DNA of 61,982 nucleotides, the filler included, from Sphacelaria rigidula (Eukaryota), in the NCBI GenBank assembly GCA_964200075.2. It is 9 parts of 9 records of this genome, joined end to end, with 100 filler letters (N's around TTAATTAATTAA, not from the genome) between each part and the next. Parts side by side here need not be neighbours in the genome. Positions count along the whole stretch, not along the records: positions 48,289 to 55,085 come from CAXNAA020018037.1; 8 more parts are not named here. One strand, 5' to 3'. Positions 1 through 61,982 of this stretch are shown here, piece by piece. The translations under genes were made by a program, and so were the position numbers. The number at the start of each line of letters is the position of its first letter. Position 1 is the first letter of the stretch. The notes under the pieces are model-generated. The model searched no databases. It was not told the DNA's origin and saw nothing but the letters and a program-made list of their open reading frames with translations.

Positions 1-900
1 TTTATTGGGCTATAAACAACACTCTCTTTACAACGTAGGTGCTCAACGCGTGCAGTCTCACGATCGAGAAAAAGTAGGTCAGCCAAAAAACGGCAATTTT
101 TCGCTTTTTTTCCCAGTAAGCATGGGGGATCCGGGAACACGAAAAATCGCGAAAAAACGTGAAAAAACGTGAAAAAAACGTGAAAATCGCAAAAAAAAAC
201 AGTGAGGATGGATACCCCTGTGACATGAACCTACGCACGCCCCATCAAACATATTTTCAGCATGTAATCGCTAGCGTTTGACGTAAAAACGTCCAAAAGT
301 GGTCAATATTGGGGTATACGTGGACCAAAAATGGGCCAAAATGGGCATATTTGGACATCATTTCAGTATAGACAAACAACTTTTTTTATTGGATTTGTTT
401 TGCGCCAGCTTCGTTGGCGTTTCATCTTTCGAACGAAGCCGGCTGAAGGATGCTCGAGTATGTTTGAATGCGCAAACAATTAAAAGCCCATAGACGCGCA
501 GACTTATGGGACAGAGGAAGTATACATGAACAGATGAAACCGACAGTAACCTACCCTACTAGTATAGTACAGCGTGTTGCCCAAACATGACGACCAGCCA
601 AGAGGCGGACAACGATAGACAGAATACGATGCTGTTGACATTGTTGTGTCAATAAACTGTCTGGTGACTTCCTATGGTATTGACAATTAGCCACTGCCTA
701 ACACCCCCCGACCAGAACATGCGCGAACGAAACCGCATCTGACAAATCTGGAGACTGCAGCCTCTCCTCTTTGACGGCGATTTCATCCCGCGGGTTGAGT
801 TTTCGGACCCCAGTCCGTTGGGCAACGTTTATCCGCCAGCTGAGAGAAATCCAGATACATTCACAGATTCTCCGAGGTTTAAATTCGGCATTTTTTCCTA

Positions 901-1006
901 CTGCTCAGATTGAGACAAGACCAAATGTACATGTACGAAAAACAGATCTGCGGTCTCATAATTCGCTCTTGTGCACGTATTCTCGTACTTGTCTCAAATT
1001 GAGCAG
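901..1006. mobile_element. Small Tc1/mariner-type MITE
   Basis: TIRs CTGCTCAGATTGAGACAAG / CTTGTCTCAAATTGAGCAG, flanked by TA on both sides (899-900, 1007-1008). Confidence 0.6.
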
Positions 1007-2689
1007 TAACGTGGAACATCAAACGTTAGCGTCCATAGTATCGGAGAAGTGATATGGTTTCCTCACAGCCAGGGCCAAATCTCATAAGAGTGGGGCGGCG
1101 CGTTTCCTGCGCCAAGCTGACGGGGGGTCATTGTGGGTTCAACGCCCATACAGCCTCGAGTAAAGCCTGACGAGTGCTCGAGGCGCCTGCCCTCTATGAC
1201 CGTTACATGGTGCTCTATCCGAGACTCCGGATAATCAGCACATTAACCCGCTCGCGGGGTAATTGCTGGGTGAGGTATCCTCCTTCCTTCGAGGGATAAA
1301 AAACAAAACCGGGCTGGGGCCTGAAAGCTCAGGCCGCGAGGTACAATCTCCTTCAGAGGTGCTGAACAGATTCGGCCCGACAACAACTGGTATTATGGGT
1401 CAAGCAACGTACCAGTATTTGTCAGTTTTGTATGGCACTCGCCACTACTGTATCTACTGATGACTCGCTTGTTTCGGAAATTGGTCAGATTCGGTTTTTC
1501 AACCATGTTGAATGCTAAAATGGCCGACACAGTCGCAATACAGTGGCTAATGCGAGCATACCTCATAAAAGTTCATGCAGGAGATGAATACCGCATCCGC
1601 CTCTCTTCTGACACCCAGCAGAAACAACGGCCACGCAAAGAACAGTTTTATGGACTTGAGCAGGCCGGACGTGTGAGGCAGCATGGCAGGCCTTGACGAG
1701 GATGCCAGCTCCTTGTCATCCGCGTCCATCAACGTTGTTTGAACCTGATAGTGAGCACGGACAAAAAGATAGGGATATGGGCTCGCGTGGGTGTGAGAGG
1801 TAGGTCTTGGCTACGTACTTCAGAGGTTCGCATCCATTGGCCGTTTTCTCAAGCGTTGTGTACCATACACGGAGTCGCGGAGGCGTTTTGTTGTACAGTA
1901 CTCAATAGACGCCTATACATTTGGGGAGGGGAATGGTGCAAACCGGGCGCCTTTGTGTTCGGGTCCCAAACCGATCCCTGGGGAAACGATGTATTTCCCT
2001 TGTGTTTCCCTGTCGTTTCCCGCGTACTGACGGGATGATACATCACGCATCATGCCTACGCGTATTGTTCACGTATGGTCGGCGTGATGTATGTGCATGT
2101 TTTCTCACCCTTCCAGCTTGGTGGCGAAGCTTCACGATGACGGTTGCTGTTGCCACACTCATCATCTTGGATCGAACATGCACAACTCCCCAAGGCATTG
2201 AACCACTCTCCAAATCGGAGCAGCAAGTCCATTGTGACAATGGCCGAGGGAGCGTATTGACATCAAATAATCCCCGCCTCGAATTTGTCTACAGGCGAAA
2301 ATAGTTGCGCGGGGTATCTCCAGTGGTTGCTCATTCGAACATCGCGCAAACATGAAATTGAAGGGTCGGATCGCCACATGCCCGTCGGTCGGTGACTCTA
2401 CCGTAGTTTATCGTACCGTGAGGCCGGTACATTGCTGTAGCGTGGGCTGCAGCCGGTACTGGCTATCAAGTGCCTCGAGAACGGACTTAATGCCAGCACA
2501 ACGCCAGCGCAAGGGCCATCATAACGCATGCGGGGTTGATCGCGGGTCAGCGTGACGTGGGGAAAACAAACGCCAAGCTCGATCCCACCCTGAGAACATC
2601 AATCAGTAGCCGTGGCAGACAGCACGCTGCTTGCAGCAACTGCGTGCTTCTGCTTCTCAAAAGGTGAGAGATGTGCGGTATGTTGGCTT

Positions 2690-2730
2690 CTAACACTAAC
2701 CTTAAGCCAACCCCTAACCCTAACCCTAAC
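2690..2730 (+). repeat. Interstitial telomere-like (CCCTAA)n tract
   Basis: taacactaaccttaagccaacccctaaccctaaccctaac; related tracts at about 4610 and 61207. Confidence 0.65.
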
Positions 2731-3081
2731 GAGGCATATATTGACGCCATCGCAATGGGATAAACTTAATACTTCGCTGAACTCACTTCATTGAAACAAT
2801 TCTACTCCGATTTCAAGAGACGGTGCGGATACACGTAGAGGCCGTAATGTCAGTATTAAGGTATACCTAAGTCCATATCGACGTATATGCTTGGGATGCT
2901 GTTCCCCCCACATGGATCCAGGAACGTTCCTCAAGTATTCGCGTGGGTGACGTCGGTTCATGAAAGTTCCGTTACCGAGTTATGACCTTGATCCTGGGAA
3001 AGGATCGCCCCACCAGATCCGGATCCCACGTGTCCCACTCTGACTCATAAACTTCTGCACTTACACTCACATGAACCGAAC

Positions 3082-3220
3082 AATTTCAACCTCCGTTCAT
3101 TCTCGTACAAATATGTTCTCATTGTTCAGAATCCCTTGCTAACACGGGACTTTACAAATTGTGGGTATTTGATGTTTTCGGATGGGCGAGGCACATAACA
3201 TATCACGGCCGGATAGTGCA
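3082..3220. mobile_element. Truncated copy of the MITE family at 58826-59042
   Basis: Shares the internal segment aatttcaacct.cgttcatt.. and the terminus cacggccggatagtgca. Confidence 0.6.
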
Positions 3221-4609
3221 TTTGCATTCTGTTTTCAAAATATTTCGATGCTTACGAAGGTTCGTTCTTGCAAAAATACATCATTTGTTTTTTAATCCCT
3301 TGTTAGTCAAGGCTGCAGTTCTTTCTGGGCAACAATTGCGTGAATTACGGATCGCATTCGCCACATGTGGGCTTCCGAACTTCGGCAACGCCTCCGCGAA
3401 CAGGAGAACCGAACGCAACACAGGGACCGCAGAACCCATGGCCGACAGTCTAGTGCATCGTAATAACCTCGTCACCCCGTTCATGACCATCCGATTACTG
3501 TTAAATTGTGGTGTTTCCTGAAATGCCTGTGCCGTACTGAAGCATACCGTCCGTGCTGTCTACGGTGCAGGCATTTCAGACGAAGCGTTTTCGGCCGTTG
3601 GAATGACCTCGGGGAAAGTTGATCAACCACGTTGTGTTCCGACTTCGATCCAAGAACAAGTAAAAACATTCTCCTCAAACTACTCATCTTCCATCTTTTA
3701 TTTCTGATTTCGAATCAGTGAGTCCAAATCAATCTTTACTCCTGATTTAGAGGTATCTTTTCTTATATTCCGATGAACAACATTACGGTACTTTCCGGTT
3801 CATTGCCCAGGAATTTGGAATAAAGCATTTTGCACAGGAAACTGCCATACTCAGCGCGGCTACGCGATGTGTGTGATGTGTGTGTGACCATGCCTCTCGT
3901 GTGCTGGCCTCGTGAACGACCACGACTTTTTTCTAGGAATCAAGGAACGTTGGGTTGTGCCTTGGGCTGTTCAACAGAACCGGTTCTGCGGGCTGGTTCA
4001 GAGAGCTCAGTTCCCGAAAATTCAGAAGCGAGGACAATATGTTCTGAGGTGTTCCTTCAATGATCATGACTTAGAAGTGAAGCGCTTATTTGTGTGATGG
4101 AAGATTTACGTCGTTGGATATCGGAATCCTCAGCTTTTCTCAACTATGCCAGTCGGACCTTCATTCCTATAGTTGGCATCTCATAGCGTGACACGCCTCC
4201 TAACGCGCCCACTTGTGCTTCAACAACGCGGAACAAATACCGAAAGACTCACAACGGGTTATGCTTCTCGAATACATCTATTTGGTCTTACTGCTGGCCG
4301 GGTCGCGTAGCTAATAATCATCCCGATCCTAATGGCAACCGGTAAAAACAGCACAAACTTGCCTTGAGGGCAGTATTCCCATCGCGACATGATAATATCG
4401 TTGGACTGATATGTTGACTGGACCGTCTACCCTTTCGGCACAGCGACATGAAGAAAAAGCCCTCAGCCACGATCGTATTGCTTGTCGGGGGTCTCTCTTG
4501 GTGCAGAAGCGCTGGTAGACCCGCGTGTATCGGGTATAAAGTCAGAAAAGGCAACCTAGAGTTTTGGTCGTATATCTATGGTTGATTTTTTCAAACAAAC
4601 TAACAATGA

Positions 4610-4680
4610 CGCCAACCTTAACCCTGACTCTAACGCCGACCCAAGGCGTACGAGACCCTCGGGCAAGGGGGGTGCATAGG
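4610..4680 (+). repeat. Dispersed repeat with degenerate telomeric hexamers
   Basis: Matches 61205-61280 (..taac..ccaaggc.ta..ctcgggcaaggggggtgca). Confidence 0.65.
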
Positions 4681-6726
4681 TTCCCCTGCGCGAGGTGTGC
4701 GTTGGCAGACCTGAAATCGACGCCGCAGGCGCCGATTTCGACAAAGACACGTTCTGAACGAGCTGGGTCCACCGCTCACCTGCCTCAAATCATCAAGTTT
4801 CTCAGAATCTTCCCAAGTCTTAAATCAAGTAGTCATGTTGTCAACCATATATCTAAGACCAAAGCTTTAGGTATACTGAGTAAGAGACGGGGTACCCGAT
4901 ACGTTTCGACCAAGCACTCGCTCAAACGATTCAAATTTGTTTAATATATTCAAAAACAAGTGGACAGCCGATCACAACGTAAAGCTCTCGAGCAGTCAAG
5001 CTGTCCGAAACCCCAAACAAAGAAACAATAAGACAAGGAATTGGGAAATATTCGGCGCTTTTCTTGTGCATGGTGCTGATGATGATGTTGATAATCATGA
5101 TCAACAAGGCGATGGTGAACTCTGATTTTCGAGGCGAACGATTGCCCAAGACGCTCATCAATCTCCCGTATGGAGTCTGCATTCACCTTGTAAAATCGTG
5201 AGTCTATGCTACTAGGCCTGAACCTATCCCGTTTCCATACCGCCCCCACCTACATGAAATCTATGATGCACGGACATCACTCGCCATACTTGTGTTTCGG
5301 ACAACAAAAGTACCAATCTCAGTTCACCGGAGTAATGCTCCAAACGTGTAGACATCCGCCACACCACAGGAAGTACATCGGAACGTGTCGAAAAATGAGC
5401 ACAAGCACACTACAGTAAAAATCGTACCATGAACACGCCCACTCGGCGATTGATGAGGGAAGTAGGCATGGAAAGCTCCAGCCCTATCTCGTAGTGCTGA
5501 CCTGGCTTAAGCACCCTGCATCGCGAAACAGATAGAGACAGGTCGAAGGGGGCATAGCTCGACTAACATCGGACGTTTGTGCCGATTCTTTTCCCACACG
5601 CGCACAAGGACTTTGAAATCCTGGCATACCTCGTCAATGACGGACCTCACGCTTTGTTTTCCCGACAAATGTGCTACTTTCATGACGGTTGCAGCGATAG
5701 CTGTAAGCCTCTGCATTACAAACGACGTCATGACTTCGCCCGGTAAGAAAACAGGCGGTGTGTACTTCAAATCCAAGCAAGTGAGGGGTTGGACCTATTA
5801 CTAGTGTGATAGTTGAGCTCCACTTGATCGAAGATCATAACAGACTAGAACTACACATGGGGTAGGATGTACAGCGAGTTTTTTTAGTCTAACCGCGATT
5901 ATTGTAAGCCAGATAATCCGAACCCATGCAGTCCCCGGAAAAGGCACAAATTGGACTGAGCCCGTGGTGTTGCCTCGAGACCACCACGTCCCTGTAGACC
6001 GAGAAAGTAGAAAATAGTCAGGTTACACATCCAGTAACGCGGTGCGTCAGTATGCTACCGCAATTCTTGCGGCTGTCTTCACGGCGATCTCGGGAACGAC
6101 TGCTGCCCACAATCAGGGGCAGAGCAAGTAGGTGAGCTTTGCTGGGACGGGGAGTCCCAAGATATGATACTCCTTGACCGGTGCTGGATATGTTGACGTG
6201 TTGCCCCCATCACCCATACTGGGTGTCGTCGGAAGTTTGCTGTGGGCAAGCACGAGCTTGCTAGTGTGTGCGTGTGTGTGTGTTGTCGTCCCATTTATTC
6301 TGGGCGCCAGTCTACCCCTTTCGAGATATGTGGGCGCATCAGCCGGGGTCACACAAAGTGTGTTATGCAGTTCAGACTCCAGCACACAATTCCTGCGCCG
6401 TGTGCTCCCCGAACTGAGACGTTGTACACTTAGAAAGAAAGTGCGGGAATAGAATAATGAAGCAATACGAATTGTGCCAGTGAATAATGCACCGGGTTTA
6501 TTCACAAAAACAGCGTCCGCCTTTCGTGTATTTATGACTGAACTCTCAACAGCCTGACAGATGCACATCAACAAGAACTAGCGATTACTGGGAAAACTCC
6601 ATGGGCGAATGGGCGCCAGGCTATGCAGATAACCATGCACATGGAAGGTTTCCAACAGCTTTGAGGGTAAAACGCCAACCAGTATCATCCGCTATAACAC
6701 CACTGTCGATTGGCGGTCATACAGCG

Positions 6727-6799
6727 CCGCCGCGCCCCGGTGGTGTAATGGTTCGACTGTCGTCATTAGGGTGGAGAAAACGGAGGTTCGATTCCCGAT
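6727..6799 (+). mobile_element. tRNA-derived SINE head, cut by the contig end
   Basis: A-box TGGTGTAATGG and B-box GGTTCGATTCC; homologous to the 5' ends at 20133 and 59542. Confidence 0.75.
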
Positions 6800-6899
6800 N
6801 NNNNNNNNNNNNNNNNNNNNNNNNNNNNNNNNNNNNNNNNNNNTTAATTAATTAANNNNNNNNNNNNNNNNNNNNNNNNNNNNNNNNNNNNNNNNNNNN
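6800..6899. other. Artificial contig linker (N44-TTAATTAATTAA-N44)
   Basis: 100-nt spacer with a six-frame stop palindrome; identical copies recur about every 6.9 kb. Confidence 0.98.
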
Positions 6900-8084
6900 G
6901 GTGAGCCTACGTCTGTGACCACGGGTTCGCGAGATCGGACTAATGTGCGGAAATAATAATAAACCCGTTGCCTTCATCCAGGCCGCTCTCGCCCAGCGGG
7001 CCACTTTCGCCAACGTACAGATAATCGAAATGAATCACCTCACCGGGCCGTGTGCCATGCACTGTCTCCCCTAGTGGCCGCGAGACCATCTCACCCGCTT
7101 TCGAGTCCACACAATGCAAGCATTTCCTCACAAAATCCGTCACATAAGCTTCCATCTGAAACCGACAGCAATACTCTTGCAGCCGCTGCAGTGTCGCCAC
7201 AACACCCCAATGACCCGCCTCTTTCATGTGAGCACACACCATCAAGCGTGTTTGCAGCTCTTTTGCTTGTGGCGGGATCCACAACACATTCCGCCCTGCT
7301 ACATGCACGCGAAACAAACCCTCACCGTCTTTTGAAACTCGCCCAACAGCTGCTGCAAAGGTAGGGGCTCCAGCATCCATCACTCCAAACCCGGCCTGAG
7401 CCTGCGCTTGGGCCTCACGAATAGCGTTCTTCGACGGCAGCGTTTCATCAGGCTGACCGCTCGCAAACACGGCCGCAGCACGTACAGACACCGCCGGAAC
7501 GTTTACCCACCTTGACAATAAATCTCCCAAGCAGCTGCGCTCACCAGCAATGTGCCTGATGGAGTAATCATACTGCCCGAGCACGGCCTTCCATTGCTCG
7601 AGCCTCTGGGCAGCAGTCTTGGACACGGATGCAACGCACGCCTCGGTGTTCAAGATATATGCGAGGTTACGATGATCGGTAAAGATATGTACCCCACCCC
7701 AGAGAAGATACTCCAACCTACGAAAAGTACTTACGATTGCATAGCCTTCCTCGTCCACCGTAGCCCACCGAACCTGCGCTCCACGAAACGTTCCGCTAAG
7801 AACTCTCATCGGCTCACGGCTCATGTCTTCCACCGCCAATATACCACCCAGCTCATCCTCGGGCATCTGCGTGATAAAACTGCCCCAGTGTAGTCCGATG
7901 CGTCTGGAAACATGAGAACCTCATACCCCTGCTTGGGATTGGACAGAGCGACGGCATGCGCCACCAAAGCTTGCGCCTCGTGCCACACCTGAGCATGCCT
8001 GGACGTCCATGCTGACTCCTCGATTGTCCGGTTTGATGCCACCCGCTTGGTACGGTGCACGTTCCCCTGCATGTGTCCCTCCAG
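6900..8084 (-). pseudogene. Gypsy RNase H and integrase N-terminal region, split by frameshifts
   Basis: MFPDASD, EEGYAIV, IFTDHRNL, HIAGE, AHMKEAGHWG...CLHC zinc finger, VIHFDYL; ORFs 7821..8072 and 6940..7866 are in different frames. Confidence 0.9.
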
Positions 8085-8879
8085 TTATACCCGCAGCGGC
8101 TCCACCACCTCCGCCAGACGCGGCAGGGACGTTCTCAGCCAGTTTACCGCCTGCAGGAACTGCATAAGCTCGCCTGCTGTGCGCGGGCGTCTAAGATTGG
8201 CCAACCCGTTCAGTCTCTCGCGATCATGAGCCACTTGACCACCTGAAAAAACCTTTCCGCACCACGTGATCTGTGTGTCGTAGAACATGCACTTGTGCGC
8301 AGCCGCAAATCGACCAGCACCCTCCAAACGACCCAAACTCTCGTCAAGTGTACACAAAAGATCATCCTCATCTTTACCCCACCACAAGACATCATCCACC
8401 CATACTTTGCACTGAAGTCCGGCCAATAATCGTGTCATGATGCCCTGAGAGTACCCCGTCGCATTCAACACCCCATGCGGCACCCGTGTGGGGGTAGACA
8501 GACCTTCGGGAGTCGCGATCGTGAATATTTCTTGTGCATCAGCCGCCAACGGCATCTGCCAGTACCCCTGCAGCATATCAGTCTTGCCAAAATACGCAGC
8601 GCCCAGCAGGTCGATCATCTCCGCCTCGTGGTTAGGCATAACATTGGGAACCTTCTCAATCTGCTTGTTTACCGCGCGATAATCACTCACCAGTCGATAA
8701 CCGCCCTTCTTCGGCGTCGCCATGGCCGCACTCGCCCACACCGCCTGTAAGCTGCGAAAGACTAGCCCAAGCGCCACCAGCGTTGCCATACATCCCGCTA
8801 ACCACGTTGCCTTTACAGGGGAATACACCCGCGGGCTCGCCTTGACTGCCCTAGCCCCAGGTTTGAATCTCACCTTCAA
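8085..8879 (-). pseudogene. Gypsy reverse transcriptase domain
   Basis: YRLVSDYRAVNK, DMLQGYWQ, PHGVLNA, VWVDDVL, LMQFL. Confidence 0.92.
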
Positions 8880-8884
8880 GGGCT

Positions 8885-9772
8885 CTACTCGAGCAGGCGG
8901 ATCACGGCACAGTGCTCGCCGAAAAGCGTTGACACGGGCCCAACAACCTCCCGAAGCTTATCAACGCCGCTCGCCGACATACCCTTGTCCGCAGCCGCCT
9001 GCACTGCACGATCCAGTGCAACACGGCGCTCTGCCAGCTCCTCCTCTGGATTCATGTCCATCTCGGGACCATGCGATATCAATCGCGCAACGGAGGGATC
9101 CACAGGCGCCTTTTGTCCACCTGGATCCTGTAACGCCTCAATCGCAATTCTCACACGCCTACATTCTCGGAATTCAGGCGTATCTACACCTCTCTCCAAC
9201 GCGTGTCTTGAGCGTGCGCATGCGTCCAGCCCACTGTACACGTCAATGCCCATGGCTTCCAGCGTACCGCTCCCGAGGATTACCACATCATCGGCACCTG
9301 GCATAACTGCATAGTGACACGGATTCAACACCACCGGCCCCCAGCTGGTGTGCAGAGCGGTCCGCACTAGGCACGTCTTCGACTGCATACTCCGTACATT
9401 ACCATCAGCTAGTTTCACCGGGTGTGCACGAGCCATACTAGTGACAACGGACACATCAGGGGACACTGCTTGCAACTCGGCCGCCACTTTTTCGGACATG
9501 ATAGTGATGCCAGCCCCCGAGTCCAAAACTGCAGTAACAGGGCAGACGTTCTTGACAGTGGAACCTGGAACGGACAAGTCTGCCCTGCAGCATCGCTGCT
9601 TGCGGTCAACTATTACACCCTCAGTCTGTAAATCTGCAACCTCAGCGGTGTGCAGACCCCGCCATAGACTGCTGCCGAGATAGCCCCCCCCCCGAACCGG
9701 CCCAAAACGTGCAGGGAGGCGATGATCATAAATGCCGTTTGAGTTGGTTTCGTGCTGCACGACGCGACGCAT
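8885..9772 (-). pseudogene. Gypsy aspartic protease region
   Basis: AVLDSGA catalytic motif, VKLADG flap, DVVILG. Confidence 0.88.
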
Positions 9773-10084
9773 TTGGGCGTTATAGCTGAATTCGGACTGC
9801 TACACGCCTCTCATGTGGGAGAAATTGCTGCAAACGAGTGCAAAAGTGGAATCGAAGCCGATTTGTCGGAAGGTATCCGGTGCACTTTTTGTGGGGGTGC
9901 TATCTCGGCATTAGTCCATACCGGGGTTGTCTGAGACGTCCACTCCTGAGCCGGTCCCGCCGCCAGTTGGGTTTGAGCTGCAGGAGCTGGAGCGGAAGGC
10001 TAGGGCGGCACCATGCTATCCGCACTATTCGCACCCCCTTGCGTTCCATCCCCTGGGAAAACAGCCCGGGTGGGAGCAGGACCT

Positions 10085-10111
10085 TTACCGCCCCCCCCGC
10101 TGACCATGGAC

Positions 10112-10186
<75 letters not shown>

Positions 10187-11142
10187 CTTTGCTTGCCCAC
10201 CGGACGCACTCACCGCGGCCGCAGGTGTGCTCTGTTTGTGACAGTCCTTCTTGTAGTGGCCCTTATCGCCACACTCAAAACAACCTGCATAGCTCGGACC
10301 AGGTTTGTGGGGCTTTTTCGAGCTCTTACCGCCACTACCTGCGCCGCCAGTACCTGCTGCGCTGGCCGCAGCCGCGGCGCCGGCACGCGATGCCAAGGTT
10401 TTTGAGCCTGTGAGCCGCTTTTTTGCCTAAGTTGCGGTTGCTGTCGGCGGTGTTTGTCAACCTCCTCAACAGTTTTCCATTGTTCCGCCAAGTCACGAGC
10501 AACCTCATAGACCACTTTCGGGCTCTCTTTCCAGTCTCTTTTCATAAAAAGTATATTTTGAACTTTATTTTTGAACTCAGGTGGGGTCAGGCCGGCGACC
10601 ATAGCTCTGGTAATAATGTGTGCTGACCCAGCCCTGAACGTACGGTCAGATTCAAGGAAAACGCACTCGGCACCTACGTTTTCCGCAAAGTACTCCTGTA
10701 ATGAACTCCTTTGCCCTTCTACTCGACCCATTGCAGTTGGTTCAGACCGTGCAGCAAGGGCCTTTTTCACGCCTGCTGCAGCTTCGGAAGGATCAAGTTC
10801 CATATCGATCCAGCATTTGGCATGGCGTGCAATCCCTTGCTGCAATTCGTCTTCGTCGAGTGGCGACCCGTCAACGATGGTGGCAGACACGCAGTTCTGG
10901 ATGTGCTTTGGCACCAACTCTTGCATGGTCAAGAGTGCGCACTTTACCGACCGGCCTTGGTTACGTTTCCCCACTGCCTCCTCATAGTCGCGACACCTTT
11001 GGTAAAAGCGTCTGGAAGCTTGCTCACTGAATACTCGCCCATATTCGGGCAATTTCAAGGATCCACCCAATGTCAATTCGGTAACTGCAAACTTCACCTC
11101 ATCAACCGTCTCGCTGGTGCCCCCTTTCCTTCGCGCTGCCAT
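10085..11142 (-). pseudogene. Gypsy gag with CCHC zinc knuckle and a polyP/polyQ tract; frameshift near 10400
   Basis: ORF 10210..11142 followed by CFECGDKGHYKKDC in another frame; (CCG)n/(CAG)n at about 10117-10185. Confidence 0.85.
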
Positions 11143-11158
11143 CCTCCCAACAGACTAC

Positions 11159-11472
11159 TGTCACCGTAGTTGCCTTGGATTCGTGTGGCCAGCACCTCTC
11201 TCTACGCCGCTCCTGTGCCCCCTGCTATTCAACGTGAGCGTCCTCACTTTTTACAAACAGTCGGGTGCGACGTCCAAAACCCAATTCAGAAACGACAAGT
11301 TTCCTGAACAAACGTTTATTGTGAACCTACCTGCAATCAGGACAAGGTTACAGTGCTGCTCCACAGGCTTCCTCCCAGTCACGGGCTCCAGAGACTTCAA
11401 GACTTCAAGCAGTTATACAAACGGCAGTCTTCGTTAACCGGAAGTAAGCTTCACGGGCTTTCCTCACGAACA
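11159..11472 (-). repeat. Putative 5' LTR of the Gypsy element
   Basis: Minus strand TGTTCGTGAG...CTACGGTGACA, TATA-like ttgtataac and AATAAA; no second LTR available to confirm the boundaries. Confidence 0.45.
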
Positions 11473-13698
11473 CGATATGTTACGCATCCAATAGTCATCC
11501 TCGAAACAATAAATCCAGGATCCGCCGTATATCTACATGATGGATACTGTAGGTGGACTACTCTACAGGGGGCAGGTCTGTGCCGGACCGGTTCCAGCCG
11601 GTCGCGGAAGATCCGGAAGAATTACCTCCGGTTTTCTTGCGAGGCGGGCCGCGGGTTTTGCGAGCCGGGTGGTTCGGTCCGGAGCCGCCCGAAGAATCTT
11701 CCTCCACCACCATGGGTAATCGCCGATAGTCGTTTGAAGGACCAGTTGGCCCCAAGGTGAGTGCCGATACGCCCTCATCGGGGAAGAAGTCGCCCTGATC
11801 CACCTTAACACTAATAACATAAAGCATGCGTCGCGAAATTAAGGTCCAAGCCTCGCGGGAGCAGTGGAGTGGGTTGCTTCTGCGGAAAGGACCTGTATGA
11901 TCGGCCGCAGAGCGAGAAAGCCACACTCGTACGTGAGGCGCCAATTGCAGGCCTGGCGTCAGGCGGGCATCGGCCGCCGAGCTAGGTGCACGAGGCGGGC
12001 GTGTCGGGGCCGTCGTGGGGACGGCAGCGGCCGCGGCGTACGACTTGTTGTCTGTCTTCCGTGGGATGACGTAGGTGGACGTACTGGTCGTTGGCTGGCG
12101 ATGGGCGCGACCACCGGGTGTGTTGCCGATGGACGGCGGAGAGGTCGGATGGTTGGAGAGACGGGCCACCGACGTGGCCGCGTCTTGGGCAGTTCGGCGG
12201 ACATGCTCCTCGGGTTCCTTGACGCGCTGCTGGGCCGCCAACGCAGCAGTGCGGCCTTCCTGCAACGCGCGTTGCGCCGCGGAGTTGGTAGTTTGCGCCC
12301 GAGTAGCCTGGCGCTGAAGGTGTAGAACGAAATTTGGCTCGAGATCTGTCAAGCGTTGTTGAAGAGAGCGAATAAGCGTAGCGTCGGAGCGGGACGGTGG
12401 ATCGCGGTCATTACGGAGTCGTCGGTTTTGCGATGAAGTACGGCCGGACCCCTCAGTTGAGGATTCCAGAGCCGGTGACATGTCCGAGAATATATTTTGG
12501 ATATCGTCAGCATGTACGGTGTTGTCATTGCGTAAATGACGGCGGCGTGACAGAGGTGGAGCAGGAGGGGTGCGCGCGGTTGCGTGATCGGTGTTCTTCG
12601 AGCGCGAGTGAACGCGCGATGAACTTGATCTGTGCCGCGAATCATCCTCGTGAGTACGGCCACGGTTGGCATTCACCGGGTGCTTCAGAGCGCGCGATGA
12701 ATTGGAACTGTGGCGTGAACTACCGTCATATGTGCGACCATGAGCGGTATTCTTCGGGCGTGTAAAAATGCGCGATGAATTCAAGCTTTGCTGGGAGTTG
12801 TCCTTTGAACTGCCAGCACGGGTGACGTGGTCGTGACCAACTGTCGGTGTGCGGCGCCGATCAGAAGCGCGAGCAAGACTCCAGTTTGACGTCGAGGAGG
12901 GGCTGGACTCATGTTCTGTGAGTTTTGCATGAGTGACGAACGAAGGACACGATGTCGCCGATCGGGGCGCCAAACGTACGGGTTTGGGCGTGACAGATGC
13001 AGAATTATCGTTGAATTGCACGTGAGCAGACGCCGATTGGTCTTGTAGCGCGGCCTGGCAAAAAGCCGTGAATGCCTCTGACGACAGCTGAAGCTGGCGA
13101 GTGCGCAGACGCCGATGAAGTGCGATGCATAGTCTGCAGGCCAGCATGCATGGTCGCGACTGCGGGTACGACATTGGACTGCGCAGTAGGGCGCACGGGA
13201 CTATCGAGAGTCGTACGATGGGGGTCCGAAACGGAAGCAGCCCGTGTGACAAAGTCTTTTGCTCCAGAAGCGATACGCTTCGTCGGGACTGAATCTCAAG
13301 AGTTGTCATCCGTCATGCGCCGGGGCGCCACGGTTGAAGCAACCGTTACAGGGTCAAGCTGGACACGTGTGTCTAGGGGCAACGACTCAGCTGGGGGTAC
13401 AATACTGACTTCGGATTCCACATTGGGATTCGGAAGAACAGGCCGCAGCGAGGGGGGTGCTAGGGAATCCACCGTTATGGGTGCACTGACATGTCCGTCA
13501 GGAGCCAATGACTCAGCCGGTGGCACAAGCCTGTTCTCTGAGTCCGAGTCGGAACGTGAGAGAACGGGTCGCGGCATCATAGTCTTGTCTTCAAGCGTCG
13601 AAGAACGAGCATCGCTCGAAGGTTGGTCTTGTGACGCTAGCAGGTTTGCTAGTACTGCAGCGTCTAAATGCTGTTGAGGGACTCCCCAGCTCTTCTGG
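11473..13698 (-). pseudogene. Long degenerate low-complexity ORF, possibly a retroelement gag/ORF1, abutting the Gypsy LTR
   Basis: Open from the contig edge, an in-frame stop at 13296, 583-aa ORF with a coiled-coil-like segment and KSYAAAAA, internal peptide repeats. Confidence 0.4.
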
Positions 13699-13798
13699 NN
13701 NNNNNNNNNNNNNNNNNNNNNNNNNNNNNNNNNNNNNNNNNNTTAATTAATTAANNNNNNNNNNNNNNNNNNNNNNNNNNNNNNNNNNNNNNNNNNNN
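13699..13798. other. Artificial contig linker
   Basis: N44-TTAATTAATTAA-N44. Confidence 0.98.
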
Positions 13799-14419
13799 GC
13801 ATAGAGTAAAAACAAAGAAAGCATTCCCCCCCCCCCCCCCCCCCTATCGTAGGATGACTCATTTCGGCTCTAGCGCGATAAATACGTGAAAATTTGAATG
13901 CAAAAAATGTCTTCCCATTTGTTCAAGAGAACGTTCGGGATTGCTTCAACCGAGAAAAAATATCCGAGGGTCAGAACCCGGGGCTGGGTAGTCGCAGGAC
14001 CACCGAAAACTGGTCAGCTCGCAAGGCGTCCAATATTGAGTGAAGAGATTACTTTACTTCGGAATGTGGTGCGAATGCCTAGCTTCTCCTGATCTTCAAA
14101 CGTTGGGGTCAAACGTTCACTGGAATGAGCAGCGCCACGCGAAACCATTATTGAAAATGACCGACTACGAAAAAGTTACGAAAACCCCCTCTTTTGGCTG
14201 AAAACTATTGTACCGTAAATACATTCGAATACAACGGTATGAGACAGTCAGTGTACCATCCCTCGAAAGTTAACACAGTCTAGTTTTAGGGCAGGATTGG
14301 CGCACCTCGACGGCATGTTGATCTTGCACACATCTTTCATCGCGTCTCGACTATACTTTTCTCTATTGTCTGTACTGCTGAAGCAGCAGTGCTGCTGCTA
14401 CTCTACTCTACAATTCAAT

Positions 14420-15180
14420 GCAACCGTGCATGATGCCTCTTCAGATTCCAAGTGAAAATGATGCCCATCCCATGAATGACAAGTAGTCGAGACAGATGAC
14501 ATCTCCGCGTGTCGAAGGGTCCGTTGAGACGTGGATAGACGAAACACATTGAAAGGAACGTATCGCAACGCCATAGAACCATGCAGAACACAGTATGAAA
14601 AGCCAACGTGCTTCAAGTCCAACCAGAAACAGAACGCACCCTTATGTTCAGCAAAATCCGAGCGAAATATCTACTGATGAACATCCGCGAGGAACGTACT
14701 CTAAAATGAAGCAAAGACAACATGCAGGAATATGAACGCTTGACAACGAAATGACCCCAGTCTACGGAGGAGAAGTTTGATCGAAAACACGCATGGCTAC
14801 AATGAACGGACACGATGTCTATTCAATTTCCACGCAAAGACGATGCCCACTCTCCACAAGTCAAGAAGAGTCGAGACAGACTACATCTCTGACCTCCGAA
14901 TATTGAAGAGTCCGTTGAGACGTATACAAATGACATACATTGAACGCAACGCATCGCGACGCCATAGCGCTATGCAGAACACAGCGCGAGAAGCAAATTT
15001 ACTCCAAACCCAAGTGGAGACAGGATGTGCCGTACTGTCCAGCGAACTGCGAGCGAAGTGTCTACTGAGAGGTGTCCGCCAGAAACACGTACTTCAAGAT
15101 CAAGTACAGGCGAGATGTTGGCTTCTCCGACGCCTAGAGCGAGATCAAACCTGTCCGCAATGGAAGACATTAAAGACAAA
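14420..15180. repeat. Diverged tandem duplication, unit about 382 bp
   Basis: gatgccca..gtcgagacaga..gtccgttgagacgt..acattgaa..atgcagaacacag..gagcgaa..tctactga occur colinearly from about 14460 and about 14842. Confidence 0.75.
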
Positions 15181-15384
15181 TTTTGAGTGTTGTAATTGCT
15201 ATGTACATACACTACCAAACGCATGTTTTTCCAAAATCGATCGTGTACGTACTTGGTCTGAATGAACCTGATCTAAGATCGATCTCTCTTGGCCGCCGGC
15301 CTTGTGCTAGTCGCCCTCTCTAATATCCTCACCCAACAACCGCCGATTATCCGCTACAAGTTTTCCCCTAACACTTACGAATGT

Positions 15385-15636
15385 TTCGATTCCGCGACAA
15401 GAGTTCGGGGTCTCAAAAGATCAACACACCCGCTCCCCGGGTTTTGCCTGGTATCCTATTGTCGAGCACGGACTCTTCTCTGTCGCGGCCCCTCAACTTC
15501 TGCCAAAAATTCTATATTTGCCTCTTCACGACCTCACACTTCCCGGAAATGAATGAAAATAGCATCACCGGCGGCCTCCGAACCCACCAAGTACGCCCAC
15601 ACTAGTGCACGCCTAGGCTGGCCGTTAGTACACCAC
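15385..15636 (-). mobile_element. SINE-like repeat sharing the 3' module of the tRNA-SINE family
   Basis: Minus strand GTGGTGTACTAACGG...GGTTCG head and ggggagcg..gttgatc..ttgagacc.cg.actc tail. Confidence 0.5.
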
Positions 15637-15777
15637 TCATGATCGGAGGGCAGTGGTATTGCTAACACTCACGGAATCATTGTAAAAACGAAAAGGATAC
15701 GTATTAGTAATCGCCTGACCCATCTGGGCGTTCAATGTCAACGCTCAAAAACGAAACGCAATCGTTCTTTGTCCTGG

Positions 15778-16846
15778 CTAGAGCTGGTTCTCGTCAGGCT
15801 GGCGTGGACAACAACCCAACATTGCATCCGTCACATCCAGCCAGTCCGCAGCAGTGATGCCTCTAACATCAGCCTCAACGCCATCCGCACGCCGTCCGTC
15901 GACCCTCGCGCTATCTCGAGGTGGTACCGAAGTGAACGTGTCGGATGTTCTTTCAAACAAATCAGCGCTGGATTTGTTCGAAAGTTCACTCTTGCTGCAT
16001 CCAGTGCTAGGGCTGTCGACCCTCGCGCTATCTCGAGGTGGTACCGAAGTTAAAGGGTCGGATGTTCTTTCAAACAAATCAGCGCTGGATTCGTTCGAAA
16101 TTCCACTCTTGCTGCATCCAGCGCTAGGGCAAGTCACGTCATTCGATTCCGACCTGAACTTTGTGCCCAACTCCGTAGAAAGAGTCGCCGAGGAATTCAG
16201 CGAGCTCGCGGTGACGCTAGTGCTTTGCTTAGTAGCGACTGAATCCAGTCTAATCACGCCATAGTCCCCACTAGCCAATGGGCTGGGCGTGGTAAACTGT
16301 CGCTCTGGTACGCTACCGAATAGATATGCCGCTGGCTGTTCGATCCCGAAGCCCACCGTCCCATCAGGCTCATCCATCACGATTTCCGGCTCTTGTTCCG
16401 GCCCATGATCCATACCCTGAGTGACACTCTCATCCCAAGTGCCTTGGACCACCGCACCAGTTCCAGCTTCCGAAACACTTGGTGTGCATTGCGATTTCCC
16501 ACAAGTTTTGCCCAACTCGTCATGAGTTGACAACGTTGCCGCGACAGATCGACGATGCTGTACTCCTTTGCTCAGTTGAACAGTACCCATCGCACTGTCG
16601 TCTGCGGTATCGCTAGATGGAACGCGTGCCATCTCATCTACGTGCACCGCAGTATCATCGTGGTCGTGCGACACCTGGCCTTTCTTGTCACCGTCGCGGA
16701 CAGAGGTCAACGCACTGTGCTCCCGTGCGCCATCACAGCGACCGCCGCAAGATGATATGACGACCTCGTCGTGGCTACAAGGGGCGTGAAGAAGGAGAGA
16801 CGGGCCGCCACCAGTTTTGTCGCCGGCCACTACTCGTTCCCAAGAC
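15778..16846 (-). CDS. Probable terminal exon of an unknown S/T/D/E-rich protein
   Basis: Acceptor tgttgcag directly upstream, 356 codons open to TAG, contains a 39-aa tandem duplication. Confidence 0.5.
15898..16130 (-). repeat. Two 117-bp in-frame tandem repeats
   Basis: gtcgaccctcgcgctatctcgaggtggtaccgaagt at 15898 and 16015 (peptide SSADLFERTSD..TSVPPRDSARVD twice). Confidence 0.9.
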
Positions 16847-18559
16847 CTGCAACAGTAATTGGTGATATAGAGCGTGATGGGGGGGGTGCTGTAAAAGTGA
16901 CGCGTTCGGAAGGGGTGATGAAGAGATACCGTGGTCGTGAGATTCTCGTCACATGAAGCGCCATAGGCATGACGGTATGCTCTTGCTTCACAAAGCACAC
17001 CGTGTCAGACATTGAGCATCATAATTCCAACTACTTTGTAGGCTAACTTAGTAGGCTATTCGAAGAGGGTCTTCGGAGGAGCAAAGGGGTAGTTCGTTGA
17101 CAATACCTATTACAGCCTGCGCAGATGGACACATGAAAAACTGCAGCCTCGCTCATAGTGAAACGCCGTATCACGCGGGTTGAAAGGGTGCCATGGAGAG
17201 TAAATGGGTGATATGGAAGTGCACGAAAAGTACGATATTCACATGCGGACATCTCTCTTCCTATTTGAATGTGACAGAGCAAAGTGCGACAAAACGAAAT
17301 GAAGAAATCGACGGCAAAGGCCAAATCGTGCAAACGGCCCACACACGGTGGCCAGAGCGGTACCTTGGAAAGGTCATTGGCAACCTGGTTCTTGGATTTT
17401 GAGGTTGTCAACATCCGCTCAACCTGCCCCGAGCTGCCCCACAAGGTGGAAAAACAGCATGGCGCGCGAGACATTCGACAATGGGTCAGAGACGTAACTT
17501 GCGGGATGTTTGCGACCTCATATTGCAACTACGATTTGTCGACGTCTGCCCAATCTGCGCTGATCTGCCCCGCATGGTGGGTAACCGCACCGCGCCATAG
17601 AGATGGCACAGCTGACCAGACTCGTCTCGTTTTCAGCGCAACTCCCTCTGTAACAGTTCGTTGATCTCATACAACCGGCGATTGACATACTTTGCCAACA
17701 TCACACACCATATGAACTCGTAATTCTTGCATCAACGTAGAGCAACCCTACAGTACGTCATTCGGACCTTGTGTAAGGTGTGTACCGCCTGTGTAATATA
17801 CGCTGAACGTCACATTTACCCACCGCGGGCTTGCGTACGAATGAGTGATAACAGCGCTGTCGAACTTGGAGGGGAGAAGAGCAATGGCGGACCACTATAC
17901 TGTACTGTTCTGCACTATACTGTACGCAGTCATCTACATCCTGCACAGACAACTGTACGGTGTTCCAACTATTGGATCACGACAACACAAGGTACACTTC
18001 TACCGCGGAACTTTCAGCCGAAAACAATGCACCCAATCAAGGCCCGACGTTCAAGAGTTCCACAGTTTCTGAGGATAACACAAAGCCCGACGATGCGTTG
18101 TACAACGGCCAATCTATCAGTAAAAGTCATTCGACAATTGAAAATTCAGAAATCATTACTAGATGTACATTGTGGGCAGGTGTATGTGCCGAGATACGTG
18201 AGGGGTTGATTCTCCGGTCAACGAATATCCTGGAAATTCAGCCAAAAGTGGTGGGACTGTCGGGCCAGTTTCTTGGGGGAAATGAAGATGAGGAACTTCC
18301 GTTCGTTGCACTTGCTACCCCTAGTCGGAATTCAGAGCGGAAACCAACGTAGATGCTGGCGCGGTCGCCACTCGCTCTTTAGGCACCAGACCAGAACTTA
18401 TGCGGAGAGACGTCGAGGACGCCATGCGAAGAAAGGCATCACCTTGGGAGACCGGTAGTCAGCAACAGGTGTAGGAAATCAAGACGCCATCCGTACCAGA
18501 GGGAGGGACAAAAGTAGGCAAATCAAGGTCGGTTAACGACCAGACAAGGGCAACCTTGA

Positions 18560-19905
18560 TAGAAACAGCGCGGCTTGTCCTTCTACACAGTCGTGACGTG
18601 AGACTGAGGCCGATTCGAGATATGTTGCTCGAGAGGGCGCGACAACAGGTAGCGGTGCCGGAAGCAGAGATGCGAGTGTTCGACGAGGACGATCTGCCAC
18701 GGTTTACACCCCGCGGCAGATCCACCGAGACAGCCATCTCTCTCAGCCTAGTTGTCGATCTTTTGACCCTAGTCTACACCACTCACGGTCACTTAGAAGC
18801 CATGAGAGCAACCGCCATGTTGAGGAAGCGTCACGCTTGCCCCACTCCCGCTGTGAATGCACGCGTCCATGTCCTGCCTTGTAGATGCCTGCAGTCTAAG
18901 CGGACCGCGAGTCGGAAGGAGTTTATCGACCAACACGGTTTCTGCTGCTGTGGGAGGTGGGAGAGATGGATATATCGGACGTGAAGCAAGTATACACTGC
19001 TGGTAGTAGGTATCTGCTAGCAGTGGCCGATGGGGCAATGGAGTTCAATTTTGCATTCCTCGGCGTCCCATAAGATACGAGCCCGTAGCCAGATGCTGAC
19101 TGCATGACCCTTTTCAGGTTTGGGGTATCCCAATTTCGGCGTCGCGACGCGGATGGTGAGTTCACGGCGGGCGAGGGATCCACTGCGGGGGTGGTTCACC
19201 GTGTGCGTTGGTGGACTACGGTGAAGTCAGATCGGTCCCGCTGATCACTCCCGTAGCCAGAGATTTGCGATCCGGTATAGTTGGTGGCTGCACGATATAT
19301 TGGTAGAGCTGTGCCATAAATGGTCCCGGCGGTGGTACGATTATGTGGATCCCGCGCTACACAGGACCACGCGCGACAGGGCTCTATCCAGAAACCCGAA
19401 TCTATTCAAGATGCTCTCTTCGGGTGCTACCCGTGCACATAATCGGACGACGTACCACCTGAGGCCGAGGCGCTACCCGTTGAGAGCGCGGCGGAACAGC
19501 AGAGGCAAAACGTCACGGGGATACAGGAATTGCTAGCTCACGGACAAGGCCGGCAGAATGCCGCACAAGCAGCCGAGAGTGCTGAGATGATGAGACAATC
19601 CACAGGAGTGCACGCGCGTGTGGAAGAGTGCACGCTGGTGAAGGAAGCCGGAGAGTCGACCATAGGGAAGACCGTGACTGAAACACTGGCGTACAAGTTG
19701 TAGGTTGGACCCCGGCGGGTTACAACAAGTGCTACTACGGGTCTCAGCTTCCGTATCACCATCAAACGTAACGTGCGCGTATGGACGGCATCGACCGCCA
19801 TCAATGTGTGACCGGAGCAGCTTCGACACACGTTTCTAGATAAATACTTGCAGGTACACACCATTGGCACGGTGGCGCGGCGTCCATATCTCGGTCCACT
19901 TCTAG
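18560..19905 (+). pseudogene. Decayed Gypsy integrase
   Basis: LVVDLLTLVYTTHGH...C.C..KR zinc finger, WEVGEMD, RYLLAVAD, FGV..RRDADGEFTA, DHSRSQ..WWLHDILVELCHKW..RW; many stops and frameshifts. Confidence 0.8.
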
Positions 19906-19956
19906 CACTGGCAGGCTTTCAGTCAACAGGACTGGGAGGGGAAGGCTGTTCTAACG

Positions 19957-20490
19957 ATTGACCTCGCATCCCTATGAAGCCAGGAAGGAGAACGCCGGGA
20001 TTGCGCCGGGCTAGGCTCGCAATCAATCACCAAGCGCGAAGCCCCAAAATGTGTTTGGCGAGTCGCATGAGGGGTGAGCTGCATCCTTCCAAGCTTGTTC
20101 GGCGCGAAGCGTACTGATTCTCTTGTATATAGCCGCCGCGCCCAGGTGGTGCAAAAGGTTCGACTCTCGATGCGTTGGGTTTTTTCTTCGTAGCATCTGA
20201 TTTCCACCGTGGAAAGCGTAAGAACGTGAGTAAACAAAGCAGTCGACTGAGTTTCTTTGACGTGAGTTGACGAGGGGAGGGAGTGCTGATAGTCATGACC
20301 CAATCCGCGAGACCGAAATGCAAGGCGTGTGCCGGGGAGAGATGGGTTGATCCCTTGAGACCACGGACTCGTCCCGAAGAAGGAGAGAGCTTCAAACTGC
20401 GACATATCAAAATAAACCAAACCAATATATAGATGTCAGCCTACAATGACTTGCTTCATTTTCTGGCATCACCACTTCCAGAGACAGCCA
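19957..20490 (+). repeat. Dispersed repeat family copy interrupted by a SINE
   Basis: Colinear with 52230-52470 once 20133-20432 is removed. Confidence 0.8.
20133..20425 (+). mobile_element. tRNA-derived SINE with a 7-bp TSD
   Basis: TSD TATATAG at 20126-20132 and 20426-20432; body matches 59542-59835; A/C-rich tail. Confidence 0.88.
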
Positions 20491-20597
20491 CAGGTGTGTG
20501 CGTGTGGGGGGGGGGGGGGGGGGGGCAACGAGAAAATGTAGAAGAGGAAGAGGGGGGGGGGGGGAGGAGGTGTATAGTGCGGGGGAGGCGGGAAGAA

Positions 20598-20697
20598 NNN
20601 NNNNNNNNNNNNNNNNNNNNNNNNNNNNNNNNNNNNNNNNNTTAATTAATTAANNNNNNNNNNNNNNNNNNNNNNNNNNNNNNNNNNNNNNNNNNNN
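20598..20697. other. Artificial contig linker
   Basis: N44-TTAATTAATTAA-N44. Confidence 0.98.
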
Positions 20698-20785
20698 CCC
20701 CACCCCACGCCCCTCCGATCGGGGTGCTGGGGCAAGGCCCACCCCACAAAGGCAAACAACAAATGAGTCCCCCCCCCCCCCCCCC

Positions 20786-21688
20786 GGCAGCTGAGAGAAT
20801 ACTTGAGTGCTCGAAAACGACGAGTAATACAGCATTGAGAGCAGAGGTCGGAATGTACCCACTTAAAACATACATGAAAAAATTGAGATGGCAATGTAGC
20901 GTGAGGAATATGCAGGGAAAGAGATTGCCAGCTTGAGTTGATGGGGCTGTATGGAAGGCAATTACGAAAGGGCAGGCTGAAATAAGGTGGGATAAAGAAG
21001 TTGAGAAAGTAGGGAAGGAGACAGGAGGAAACCAAGACGTAATACCATCCAAAGGTGAAGGCGCGGGGTACGAGGCAAAAGGAAGAGACATGACGGAAAT
21101 AAGGGGAAAAGAAGCGCTTAGACGTAAAGTAGACGAGAAAGAACACCTGAAGAAATACGGGGTGTTGAGAGAGGGGATAGGAATGAAAACATATCCGCAC
21201 GGTCCAATGGACGCGGCGAAAAAGTTGAAACTGCAACTCCAGGTGGGGGACCTGGATCTGCCAGAAAGAAGAAAAGATTTACCAGAAGTCGAGAGGAGGA
21301 GGAAGTAGATGCTCAGAATTGCCCCTGTGGCAAAGCAATAGAGAGTAGAACTCATGCAGTCACAGAATATGAACTATATAAGGAGGAACGGGACGTGCTA
21401 GATGGAGGAATGCGGGACGTGAACCAAGGTGGCATGAAATTCTTTGATGCATTAGACAGTGAGGAGAAACGATGACTATACCGGGGGGTAAATGGTGGCC
21501 ACAAACGGCGAAAGAGGACAGGGATAAGATATGTAAAGGGTTTTTGTGTGCAATATATGGTGAAAACGTAATCATCACCTGAATATTGGAGGTGTCTCTA
21601 TGAGTAGCAACGGTGCTCCATCTCGACAGGGATGCGTGGTCAATGGTCAAACGGCTAAGGCAAGCAACAAAGGAGTACCCCCCCCCCC
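20786..21688 (+). mobile_element. 5'-truncated non-LTR retrotransposon (LINE) ORF2 C-terminus with an oligo(C) end
   Basis: TSNTALRAEVGMYPL, GIGMKTY..GPMD, CPCG..ESRTH zinc knuckle, VVNGQ..KASNK end, then a C-run; degenerate. Confidence 0.85.
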
Positions 21689-22580
21689 AATCTCCCCGCT
21701 TTTGTATCACCGGTAGTGTGAGTAGGAGGGTAGATCTTTGTTCAAAACACGCTCGCATCCATGCGGCAAGATATCTTCCCCCGCATATTCCGTCAAGCGT
21801 TCTCATTGGGTCGGTTGTCCGTCACCCCGGGTTATCGTCCATTTACATCACCGGAGTATCGTCATACTGTACTCCCGAGATGGTCCAGGCTGGCAGGTTG
21901 CCTCACCTTTTCACGTTCTTCTCTGCACCCGAGACCTCACCTTGACACACACTGAGACATACGCAAGGGCGATAACACATCCTCATCCCAGTGGCTTACT
22001 CCCTGTGACCCAAAAAGTGTCGCTTTGTGGCGATTCCCAGCATGTTTCCCCTCCTCGTCACCAAGGCCCAGGGGAGCAGGAATATGGGAACGCCTGATGC
22101 CCACGTAAAATATGCTAGGTTGGTTCAGTTACTGCTGGTGGTTGAGTCAGATGAGATAAAGGGGGGCCAACACGCGAAGACGCTGAGGCAGACGGTGTCT
22201 TCGTCAGTGATGGTCACCACTGTTCCGTTCTAGTGACGTGGGGTGTAGTTCCTGCGCACGTTGTACCCCCTTTTTGCTTTTTCGTTCACCCTGTCTGAAC
22301 GTATGTATGTCTGGTCATTCTAATGCATGAAACCCACAGTCCACGATGGCATTCTTGTACTCTCCTTTTGTTCACTGTGCGTGAAGTTTTGTGCTTCGTT
22401 TTCTTTCAGTCCTTTCATCACCAGGGCGTGTGATGTGGGTCATCCATACATTTTTATGGTATATATATATATATATATATCTGTTGGCAATTCAAAATGT
22501 ATGTGATAAATCACCCCTAGCTGTGCAATAACTTCTTGCTTTTTCCCTCTCTCTTTTTTTTCTTTTGCCGCTTTCCCCAG

Positions 22581-23609
22581 CGTTTCTTGGCAGCCATCCA
22601 CCGAAACTGGGGTATCACCCGAGAGCAGATCGCCCGTGAGGGTGTTTACTTCTCTCACGAGACTTGCACGCATGCCACACCCACGGCCTCATGCTCGTTC
22701 AACGAGGTGACCGCTCTGAGGAGCTGCTTCGGAGAAGAGCTGTTGGCCGAGCTCACTATCATCAACACCAAGGTGGAGAGAAGCGAACCCTTTGTTTCAC
22801 TCACATATATGTGTGTTTATGTATGTAGAAATGCGGAAAACGAGAAAGGCAGTTATTACAGTTGTAGAAGAGCGGAAGAGGTGTGGTGGCGGAAAAAAGA
22901 CTTGCAAACACATACTGGTAGGTGACAAATCACGGCAAGATGCGACCGACGTAAGAAATGAGGCAAGAACAAAGTCGGACCGGACCGGACCGGACCGGAA
23001 CGAAACGAAACGAAACGAAACGAAACGAAACGAAACGAAACGAAACGAAACGAAACGAAACGAAACGAAACGAAACGAAACGAAACGAAACGAAACGAGA
23101 AAACGCGATCAGCTGGCGTATTACATGCTCTCATGGTACAGTCGCCGCAGCCATCTATTTTATGGTGACGAAGATGACACGAGAAACAGCTGATCTTTCT
23201 CGTAAAAGATGAACACCGAAATGGTAGTGCAGCAAATTAGATCAAGCCTCGGTGCCAGTCTTTGCAGAACCAAGGACACACATCGTTCCACCTCGCTTAC
23301 CCTGTTAACTGCCCCAGTTTCCTTGTGTGTTTTCCTTACTCTTCCCGGCGATGGATCTCCACCCAATCTCATGGTACCATAACTCTGCAGGGATTCACTG
23401 GACATCCGATGGGGGTGTCCTTCGAGGATGTGGCTGCGGTGGAGGTGCTGCACAGGGGTGTACTTCCGCCAACGGCACACAACCCCACCGTCGACCCTGC
23501 CCTGGTGCGTCTTGCTTTTGGGTTTTTTGTTCGTTGCTGGTGTTGCTGCTGGTGTTGCTGGTGTTGCTGGTGTTGCTGGTGTTGCTGGTGTTGCTGGTGT
23601 TGCTGCTGG

Positions 23610-23641
<32 letters not shown>

Positions 23642-23729
23642 ATGCCGTGGTAGTCGTCGTTGTTGTTGCAGCTGTCGGAGTTTTTGCTGTGATTGGTTGT
23701 TCTCGCTTCCGTCAGTTTTGCGGTCAGCG

Positions 23730-23805
<76 letters not shown>

Positions 23806-24984
23806 CGTCATCGTTGTAAATTGTTTTTCTGTCCGGGTGTCCTCATGAAGCAGTCACCGTATCCTCTAGATTAAAAACAAGTGTTGGACCCACTGTCGCA
23901 CCCTGTGTGTTCTATCTCTCTCTGCACAAACAGGAGCAAGACGATTCGATGCATCATTTTCACGCCCATGTCATCAACCGTTTCACTCGTTGCTGTTACT
24001 ATTCCTTCCACGATGGCATTATCTAGAGACCGTTACTTGAGAAAAAAACATGGCAAAGGTGCTGAGGGTATGATACCGTCCCCCGCGGTATATCAGATTG
24101 TTTGCGGTTTCACTACCGAATACCTCGCGACAACTGTGGTGTCTACTGGCCAGAATCCCGATTACAGGGTACGTGTTTTACTGATTGTACTGATCGGAAT
24201 GAATGGCGATCCTCAAGTACCTGAAACACAGAGCCGTACCCGCACCGTTCTGTACAAAAAGCACCTGTTTTGAGCACGGGTACATGGCGAGCACGTCGCA
24301 CAGAATCGGCCACCGTGGGCGCACATGGACACACTTTTCAGAAATTGCGTCGTGATGAAGGGTTGATGGTCGTGACTCGCACCCTATCATTCTAAAGATT
24401 ATATTGTTGCTGTTGTTGTGTAGTAATCGTATACCCTGACACCGAGGGATTTGACGCTCAAGCGTACATACGGCGGTGGTGCTTCGGATGTATTGGAAAT
24501 TTCATGGCTTCTGTACCCCCTTTTTGCACTCGTGTTGTTGAGCGTATACAAAGCATGACAAATGTGTGTGCCTACTACTCCCTGTATTGAGAAGGTCCTT
24601 CTCCCCTTGACAGCGTCGTGGTCATGGTCCGTATGGTGGAGCAGGCAGTGGTACTGTTGACCCGTCGTCTCGATTTATATCTTCACTAACAGTCCTGGTG
24701 TATCACACTGGGAGAGTCTGCACGATTTCACTTGTCTCACCTACGAGCACGCTAGCTCCCTTCACCGTTACCCCCGCCCCGCTGCCGCTGCATCGACCGC
24801 CGCCCCCTTTTCCGCCCCCATCAACTTGTGCGTGAATGCGGGACAACAGGGGAGGTTGAAGCTAAGCTCAGGTGGAGCGTTTCCCGCGAAGTACGCTATG
24901 CGGTTCGCGGCGGGCTTCGGTAGCCAGGTGGCTTTCGCGCTCTACGCCACGGTGGATGCTGTGCCGGCCAAGGCAGAAGTATAG
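22581..24984 (+). CDS. Beta-ketoacyl synthase, last three exons (22581-22772, 23391-23504, 24850-24984)
   Basis: Phase-0 GT-AG introns join ..YFSHETCTHAT..EVTALRSCFG..IINTK|GFTGHPMGVSFEDV..VLPP..DPAL|GRLKLSSGG..YAMRFAAGFGSQVAFALY..stop, the thiolase-fold KS C-terminal motifs (K..TGH, GFG). Confidence 0.88.
22976..23097. repeat. Compound microsatellite (CGGAC)n(CGAAA)n in a KS intron
   Basis: Read directly from the sequence. Confidence 0.95.
23534..23805. repeat. (GCTGGTGTT)n, (GCTGTT)n and (TGT)n microsatellites in a KS intron
   Basis: Read directly from the sequence. Confidence 0.95.
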
Positions 24985-26510
24985 ATATAGGTGTTTGATT
25001 ATCCTTTTTTTTTTCGGGCGTGGTGCACACTGTGGCTGCAAATAAGTCGACATTAATAATAATTGCATTTTTTTTCAAGAGCACAGTAGCCCATGACACG
25101 TCGACAGCTGGGACATTTCCCACGTCCGGATCTAGTAGTTGTGCCCCACCGGGGAAGGGACTTTCGGACTGCAGTGGCAGAAAGGAACGCCCTTAGAAGG
25201 CTGACGTATTTGACGGACTTATCCTGGTATCTTTTCGTGCAGTAGAGGTAATTCTTTGTCGGTAACGGACTGTCTTCAGTGAGCATGATGAGTTCTGTCG
25301 TTTGGAAATTTCGGGTCTGAGAGCAAGATGCTATACGGTTTGGTACTATCTTTCGTTTCCGAGTTGTATGTTCTATTTAAACTAGTGCCAACTGCCAGCA
25401 CATGTATTGTCTGGCGTGCTGCGGTAGCATCATGTCCCCCCCCCCCCTACCCCAGTGTGTGTTTTTTTGTGCCTCAACCGGCCGTTAGCAACCGTGGACG
25501 TCTTCTTGCCTTGTTCCCAGGTGCTTCAGAATCCTAAGAAATGCGTTAGTTATGGGTAAGGGCGAGTGCGTTCATTGACGAGCCTGTTGTGGTCTATAGT
25601 AAGAGACCAGCGCATGTTTGCTTGTTCATGTGCGCTCCACTCGCAACAGTGCTTCTGTGGGTGGTCGGAAAAAAACAAGGTGCGCTCAACCCTTCAACAG
25701 GGGAGTGTTTGAGGGGAAATCTAGTGCAAGGAGCATCGGTCAGTGATGAGCAAGTCTCATAAAGTCGTCGTGGATATACAGTGGAGATTATTTTAGTTGA
25801 CACAATGTGACACGCTCGAAGTCGAACGGTGAGAGTGTTGGACGTGTGTGCGCGTGTGTTTATTCGTTTACCTAGACAGGTGTTGCGTTGTGTGCAGACC
25901 AAGACCGCTGGGTTCGTGCGCGATCACATGCTTTTGTGTGCTCGCCTTGCCAGTGTATTTGTTGTGCAGTTTGCGTATCTTATCACGCGCGTGTACTGCC
26001 GTTGATTGATGAAACACATGAAAGAAAACAATGGCTGTTGAGGATGAATACAAAATGCACGACTTTTTATCCAAAGTAGTTGATGCACGATACTCCCGGC
26101 ATGACTGTGCTTGTGCTTGTCGGGGAGAAGATTGTAGCGTAGGCAACAGCAGTGCAGCGGGGTTTACGAGTGCTGAGGAACTTGGGACACGATAATTTAT
26201 CCTCGTACCGCTTGAGGGGTCTTCCTGCATCACGCGGCATTTTTTTCAAATTTCTCCACGGGTCTGTCGAGAGAAAAATTCCGGACACGGAGCCCCCCCC
26301 CCTTCCTCCCGAGGGGCATTTTTTCGAAAATTGGCATGTTTTTTTTGTTTTTGTTTGTTGTTGAAAGAAATTGGTCAACCAGCACTGACAAAAACCGAAA
26401 AATCTGGTTGGCTTTGCGAGGTCCATATATCTGTTTCTTCTGCTCCCTGCCCGCCCTGTCCTTATGACCTCGAATGCCGGCAACGCTCACACACACCCAG
26501 AACAGTGTCT

Positions 26511-26570
26511 TCGTGAGAATGAGAGTAGAGCGCAGATTGGGAATGACTTTGATCATTCGCTTCAACTTAG
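26511..26570 (-). repeat. Short dispersed repeat, about 60 bp
   Basis: Reverse complement aagcgaatgatcaaag.ca.tcccaatc..tcta.tctca.tctcacgaa also at about 34506 and 36237. Confidence 0.65.
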
Positions 26571-27495
26571 CCATTTTCCCTTTCCGCGTGTGCTTTTCTT
26601 TACCTCTATCACTGCCATGTGCTCACAGCTGCACGTCGATATCCTATTCAGGGATGGCCAGGGCCTCAGTGGCAAGCTACTATGGAAAGAATATCAGACC
26701 TTAAGAAGGGGCATCTCGGAACTGAAACGATTCATTCATGGGTTGACCGCTTTTCACTTTCAATCGTATCCTCTGCTTTGAATCTTACGAACATTGTTCA
26801 TGTACAAGACACGAGCGTACGGTAGCGACAGCCTGTAGCCAAAGTAGCAACATTATCTCACGCCTCGCTAAATGCGCCCGGACTAGTGGTGGGTAGTCGA
26901 AGCACACGACACGGAACATGATCCCCTAAAGGTGATCGTGGTAGGTGATGAGCTTGGAGGGGCGGTGTGTCCGTCATCTCAGCGGTCCCCATGCCAAGGG
27001 TCCCTGTATTCGGCAGCTGACCATATCCGCCAAGGCCTCGGCAATAAACTAGGGAACAGCAGGCGAGATATCCCCCGCCATCCCCCCCTCAAAAACTTGA
27101 ATTTTTGATCTTGCGGCCTACGCATCCCGAAACAGGTTTTTGACGGACCCTCGGCTTCTCTCAGTTTTCCCTTATATGAATACTTTTCCCCGACTTGCCC
27201 GAAATTAAAAACGACCGAAAAAATGTGCGGACTCGAGGTCATGAAACTGACTTTCAATCGATCAAATACTAGACACTCGATCTGGCGGAAACTTTGTTGA
27301 ATGTGTAAAGCAATCAGATTTTACCCGTCTCCATAAGACACGGTCTAATCGGAGATGAGATGTGAACAAAAATCCCATCACCATGAACATCGCACTAATT
27401 GATGGAGTAACGCATATTATGGTGGCGGTGTACAACGAACAGTAGTTTCGTGAGATTGAGAGTCTAAGATACGATTGAGAGTAGGCTTTTCAAGA

Positions 27496-27595
27496 NNNNN
27501 NNNNNNNNNNNNNNNNNNNNNNNNNNNNNNNNNNNNNNNTTAATTAATTAANNNNNNNNNNNNNNNNNNNNNNNNNNNNNNNNNNNNNNNNNNNN
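27496..27595. other. Artificial contig linker
   Basis: N44-TTAATTAATTAA-N44. Confidence 0.98.
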
Positions 27596-28125
27596 TGCCG
27601 ATGTTTGTGCCACGTATGCTTGCATTGACGGGACGATGAAATATCTTGACGTCTGCGCAGCGTGAGGTTAACTACTGAGTCGGCGGCATCCGCATGCACG
27701 AGTCCCACACTCCTGCCAGGCGCGTTGCACGTTTTGTACTACACATACAATAGCACTTCCCTGGCTGTTGCGCCTCCTTTCGCAACAATATCATCCTGGG
27801 AACTTCATCATCTCATCGAAGTTGCCGTACGTAGAAAAATCGGCAGCACTATCCTCTGCAGTGTGCCACTTCTGTTTTCAAATCTCGCAAGGATATTGCA
27901 ACGGGTTCGGCACCAGAAAGGTCCCGTGACAATATTGTTCCGAAAGGAGGCTTGGGGGCCAAGGTGTTGCAACGTGTTGTGCAGGAAGTACGACGCACCT
28001 GGTGGAAGTATAGGACTCGTGCCTGCAGATACCACCGACCCAGTAGGTAATTTCTCGCTGCGCAGACGTGAAGATATTTCATCGTCCCATCAATGCCATC
28101 ATACGTGGCACAATCGCCGGCGCAT
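27596..28125. mobile_element. Fold-back/MITE-like long inverted repeat, left arm cut by the contig start
   Basis: 27596-27825 is the diverged reverse complement of about 27895-28125. Confidence 0.75.
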
Positions 28126-28221
28126 TCGTCCCGCGGAACATTTGAGCACGTGGTATACTTGACCCAGTATATTGTCGGCACAGTAGGTTTTTTGTTTTGC
28201 CGCACTCTATCGGCACACGCC

Positions 28222-28440
28222 TTTTTTTGTTTGTCACACTCTAAACCCCCCCCCCCCTCCTCGGGACGAGTCTGCGGTCTTTACAGGGACCAAACCATCT
28301 CCCCTCATGTCCTCATGCTTTCGACAGTGGAAATCATATATTCCGAAGGAAAAAATATGAGTATATGGCGGGAATCGAACCCCCATTCTCAACACCTTAA
28401 TGGCGACCGTATGACCGGTAGACCACCGGTGGAGGGCGGG
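28222..28440 (-). mobile_element. tRNA-derived SINE, shorter subfamily
   Basis: Minus strand GGTGGTCTACCGG..GGTTCGATTCCC head, gatttccac.gt.gaaagc core, gactcgtcccgaggaggggg tail. Confidence 0.75.
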
Positions 28441-30428
28441 TAACGTGGAGGCGCGAAAACGACGATGCGCGGCTCGATGTTTTAATTTTTTGGGTGATAT
28501 TTTTACACGAGAGAAACTGCACCAAGACCCATCCTGTCACCGCTGTCTTCCATTTTTTTCGCTCCCTTCAAGCGATCTAAATATCACCCAAACAAATTGC
28601 ATCGCCCGAAGTTGGGGTGGAAACACGAAAAAAGACGACGGTGACACGGTAGGCTCAAGGGCTGTTTGTCTAGTGTCAAAACGTCACCCCGAAAAGTCGA
28701 AAACGTGAGCCGCGCGTGGGCTGTGGGCTGTGGCGACAGAGCCTTGGCTGGCCCAGCTCGTATTTTGTTCTGGAGTCGATTTTTTTGTTAAAAAAAAAAA
28801 AGTCATACAAAAGTCGTATCGTATTCGTGATGAGGCGAAAGGGCACTGTGACGATGGGTGATGACTGGAACCACGAGATATGAAAACTATTTAGAGCAAC
28901 AGAGAAGGAAGCGAGCTCCCGGAAAACGCCTCCGACACTCTGTAGCGGAGGGCACACAAGTAAAATATACTCGTACGTACAGGAGACGAACTTCGGTGCG
29001 GAGAAGAACGTGCATACACTTGGAGCGTTCGCCTTGGAACAGTATTTTGATGGCGTGTTCTACTCGATGCGTGAGATTGCACCGAAAATGTGATGTCGAC
29101 GTGTAGACGGGGAGAGAAAGCGGGGAAGAGTAGGCTGACAAAGGGATACATTGACATCCTGTACAGGCTGGTTGGTCCTACTACGTGACATTCAAGGTGT
29201 TACAGGCGGTTTTTCGCTTTTGCATGCAGCGGCAGTATGTACGTGTGCTGTATGCCTTCCCTGGATACAAGGGCAAAAGACAGCCAACGTGCCAACGCTC
29301 TCCACTGAACAATGCTGCTGATGGATCTGCTGTTCCACGACAACACTACAGACAGTTTGAAGCAATACCACCAACGCATGAGGGGTCAGGCAGGCGGGAT
29401 AGGCCATGAGCGAAGTAAGAAGCACGATGATTGTGCCCATGTTACAGTATCTATGGTTGAATTGTCACGGTCAAAATGAGAAATACGGCTAGACAGCGCG
29501 AAGTGGTTTGCCTGTATTCCACGTGTAGTGTACCAAAGTGACCATTTTGATAGCCGTGATTGGTCAGAATGGTAACTCCGCTTCCCGCGGATCTCGTTTC
29601 TGGCTAATGATTTTCCGTGGGAAACTTCCACACACACGTGGTTGGCTTGGTGAGCTTTTCGGCTGTTTCGCGAACAGGCTCGTACCCCGCAGTCAAAAAT
29701 CATCCCCCCCGCCCCCTGGAAACCCCCGGATATACCTGGACTGTCAACCTGTACGACTGCTCCAAGGCGACGCTCGCTATCCAAGGGTTGATCCTACAGA
29801 TTTTGTTTTGTTGATTACTCGGTCTGTTTTGACAGAATTCGAGAGGGGAAAGGTCCGCCCTTACATCTGGAACAGTAAAAAGTGAAAACTCTCCAAGGCA
29901 TGCCCTGAAGGATTTCACACTGTCGACGCGTATCTGTCCGTTGTCAATTTTCTAGGCCCCAACTTTCAAACCTCGAAGAAGAAAATCCGATGACGTGTGC
30001 GTTTATTCCCCGAGGGCTTCGAAGATCCCGCACGCTAGCGAGTGCAGACGTTTTTTCAAGTATGCGTGTTGGGTGTGCATTATTTTTGGGCGACGAGTTG
30101 GGTGTGGAAACAGGTACCGTCCCGTTTATCCCGCCTCGGTGCCAGCAACAGCGACGTCCATACCGAATTCCAGGTCAATCGAGTAAGAACTCGTTTATGT
30201 CGATCTTTGTATGAAACCGTCCCGTAGCAGCCGCCATCGGGCTGTATCGGATATATAGCGGCAAAGTGCGGGATGTTGAAAGCCCCCGAGTGATCGCTGC
30301 GGCAAGGCGGGGTACTCTTCGGTCTTTGCACGGTGGCAGCGGAGGGCATCTTTGCACACGCCGGACGAGCACGAGTGTGCCTCGTGGCACTCGCACTCGT
30401 TGGGCCGCTCGTTGACCATAAAAAATAA

Positions 30429-30700
30429 TAGGGCGAGCACTCGAGTCATTGCTCGATGTGGAAAAAACAAACAGGGCGAGCACTCGAGTCATTGCTCGTT
30501 GTGGAAAAAAACAAACAGGGCGAGCACTCGAGCCATCGTTCGTTGTTGGAAACAAGCTAATAGGGCGAGCACACGAGTCATTGCTCGCTGTAGAATAAAG
30601 TAACGACTCGAGCACACGAGTCATGCTCGTTGTGTTTTAAAAAAAAATCCACGAGTGCACTCGTTTCGATGAGTAATGACTCGTCCGACGTGTGCATCTA
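30429..30700. repeat. Palindromic minisatellite, 43-45-bp unit, about 5 copies
   Basis: agggcgagcactcgagtcattgctcg units at about 30429, 30472, 30516, 30561 and 30606. Confidence 0.85.
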
Positions 30701-31613
30701 AGTTCTGTGTTTTGCTGCCGCTCGGCCTGTTTGCTCCGAAGACACTTTTATGGGGTGAAGCAGTTGAGGCAGGACCCGCCTGTATGTAATACGGATGGCG
30801 ATGCCGCTCGCCTCGCCCCCTCTCTTAGTATTTTTGTGTTGCTGTAGACGTGATATTTTCACGTGTGCGAACGTGTCCATTTTTGTCATTTTCGTCCCGT
30901 CTTTCTCACAAAGCTATCCGATATGTGATGGCGATGACAGAACCACTAGACGGCAACTGGGGAGAGTGAGCTGACGAGAAACGCCTTCGAAATTCTGTAC
31001 GCTACGGATGATGACCATCATGCCGCTGCTGCCCCTGCAGAGGGAGGGAAACCGCTGGCCGCTGGCGCTGGTCAGGTGAGGAAGAAAGTTCTTATTTTTT
31101 TGTTGCTGTGGAGGCCGCCGTACTTTGCCCTTGCTTTTCATGTTCTGTTTTTACGTGATTTGTTGGGGTTCCACTGTTGATTCAGTTTTGTAGTCTCGGA
31201 GCATGACGTATGTTTCTTGGCTGCTGTGAGAGTTGCGCAGTTGGGTTGAGCTTGTTCGGTCGTCAAACTTTATTTGCTTTGAATTTTTCTTGTTTTTATT
31301 TCCCCTTTTTTTGTTTGGTCAGCTGTGTTTCGTCGTTGGGGTGCTGCGCAGTTGCTTGCCTGCACTCGTTGCTGATGACTGGCAGCAGGTAAAAACAAGC
31401 TGTGGTGTTTTTGTAGTCTGTTGGGATGGTGCTGTGTTGTGTGTTGAGGTGGAAAATGAGTACCACGTCTTACGACTCTTGCGTCGACTCCCCCGGCCAA
31501 TATGCCCACCGTGCGGGTGTGGTTGTTGTCTCTGTCCGATCGTGAAGTCGATTCACACGTGCTATTCCTTCGATTGTGTGGGGGTGAGATTCAGTACCTG
31601 AAGTAAAACGGAC

Positions 31614-31746
31614 TAGATCGGGATCACGTATCGATACGGTACCCTGAGTCGACTCGTACGGTGAGTCCGGCAAATAAAGAAAAAGCTTTGAACTGGAGGG
31701 AGTATCACGACCGGTATTATCACGAGTCGTGACTCACCCGACCCTA
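31614..31746. mobile_element. Small MITE-like element
   Basis: Imperfect TIRs TAGATCGGGGATCACG / CGTGACTCACCCGACCCTA. Confidence 0.4.
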
Positions 31747-34393
31747 GCCTAGACTCCCAAGTCAGCCGATATTCGAAGCGTTGCTAGTTTGTTATGTTGG
31801 CCGTCCGTGTCGAAGTTTGCGTCGTCGCTTGGGCTCTTGTTGTCTCTGGACTGCTTCGGTGCCGTTGTGGCTGCTGAAGCATACAGTGCTTGGATATTCG
31901 TGTTTGCCGTCTCCGGATCTTGAATATTTTCCAAACCTATGTCTCGTCCATCTGCGTTGAGGCGAGTTGTACCGCATGATGAGCGGGGTATCTGCAGTTG
32001 TCCCGCGCAACGCGGGCGCCTCTTGTACTTTCGCTACCCACTTTGTTGTCAATCTGCTCATGATGAACCTTCCTCTTTTCTGTTCTTTTTCCTGACACCA
32101 GTCGACTCTATTGACTTGTTGAAAGACAGTGAAGTTTTTTTGTTGGAGCATCATTGACTGTGCCAACACTTTTGAATTTGACGTGGCTTTGCGTGTGAGT
32201 CTGTGCTTGTAATACTTTCGTGTTGAACCGTGGACAGTTGCGAAATTGAATATTCCGCCCCTCAATTTGACGCCATACCTTGGCGCTTTAGGTGGGAGGA
32301 GCCAAACCGGAAGATGTTCTGGGGGGAGACAAACCGGTCGACGCCAATGGAGTCCGGCTTTCCTACTAGGTCACTGTTTATCGTTACACCAGCATATACA
32401 CCCGTACCCTCCGGTTGTAGGTGACGGAGTACAGGGCTCTCCACAAACTCATGTTCGGTGTGGTGCCGGCGTGAGGATATTCCCTGGGCGTTTCAGTCTT
32501 TCAACGTCGACTTTGTCGGGAAATGCGGCGAAGGTTGTGGTCATTGTTGATAGTGATGTCTTGTATGTCGCGTAGTGAAGGCCGTCGCTCAAGATGTTAA
32601 CAGAATCGGGAACTTTCAGGAGTAGGAGTAGTGGTGCGCTGTTCGTCTCTTCTTCCTCGGGAAATCAAGGATGAGAACAACAACTCCTCGTGTGGTGAAC
32701 TGGCGAGTGTACACATGCTCCGTCTCATGACGATATATGCGTGGCATCCAAATGCGTGCTGCACCTTGGATTTCTAGACATAGCACGAGCATACGAATGA
32801 TCATGGTGTGCCCCCCCTTCCCGCGAGAGGGATCATGGATTTGGTGTTCACCAAGACATGGTTCCTGATCGTTGTGCACGGTGGTTAAGGCAAAGAGTTG
32901 GGTTCTGGCAAATGGCGGGTGCTTCGAAGTTGACTGTAAAGTGGGGCTTCACGGCCGGCCGAGTCGTCACTGGACGGCGCTCGCGAACCACTTGCTCTCG
33001 GGACCTGAGGGCGTCGGGCTGGGCTTGAGAGTATTAGCTTGTGGGGTCCCTGTGCCAGGCACCTCTGTACAGGCAGTTGTGGAGTTCCGTGAGTAGTGCT
33101 ACTTGGCACTGGCACTCCGAATCTCCCACTGTATCAAGACATGAACGGAATAGCACTGGGAGGGCAATTCGGTCTGTTGCAGGCAGGAGGTATTGGATGG
33201 GTATCGTTGGCGGATCGGGGCCACTGCCTGTCATTTTGTTTTGCTTCGAATGGCGAAGGATCGCGCAGCTCCTCGCGTGTCGTGACCAATGCCAGTTCGG
33301 TGCAGTGTGTGATCAAGTCTTCTTCTGCACACCAGCGAGCTGTGTTGGTCCGATAACTTCGCTTTTTCTCGTCTTGCTACTGTACCTTCTCTAGTGCTTT
33401 TGCTCGCGGCACACACGTTTGCTTTTCCCGACACTGAACGGCACGCCTCGTCGGAACACCACGGTTCTTCTCTTGTCTGTTGCTCGCGGAGACGTTTGGA
33501 GAGCGGCGTGCCAAGTACACCTTACGGAAGAGAAGCACTTGGTGTCATCCATGGTAGGCCATTTTTGGGAAGGGTATGCGTGGCGTTACTGCCATTCGGT
33601 TCATAAACGTACTTGGTACTCTACTTGTCCAATTTTCCTTTGTTGTTGTTGCCTCGGCGGCTACTGGTGGCGGCGTGGAGACATCTGTTGTGTATCGCTC
33701 ATGGCAACTACCCCCTGCATGCGACGCAAATATCCTGATGTTGACTGACGCTAGCACACCAACCTCTTTTTTTCACATGATTTCTTGCGAGTGTCGTTCG
33801 CCGCGCAATCGGTTGCAATTCGACCCTATCTCGACCTAATTGGGCCGGTCGCATGTCGGCGAAAGCTCCCCAGGGCGGCCCGTTCGGAATGTGTCGGCGA
33901 TATTGCAAATCACGTGTCGAAACTTGAGGTCCCAACTCGAACATATGAGTTAAACGCGGCGACGTTCAAACATTTTGCGCCAGGATCGCTGGGCATGCGA
34001 TATTGCATATTATTACATATAATGATGAGATTCGGCGACAGCTTTGCAACGGCAAGGAATCATGGAAGCAGACGCTCACCGCCTTTCTTCTCATCTCGGA
34101 ACATTTGTTTTTCTCATGAGAAACTTCTAACACAAGAACCCGACGGAAGGAAAGTACAAACACGGTTGCGCGAGTTTCACGGCACTAACTTGGCGAATTC
34201 CCAAGCTGGATGGCGGCGCGTGACAGCCTCAACTTGCCCTATTACAACGACATACTGTAGTCAGCTCACCCGGACTTGGTGCCGTTCCAAAATGACCGCC
34301 AGCCAGCCACGGGGTGACTTTCTGTGCCGGCCCAGCTTGTAGCCGTCTGCTGTAAGAAATTCCTACTTGGGAAACTCCGACTCGACAGTTTGA

Positions 34394-34493
34394 NNNNNNN
34401 NNNNNNNNNNNNNNNNNNNNNNNNNNNNNNNNNNNNNTTAATTAATTAANNNNNNNNNNNNNNNNNNNNNNNNNNNNNNNNNNNNNNNNNNNN
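34394..34493. other. Artificial contig linker
   Basis: N44-TTAATTAATTAA-N44. Confidence 0.98.
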
Positions 34494-34566
34494 ATTATTA
34501 ACATAAAGCGAATGATCAAAGCCACTCTCAATCGTATCATCTACTCTCAATCTCACGAAAACCCTG

Positions 34567-34950
34567 TTTGGTATATCTCCTTCTTGCTTCTCGCAGGTCC
34601 CACCCGGAATCGCAGTTTTATTTTTTTCGCCATGTCCATGGGGCCATGCAAATATGTTTTCATCCTCATCCCCTCTCTCAATCCCCCCTACATTTTCAGG
34701 TGTTCTTCCTCGTCTACTTTGCGTCTGAGCGCTCCTTTTCCCCCTATTTTTATCACATCTCTTACTTTTGTCTTGTATCCCGCGTCTTCACTTATGGACA
34801 GTACTTCGTCTTGGTTTCCCTGTATATCCTTCCATACTTTCTCGACTTCTCCAGCCCACCTTATTAAGCCCGCCCTTTCGTATTTTCCTTCCATACAGCC
34901 TTATCAACTATAGCTAGGGATCATTTTCTCTATATCTTCTTTGAGCTATA
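34567..34950 (-). mobile_element. Internal LINE ORF2 fragment, same family as 20786-21688
   Basis: ALRRKVDEEEHLKM..GLREGMRMKTYLHGPMD peptide homology. Confidence 0.8.
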
Positions 34951-35060
34951 TTGTACGGGAACCGCAGGTAAGGTTACGTACCGAGCGCACCCCTCGTATT
35001 TAGCGGAGTATCCCATACCGTGGTATGCGTGAGTAATGTAGGTATGAATTTTGAAAATAC

Positions 35061-37039
35061 CAGGGGTCTATACGTTACACGTTCACGTTTACGTTCACGT
35101 TTACGTTCACGTTTACGTTCATCTCGTAAAAAGTATTTAACGTTCACGTTACGTTACGTTACGTATGTCACGTTAAATAAATTTGAACGTTACGTTAACG
35201 TTTCATATGAAAATTTAACGCTACGTTCACGTTACGTTCATCACGTAAAAATATTTATCGTTACGTTTCGTTACATGTAACGCAATATGAAACGTTTCAA
35301 TGTCACGTGTAACGTCTAATATAACGTTACGTTGACACGTGTAACGTTCGAATGTAACGTTTCGTTCTGTGAATGTCGCGGCTCATTTACCAGTGTTTGA
35401 GGCGTCGTCATGTGTCGTTTAACGCGTGATGTTACCGTGTACGTGACGCTGACGGTGGCCCGTCGGCTAGTTCTCACGCATAAAGAAAACTCTATAAAAA
35501 ACGCGTTTTCTGATAACCCACTTCACATGTGATCAGAAAACGCGTTTGAAATCCCGCCGCACGCCAACGCACCCTCCAGCCCACGACAGCAGCCATGGGT
35601 GGCTTGGCTGCCATAAACACTGCTGTCGCTGGTGCTCGCGGGTAGTCAGCGTGTTGCTTCATTGTCCTTCGCTCGCCAGTATCATGGTAGCTCTTTACGC
35701 CATGAGAACAGCACAAGGCAGGGTCGATGGCGAGTGCTGTACACTCTGTGTAGTATGCACAGATAGCATTGTCGCTCGCATTTCAGGTCTGTGCATGCAG
35801 CGTGATGCGAACAGCACTCGCGACGCAGTACAGACTGCCCACACACCCAAGACTTGTAGAGACAGGACCGCCCTGACCGTACACACAAGACCACAGTATA
35901 AGCAGAAGTGCTACTGCTGTAGTATCTATAGGACTTGGTAGCCTGGGCAATCTGTACTGTATTCGAGTGCTGTTCGCAACACGCTGCATGCAGACATGAA
36001 CTGAGCTACATTGCTGCGCAGCCAACCTACATACAGAGTGTCTGACAGCACTCGTCATGGACCCTGCCCTGTTTCAGTTCCGAAATGCCCCTCCACGAGA
36101 CCTGGTATGCTTTCTGTAGTAGCTTGCCACTCAGGGCCTTGATATCCTTGAGTAGGATATTGACGTGTTGCTTGTAGCACACGCCAGTGATGGAGGGGAG
36201 AAAACGTGCACACGGAATAAATAATTGGCTGGGTTGAAGCGAATGAATAAAGCCACTCCCAATCAGCGCTCTAATCTCAATCTCACGAAAAAGTTTACAG
36301 CCAATGCATACAATACAGTAGTGTGTACTCTTGTCTGTGCTTTCCTTTCAGTCAAGTACTACCGTGCAGTGAAAAGTACAACCGTCACTTCTACAGTCAG
36401 TTGTTAGTACAGCAAGGCGTTGTTCGTATTGATCGTCTTCCGTCACGTAGCCCATGTATTGCTCAGGCCATGCATCACAACAGTAGTACAGACAGTCAGT
36501 ACGGACCGTACACCACGACACGACAGCAGAGTGCTGCGTCTATCTCGCGCGCCCCGGAATTTGAAATCATGCCTGTACACCTCATAGAGAACGCGATGAG
36601 CACCGCGTTTCCAATTTTGACAGCGTGTCGATATCGTGAGGAAGGCGTTTTACAATAGTACCATATCTATATACCATGGTCATTCAAACTCACTCGTGTT
36701 AATTGAAGCACCATCTTCCAGGATTTTTTAATTCATTGCAAACTTGAAGTTTCACCACTGCATGTGACGTGTTCATGACGTTTCATGTAACGTGTAACGT
36801 AACATATAACGTTACGTGTAACGTGTAACGTCTAATGCACGTGTATCGAGTAATAGACGTTACACGTTACATGAAACGTTTCCTTAGACGTGATTTGAAC
36901 GTTTGGGCAATTAAACGTTCACGTTACGTTACGTATGTCACGTTAAAAAATATTATGTTACGTTAACGTTACGTTTCGGCCAAAACGTAACGTAAACATA
37001 ACGTGTAACGCTGTGGCACGTGTAACGTGTAGACCCCTG
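35061..37039. mobile_element. Non-autonomous hAT-like DNA transposon
   Basis: TIRs CAGGGGTCTATACGTTACACGT / ACGTGTAACGTGTAGACCCCTG; about 300-bp ACGTT/GTAAC-rich subterminal arrays at both ends; no transposase ORF. Confidence 0.8.
35712..36072. repeat. Internal long inverted repeat (nested MITE or hairpin)
   Basis: Arms of about 150 bp (ggcagggtc.atg.cgagtgctgt..tgcatgcagcgtg.tgcgaacagcactcg..agtacaga) around a loop of about 60 bp. Confidence 0.75.
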
Positions 37040-37121
37040 GTCTTTACATGATGGTCGGCGGGAAACGACGCGTTTCTCTCGTTGAAAGACATGATGTTGA
37101 ACAACTGCGCGCAAACGGTAC

Positions 37122-38786
37122 CTGGAGTATCCCACAGTAACTCCACCCAGTTCGCTTCTTCTGTAGCCGCCCTCGCTCCTGCCCCCGTCTCTGTGTAGAA
37201 GATGCCATCTTCTCCCTTGCCCCGCTCAACATCCCGCTGCCCTCCTCGCTGCGGTCAAGTTCACCCGAAGCGGACTCGACCACGGATGATGGCATCCCAC
37301 CGCCTTGCTTTGCGGAAGTTACAGATGAGGTTGTGGGTCGCGGGGTAACCGCTGCACGAGGGATAGAAGAATGCTCTCGTGCGGGGGAGCTACGTGATGA
37401 CGCTACGGCGGGGGGGGGCGAAGAAGTCGTTGAGCCACCGACGAAAAGGTCCCGCATGGACATCCCTGCGCGCGAAATCCAACCTGGATGGAATTTGTTT
37501 CGTCGTGCGTTCGGGTAGGAGAAAGGGCGGCAGGTTAATATCTCATTATGCGGATAGTATTGCAAGCATGTTGGAACGGTGGTGGTCCTTGGTACAACAT
37601 GCGACGCAGTGCCCAGGAGTATCGTGAAGATGTCAGCTGCAACCGAATAGAACGGAACACCGGGTGAACCGCGCGAATGTTATCGAGATATGATAACTCC
37701 CCGAGATGAAAGCACTGGTTGAATATTCCACTTTACCTGGTCGCGCGGACGGTGTTTCATTTCTCGAGAATTTGAAGAACTTCGCAGACCCCCCTCCCTC
37801 ACGCAACACCTTCAAAATATTGGTCAACCACGCGCAAACACAGTGAGTTAGGGAGCTTATCTGCAGGCACGGCTTGGACCCGAAACCCTTCACACGAAAG
37901 CTCAATGTTGTCGGAATCACAACCCTTTTCCTCTTGATCCAGCCCAAGTTTCGCTTGAACGCCAGCCGCAATTCCACGTCACTCGGTTGCGTGGGAGAAC
38001 CAGAATTCAGACGTATAAAGTACGGGCCCTTTGTTGAACCCCCGAGACTTTGGCGGCACTAGCCATCTTGACACATGCAGGTGCAACAGAGATACGGAAA
38101 CATCGAGACCGACGCTGCATCTGTGGGTCTCGAGAGAGGGACCATACGGTATGCACATGGTAATCACAGGGGCAACAGAATTTCAGGAACATCGTTGCAC
38201 GCACCACACGTGGCTACGTATATACCTTATGCACGTCGACATCGACGACGTTGTTCAACTGTCGGAGAATCGCGGGGGTGAGGATGGGGAACTCAGAGAA
38301 ATCAAAGCCATGTAGCTTCGCCCGAAGAGCCTCGGGCTCCGGCATGTCGGCCTCGTGAAGCCCGTGCTTCACCCGCACCTGTAAAGTATCCGACGCGGCG
38401 ACAGTCACTTGTGGGCGGGTAAATGACGGTGAAGCCAGTGGACGCCAGCGTGTTGTACAAGAACAACCGCGGGCTATGTTGAGCACTACTTCAACTGACT
38501 ATTCCAGTTCGAAAATAAAAGGTCTAAAAAAGAAGTAGGGGAGGAAGGTGTGAGCGAGCACCACAGTTGTACTCCGCAGCGCCGGGGAAAGGTATTCGTC
38601 CAAGGGAAAAATCTACACTGCGCTGTGGTACTGCATAACGGATGGTGTTCGCGTGCGAAAACCAGCCGGTTTCTTCCTGCCATGGTGCGCAGACTTACCG
38701 TCTCCAAGACACCTTCCAGATTGTTCAACAATTCCTCGCGTCGCTTGAGCTTGCCATACATCCACGGCATCTGCTCGCACAAGTAG
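37122..38786 (-). CDS. EHD/RME-1-like protein, internal exons (38786-38699, 38378-38226, 37809-37737, 37483-37122)
   Basis: Phase-consistent GT-AG splicing gives YLCEQMPWMYGKLKRREELLNNLEGVLET|VRVKHGLHEADMPEPEALRAKLHGFDFSEFPILTPAILRQLNNVVDVDVHK|VLREG.., resembling the EHD C-terminal helical region. Confidence 0.78.
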
Positions 38787-39159
38787 CTGAAAGACACGTT
38801 GGGGGAAATGGGTGGAACGTGAGCGGGGGAAATATCGCTACGAGGATCAAGGGGCGAATGGAGATCGTAAAACAACGGATGTACGCTATAGCCGACGGCG
38901 GATGTAAGAAAAAAACGGAACGGGTGTGCCATGACCATGTACAATGCCCATCGGCGAGCACATCTTTGACATGAAATAGACATATATGAGAAGCTCCCTT
39001 CGTCGGGTTCGCTCGTCCCTAGTCGCATGATGTTCATCTCAACTGGCCGGGTACTTCAGAATCTACACTTCGAGAAACGTACAAGTACATATCGGCACTT
39101 GGGATCGACATGCGACAGAAAATCTACGTAGACCGGATGAATAAAAAATATATATTTAT

Positions 39160-39270
39160 TTGATTGATTGTCGCACTTCAACTGGCCACCCATGGGTCCA
39201 GCCGTGGTCGCATGATAGACGTACGTACCCAAGAAAACGAAAACTGAAACACTCGTTCAAGAGAACGGAG
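39160..39270 (-). repeat. Retroposon-like 3' end with a (CAAT)n tail; second copy at about 39690-39800
   Basis: tcgcactt.aactg.cc.ccca.gg.tccagccgtg.tcg.atgatag present twice; tail caatcaatcaaat on the minus strand. Confidence 0.6.
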
Positions 39271-41014
39271 GAGCAGAAAAAAGTCGAACAGAACGGCATA
39301 GACTAAGTCGTGAAACAAAACAAAAAAACAATAAAAGAAAAAGCACAGAAAGAGATGGTCTACCTGAAAAAAAATGGAAAGGAGCAGAACAATATATACA
39401 TGTATGTGCGGGATTTAGTTTTCGTCGGCCTTGTTTGTGTTTAAAAAGCATCCATGATGTGGCTGTTGATTTACTGAGCATGTCCACCAGTGTGTAGAGA
39501 AGGTGACGACCCAAGCAATGAGATAGTGCCCCGCTTTCCATCCCCGACTTAATGGCGCGGGCAGGGCGAACGAATCATTACAAGCGCTATTTTTGCAGTC
39601 GGGAGTTTCTCTACCCTCGGATTATCGGAACCATGAGTTTGAGACCAGTTGCAACAACAGCCCTAGGTTGACTGGTTTGATTGGTTGATTTATTTTGATA
39701 AATTATCGCACTTTAACTGACCCCCCACGGATCCAGCCGTGATCGTATGATAGATGTACCCGCGACAAAACAAAACTGGCACACTTGCTGAAGAAAAGTG
39801 AATGAAAAAGGTGCGGTAGAACAGAACAACGCAGTCGACTGATGACTGTTGCATACCAAGAGGTGTTTTTTCGAATCCAGTAACGGTCACAAGATATTCG
39901 CACCCACGGGAAAATCACACGGAAGGCATTCGAGAAAGAAAACTCGAGAGATGGGGAAACGTGGAAATAAGAAGGGAGAAGCACAAAAATAAAATCACGG
40001 AAGAAAAGACATGAAATCAAAAATCATGAATGGCTGCAGGCTACGACTTTCTAGTCTCGAGCATGGCAATGATTTTGAACGAGACATGAAATAGTGTATA
40101 TGTTGTCGCCGTTTGCGAGAGATTGGAACTCCAATTTGGAAAATCAAAGGGTGTTTGCTTGCTTCCGCTACGTTCGGAAATTTTGCGAGGGTGTGTTGGG
40201 CAGAACATTTCCTACTTTTGGGTATTATGAAAAATCGAACTCTAAGGCAAAGTATCGAGATCGTACTCACCAACAACCAGATATTGGATAGAGTACTGCG
40301 ATCGCAACTACACCCAATATTACGGAGTTCGGACCATCGCAACACAATATTCGGGAGAGTAAACACCCACGTCTTTAACCTACCCCGGCACATCCTTAAA
40401 AGGTTAGACCATTGCACACAACCCACAGCCGATTGAAAATATCACGAGCTGTGGGTTCGACTTCAACAAATGACACGTCGCTGGTCATGTGGTTCAAACC
40501 CGTTACCGTTTCGAGAATTGCGTAAAAATTGAGACTCTTGACAGAAACTTTCCCCGTGACGTCTTGCTAAAAGTTGAGAGCATGCCCCGAAAATATTTCA
40601 AATCTGCTGCAGACAATGAAATGGCGGACAAGCGAACAGAGCACCGCCATACATCGAGGTTTGTCACATATTGATCTTCCTCTTTTTAGTGCAGTTACCT
40701 TGCACCATCGTTCACCATTCTGAATTGAATATTTACCGGCAATTTCGCAGATCTCATGTATCATGATCGCCTACAGTGGGTATAATCAATATCTGTACCC
40801 GATACATGAGATCGGCTGATTATACGCGTAAGCAAAGCGTAGCGACCGTCTGGAATTGGCGTGCAAACGTCACGCACGAGCGGGGGGACGGCTGAGAGCG
40901 CCAGGTGGCAGAGTTGTCATGCTGAACAGTATAATAATTTCAATCCGGCAATGAAACATGTAGAAACACATACAGGCTGGGCCAGCTGAGAGTGTTTCTT
41001 AAATGTATTTTGGC

Positions 41015-41287
41015 GATGCTGTGGGTAATGTGAAGAGTTGGGCACTGAAATTTTGACACAACATTTGTATCATAACTGCGCACAGCATTCCTCGAGGTGC
41101 ATTCGCAAAAATGTATATACAGGAAGTTAGATCGATTTGAAGTTTTTGTAAAAACTAGAAAAATGCTGTAACACCGTGAAAAAAATAAAGAAATACGGAT
41201 GCACCTCGAGAAATGTTGTGCGCAGTGATAATCAACATGTTGTGTCAAAATTTCAGCGCCTAAATCTTCGAATTACCCACAGCATCC
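41015..41287. mobile_element. MITE with TIRs of about 90 bp
   Basis: gatgctgtgggtaat..ctgaaattttgacacaacat..ctcgaggtgcat and its reverse complement. Confidence 0.75.
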
Positions 41288-41291
41288 ACTT

Positions 41292-41391
41292 NNNNNNNNN
41301 NNNNNNNNNNNNNNNNNNNNNNNNNNNNNNNNNNNTTAATTAATTAANNNNNNNNNNNNNNNNNNNNNNNNNNNNNNNNNNNNNNNNNNNN
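41292..41391. other. Artificial contig linker
   Basis: N44-TTAATTAATTAA-N44. Confidence 0.98.
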
Positions 41392-41699
41392 GTCTTATGA
41401 CTATGGCATGCATGATCATGAGTACACCCTCTCGCTCACCCGTGTACCTTGGCTGTGGGGAATATGCATCTACAAGAGTATCTACATCATACAGTGATCG
41501 CACCTCAGTGGAAACCCGCGAGGGATATGCCCGTGGTGCAGTCCTACACCAGAGTGAAGCTTGTGTGTGAAGCTTGTGGTATCGCTCTTCCACGGGGAGA
41601 CGGTGCAAGCTTTATGAAGAGCAGAAGCTGAAGTCGAATTGAGGATCGGAGTGGTGGAAGTGGGAAGTGAGAACGAGGGGGGGCCTCCTCCCAACATCA

Positions 41700-41910
41700 G
41701 AAAACACGAGAACTCCGAACACACAAACACAAGAACTCCTCAACACATGAACACAAGAACTCCTCAACACATGAACACAAGAACTCCTGAGCAATTATAC
41801 ACACGAAGAAACTCTTGACACACAAATGCAAGAACTCCTCAACATAAAACACAAGAACTCCTCGACATATAACACAAAACCTCCCGAGCACACACACGAA
41901 AGACTCCTGG
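41700..41910. repeat. 24-bp minisatellite (aacacaagaactcctcaacacatg)n
   Basis: Read directly; several degenerate copies. Confidence 0.85.
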
Positions 41911-42009
41911 CTGTGTGGAAACTCGTCATCGAATACAGCGGGGAGACATGGACCAATTAAAACCACGGAAACATACTTGAGTTTTGGATTATGTTTTTTT
42001 CGCATTTTG

Positions 42010-43110
42010 TAGTCAGGCCGTGTCTCCAGGCCGTCTCTTTGGGCGTGTCTTGTCACTTTTGTTTTCGACCGAAAAAGTGCGATCGACTTTTTTTTGCCGA
42101 TCTTATAGGTCCACCGCATTTATGTTCCTTGAAGTCTTCAACTCAAACTTAGGGCGTGTCTTGGGCCTGTCTCAGCACCTTTTTTTTCGATCGAAAAAGT
42201 GCGGTCGAATTTGTTTTGGCCGATCTCATAGGTCCACCGCATTTATGTTCCTCGGAGGCTTCAACTCAAAGTTATAATTCGTGGCGCGCGGAGAAGAATG
42301 CAACGAGGGAAAAAACAATCGTTTTCGATCGAAAACATGCGGTCGAAAGGTACGAAGCGGCACTTGACTCCAATCTTAAAGGCCACCACGCCAAATAACA
42401 CCTGTTCAGAGGATCATGCAAACTCCATCCAATTCATTCTCAGCTACCACCGCAACCCTGCAGCATATAGAGCATGAGTTGAGCACAGGGATAGATACAC
42501 TGCATGCCGTTGTCGAGTGTTGTTGTTGTCTTCAAATTAAAAAGTCGTTCCTGTATCTGCGCAGTGCTGTACTGGGCATCTGACTCGGACGTCTTCCGTG
42601 GTCACAGGCTACTACCCTTGCTTATTTTTTTGTCGGCGAAAACTTGCACACATGTTCTCTCATCGTGAGCATCAGGGACGGAACTGCGTGGTACGGTGGG
42701 CAACCGAGTTGCGTGCACGCTCATGGACAGTGCAGGCAGTACAAAGCTGCACGTTGCTGAAGTTATTTTAACGTCGCTTTGTAAGCAGAGAGAACTGATG
42801 GTCCTGAGTTGTCTGCACTGTACATTGCGCGCTTCTCCTTCATATCTCCCTGCACGAAACACGCACACACGCACTCAAGACACCCTACTTATTGCAAGCA
42901 GTGCGAACAGTACAGACTGCCTGTACTGTACACGAGTGACCATGTACCGTTTCACGAATGCCACAGGCTTTTTTCAATCGAAAGCTTGAAAATCCATCCG
43001 GACCCAATTGCATCAAAACGAGAATTTTTCGCTCAGATCGATTCCACCGCCTCATTTTTTCGATCGAAAGCAAAAGTGCTAAGACAGGCCGTTAAACCGA
43101 ACAGTCGGTT
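42010..43110. mobile_element. MITE-like element with a tandem duplication of about 123 bp in its left end
   Basis: Duplicated cga.cgaaaaagtgcg.tcga..ataggtccaccgcatttatgttcct..ttcaactcaaa; inverted match near 43060-43090. Confidence 0.5.
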
Positions 43111-43124
43111 CAAGAGACAACCTC

Positions 43125-43605
43125 CCTGAGGCCAACTCTAAAGGGAGGCGTTCAAAATTCCTTTCGGAAACTGCCCTTTGGGCCCTTCTCCGTCCATTTA
43201 CGCCCGAAAAGAGGGCCAGGCGGAAGTTGACGCCGTGGAATTACTTGCTCTACTCGTTGATACCGTTCCAGAGCAACGTTGCATTTCCCGCTAGCCGCAC
43301 TTTTATTTTTGGCCAAAGCAGGCCGAACACGGATTTTCAGTAAAAAACGATCAGGTGATCAAAATTTCCCGCTGTTTTTGGATCGCTTGACCGTTTTTCT
43401 TTAATAATCCGTGTTTCGCCAAAAATAAGGATGCGGCCAGCGGGAAATGCAAAGTTGCCCCGGAAAGGTCTTACTGAGTAGAGCGAGTCGTTCCAAGGCG
43501 TCAACATCCGCCTAGCCCTCTTTTCAGGCTTGAAACGATGGAGAAGGGCCAAAAAGGCAGTTTTGAACAGAAATTTGAACGGTTCCCATCAGAGTCGGGC
43601 TCAGG
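43125..43605. mobile_element. Fold-back element, near-complete hairpin of about 480 bp
   Basis: Arms are reverse-complementary over nearly their whole length (cctgag.cc.actct..cgttcaaa..cccttctcc..gttgacgcc..ttgcatttcccgct). Confidence 0.85.
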
Positions 43606-46600
43606 CCGCTTCTCATGCACTGAACAAAGAATAAGAGGAAAGTCATTTTGGACGACTTTCTCCAGAGAAATCAGTTTCCAAACCCCCACATTTTGGTCCA
43701 TGAAAAAATCCTGGGGATTTGTACACCCGAGGCCGTCATCTAGCCTGCGTGCAGACGCAGGGGTGATCAATTGCATTTTGCGCTTGTGCCACCTGCGGTA
43801 AACCAGCACGTGAATAATCCCGTCGAGGCACAGGATGGATAGGATGGCAACACACACACGCACACGCACAGTAGCTACTGGTATGATGGGAATCGAAACG
43901 ATGGGCGTATCAGCCCTCACTTCAGCCGATCGCCGCTTGGTACAGCAGTCATGTCGCAAGCGGCGCAATGTGTGCAGCAGACGGTTCGTGCCATACCGCA
44001 CACAACAAATTCACGTGACAGTTAGTATTGCGGTAGCAACCATCTCAGTACAAATAATACTAAAGAGTCCGCAATCGGTGGCGAGCACGACGAGCATGAA
44101 ATGATACGACCAGTCAACGCAGCCAGCAGGGGCGACATCGTGCTATTTTACGGTAGTAACGCTGCCGGCTAAAAAACACTGTACTGTCTGTACTGTCTGT
44201 CCCTGGTCCTACGGTCATGAAGAGGATGCACGGAGTGCTGAAGCAGCTGTGCTGTTGGCACTGACTGTACTGCGCTTGTATGCGAGGAGTGTGCGATGGA
44301 GCGATGGAGCACTGACTGTACCATTGCGGGTGCGGTATGCGAGGAATGTATGGTAAAACGACAATTCCCAGACAGAGAAAAGTCTTGTGAATCGATGGCT
44401 TTTCGCAGAGAGGTTTGTCAAAATCCCGCTGTCTACAAATTGTGGCCAGTCTCCAGAGCTTTTTTCCATGAAAAATGGCCCTACAAGGTCGCATTCTGAA
44501 AAAAATCTCTGGAGACTGACCGAAACAATTTTTCTCAAGAGATATTTTTCAGTCTAAAAGAAGCGGCCTTAGAGCCACTCTTATGGCAATGGATCTCGAT
44601 TTGTTTGGGACCCCGACTTTGAAAAAATCGGAGGGACCGTTTCATGGCACAGACAGTACAGTATCACAGATTTGTGTATCACAGATTTGTGAAACGGTTC
44701 TGTACACAGACGATCATTTTATGAATAAGTGTGGTAGTACGTACTCGTGCAGGGAGCCGAAGAGCAGGCAGGCGGTACACAATCCTTCAAGTACACTGTC
44801 GTATCTTGGTACCCTGGGGTAATACAGTGCAGGACACTACATCAGTACAGTACACGATAATGCCGTGTGGTAGTACATGATGGCACATCCGGTACTGCGA
44901 GAACAGAGAACAAATAGTGCTCGAGCAGAGTTCAGTAGTGCAGTGCCGTACATCACCCCTCAAGTACAGCGACAACAGCTGGGAGAGTACAGTAGCGTTC
45001 GTTATCGTGATACATATGGCAGCGCAGCACAGCACAAAATATTACCATCGCCGCAGGGCACGGCGTTAGGACTTTTTCTCCGCTTATCAAACCCCGTGTG
45101 AAGTTGCTCCAGTACCTGCGGCGGGCAGTAGGCATGTTCTGTGCTGTCACGAGACTGTCTTCTGCTGCCGTTGCAAAAATATCAAATGCCTCGTACTCTG
45201 GCAGTGTATGTCAATGCGCGTACGCCACCTGAAAAAAATCGGGGGAGTCACGATCTCGGAACGATTTCCTCCGATTTTCTCGAAAAATCGGAGGAAATCG
45301 TGACCCCCGATTTTTCGCCCCCGATTTGGTCCAATTTCATGTCCATAAAAAGAGTTCCCCGATTTCATGTCCCCTCGATTTTGAAAAAATCAACATTCGT
45401 GCCTGCCGTGAAAGTGGGTCTTAAACCAAGGATGCTAAAAAAAATGCTCCGGGACTTCATGTACCCGCGCCCCCCTCCCTCCCCCTCCGGCGGTCGTAGT
45501 TTTTTTTCTTCAGATTAAGAAACACTCGGTAAATAACTATTTTGGGGCGACTTGGGTGAGGTAGCGCCCATGATTGTTGGCTCTATCTGCCACCACAAGA
45601 TGCGACGCATATTGGACGCAAATTGGCAGTGCAGATAGATGCGTTTGGCTTGATTGAGCAAGAGTTGCAGAGCATTGTGATATTCGTATGGTCTCGTTCT
45701 TGTCGTGGAAGCGTGATGTGCAATGCACTGCCCAAACCCATAAATATACAGTAACTTGACCTTACTTGGCTCCGAAGGTATGTGAAGAATTAAAGCTTAT
45801 TAACACCAATTTTTATTTTTAATATGCTTGTTGAATTATTCTTATTTTTTATCAATGTATGAGATTTAGTGACCCCCCCCCCCCGGAATACTCCAGGATT
45901 CAAAAAAGGGACACAGGGTCTGGGATTTTTTTCAGCACCCCTGCTTGAACCGAATGTATCAGTAATTGACAGTTTTTGAAGGGCCGGGCCGCTTGTGCCG
46001 TGTTGCCGAATCAAAGTGTTGAAGGAGCATTTCATATCGTTTACACAAAATTATTGTGCGCTACAGGACCCACATCCAGCACGATCCCCCCTGGTTGTTA
46101 TGGAGAAATCGATATATTCCGTGGTATCAAAGTTATCCCCGAATCATCCAGTGTTTTTCCTTTTCAATGACATGGAGGCGATGTCCAGAAATATATCATA
46201 TCATCCACGGCAATAAGCTGATACAGTCATCCTCCAAGACTTGAAAACATCGTGGCCTGATGAGGCACAGACATTCTTCGAAGAAATGTCTGCACATCAG
46301 CACGGATAACTGGCGGCACAGAGCCAGCTTTAGCGCACGTCTCGACGGGGTGGGCAAGCAGATATGTCGCTGCGTAGACGGGAAGCATTTGTTGTCCGAC
46401 GTAGAGGTGCGCGAATACTAGCACCACTATGATAGTCTATCTCATTCTACCTGCGGGGGCGTCCAGGGTTGACCTAAGTCGATCGCCGCGATGATTTTTG
46501 TTTGCATTTTTATTTGCAACATTTTGGCCCAAAATTAACCCGACATTTGTCACTCAACCCTCGAATGGGAAAAAATGCCCTGACTTTCAGCGAAACGAAT

Positions 46601-46624
46601 CAGAAGTTAACAGCCCCCTTTCAA

Positions 46625-46722
46625 CCCCTTGACCGTCATGGTGGGTCATATGTTGAATCGGCCTCATTTTTACTTTGAAACTGGGTGCATGACCCAGATG
46701 ACCTACTCTCGCGGTCACGGGG
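46625..46722. mobile_element. piggyBac-like mini-MITE
   Basis: TIRs CCCCTTGACCG / CGGTCACGGGG flanked by TCAA and TTAA; homologue at 61290-61378. Confidence 0.6.
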
Positions 46723-48070
46723 TTAAAAAACGTCGTTGTTCGTATGCCACTATAATAACTTATATATCAGTATATGATATACTCACCCTAAAATTCACAC
46801 CAAAACAGCATGTAAATCACATCTGTACCATGATGCTCAGTAGCGTTCATCACTTGATCAGTTCAAGAACCCTCTCGGAAAGGTGAAGGTAGAGTTACTT
46901 CACAATTGAAAGAATCGGAAGGTTTTAATCTACCGAGTGGTGGGCTGACGTAATGATGCTCTTTTCCTCTCAGACAGCGGCAAAACGAAATGTAGAATAT
47001 CTCGTGAAATTTCGTCTCTATGGAATTAAAACAAAAAAAACTTAAGATGTAGATACGAAGATGCGTTCGCCACACTCTATTTTTGAAATCTATTCTTGGA
47101 TATCGCGTAGGAAGATGAAAAAACGACCTCATAGATACACCTTTTCTTCAAAAACGTCGTCCGTTCCTGCAAGGAAAAGCGGCTTATGGCAAGAACTGTC
47201 ATAGTCCGGCGTCATAATTGTCCTCTGAGAAGTACAGCCCCCAGATCCGAATAATGCTGTTCACTGTAAAGTCGAGAAGTCATCGTTAACCATGGGTTTT
47301 CGACCAAAGCGTAAGCTCTACTGAAACAAAATAATGCTTCTCAGAATTCTACGCCTGGAGAAGAGGTTTCCAGCGGTGTCTTTGAATTTCGGAACAATCA
47401 CCCCCCACCCCGAAAATTGGTGTACCTAGGTGGTGTGGTGGTGTGTCACAAAATTAAGGAATGATCCTGGATGCACCGTATATTTTACGAGAAATGCAGC
47501 ACCGTACGTAGGCTTTCACTCGGCACGGTATTTTGATACCCGTAGTGAGACAACTGGGGTCGTTCACATGACGTGTAATTTTGAGGTGTGCGGCATCTGT
47601 AAGCGCACGGAGAGATAGGATGATGAGTGAACGAGTATTATAATAACATATTTTCGAGACTTTGGAGATTGATCACGTACTGCATAAAAAGAGTATTAGC
47701 GAAATAATTTTTTTCAGGGGCCGGTCTGAGGTCGACTCTTGCGGAAGGCGATCTGGATCTGCAAGAAGTTACCTTGGACCACTCGGGTGCCTTGAGTAGA
47801 ATTGCCTAATCTGAAACCCTTTGCCCCGCCAGTGTCAAGTGTTACGAGTTTTGTCCGCGGGCAATCCCGCAGGTGTGGGGAGAATGGCCTTGTGTTGGCG
47901 TAGATGGACGCTAGATTGACATGACTGGTGAGCGCAAGTTGCTCAAAACTACACGTTTCAGCCAATAGGTGTGCAGCAGCCATTGCCGTGATTCATGCAG
48001 AAGGTGCATGTTTTCCCCTTCACTGATATGTATGACTAGGTGTACGGCTGGGGCGATCACCCCTACTTTT

Positions 48071-48188
48071 CTGAATGTTGGAGGTATCTCTTTTAGGAGC
48101 AGGAACGGTCCTCCGTCCCGAAAGGGATGCGTGGTCAATGGTCAAACGACTAAGGCAAGCAACAATTGAGTACGCCCCGCCCCCCCCC
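48071..48188 (+). mobile_element. Short LINE 3' end with an oligo(C) tail, at the contig end
   Basis: NVGGISFRSRNGPPSRKGCVVNGQTTKASNN* then gtacgccccgcccccc. Confidence 0.8.
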
Positions 48189-48288
48189 NNNNNNNNNNNN
48201 NNNNNNNNNNNNNNNNNNNNNNNNNNNNNNNNTTAATTAATTAANNNNNNNNNNNNNNNNNNNNNNNNNNNNNNNNNNNNNNNNNNNN
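48189..48288. other. Artificial contig linker
   Basis: N44-TTAATTAATTAA-N44. Confidence 0.98.
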
Positions 48289-49826
48289 TGTACACTACTG
48301 TTCGCTGAACAGTAGTTGGTCTGTCGTAAGGACAGTGCCACGACCACGAATTATTCCAACTGAAAGCACCTCATATGGGAGGCATTGGCGAAAACGATCC
48401 CAAGCGTGGGCGTCCCCAGCTGCTCGGTGTGCTCGACTCTTTCCCTTCTTGATTCACATGCAGATTTTACCTCCTCAAATCAACCACTCCTCTGAGGGGG
48501 GGGGGGGGCTGTCGCGGCATTAGTCTCACCACGGGTGTCGTGTAAGAAGCAGGCGGTATATGTTACAAGTGCTGGTACGGTGCCCAAAATAACCGAAGAT
48601 TCATTATCCGAAGGTGGCAATGAGTTGTGTGTATGAGGGATCCCACGCTCCGGTGATGTGAATCATTTCCTACGTTGCTCGTGTATGTCCATGTGCACGT
48701 GCACGTTTCGCGGACGAATGACACTCAACATGCACTTGCCTTCTCGTGTACTACTGTAGTACGTCACTGTCGTGGCGTGGCCATTGGGTAATAATTCTGG
48801 CTCGTGGTGTACGCGCCGGTGGGGGCGAATGCCAACCCCGTTTTCCCTCATTGAATATGATTTTGTTTTTTGTCGATTCACTCTTGGCGTCGATGATTAT
48901 GGACCATGACTATTATACTGCGCATGCAGCACCTTGAAAGGCGAACCGTGTTCAATATTTCATGCCTTGACTTCTTGGCTTTACTCTTCCACGAGTACGG
49001 TACACCTACATCATGTCCCCTATTGAGCACGTTAGTAGTGCATTATTTATTATACCATTTGCTCCCTGTGTGTACCAACATTTTCCGGTCCTTTGAAGGA
49101 TGGGGTGCCCTCTTCTTGGTCGGTAATCTCTGGCGGGCACTAAGTTTCTTGGTTTACGCTTATTTACTTGGTTAACTAGTCGATGGTGTTACATTACTCC
49201 CACCGTGACCACAACGGTTAGAAACTACACAAGTTGAAATATGTTGTTGTACCAAGCACATTTATAGTACCCGCAAGACGAACGAACATGAGCACACTCA
49301 CCTGAGGTGGCAAGACACCAATGACTGCAGCTAAGCGTGACTGAATCGACCCAGCAAAAGCTTAACCCAAGGATAGGCACGCCTCCATACGCACAGCAAG
49401 CACCGTCAGACGAAGCTCAAGTCTCATATCTTTCTCACAGTGCCAGCCTATGCATGCACCCTACGAGTTTACTTTTTCTATGCGGGATGGATGCCTAGCT
49501 TCAAGTATAACATCGACTTTGTCTGCTGATGTTCACTCACGAGGAGTGCTTTTCATGGGGAGGGGCGGGGCTACAGATTGTCACGATTGATTCCAGTCAA
49601 AGGAAGGCCCCCCACCCCCCCCGTTCTCAGTCGGGTTTTATTATTCCATCAGCCCCTCAATAGTCAAATTTTGATTGATCTCTGAGCGTAAGACAATCGT
49701 CACTCGAAACTTGTCGTCCGAAATTTACTTCTCGACGATTCTTCACTCGATCTACCCTAACAAGCAAGCCTACACCCCCTTCCTGTCCGCTCCACTTTCC
49801 GTGCCCCTGCTCGTGCCATTATCCAG

Positions 49827-51280
49827 AGCCGGAGAAAGCGAGAGAGCTCTAGCTCTGCTGCAAACCATGCGGCCGCCAAGACCCGCTGTCACCAGCCCCT
49901 CCGCTACAAGATTTTCCATATCTCCCAAAGTCAGGCCATCCAATCGAAATAACGTATCCCCTGCTGCAAGTAATGGTAATATAAATAATGACAGGGGTGC
50001 GACGGTGGGTACTGCGCACCCTCACCCTCGCGCGGACGTGTTCACATGGAGCGTGGCCATGGCCGCTTGCATCGAGGGGGGGCTTTTCGAGAAGCCCGTG
50101 TGCATGCTCAAGGTGCTTTACGCAATGCACTGGTACTACTGTAAGGCAAAATCCACCACGGAGATGAAAATCAGAGACCCATAAATCTGGTGCGATATCA
50201 TCTCAAGAACACATGACAGGGTAGATTACATAATTATTTTCTCCTTTTTCTTCGTTGTAATTTTTTCCTCGCTCAAGCGAGGATGGGTCCGTAGTCTCAA
50301 GGGAGTAACCCATCTCTCATCTGGTACCTGCTCACGCTTTGGTATTCGTACGCACTTGTCACTGGATGCATGAGTGAACTCATGGTATATGGGTCCTCTA
50401 TTCTTGGAACGCATACTCGAAACGTGTTGACCCTGTCTGCCGTGCATAGCATATGAAGTCATGTGTAGTACCCCACATGGTCTTGGTAAGCGCTGCTGTC
50501 GTTTCTGCACCTATTTCGTAGATGGTAATACTATATGCTTCTATTTTGGTGCTATTTCAGCACGGGGAAACGACGTTCGGAAGTACGGCATCGTGGCACT
50601 AAGGCAGGAATACGTACCTGTGCATAGGGCTCGAAGTAAATTCAGAAGCTTGGGTTGGATTTTCTTGCTATGATGATTTTGCATGGGGCATACAGTATGT
50701 GCGGAAGAATAATCCATCGTCCACATTGTTGAAAATACAACAGGGTTCGTTTCCGTTGCAACAGAATAAATGCTCCGCCCGGGTACATGGAGAATTGAAA
50801 AACTTGTGACTTGTTGTATCGGCACACGTAGGCACTGCTTCTTCGCTAACCCAATCTAGCTGCCGCGTCCCCCGATACTTCTCTACTCCCTACATGTTGA
50901 TATAAAGCAAGATGCCGATGCCTGCGGTATTCTTTGAACGCTCCCACTTCTCAACATGTCAGGGCCCTAAATTCTCAGTCCTTGAGCCAACAACCTCCAG
51001 AGAGAAGTATTGATCTCCAATTTTCGGTGGGACTAAGCAGGCCGCCTCTACGGTTACACTGAAGGTGACACGAATTTTGCGCAAAACCTCGCACACCCCA
51101 TGTGTCATCCATTCAAAGGAAATGCGACAGGATGGGGTGACGCCAAATGTGATAAACTACAACCTGGTAGTTCGAGCGTTGGGCCGAGCGGGCAGATGGG
51201 AGCAGGCCCTGGAGCTGCTAGAAGAAATGACGCATGACGGCGTGGAGCCGGACCAGCGAACGTTCAACGCTGCAATCGAG
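49827..51280 (+). CDS. Pentatricopeptide repeat (PPR) protein, internal exons 49827-50112 and 51119-51280
   Basis: DVFTWSVAMAACIEGG..MLK|EMRQDGVTPNVINYNLVVRALGRAGRWEQALELLEEMTHDGVEPDQRTFNAAIE, canonical P-type PPR motifs; phase-0 GT-AG intron. Confidence 0.9.
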
Positions 51281-51299
51281 GTGATATCTCACTTGTGCT

Positions 51300-51470
51300 G
51301 CTCATACGTGCGTACGTACATTCGTACATGCGTACATGCGTACATACGTACATACGCACATACGTACATACGTACATAGATGAAGAGATACATAATAAGC
51401 AGATGTATACATACATGGGTGCGTACGCATATAATATATATATATATACATGCATACATACATACATACA
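51300..51470. repeat. (TACG/TACA)n microsatellite in an intron
   Basis: Read directly from the sequence. Confidence 0.85.
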
Positions 51471-52190
51471 TGTTGAAACCAAGTTTGTGTTCTGTTTAGA
51501 TGGGGTATACCCGAAAGTGGGGTATTTTTGGTTTTATCATAAACCGTACCAAAATGTGTACCGAACACTTCGGTATGGTCCGGCAGGGTATCGAGCCTTG
51601 TTCCAAACAATCCGGTATGGTTCGGAAGGGTATTGGCCTTCAAAATACCTCTTTTATACCCTTTGTATATACTGTATCCCAATTTCAGCCGGTATACCGG
51701 TATCCCCGGTAGAACACAACCTTGCATGTGTCTGTTCTTCGAAGCAAACGTTTAGTTCAAACCCGCAGTTGGAAAGGAAAAAATCGCAAGGCAGGAAGGA
51801 GAAGTAGCGTATATCGAAGATCATCTTGGAATGCTGCAATCGAGGTGGCTTTTTGCGTGTGTGCACATGTCGATGCGTGTACGAGGGAGTGCCCGCGGTT
51901 CAATGATACTGTATACAAAGCGTATCATTTGGATACGGAAAGCCGGTTGGTGCATTGAATGTCTCACATGCGGTAGAAAGGTCAACGTTGATACCGACTG
52001 TGATGTCAATATCGTTTTGTTCGTGCCTTGGCGTTTCGAGGGAACCAGACTTTTTAGGTTTTTACTCCATTTGGACTCGATTTCTTACTTAACGGGATTT
52101 TGGCTTGCGTTCAATCCCCGCGACGGGGTCAACCTTAATGATAGCTGATGCGATCGGCATCATGACTTTGTTTTTGCGTATACGCATATG

Positions 52191-52480
52191 GGGGGGTGTT
52201 TTCATGATCATGCATGCCATAGTCATAAGACCATTGACCTCGCATCCCTACAAAGCCGGGACGGAGCATGCCGGGTTTTCGTCGGGCCAGGCTCGCACTC
52301 AATCGCCAAGCGCGAAGCGCCGTGGTGAGTCCGGCGAGTCGCATGAAGGGAGAGCTGCATCCTGCTAACACTGTTCGGCGCGAAGCGTACTGGTTATATT
52401 GCATTTGGATGACAGCTTACAATGAGTTGCTTTATTTTGTGGTATCGCCACTTCCATAGACAGCCGCGGTTTATATACAC
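52191..52480 (+). repeat. Uninterrupted copy of a dispersed repeat (family also at 19957-20490, about 52715-52760, and 41392-41430 on the minus strand)
   Basis: catgatcatgcatgccatagtcataagac and attgacctcgcatcccta..gttcggcgcgaagcgtactg shared. Confidence 0.8.
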
Positions 52481-53023
52481 TGCCTCATGGGTGTCTGACC
52501 ATTTAAACACTACGTATTACGATCATCCCCATTATGCGAAGTTGAGGTTCTCCCACGCCGCACAACATGATCTCGCTCGACGACCATCATGGTTACCGCA
52601 AAAAAAAACGCAAGCGCGCAAAGCAATTGGTAACCTGGGTGCCTCGCTCAGGCAGTGAGTGGCGTGTTTAATAGCGTCATCGCCAACCGACACCAACCCC
52701 ATCGGGGGTCCGCCCCTACAAAGTCGAGACGGAGCACGCCGGGTTCTCGCCAGACCGGGCTATACGTATATGGGGGGGGGCTCAGGCCTTTCCGTTCAGT
52801 TGCACCTGGTGTTCATTTAGTCGTGTCCTTGGTTCAGAATTAGGAGGTTGTGATGTGATCGTATTGTGCGCGTGCGCAGGTATGGGAGGGCTGGCTTTTT
52901 TGTGAATCTATTTCTTGCCAGCATTTTTGTATTAACGTTATTCTGGGTTTGAGCTGAACGCCCGAAGCAGAGCCAACTTTGATACGTACCGGTGATGATT
53001 CGTGCGTGAAATACGGAAATAAT

Positions 53024-53510
53024 CGTACTCATTTGTTGCTTGCCTTAGTCATTTGACCATTGACCACGCATTCCTTCCAAGGCGGAGTACCGTCCCTTCC
53101 CCTAATAGAGACACCTCCATCATTTGGGCGCTCATTACGTTTGTTCCATGCATTACATACCTTCTCCCCTTCCTGTTTCGCCGATTGTAGCCATCTAGCT
53201 CCTAGCATAGTGATGGTGTTTTCGCCGCTGTCTAATGCGCCAAATGATTTCATGCCACCCTCGCCTGACCCCCCCATTTCCCCCTCTAACACGTTCCATT
53301 CCTCCTTAAATAGTTCACATTCTGCCACTATATGAGTCCTACTCACTATTTGCAAAAAAGGGCAATTCTGCATCTACTGCCCCCTCCACCCGACTACTGG
53401 TATACCTCTTTCTTTCCGGCAGGTTCAGGTCCTCAATCGCAGTTTCATTTTTTTCGCGTAGTCCATTCAGCCATGCAGATATGTTTTCACCCCTATCCCT
53501 TCGCTCAACC
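53024..53510 (-). mobile_element. 5'-truncated LINE ORF2 C-terminus
   Basis: DLNLPERKRYTSSR, SRTHIVAECELFKEE, WNKRNERPN..CVVNGQMTKASNK*. Confidence 0.85.
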
Positions 53511-54582
53511 CTGAGGAGGGCGGGGGAGGGGGGGAGCACGTGCTCATGTTTACTTGGACCTGTGATAAGCTCGAGTTCTGTTGTTCAAATTGACGGAGAA
53601 GCCCAGAAAAAATATATTTTTTGAGTAAAAAAGTGTATGTAACTCATGCAAAAAAATTACACCTCTTTCTTGAACAGAAAACCTGTTTCGTTTATCTTAT
53701 GGTGGTACACAACCAGGAGAAAGGAATTTTGTTCCGTTTTCGCGCCGCGTTTGAAACACGAGTTCTTTTTCTTGAAGGCGCCATGGGAGGGCGACAATAA
53801 CCACGTGGCTGGTATTGTTCGAGGACTGAGAATCGCAGGTATCAATCCGACGACATGCATATTAGTTTTCACCAGTAAGCTCTGCGCTCCCGATGGATGA
53901 ATGAATATGAGCACCCCGAAACCGGATGTCCAACGTCGTGAATCATTTCAGAGCCGAGTGTTTGGACCCACCACTCAAAACCAGGGAAGAAGAGAAGCGT
54001 GGAATATGACAGAAGCAGCTGGAGATTTTGAAAAGTTTGGAACTCGCATACGTTCGCGCATTCGCAGAACATGTACATTTTTTTTTCCACCACACCATGG
54101 ACAATAGATTACATTGTCACAAAGTGTACTGCGTACAGTGTGGAATCTGTTGTCTATTGTAATGGACGCAATAGTCTATAATGTACGCAGTATAATTTAT
54201 AACAATATATTCTTTTGTCATCATCCAGCGTGTGTTTTTTTTACGCGGCAGCAGCATGGCCTGTGCAATAGCTGGAAAATACCTAAGATCAGTTACTTCT
54301 TCTTCGCATTTTGTATATATGTACCGGCATGATACTCGTGTTCATGGACTTCTCTCGCCTAGTCGCTTGCTGAGAATTTTCGCGAAAATCAGAAAGTTGG
54401 CGCATTTTCGCACCAAAAAGCAGGAGAAACCGATGCACACGGTGGAAAATATGCGTGCAACAATGGCGATAGAAAAAAATGTACTACGTCAAGTATACAT
54501 CTACTGCTACTATCAACCAATAGTTACTTTGACGCGGTACATCTTTTCCCTATTGCGACTGTTGACCACATGTTGTCCAGGG

Positions 54583-54652
54583 GGCGTACTCATTTGTTGC
54601 TTGCCTTTGTCGTTCGACCATTGACCACGCATCCCTTTCGAGACGGAGCACC
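54583..54652 (-). mobile_element. 70-bp LINE 3'-end insertion with an 11-bp TSD
   Basis: GTTGTCCAGGG at 54572-54582 and 54653-54663 flank the family 3' terminus. Confidence 0.85.
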
Positions 54653-55085
54653 GTTGTCCAGGGTGTGAACTCTTCCGAAAACGCGTACCAACCTGCTACA
54701 GACCAACGGAAGTCGGCGCCAGGGTAGTCTGTTTCACACGTAAATGCTTGATATGCGTCCTTGTCCTCTCCAATGCTTCGACGAGAAGTTTCGGCGAGGG
54801 GCAAAATTTCAAAAATGCTTCGAATCCATTTCTGACAGTAACAATATCAACATTCGAGCATAAGGTGATGCCAGAGCATTTGTTGACATCGAAGATTACG
54901 ACATGCGTCCGTTGCATTTTCACGGTAGGTTTTGCATCCTTCTCCGTTGCATGGGTCTCAATAGTCAGCGCCAAACCGGCGAACCTGCATTCGTCCTAGT
55001 GAAATATCTGACTTTCATATCAAACTCAAAAGTGATGATGCAAGCCCCCTCGCCCCCCCCCCCCCTAAACCAGCTCCAAAACTGT

Positions 55086-55185
55086 NNNNNNNNNNNNNNN
55101 NNNNNNNNNNNNNNNNNNNNNNNNNNNNNTTAATTAATTAANNNNNNNNNNNNNNNNNNNNNNNNNNNNNNNNNNNNNNNNNNNN
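55086..55185. other. Artificial contig linker
   Basis: N44-TTAATTAATTAA-N44. Confidence 0.98.
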
Positions 55186-55318
55186 CCGAACCAACCTAGT
55201 AATGACCCAAAGCACATGGCCCACCCCCCCCCCCCCCCTATCGTAGGATGACTCTGCCATAACGATATATAGGGTGACATGTGTACCTGCTCACCGCGAG
55301 CGAACGCCTCAAACATAC

Positions 55319-56841
55319 CTCGCAGATGGTTGGGTGCATCCGATACTGAACCTCCAAAAAGTGATGGGCCGCTCCCGCTTCCAAGGCGCGCTCCATGAGA
55401 GACCTACAGTGATTACTGCCACCACCATCTTCCCGTACCTGCGAGAAGGGTCGTAATTGGTGTTGGTCTCCAATCAGCGTCAGGTTATTCACTCCCAAGG
55501 CAAGGATTACAGGCACCGCAGTCTCCAGGACACATGCCGCTTCGTCCATGATAGCTGTGTCCACGTTGAGGCTCGTGTTGGACATCGAGGAAGCTGCTGC
55601 GGATCCGACGTCCTGCGCGGCATTACGCGTCCCATCTTCCATCTCCCGCACCATCCGCTCGCTGCTGTCCACGGTGCAAAGGAGCACCTTCGTCTGGGTA
55701 TAAATCCGGTAGCGCGTGAGGTTTTCAAGTCTTGCGAGCATGGCCCTTGTCCTACACAGGCCGGGTTTGAGAAGCTTTCGCCAATTCTTGAGGGCGACAA
55801 CCTGCTTGTAGGTGCGTCGCTGTTCTGAGTCTCCGTTTTTGAGGCGGGTCATCCACACTTGGCGAAGCACGTGAGTAAGAGCCGCAACCCATAAACCAGC
55901 CGCTCTTCCCCTCTTCTTCAGCTGTTGCACTCTGTCCATCTCCCTTCGGCTTTGATTTGGGGTCAAGATATCGGCGGTGTCTGCCTTTTGCTGTACGTCG
56001 TGAAGTCGTTGAATGCCAGGAAACGCAGGAAGGTGAAGGCCGGTCCACGAAACCTTCTTCGCATCGTTGCAGGTGTCGTTCCAAAGTGACAGCTGTTTAC
56101 GCCAGAACACTAGTTCCGGATCACTTTTCATCCGCCCTGATATGGTGAAGCCCGATGCGTATTCGCCCAAACGCGCCTCAGCTCCGAAAACCTGTCGTGG
56201 ACAAGTGGGCATGATGAATACTGGAGCAAGAAAATGAATGCGAAACACTTCTGTGAATCAACAGGTCCAGGAATCGTGCGGGGGCGGCGTTTTACTGCTA
56301 CTGTACAAGTTGGTTGAGACATTCGTGGGATGCGCACCCGGGTCTACTGCGACCTTTGTAAACCACGGGGTCGCTTCTCCTGAGCACGTGCAGCAGCTTC
56401 GACGGCAAGTTACATGCGCAAAGCGGCATGTTCGGGCACCCGTTGTGTTGTGCCTGAGACTACAATGTCAGCGTCTTTCCACCATGACGCGCGAAGACAC
56501 GTATCAGACACGCATAAATATTGTTCGACGTCATGGCAGACCTTAGACTGCGCCGGGTCGATTCAAAATGCTTGTGAGGGCAGAGCTAGCTGTACAAGCA
56601 TATCCTTCCCAACCGTTGCGCAACGTTTAAATATGCAGCAGCTACGTTCTAGTGACAGCCGTGGAAGCCAATAGTCTCGAATTGTTACTGTGAACCCCGT
56701 TATTCACCAACACGCCGAAGGATTCCACTTTGCGTGTGACGGCATCAATGGCCTGATTTCTGGTGCACGTGACCATCGTGCGGCCTTCCGACGCCACTCG
56801 AGAGTTGATGACGTGCCAGATCGTCGTAGATTTTCCAGTTC
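55319..56841 (-). CDS. Upf1/DNA2(NAM7)-like superfamily 1 helicase, internal exons 56841-56708 and 56191-55319
   Basis: (G)TGKST Walker A, VTCTRNQAID (Ia), IMDEAA (II), LIGDQHQLRP (III), RSLMER, LEVQYRMHPTI; phase-0 GT-AG intron. Confidence 0.9.
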
Positions 56842-57289
56842 CTACCGAGCAGGGAATATGCGACAAACAAGTGGCTCGTTAAATAACATTGCGATGGGGG
56901 CCAGAGGCGAGCATCAGGCGGAGGGGTTCAGGTTCCAAGTCCTTCATCTCAGCTATTATTGTTGCAGTGCGGAAACTTCGTCATAAATGGTGCGAATTGG
57001 TGCGCGAAAAGGGACCCCAAAAACCATTCGCCAGCCACCCTCCCCGCCCCCCTGCCCCGGAGGCCGCTAGTAATGACGGGAAGCATGTGTCTTCCTGCTT
57101 CTCCATGATCATACGCATTTGGACCGCGACCTCACCACCGACGAGTTGCCTTCACGTGAGCAGGTCAGAACTGAGCAGCGTTTGTATCAGCTCCTTTTTT
57201 TGCGGGAGGGGGGGGGAATAGCTTGTGAGTCGCGCGTTCCGGAATTTATGCGCCGCATGCTGAAGGCAGTTTCTCGACTGCTCTACCCG

Positions 57290-57322
<33 letters not shown>

Positions 57323-58562
57323 CCCGCCGCACCCGAGGCCGCCCCCCCCCGCCGTAAACACCAATGCATGAATAGATCAAACCCCAAAAAGAAGTCGTAG
57401 ACAGGCAGCAGAGTCGTGCCGCGGTAGGGGTTGACGAAATATTTCTCTGGTTTCAATGGTGAGGAGCACTTCACCTTATCAAAAACGTGAGTTATGAAAA
57501 ACGTGATAACACAAAACGATTAACGTGCATTCCAATGAGCAAGGGATTTCCAGAATGATTTATTTCTTGGGATTGTCCTCATCCGTTCGGCTCTCGTGTA
57601 GGTCCTCAATAAGAAGTATCTGGGCTCAAAGGCGCAATCCCTACGGTGGCATGACTCAGCACTATCCCGACGACCAGGCTGGGCAGGGTGGTGTAGTTCA
57701 GGTGCACCACACGTCCTGCATTGTCACCTGATTTAAAACTGATCCGAATAATCGATTAAATGATCGAAACACGCTCGCTTCCGCTTCCCTCCGGGTAGTT
57801 GTTGCACAAGTGTATCCAATCCTATTACAAGCAGGCTCAGACGTGGAGAGGCATATTTCTCAAGAATGGCACTACACACACACTTTATATATATTACGCC
57901 AATGGAGTCGTGAGAGGCTGTTACTGGTATCGGGACCAAGGGCACAGCCATTTCTCGACGACCTGGTCGCGAGCTAGAGAATCGAATAAGTGATGGCATA
58001 AACCAGCCTGAGTAATCAGCTAGTAAGCACGCGGTGGTGTTCTGCACTGGACTTGTGTTAATATCGTCAAAATACTTGGATGTCAAGAACAGCCACCGGA
58101 ACTGAGAGAAACCGATCTGTCTGGTCCACGCTAGCTATAGTATGGCATTTCTCTTCATATTTGTAGGAAACAGGCACTATTACCAAATGTAGTGACCTTC
58201 TGAAACCGCAGTGGTGGAACTGCCGGGAAACCTTCAAAACTCACGGGCTAGTTCAAGCCCGTCCCCCAGAGTTCACTCATCCGCGAAGGATCACGATGAT
58301 TCTTGGATCGTGTGTCTATTTCTCCCTAATATATCGGGAGTCCCACAGTGTTGGGGGGTTACATGCTTGTTTTGAACCCCTGATAAATGTGGGGAAACAT
58401 ATCACAGTGTATATATATGCGTGTGTGGATACGATGTTCGAAGTATGTCCGATTGGCACAAACTCGAGCACATAATTAACGAGCTAACACGGGATTTTTT
58501 CAAGGAGGATGAACAACCTTGGAAACCTTGATGATTGTCGAAATGTTTTCGAGAGAGCAATA

Positions 58563-58799
58563 CTACGATAGGGGTTGCACTTTTTGCTTCTGTGTCTCGT
58601 TTTTGTGGGAGCCCAAATATATGGGGCTTACTGTGCAACCCAATTTTCCGGGGACAGGACATGGAGATGCACACAGAGTCCTTTTCGTGAATCGGCATCA
58701 TTTTCAGTCTTTTTCAAGTGAAAGTGATGCCGATTCTCAAAATGATTCGTGCAACACCCCGAGAAATATTTTCGCTCAAAAAGTGCAACCCTACCGTAG
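58563..58799. mobile_element. Mariner-like MITE
   Basis: TIRs CTACGATAGGGGTTGCACTTTTTG / CAAAAAGTGCAACCCTACCGTAG; flanks TA and CA. Confidence 0.6.
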
Positions 58800-58825
58800 C
58801 ATCACTCGAGAGTAATGCTTGTAAG

Positions 58826-59042
58826 TGCACTATCCGGCCGTGATGTGTGGCCTAGCTCATTCTCAAAACAATCCATCCGCAATTTGTAGAACCTCGCGTA
58901 CCTACCGGAGAATTTCAACCTTCGTTCATTCCCGTACAAGAAACTGCTGCTCTCGAATATCATAATTCCGTGTTATGAGATGTTACAAATTGCGGATGAA
59001 TTTGTTTTTAGGCGAAGCCGCACACCACGGCCGGATAGCGCA
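58826..59042. mobile_element. MITE
   Basis: TIRs TGCACTATCCGGCCGTG..ATCCGCAATTTGTA / TACAAATTGCGGAT..CACGGCCGGATAGCGCA. Confidence 0.7.
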
Positions 59043-59541
59043 TTTTCGTTGTGTCTTCGAATGTTTTCGGAGCCTATATGAAGGTTCCCGAGGATCACCC
59101 CGCAAAAAACCCCATCCTCCTCAATCCGTAAACGCATCTCGTGATAGCTGACTGTGAACTACGACCGCGGTCATCGAGAAGCTGTTTCGGGTGCAGCATG
59201 TTTCGTTTTCACTGTGCGAACGACGGTTGTCCGAGGTGGGGGTTATCAGTTAGTTGCCGTTGATTGTATCCGCTTGGTTGTATCAGCCGCATTTTCGAGT
59301 TTGAACGCTGGTGAAATCTACTCGGACCCAGAATGCGCAAAACAAACGAATTTCACTGCACCAATTCCGTCGCTTCTTCTCGTTGTTGACCCACATTGTT
59401 TTGAGAATCCACGGCCTGTGGATCGATATTTTGATGGAGAAGCGACCGGTTCGTGACTTCTGAGAGGTATGAATGTTCAAGGTTCTAGCGAAAAAGTCGG
59501 GTTCTTTCTCCCAGCTGCTCTTCTTCCTCCCACAATCCATT

Positions 59542-59835
59542 CCGCCGCGCCCCGGTCGTGTAGTAATGGTCCGACTATCGCCATTGGGATGGAAAGAACG
59601 AGGGTTCAATTTCCGATGCGTTGGGAGTTTTCCTCGAACGTCTGATTTCCACCGTGAAAAGAGAGAGAGCGTGAGTACACAAAATAATCGACTGTGTTGG
59701 TCTGAAGTGAGTTGACGCGGTCCGGGGGAGTGCTGACCCAATCCGCGAAACCAAAATGCAAGGCGTGTAGCGGGGAGCGATGGGTTGATCCCTTGAGACC
59801 ACGGACTCATCCCGAGAAGGGGGGGGGGTTCAACG
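59542..59835 (+). mobile_element. tRNA-derived SINE
   Basis: Colinear with 20133-20425 and with the head at 6727. Confidence 0.85.
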
Positions 59836-61204
59836 TGTTGAGGAATATGGTTGTCGTGGATACCGTTGTACTCCTCTCGGCAGGTGACTGCGGAGGTTGG
59901 CGCAGGCAGCTTTATGCTGACCTCGTCTTAGGAGTGAACACCGCAGGTGTCTGAACACGAATGTATATCCATTGTTACTTGTCCATGTAGCAAATCCCGA
60001 ACAAACAAAGAATCCCACACGGGAAGAACCTCAAGAAGAGAAGTGAAGAGAAGTGAAGAGAAGTGATGAAGAGTGAGACCATGTGGGATGGTCACAACGC
60101 ACATCGCTACACTTCTTTCCCACCTTGTCGAACAATCAATCGGTATTCCCATATTTAGGTATGTTTATCGAAAGCTCTCACTGTTGCATGCTCCGCCTAA
60201 TCTAGAAAGCATATTCAACCGCCAAATCTATTCATCTGGCGAGTTCTTGACCGACCTGCTACTACTAGTTAATGATACCTTTCCAGAACAACCTTCACAC
60301 CACAGCATTCTCGAAGGCTGCACAACAACTGCAATGGTTTCCTTTTGTCCCGCATAATGTCCCGCCTGTTACTCAGTGAACAAACCTCCGTATTTTAGCT
60401 TGATGCCACTAAACATTGACTCACATATGTTATGCAACATGAATTACGACAAATATGTACCATGTATCATTTCACTTCTTCACCACTTTTGCCGAGTTTT
60501 CTCTGGCGGCAAGGCATCTCATCACGCGCTTTCTTTTGCAGTGCGCAAAGAAGGCGCAGCGGTACATTACCTCTCAGGTTTGGGTGTCATCTGATACCAG
60601 TGGCGCGTGTTAGGGCCATCGAAAGCCGCCCGCACCGGCTCTTTTTCGCAGGGTGTCGATCCCGAACACAAAAGCCTTCCCAAGTTCATGAACAAATCAA
60701 GCTGCAAGATGATTCTTGGCGGGGTATTTCCTCCCCGTGTTTCTCTTCGTCGCGTTCGCGTTCATTTGGGAGCACGAGTACACCACTTATGCCGCCAATA
60801 TCACGAACATGAGAGCAATGCAGTTGAAACATTTTGAACGCTGCTATGGCCTTAGTCAGCAGCAAACACCAGACCGTACGGTGAGCCTTTGACGACCTGA
60901 ACAAGGCACACACGTGGGCAAACGTCCCCACTGTGAATCACCTGTATTGACCAGCAAATAGGGGTGCCGGAATCCCTGTGATCATGCAACCCGTAGGATA
61001 CACCTGTGAAGCATAGGCGCAGGGATATCCTTGTGACAGGGTTGACAGGTTTGTCCTTGTGACAGCGATGACAGGCACAGGGATGCCCTTGTGGTAGAGA
61101 TGATAGATATGGCCTTGTGACAAGGATGCATTCCTACACAAGTACTTCACAGATAGGACCTAAAGAAATGTACGTAAATAATGGTTGGTACTATGGAGAT
61201 GCCA

Positions 61205-61280
61205 CGAACCCTAACGCTAACCCTAACCCTAACATCGACCAAGGCATATCGACAACTCTCGGGCAAGGGGGGTGCAGAGT
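61205..61280 (+). repeat. Telomere-hexamer-containing dispersed repeat
   Basis: aaccctaacgctaaccctaaccctaac..ccaaggcata..ctcgggcaaggggggtgca; matches 4610-4680. Confidence 0.65.
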
Positions 61281-61289
61281 GTTTCTTAA

Positions 61290-61378
61290 CCCCTAGACCG
61301 CGAGGGTAGTCCATCTTGATCATGCATACTTCTCTCAAGTGAAATTGATGTCGATTTAGCAAAGTCGTCGTCAAAGGG
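61290..61378. mobile_element. piggyBac-like mini-MITE, second copy
   Basis: TTAA|CCCCTAGACCG.., homologous to the reverse complement of 46625-46722. Confidence 0.55.
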
Positions 61379-61982
61379 TTCAGGGCCGTTATTATCGACA
61401 CAGCTTTTCAGGAGATCGCCAAGACTTTAGGCGTTTACGGACCTGGCGCTTGGCCCTCGAAAATGAAGCGGCTAGATTTTTCTGCCAGGCCTTCACGTTT
61501 GGCGAACGCCAAATATTTCGGACCCTAGCGCAATACTCCGCAGAGCTGCCCTTGGCGGACGCCGTGGCGCTCGCAAGCTCGCGAGAATCATCAGGAACCT
61601 TGCAAGTGACACCCTGGGCTATGCCGTAGAGTAAAAGGCACCGCGGGTTGGCGGTGTATATTTTCTTAGACCGTGTGTGCCCCGGCAGCGGTGTTGGAGC
61701 TGTTGGGGTCAAGCAGGGTGGTCGTCGTTTGCTGACAATCGCGCTTTCGAAGTGAAGAGCGGAAACAATCAAATAACTACCTACTTGATTGCAGTGCTGC
61801 TTCGAGTGTACGCTACCGCACCGTCTGAAAAGTGTAAAGCTCGTGGTTTCATTGGGTGTATCTGCGCCAAGGGGCCGTACAGACTGGAATACGCTATTCA
61901 CCGCCCCAAATTCCCGAAAACCTCATTCTGGATGACGGGTGGGGGGGGGGGAGAATACCCCATTCTGGATGGGTAGGTACCC

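Follow-up and report, generated by a model that had tools for sequence, protein, structure and literature searches.

LINEs with a C-tract at the 3' end have already been described. In the Ectocarpus repeat table of 2025 (PMC12477816, suppl. 3), the RTE-X elements RTEX-1_Ec32 and RTEX-2_Ec32 consist of a single endonuclease-reverse transcriptase (EN-RT) ORF, measure 5.5–5.9 kb, and are annotated with a '(C)n 3'' terminus and a 'C-rich' target site duplication (TSD). The same table contains the non-autonomous RTEX-N1, of 604–607 bp, with 60 bp of common 3' end at 83%. The rows and passages on RTEX-1/2_Ec32 do not separate target from tail, propose a way of priming or mention a 66-nt class. RTEX-1 is also reported for Saccharina, in passages that carry no tail details (PMC4421812). 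In other RTE-related LINEs and SINEs, the TSD begins with the base that is repeated in the 3' tail, and pairing between tail and target has been proposed to aid priming (PMC6007223); the table there lists tails such as (GTT)n, (CAA)n and (ACCTTT)n, the TSDs mostly start with T or A, and no C-homopolymer occurs among the rows. 3'-end recognition of the stringent kind through stem-loops and slippage on tail repeats have been reviewed (PMC3747384), and the poly(A)/T-tract rule of L1 is summarized in both sources (PMC6007223, PMC3747384). A literature search outside subscription journals, Repbase, Figshare and bioRxiv supplements found no paper on C-tail priming or on a 66-nt class. The new elements of the present analysis are the evidence that separates target from tail and an unexplained 66-nt class.

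The window, that is, the whole stretch of 61,982 nucleotides of Sphacelaria rigidula DNA analyzed here, is composed of nine contigs of ~6.8 kb with N linkers between them, taken from a source assembly of 244 Mb in 27,214 contigs. Five LINE termini lie on three of these contigs, with the last base of GAGT at 20768 (+), 21676 (+), 48171 (+), 53027 (-) and 54588 (-), and differ mutually by 1–2 bases. The copies terminate with ..GAGTACG and a C-run, and the LINE stop codon is positioned 5 nt from the element end. The relevant features are the following:

54583–54652, minus strand: 70-bp insertion made of the LINE terminal 68 nt and two extra Cs, a member of the 60–72-nt 'mini' class
54572–54582, minus strand: 3' copy of its TSD, which starts with CCC on the element strand
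54653–54663, minus strand: 5' copy of its TSD, 3 nt of which are microhomologous with the element
54585–54651, minus strand: 67-nt terminal domain, common to the non-autonomous family, with a predicted closing helix and two predicted hairpins
20747–20785, plus strand: 23-nt 3' fragment with C17 after it, the run into which the next copy inserted
20786–21688, plus strand: 5'-truncated and broken copy of ~0.9 kb with C11 at its end, whose ORF C-terminus has a CPCG..H..C-type motif
48071–48188, plus strand: truncated copy of ~104 nt, whose C-tract reaches the contig end
53024–53509, minus strand: diverged, truncated copy of ~0.49 kb with a C-rich 5' flank and no 3' C-run
34594–34953, minus strand: internal ORF fragment of the LINE, lacking the terminus
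52190–52404 (ends approximate), minus strand: SINE-like copy of the non-autonomous partner, with a homologous terminal domain and a C-run
41392–41429, plus strand: 3' end of the partner family, located where a contig begins, with a C-rich tract after it

The original prediction had assigned the ORF end KASNK* to all five copies. All five termini are present, but exact KASNK* is found only in the two minus-strand copies, as the plus-strand ends translate into ..KANNK* (20768), ..KASNKGVP with a mutated stop (21676) and ..KASNN* (48171). A C-run directly after the terminus, claimed for four of the five, stands, the exception being the copy at 53024. The 70-bp insertion is flanked by GTTGTCCAGGG at 54572–54582 and 54653–54663, 70 bp apart; the repeat is therefore real, but its final 3 nt, AAC when read on the element strand, match the element, and the 11-bp TSD that had been proposed amounts to 8–11 bp. 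Its target holds C3 and its tail junction C5. As for the C-rich 5' flanks also proposed, C17 does precede 20786, and this C17 is the tail of the earlier 23-nt copy. Very probably, the family is an RTE-X-type LINE that inserts at C-tracts, is recognized through its 3' domain, primes by a nick in the G strand and pairing with Cs, and has a truncation hotspot at the domain edge.

The 3' terminal 23-mer has 3,181 exact matches in the genome, whereas its reversed control has none. CCCC follows in 2,489 of the 3,181 matches and A, G or T in 137, and many of the non-C cases inspected show one other base and then a C-tract. The sequences past the C-runs are unrelated between copies, which rules out an internal C-run followed by a common UTR. 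Poly(A) was searched for on the 3' side, and a run of A≥8 within 100 nt was found in three of 68 copies and A≥5 in one of 60 3' flanks; the poly(A) tail and A-rich TSD start that characterize an L1-type retroposon are thus not what these copies display. The statement that the family has essentially no 3' UTR and no poly(A), made from the five copies of the window, consequently holds across the genome. About one fifth of the first 100 listed termini are located near contig ends, an observation suggesting that the family and its C-runs break the assembly.

The composition of the tails bears on where the RNA ends. The sequence 3' of the stop shows no evident terminator or poly(A) signal, and the tails, with pure C-runs of 0–29 after the terminus, are often interrupted C-tracts resembling genomic targets. 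Both observations suit an RNA that has no oligo(C) end and reads through the donor C-tract into the flank, the nicked G-strand priming internally on the C-stretch. We regard this as a real possibility, somewhat short of even chances. Against it, a search for 3' transduction among 168 copies gave no clear case, and the 12 common downstream matches resemble other repeats or tandem copies. This possibility departs from the main explanation only in the position of the RNA end, and both may hold together.

Long genomic copies encode a reverse transcriptase (Pfam RVT_1, E 5e-21) and give a weak match, below the cut-off, to an endonuclease domain (Exo_endo_phos, E 0.035). Every long copy examined is broken, and two copies span ~5.6 and ~6.0 kb. 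An intact EN-RT homologue of 1,360 amino acids from another record (P0001) has KASNK at its end, contains the domains PF00078, PF14529 and PF03372, and is 72% identical in the RT and 67% at the C-terminus; this protein and a second homologue, P0002, each show a single ORF. The nearest named matches are Ectocarpus proteins (59% in the RT), pointing to a brown-algal host, and the best solved relatives in a PDB search are L1 ORF2p and R2 only. A metagenome scan with the C-terminal 187 residues revealed no relative. The copies are 5'-truncated and dispersed; their 3' end is constant and their TSDs vary, as is usual for LINE copies. Together with the RT, the weak endonuclease match and P0001, these traits uphold the LINE identity originally proposed. 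As judged from these sequences, the family appears as an APE-endonuclease/RT LINE of ~5.6–6 kb accompanied by a ~600-bp non-autonomous partner with the same last 67 nt. In two copies (L210 and L194), the 5' UTR contains a tandem array of ~63-nt units, of which 8 and 4 were detected.

The RTE-X clade is defined by the grouping of RTs with those of reference RTEX elements in a phylogeny. The present element is most likely RTE-X-type, an assignment based on its match to a published description rather than on a tree. It resembles RTEX-1_Ec32 and RTEX-2_Ec32 in its (C)n 3' end, C-rich TSD and thousands of copies, and the ~5.6 and ~6.0 kb spanned by two copies accord with the 5.5–5.9 kb of the Ectocarpus elements; all the features that can be compared with the description agree (PMC12477816). 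Likewise, the partner resembles RTEX-N1_Ec32 and RTEX-N2_Ec32 in its length of ~600 bp, ~60 bp of common 3' end, C-rich TSD and occasional tandem arrangement. The RTE clade proper, represented by RTE-1/2_Ec32 with a (CAA)n 3' repeat, differs, as C-runs follow the terminus here. Mammalian L1 has the same combination of APE endonuclease and RT, and the same target-primed reverse transcription (TPRT) with pairing of tail and target. By contrast, the element described here uses C/G instead of A/T, has nearly no 3' UTR, and possesses a specific 3' domain common with its partner, as in the stringent type. Insertion at (C)n, as well as (CA)n, is also known for the Chlamys Penelope-like elements (PMC8557442), and tandem copies are found here, yet we assign a negligible probability to an element of that kind. 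Chlamys elements belong to another subclass, with a GIY-YIG endonuclease, a telomerase-related RT and pseudo-LTRs, an identity ruled out by the protein evidence: the terminus closes an APE-EN/RT reading frame, for which the nearest solved structures are those named above, and the copies have TSDs.

The insertion sites were analyzed in an ordered set composed of the first 30 listed matches and 40 of the next 59, after skipping 19 that were seemingly near contig ends. Removal of two non-C matches as duplicates left 68 copies, 60 of them with usable flanks, a set biased to young and short copies. Upstream of the 5' junction, the first 25 nt contain a run of C≥5 in 42 of the 60, as opposed to 4 of 60 at positions -125 to -101 and 2.4% of random 25-mers of the window; on the downstream side, it is present in 53 of 60 3' flanks. 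The corresponding counts for G≥5 in the two flanks are three and none of 60. Duplications with at least four non-C matches after compression of the C-runs occur in 25 of 60 copies and in 5% of shuffled pairs, and 26 of the 35 best repeats scored with no requirement for an initial C begin with C. A first TSD scorer, too conservative, placed 17 of 60 copies above the 99th percentile of the null, and was superseded by a strict rule that demands at least five unique bases duplicated after the tract, and a C before the unique part. Over all sets, this rule identified TSDs in 24 of the 123 copies that could be evaluated and in 0.8% of shuffled pairs. All 24 targets hold at least C3, and the duplication ends at a median of 7.5 nt beyond the tract. 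The predicted insertion at C-tracts is therefore confirmed, with TSDs that are enriched in C at the tail junction.

The strict set also allows the Cs of the target to be told from those of the tail. Short targets (≤6 C) have more Cs at the tail junction in ten of ten cases, with a median gain of 4 and extremes of C3 to C13 and C3 to C14, whereas long targets (≥10 C) have fewer in eight of nine, and the lengths of target and tail are uncorrelated (rho 0.12); post-insertion slippage of the homopolymer or assembly error could blur such comparisons of run length. Because short targets gain Cs and long ones mostly do not, the element both enters existing C-tracts and contributes Cs of its own, the latter as originally suggested. 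An element with no tail, whose C-runs derive wholly from the target, would need an endonuclease that selects C/G-tracts by itself and slippage that alters the run lengths later. Eight of the nine long targets indeed require no added Cs, the window contains many C/G runs of at least 8 (15 and 9), and an earlier and cruder measure of the tracts, flawed and superseded by the strict rule, was symmetric, with 20 longer and 18 shorter. We nevertheless find this account distinctly improbable, as it leaves the gain of Cs in all ten short targets, and the independence of tail length from target length, to be accounted for.

Five of 63 copies directly follow a family-like terminus and are, therefore, inserted inside an earlier C-tail. 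Contigs of public sequencing runs show, at the plus-strand G-runs, consensus loose ends on both sides, with 441, 298, 97 and 88 records at 54580; three of the four runs come from one study that may include the source sample, and do not constitute independent support. No empty-site joint was found in the four runs among the joints listed for positions 54300–55000. In two loci (L147 and L184), copies in opposite orientation are directly adjoining, either head-to-head or overlapping. A telomere-like TTAGGG filler close to the 5' junction (15 nt or less) is present in two of 135 copies (L035 and L037), compared with 0 of 135 in a control stretch, too few to interpret.

For the main explanation, the following sequence of events is envisaged. 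The LINE protein would bind the folded 67-nt domain at the 3' end of the RNA, common to the ~600-bp family, in a stringent type of recognition. The endonuclease would nick the G strand inside the G-tract or at its edge, and the freed 3' G-end would pair with a short run of Cs that follows the domain and prime reverse transcription, sometimes with slippage. A second nick would fall ~7 nt beyond the tract, so that the duplications comprise part of the C-tract and ~7 downstream bases. New C-tails would then serve as targets for later copies, giving rise to tandems. Mammalian L1 also reuses new tails as targets. The 65–67-nt 5' ends would arise if the RNA were cut or trimmed at the edge of the protein-bound domain, or if the RT stalled there. 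Priming on the G-strand through an oligo(C) RNA end, which had been put forward for this family, is what we infer, and the extra Cs might be due to slippage or to transcription that runs on through the C-tract of the donor copy itself. This model of nick and pairing draws on general knowledge of TPRT and on the proposal made for RTE-related tails (PMC6007223).

The non-coding partner family has common sequence up to 606–610 nt, ends in C-runs as well, and has its last 67 nt in common with the LINE, with 55 of 67 positions identical (82%). Identity is concentrated in the stems: 33 of 34 predicted stem positions are identical and 22 of 33 unpaired ones (p 0.001), although the fold used in this comparison was taken from the LINE and the test leans in its favor. 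The folding energy of the 67 nt is no better than that of shuffled sequences (z -0.8 to +0.4; -1.1 for one copy), two-sided compensatory changes are absent, and the closing helix, displaced by an upstream hairpin, has a probability of ~0.004 when 100 upstream nt are included. The terminal domain is probably folded. Residues encoded by it (G.VVNG) persist in distant homologues (P0001, P0002, P0004 and P0018), indicating that coding and RNA-level constraints overlap. A third repeat, at 52600–52770 (-) of the window and in L083, L127, L132, L149, L150 and L154, carries the leader and first hairpin of the partner and then diverges, leaving the domain unfinished; several of its copies begin directly after C-tracts.

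A large class of copies consists of little more than this domain. The 5' start is positioned 60–72 nt from the end in 36 of the 60 ordered copies, to which the insertion at 54583–54652 is added. These minis are LINE-type domains with no head beyond, whereas the shortest element listed in the Ectocarpus supplement measures 188 bp (PMC12477816). They make up about 40–60% of the sampled copies, and ~43% if all the skipped or unusable copies were long. Among 73 copies shorter than ~130 nt, 34 start at 65–67 nt and two at 73–112, and contigs of the public runs display a matching junction peak at 54650–54651 and tandem joints. This pile-up of 5' ends at 65–67 nt most likely marks a hotspot of truncation where the domain begins.

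A separate minimal non-autonomous retroposon, transcribed, processed and re-inserted, might produce the same peak, with its 34 starts at 65–67 nt against two at 73–112. In its fuller form, the ~66-nt copies would be self-propagating: containing only the RT-binding RNA domain, they would be released, together with a templated C-stretch, when host or tandem transcripts are cleaved at the 5' border of the domain, and the RTE-X protein would re-insert them into G/C-tracts. Exact domains extend 6 nt further upstream in 562 of 1,705 genome-wide cases, compared with 18 of 22 long copies and 983 of 1,532 members of the partner family. The minis are also nearer to the consensus (1.4 versus 3.5 mismatches in 37 nt, p 0.01), and 19 of 55 minis and 4 of 28 mid-length copies carry one variant, as do fewer than 3 of the 26 long copies. 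On the other hand, collapse or contig breakage of young long copies in this 27,214-contig assembly could inflate the share of minis and their apparent youth, though not the sharp peak. The variant is present in mid-length copies as well, and P0001 and P0002 carry the residue that it encodes, so that the donor could be a LINE subfamily of more recent origin. In addition, the 5' ends of the minis scatter over several bases. A separate retroposon of this size is consequently rather unlikely, and its self-propagation by the route outlined is similarly doubtful. If true, the ~66-nt domain would represent the smallest cis signal that directs target-primed insertion to C-tracts, and the copies, lacking a promoter of their own, would rank among the smallest mobile elements. 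The sharp 66-nt class is suggestive of a compact cis element, a candidate minimal tag for the recruitment of an RT.

The data provide genome-scale support for the notion that the pairing of tail and target during target-primed reverse transcription is not confined to A/T, and that a LINE can run on C/G tracts while replenishing its own targets. Such a LINE may help to explain the richness in C/G runs of genomes of this type and the breaks in their assemblies. The published record is a table entry (PMC12477816), and the separation of target from tail, together with the 67-nt domain, makes the mechanism directly testable.

Other sequences are associated with C-runs in this genome. A short motif is found after C-runs at many unrelated sites, and an inverted form before them (window positions 13844 and 55238; L011, L035, L085, L163 and L164). 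The pair could represent both ends of a different element that targets C-tracts and bears short inverted repeats; an unclassified element with C-rich termini is listed for Ectocarpus (PMC12477816). Further unclassified dispersed repeats have several copies in the window, at 20157–20489, 59542–59820 and 52408–52465, and at 26501–26728 and 36071–36289.
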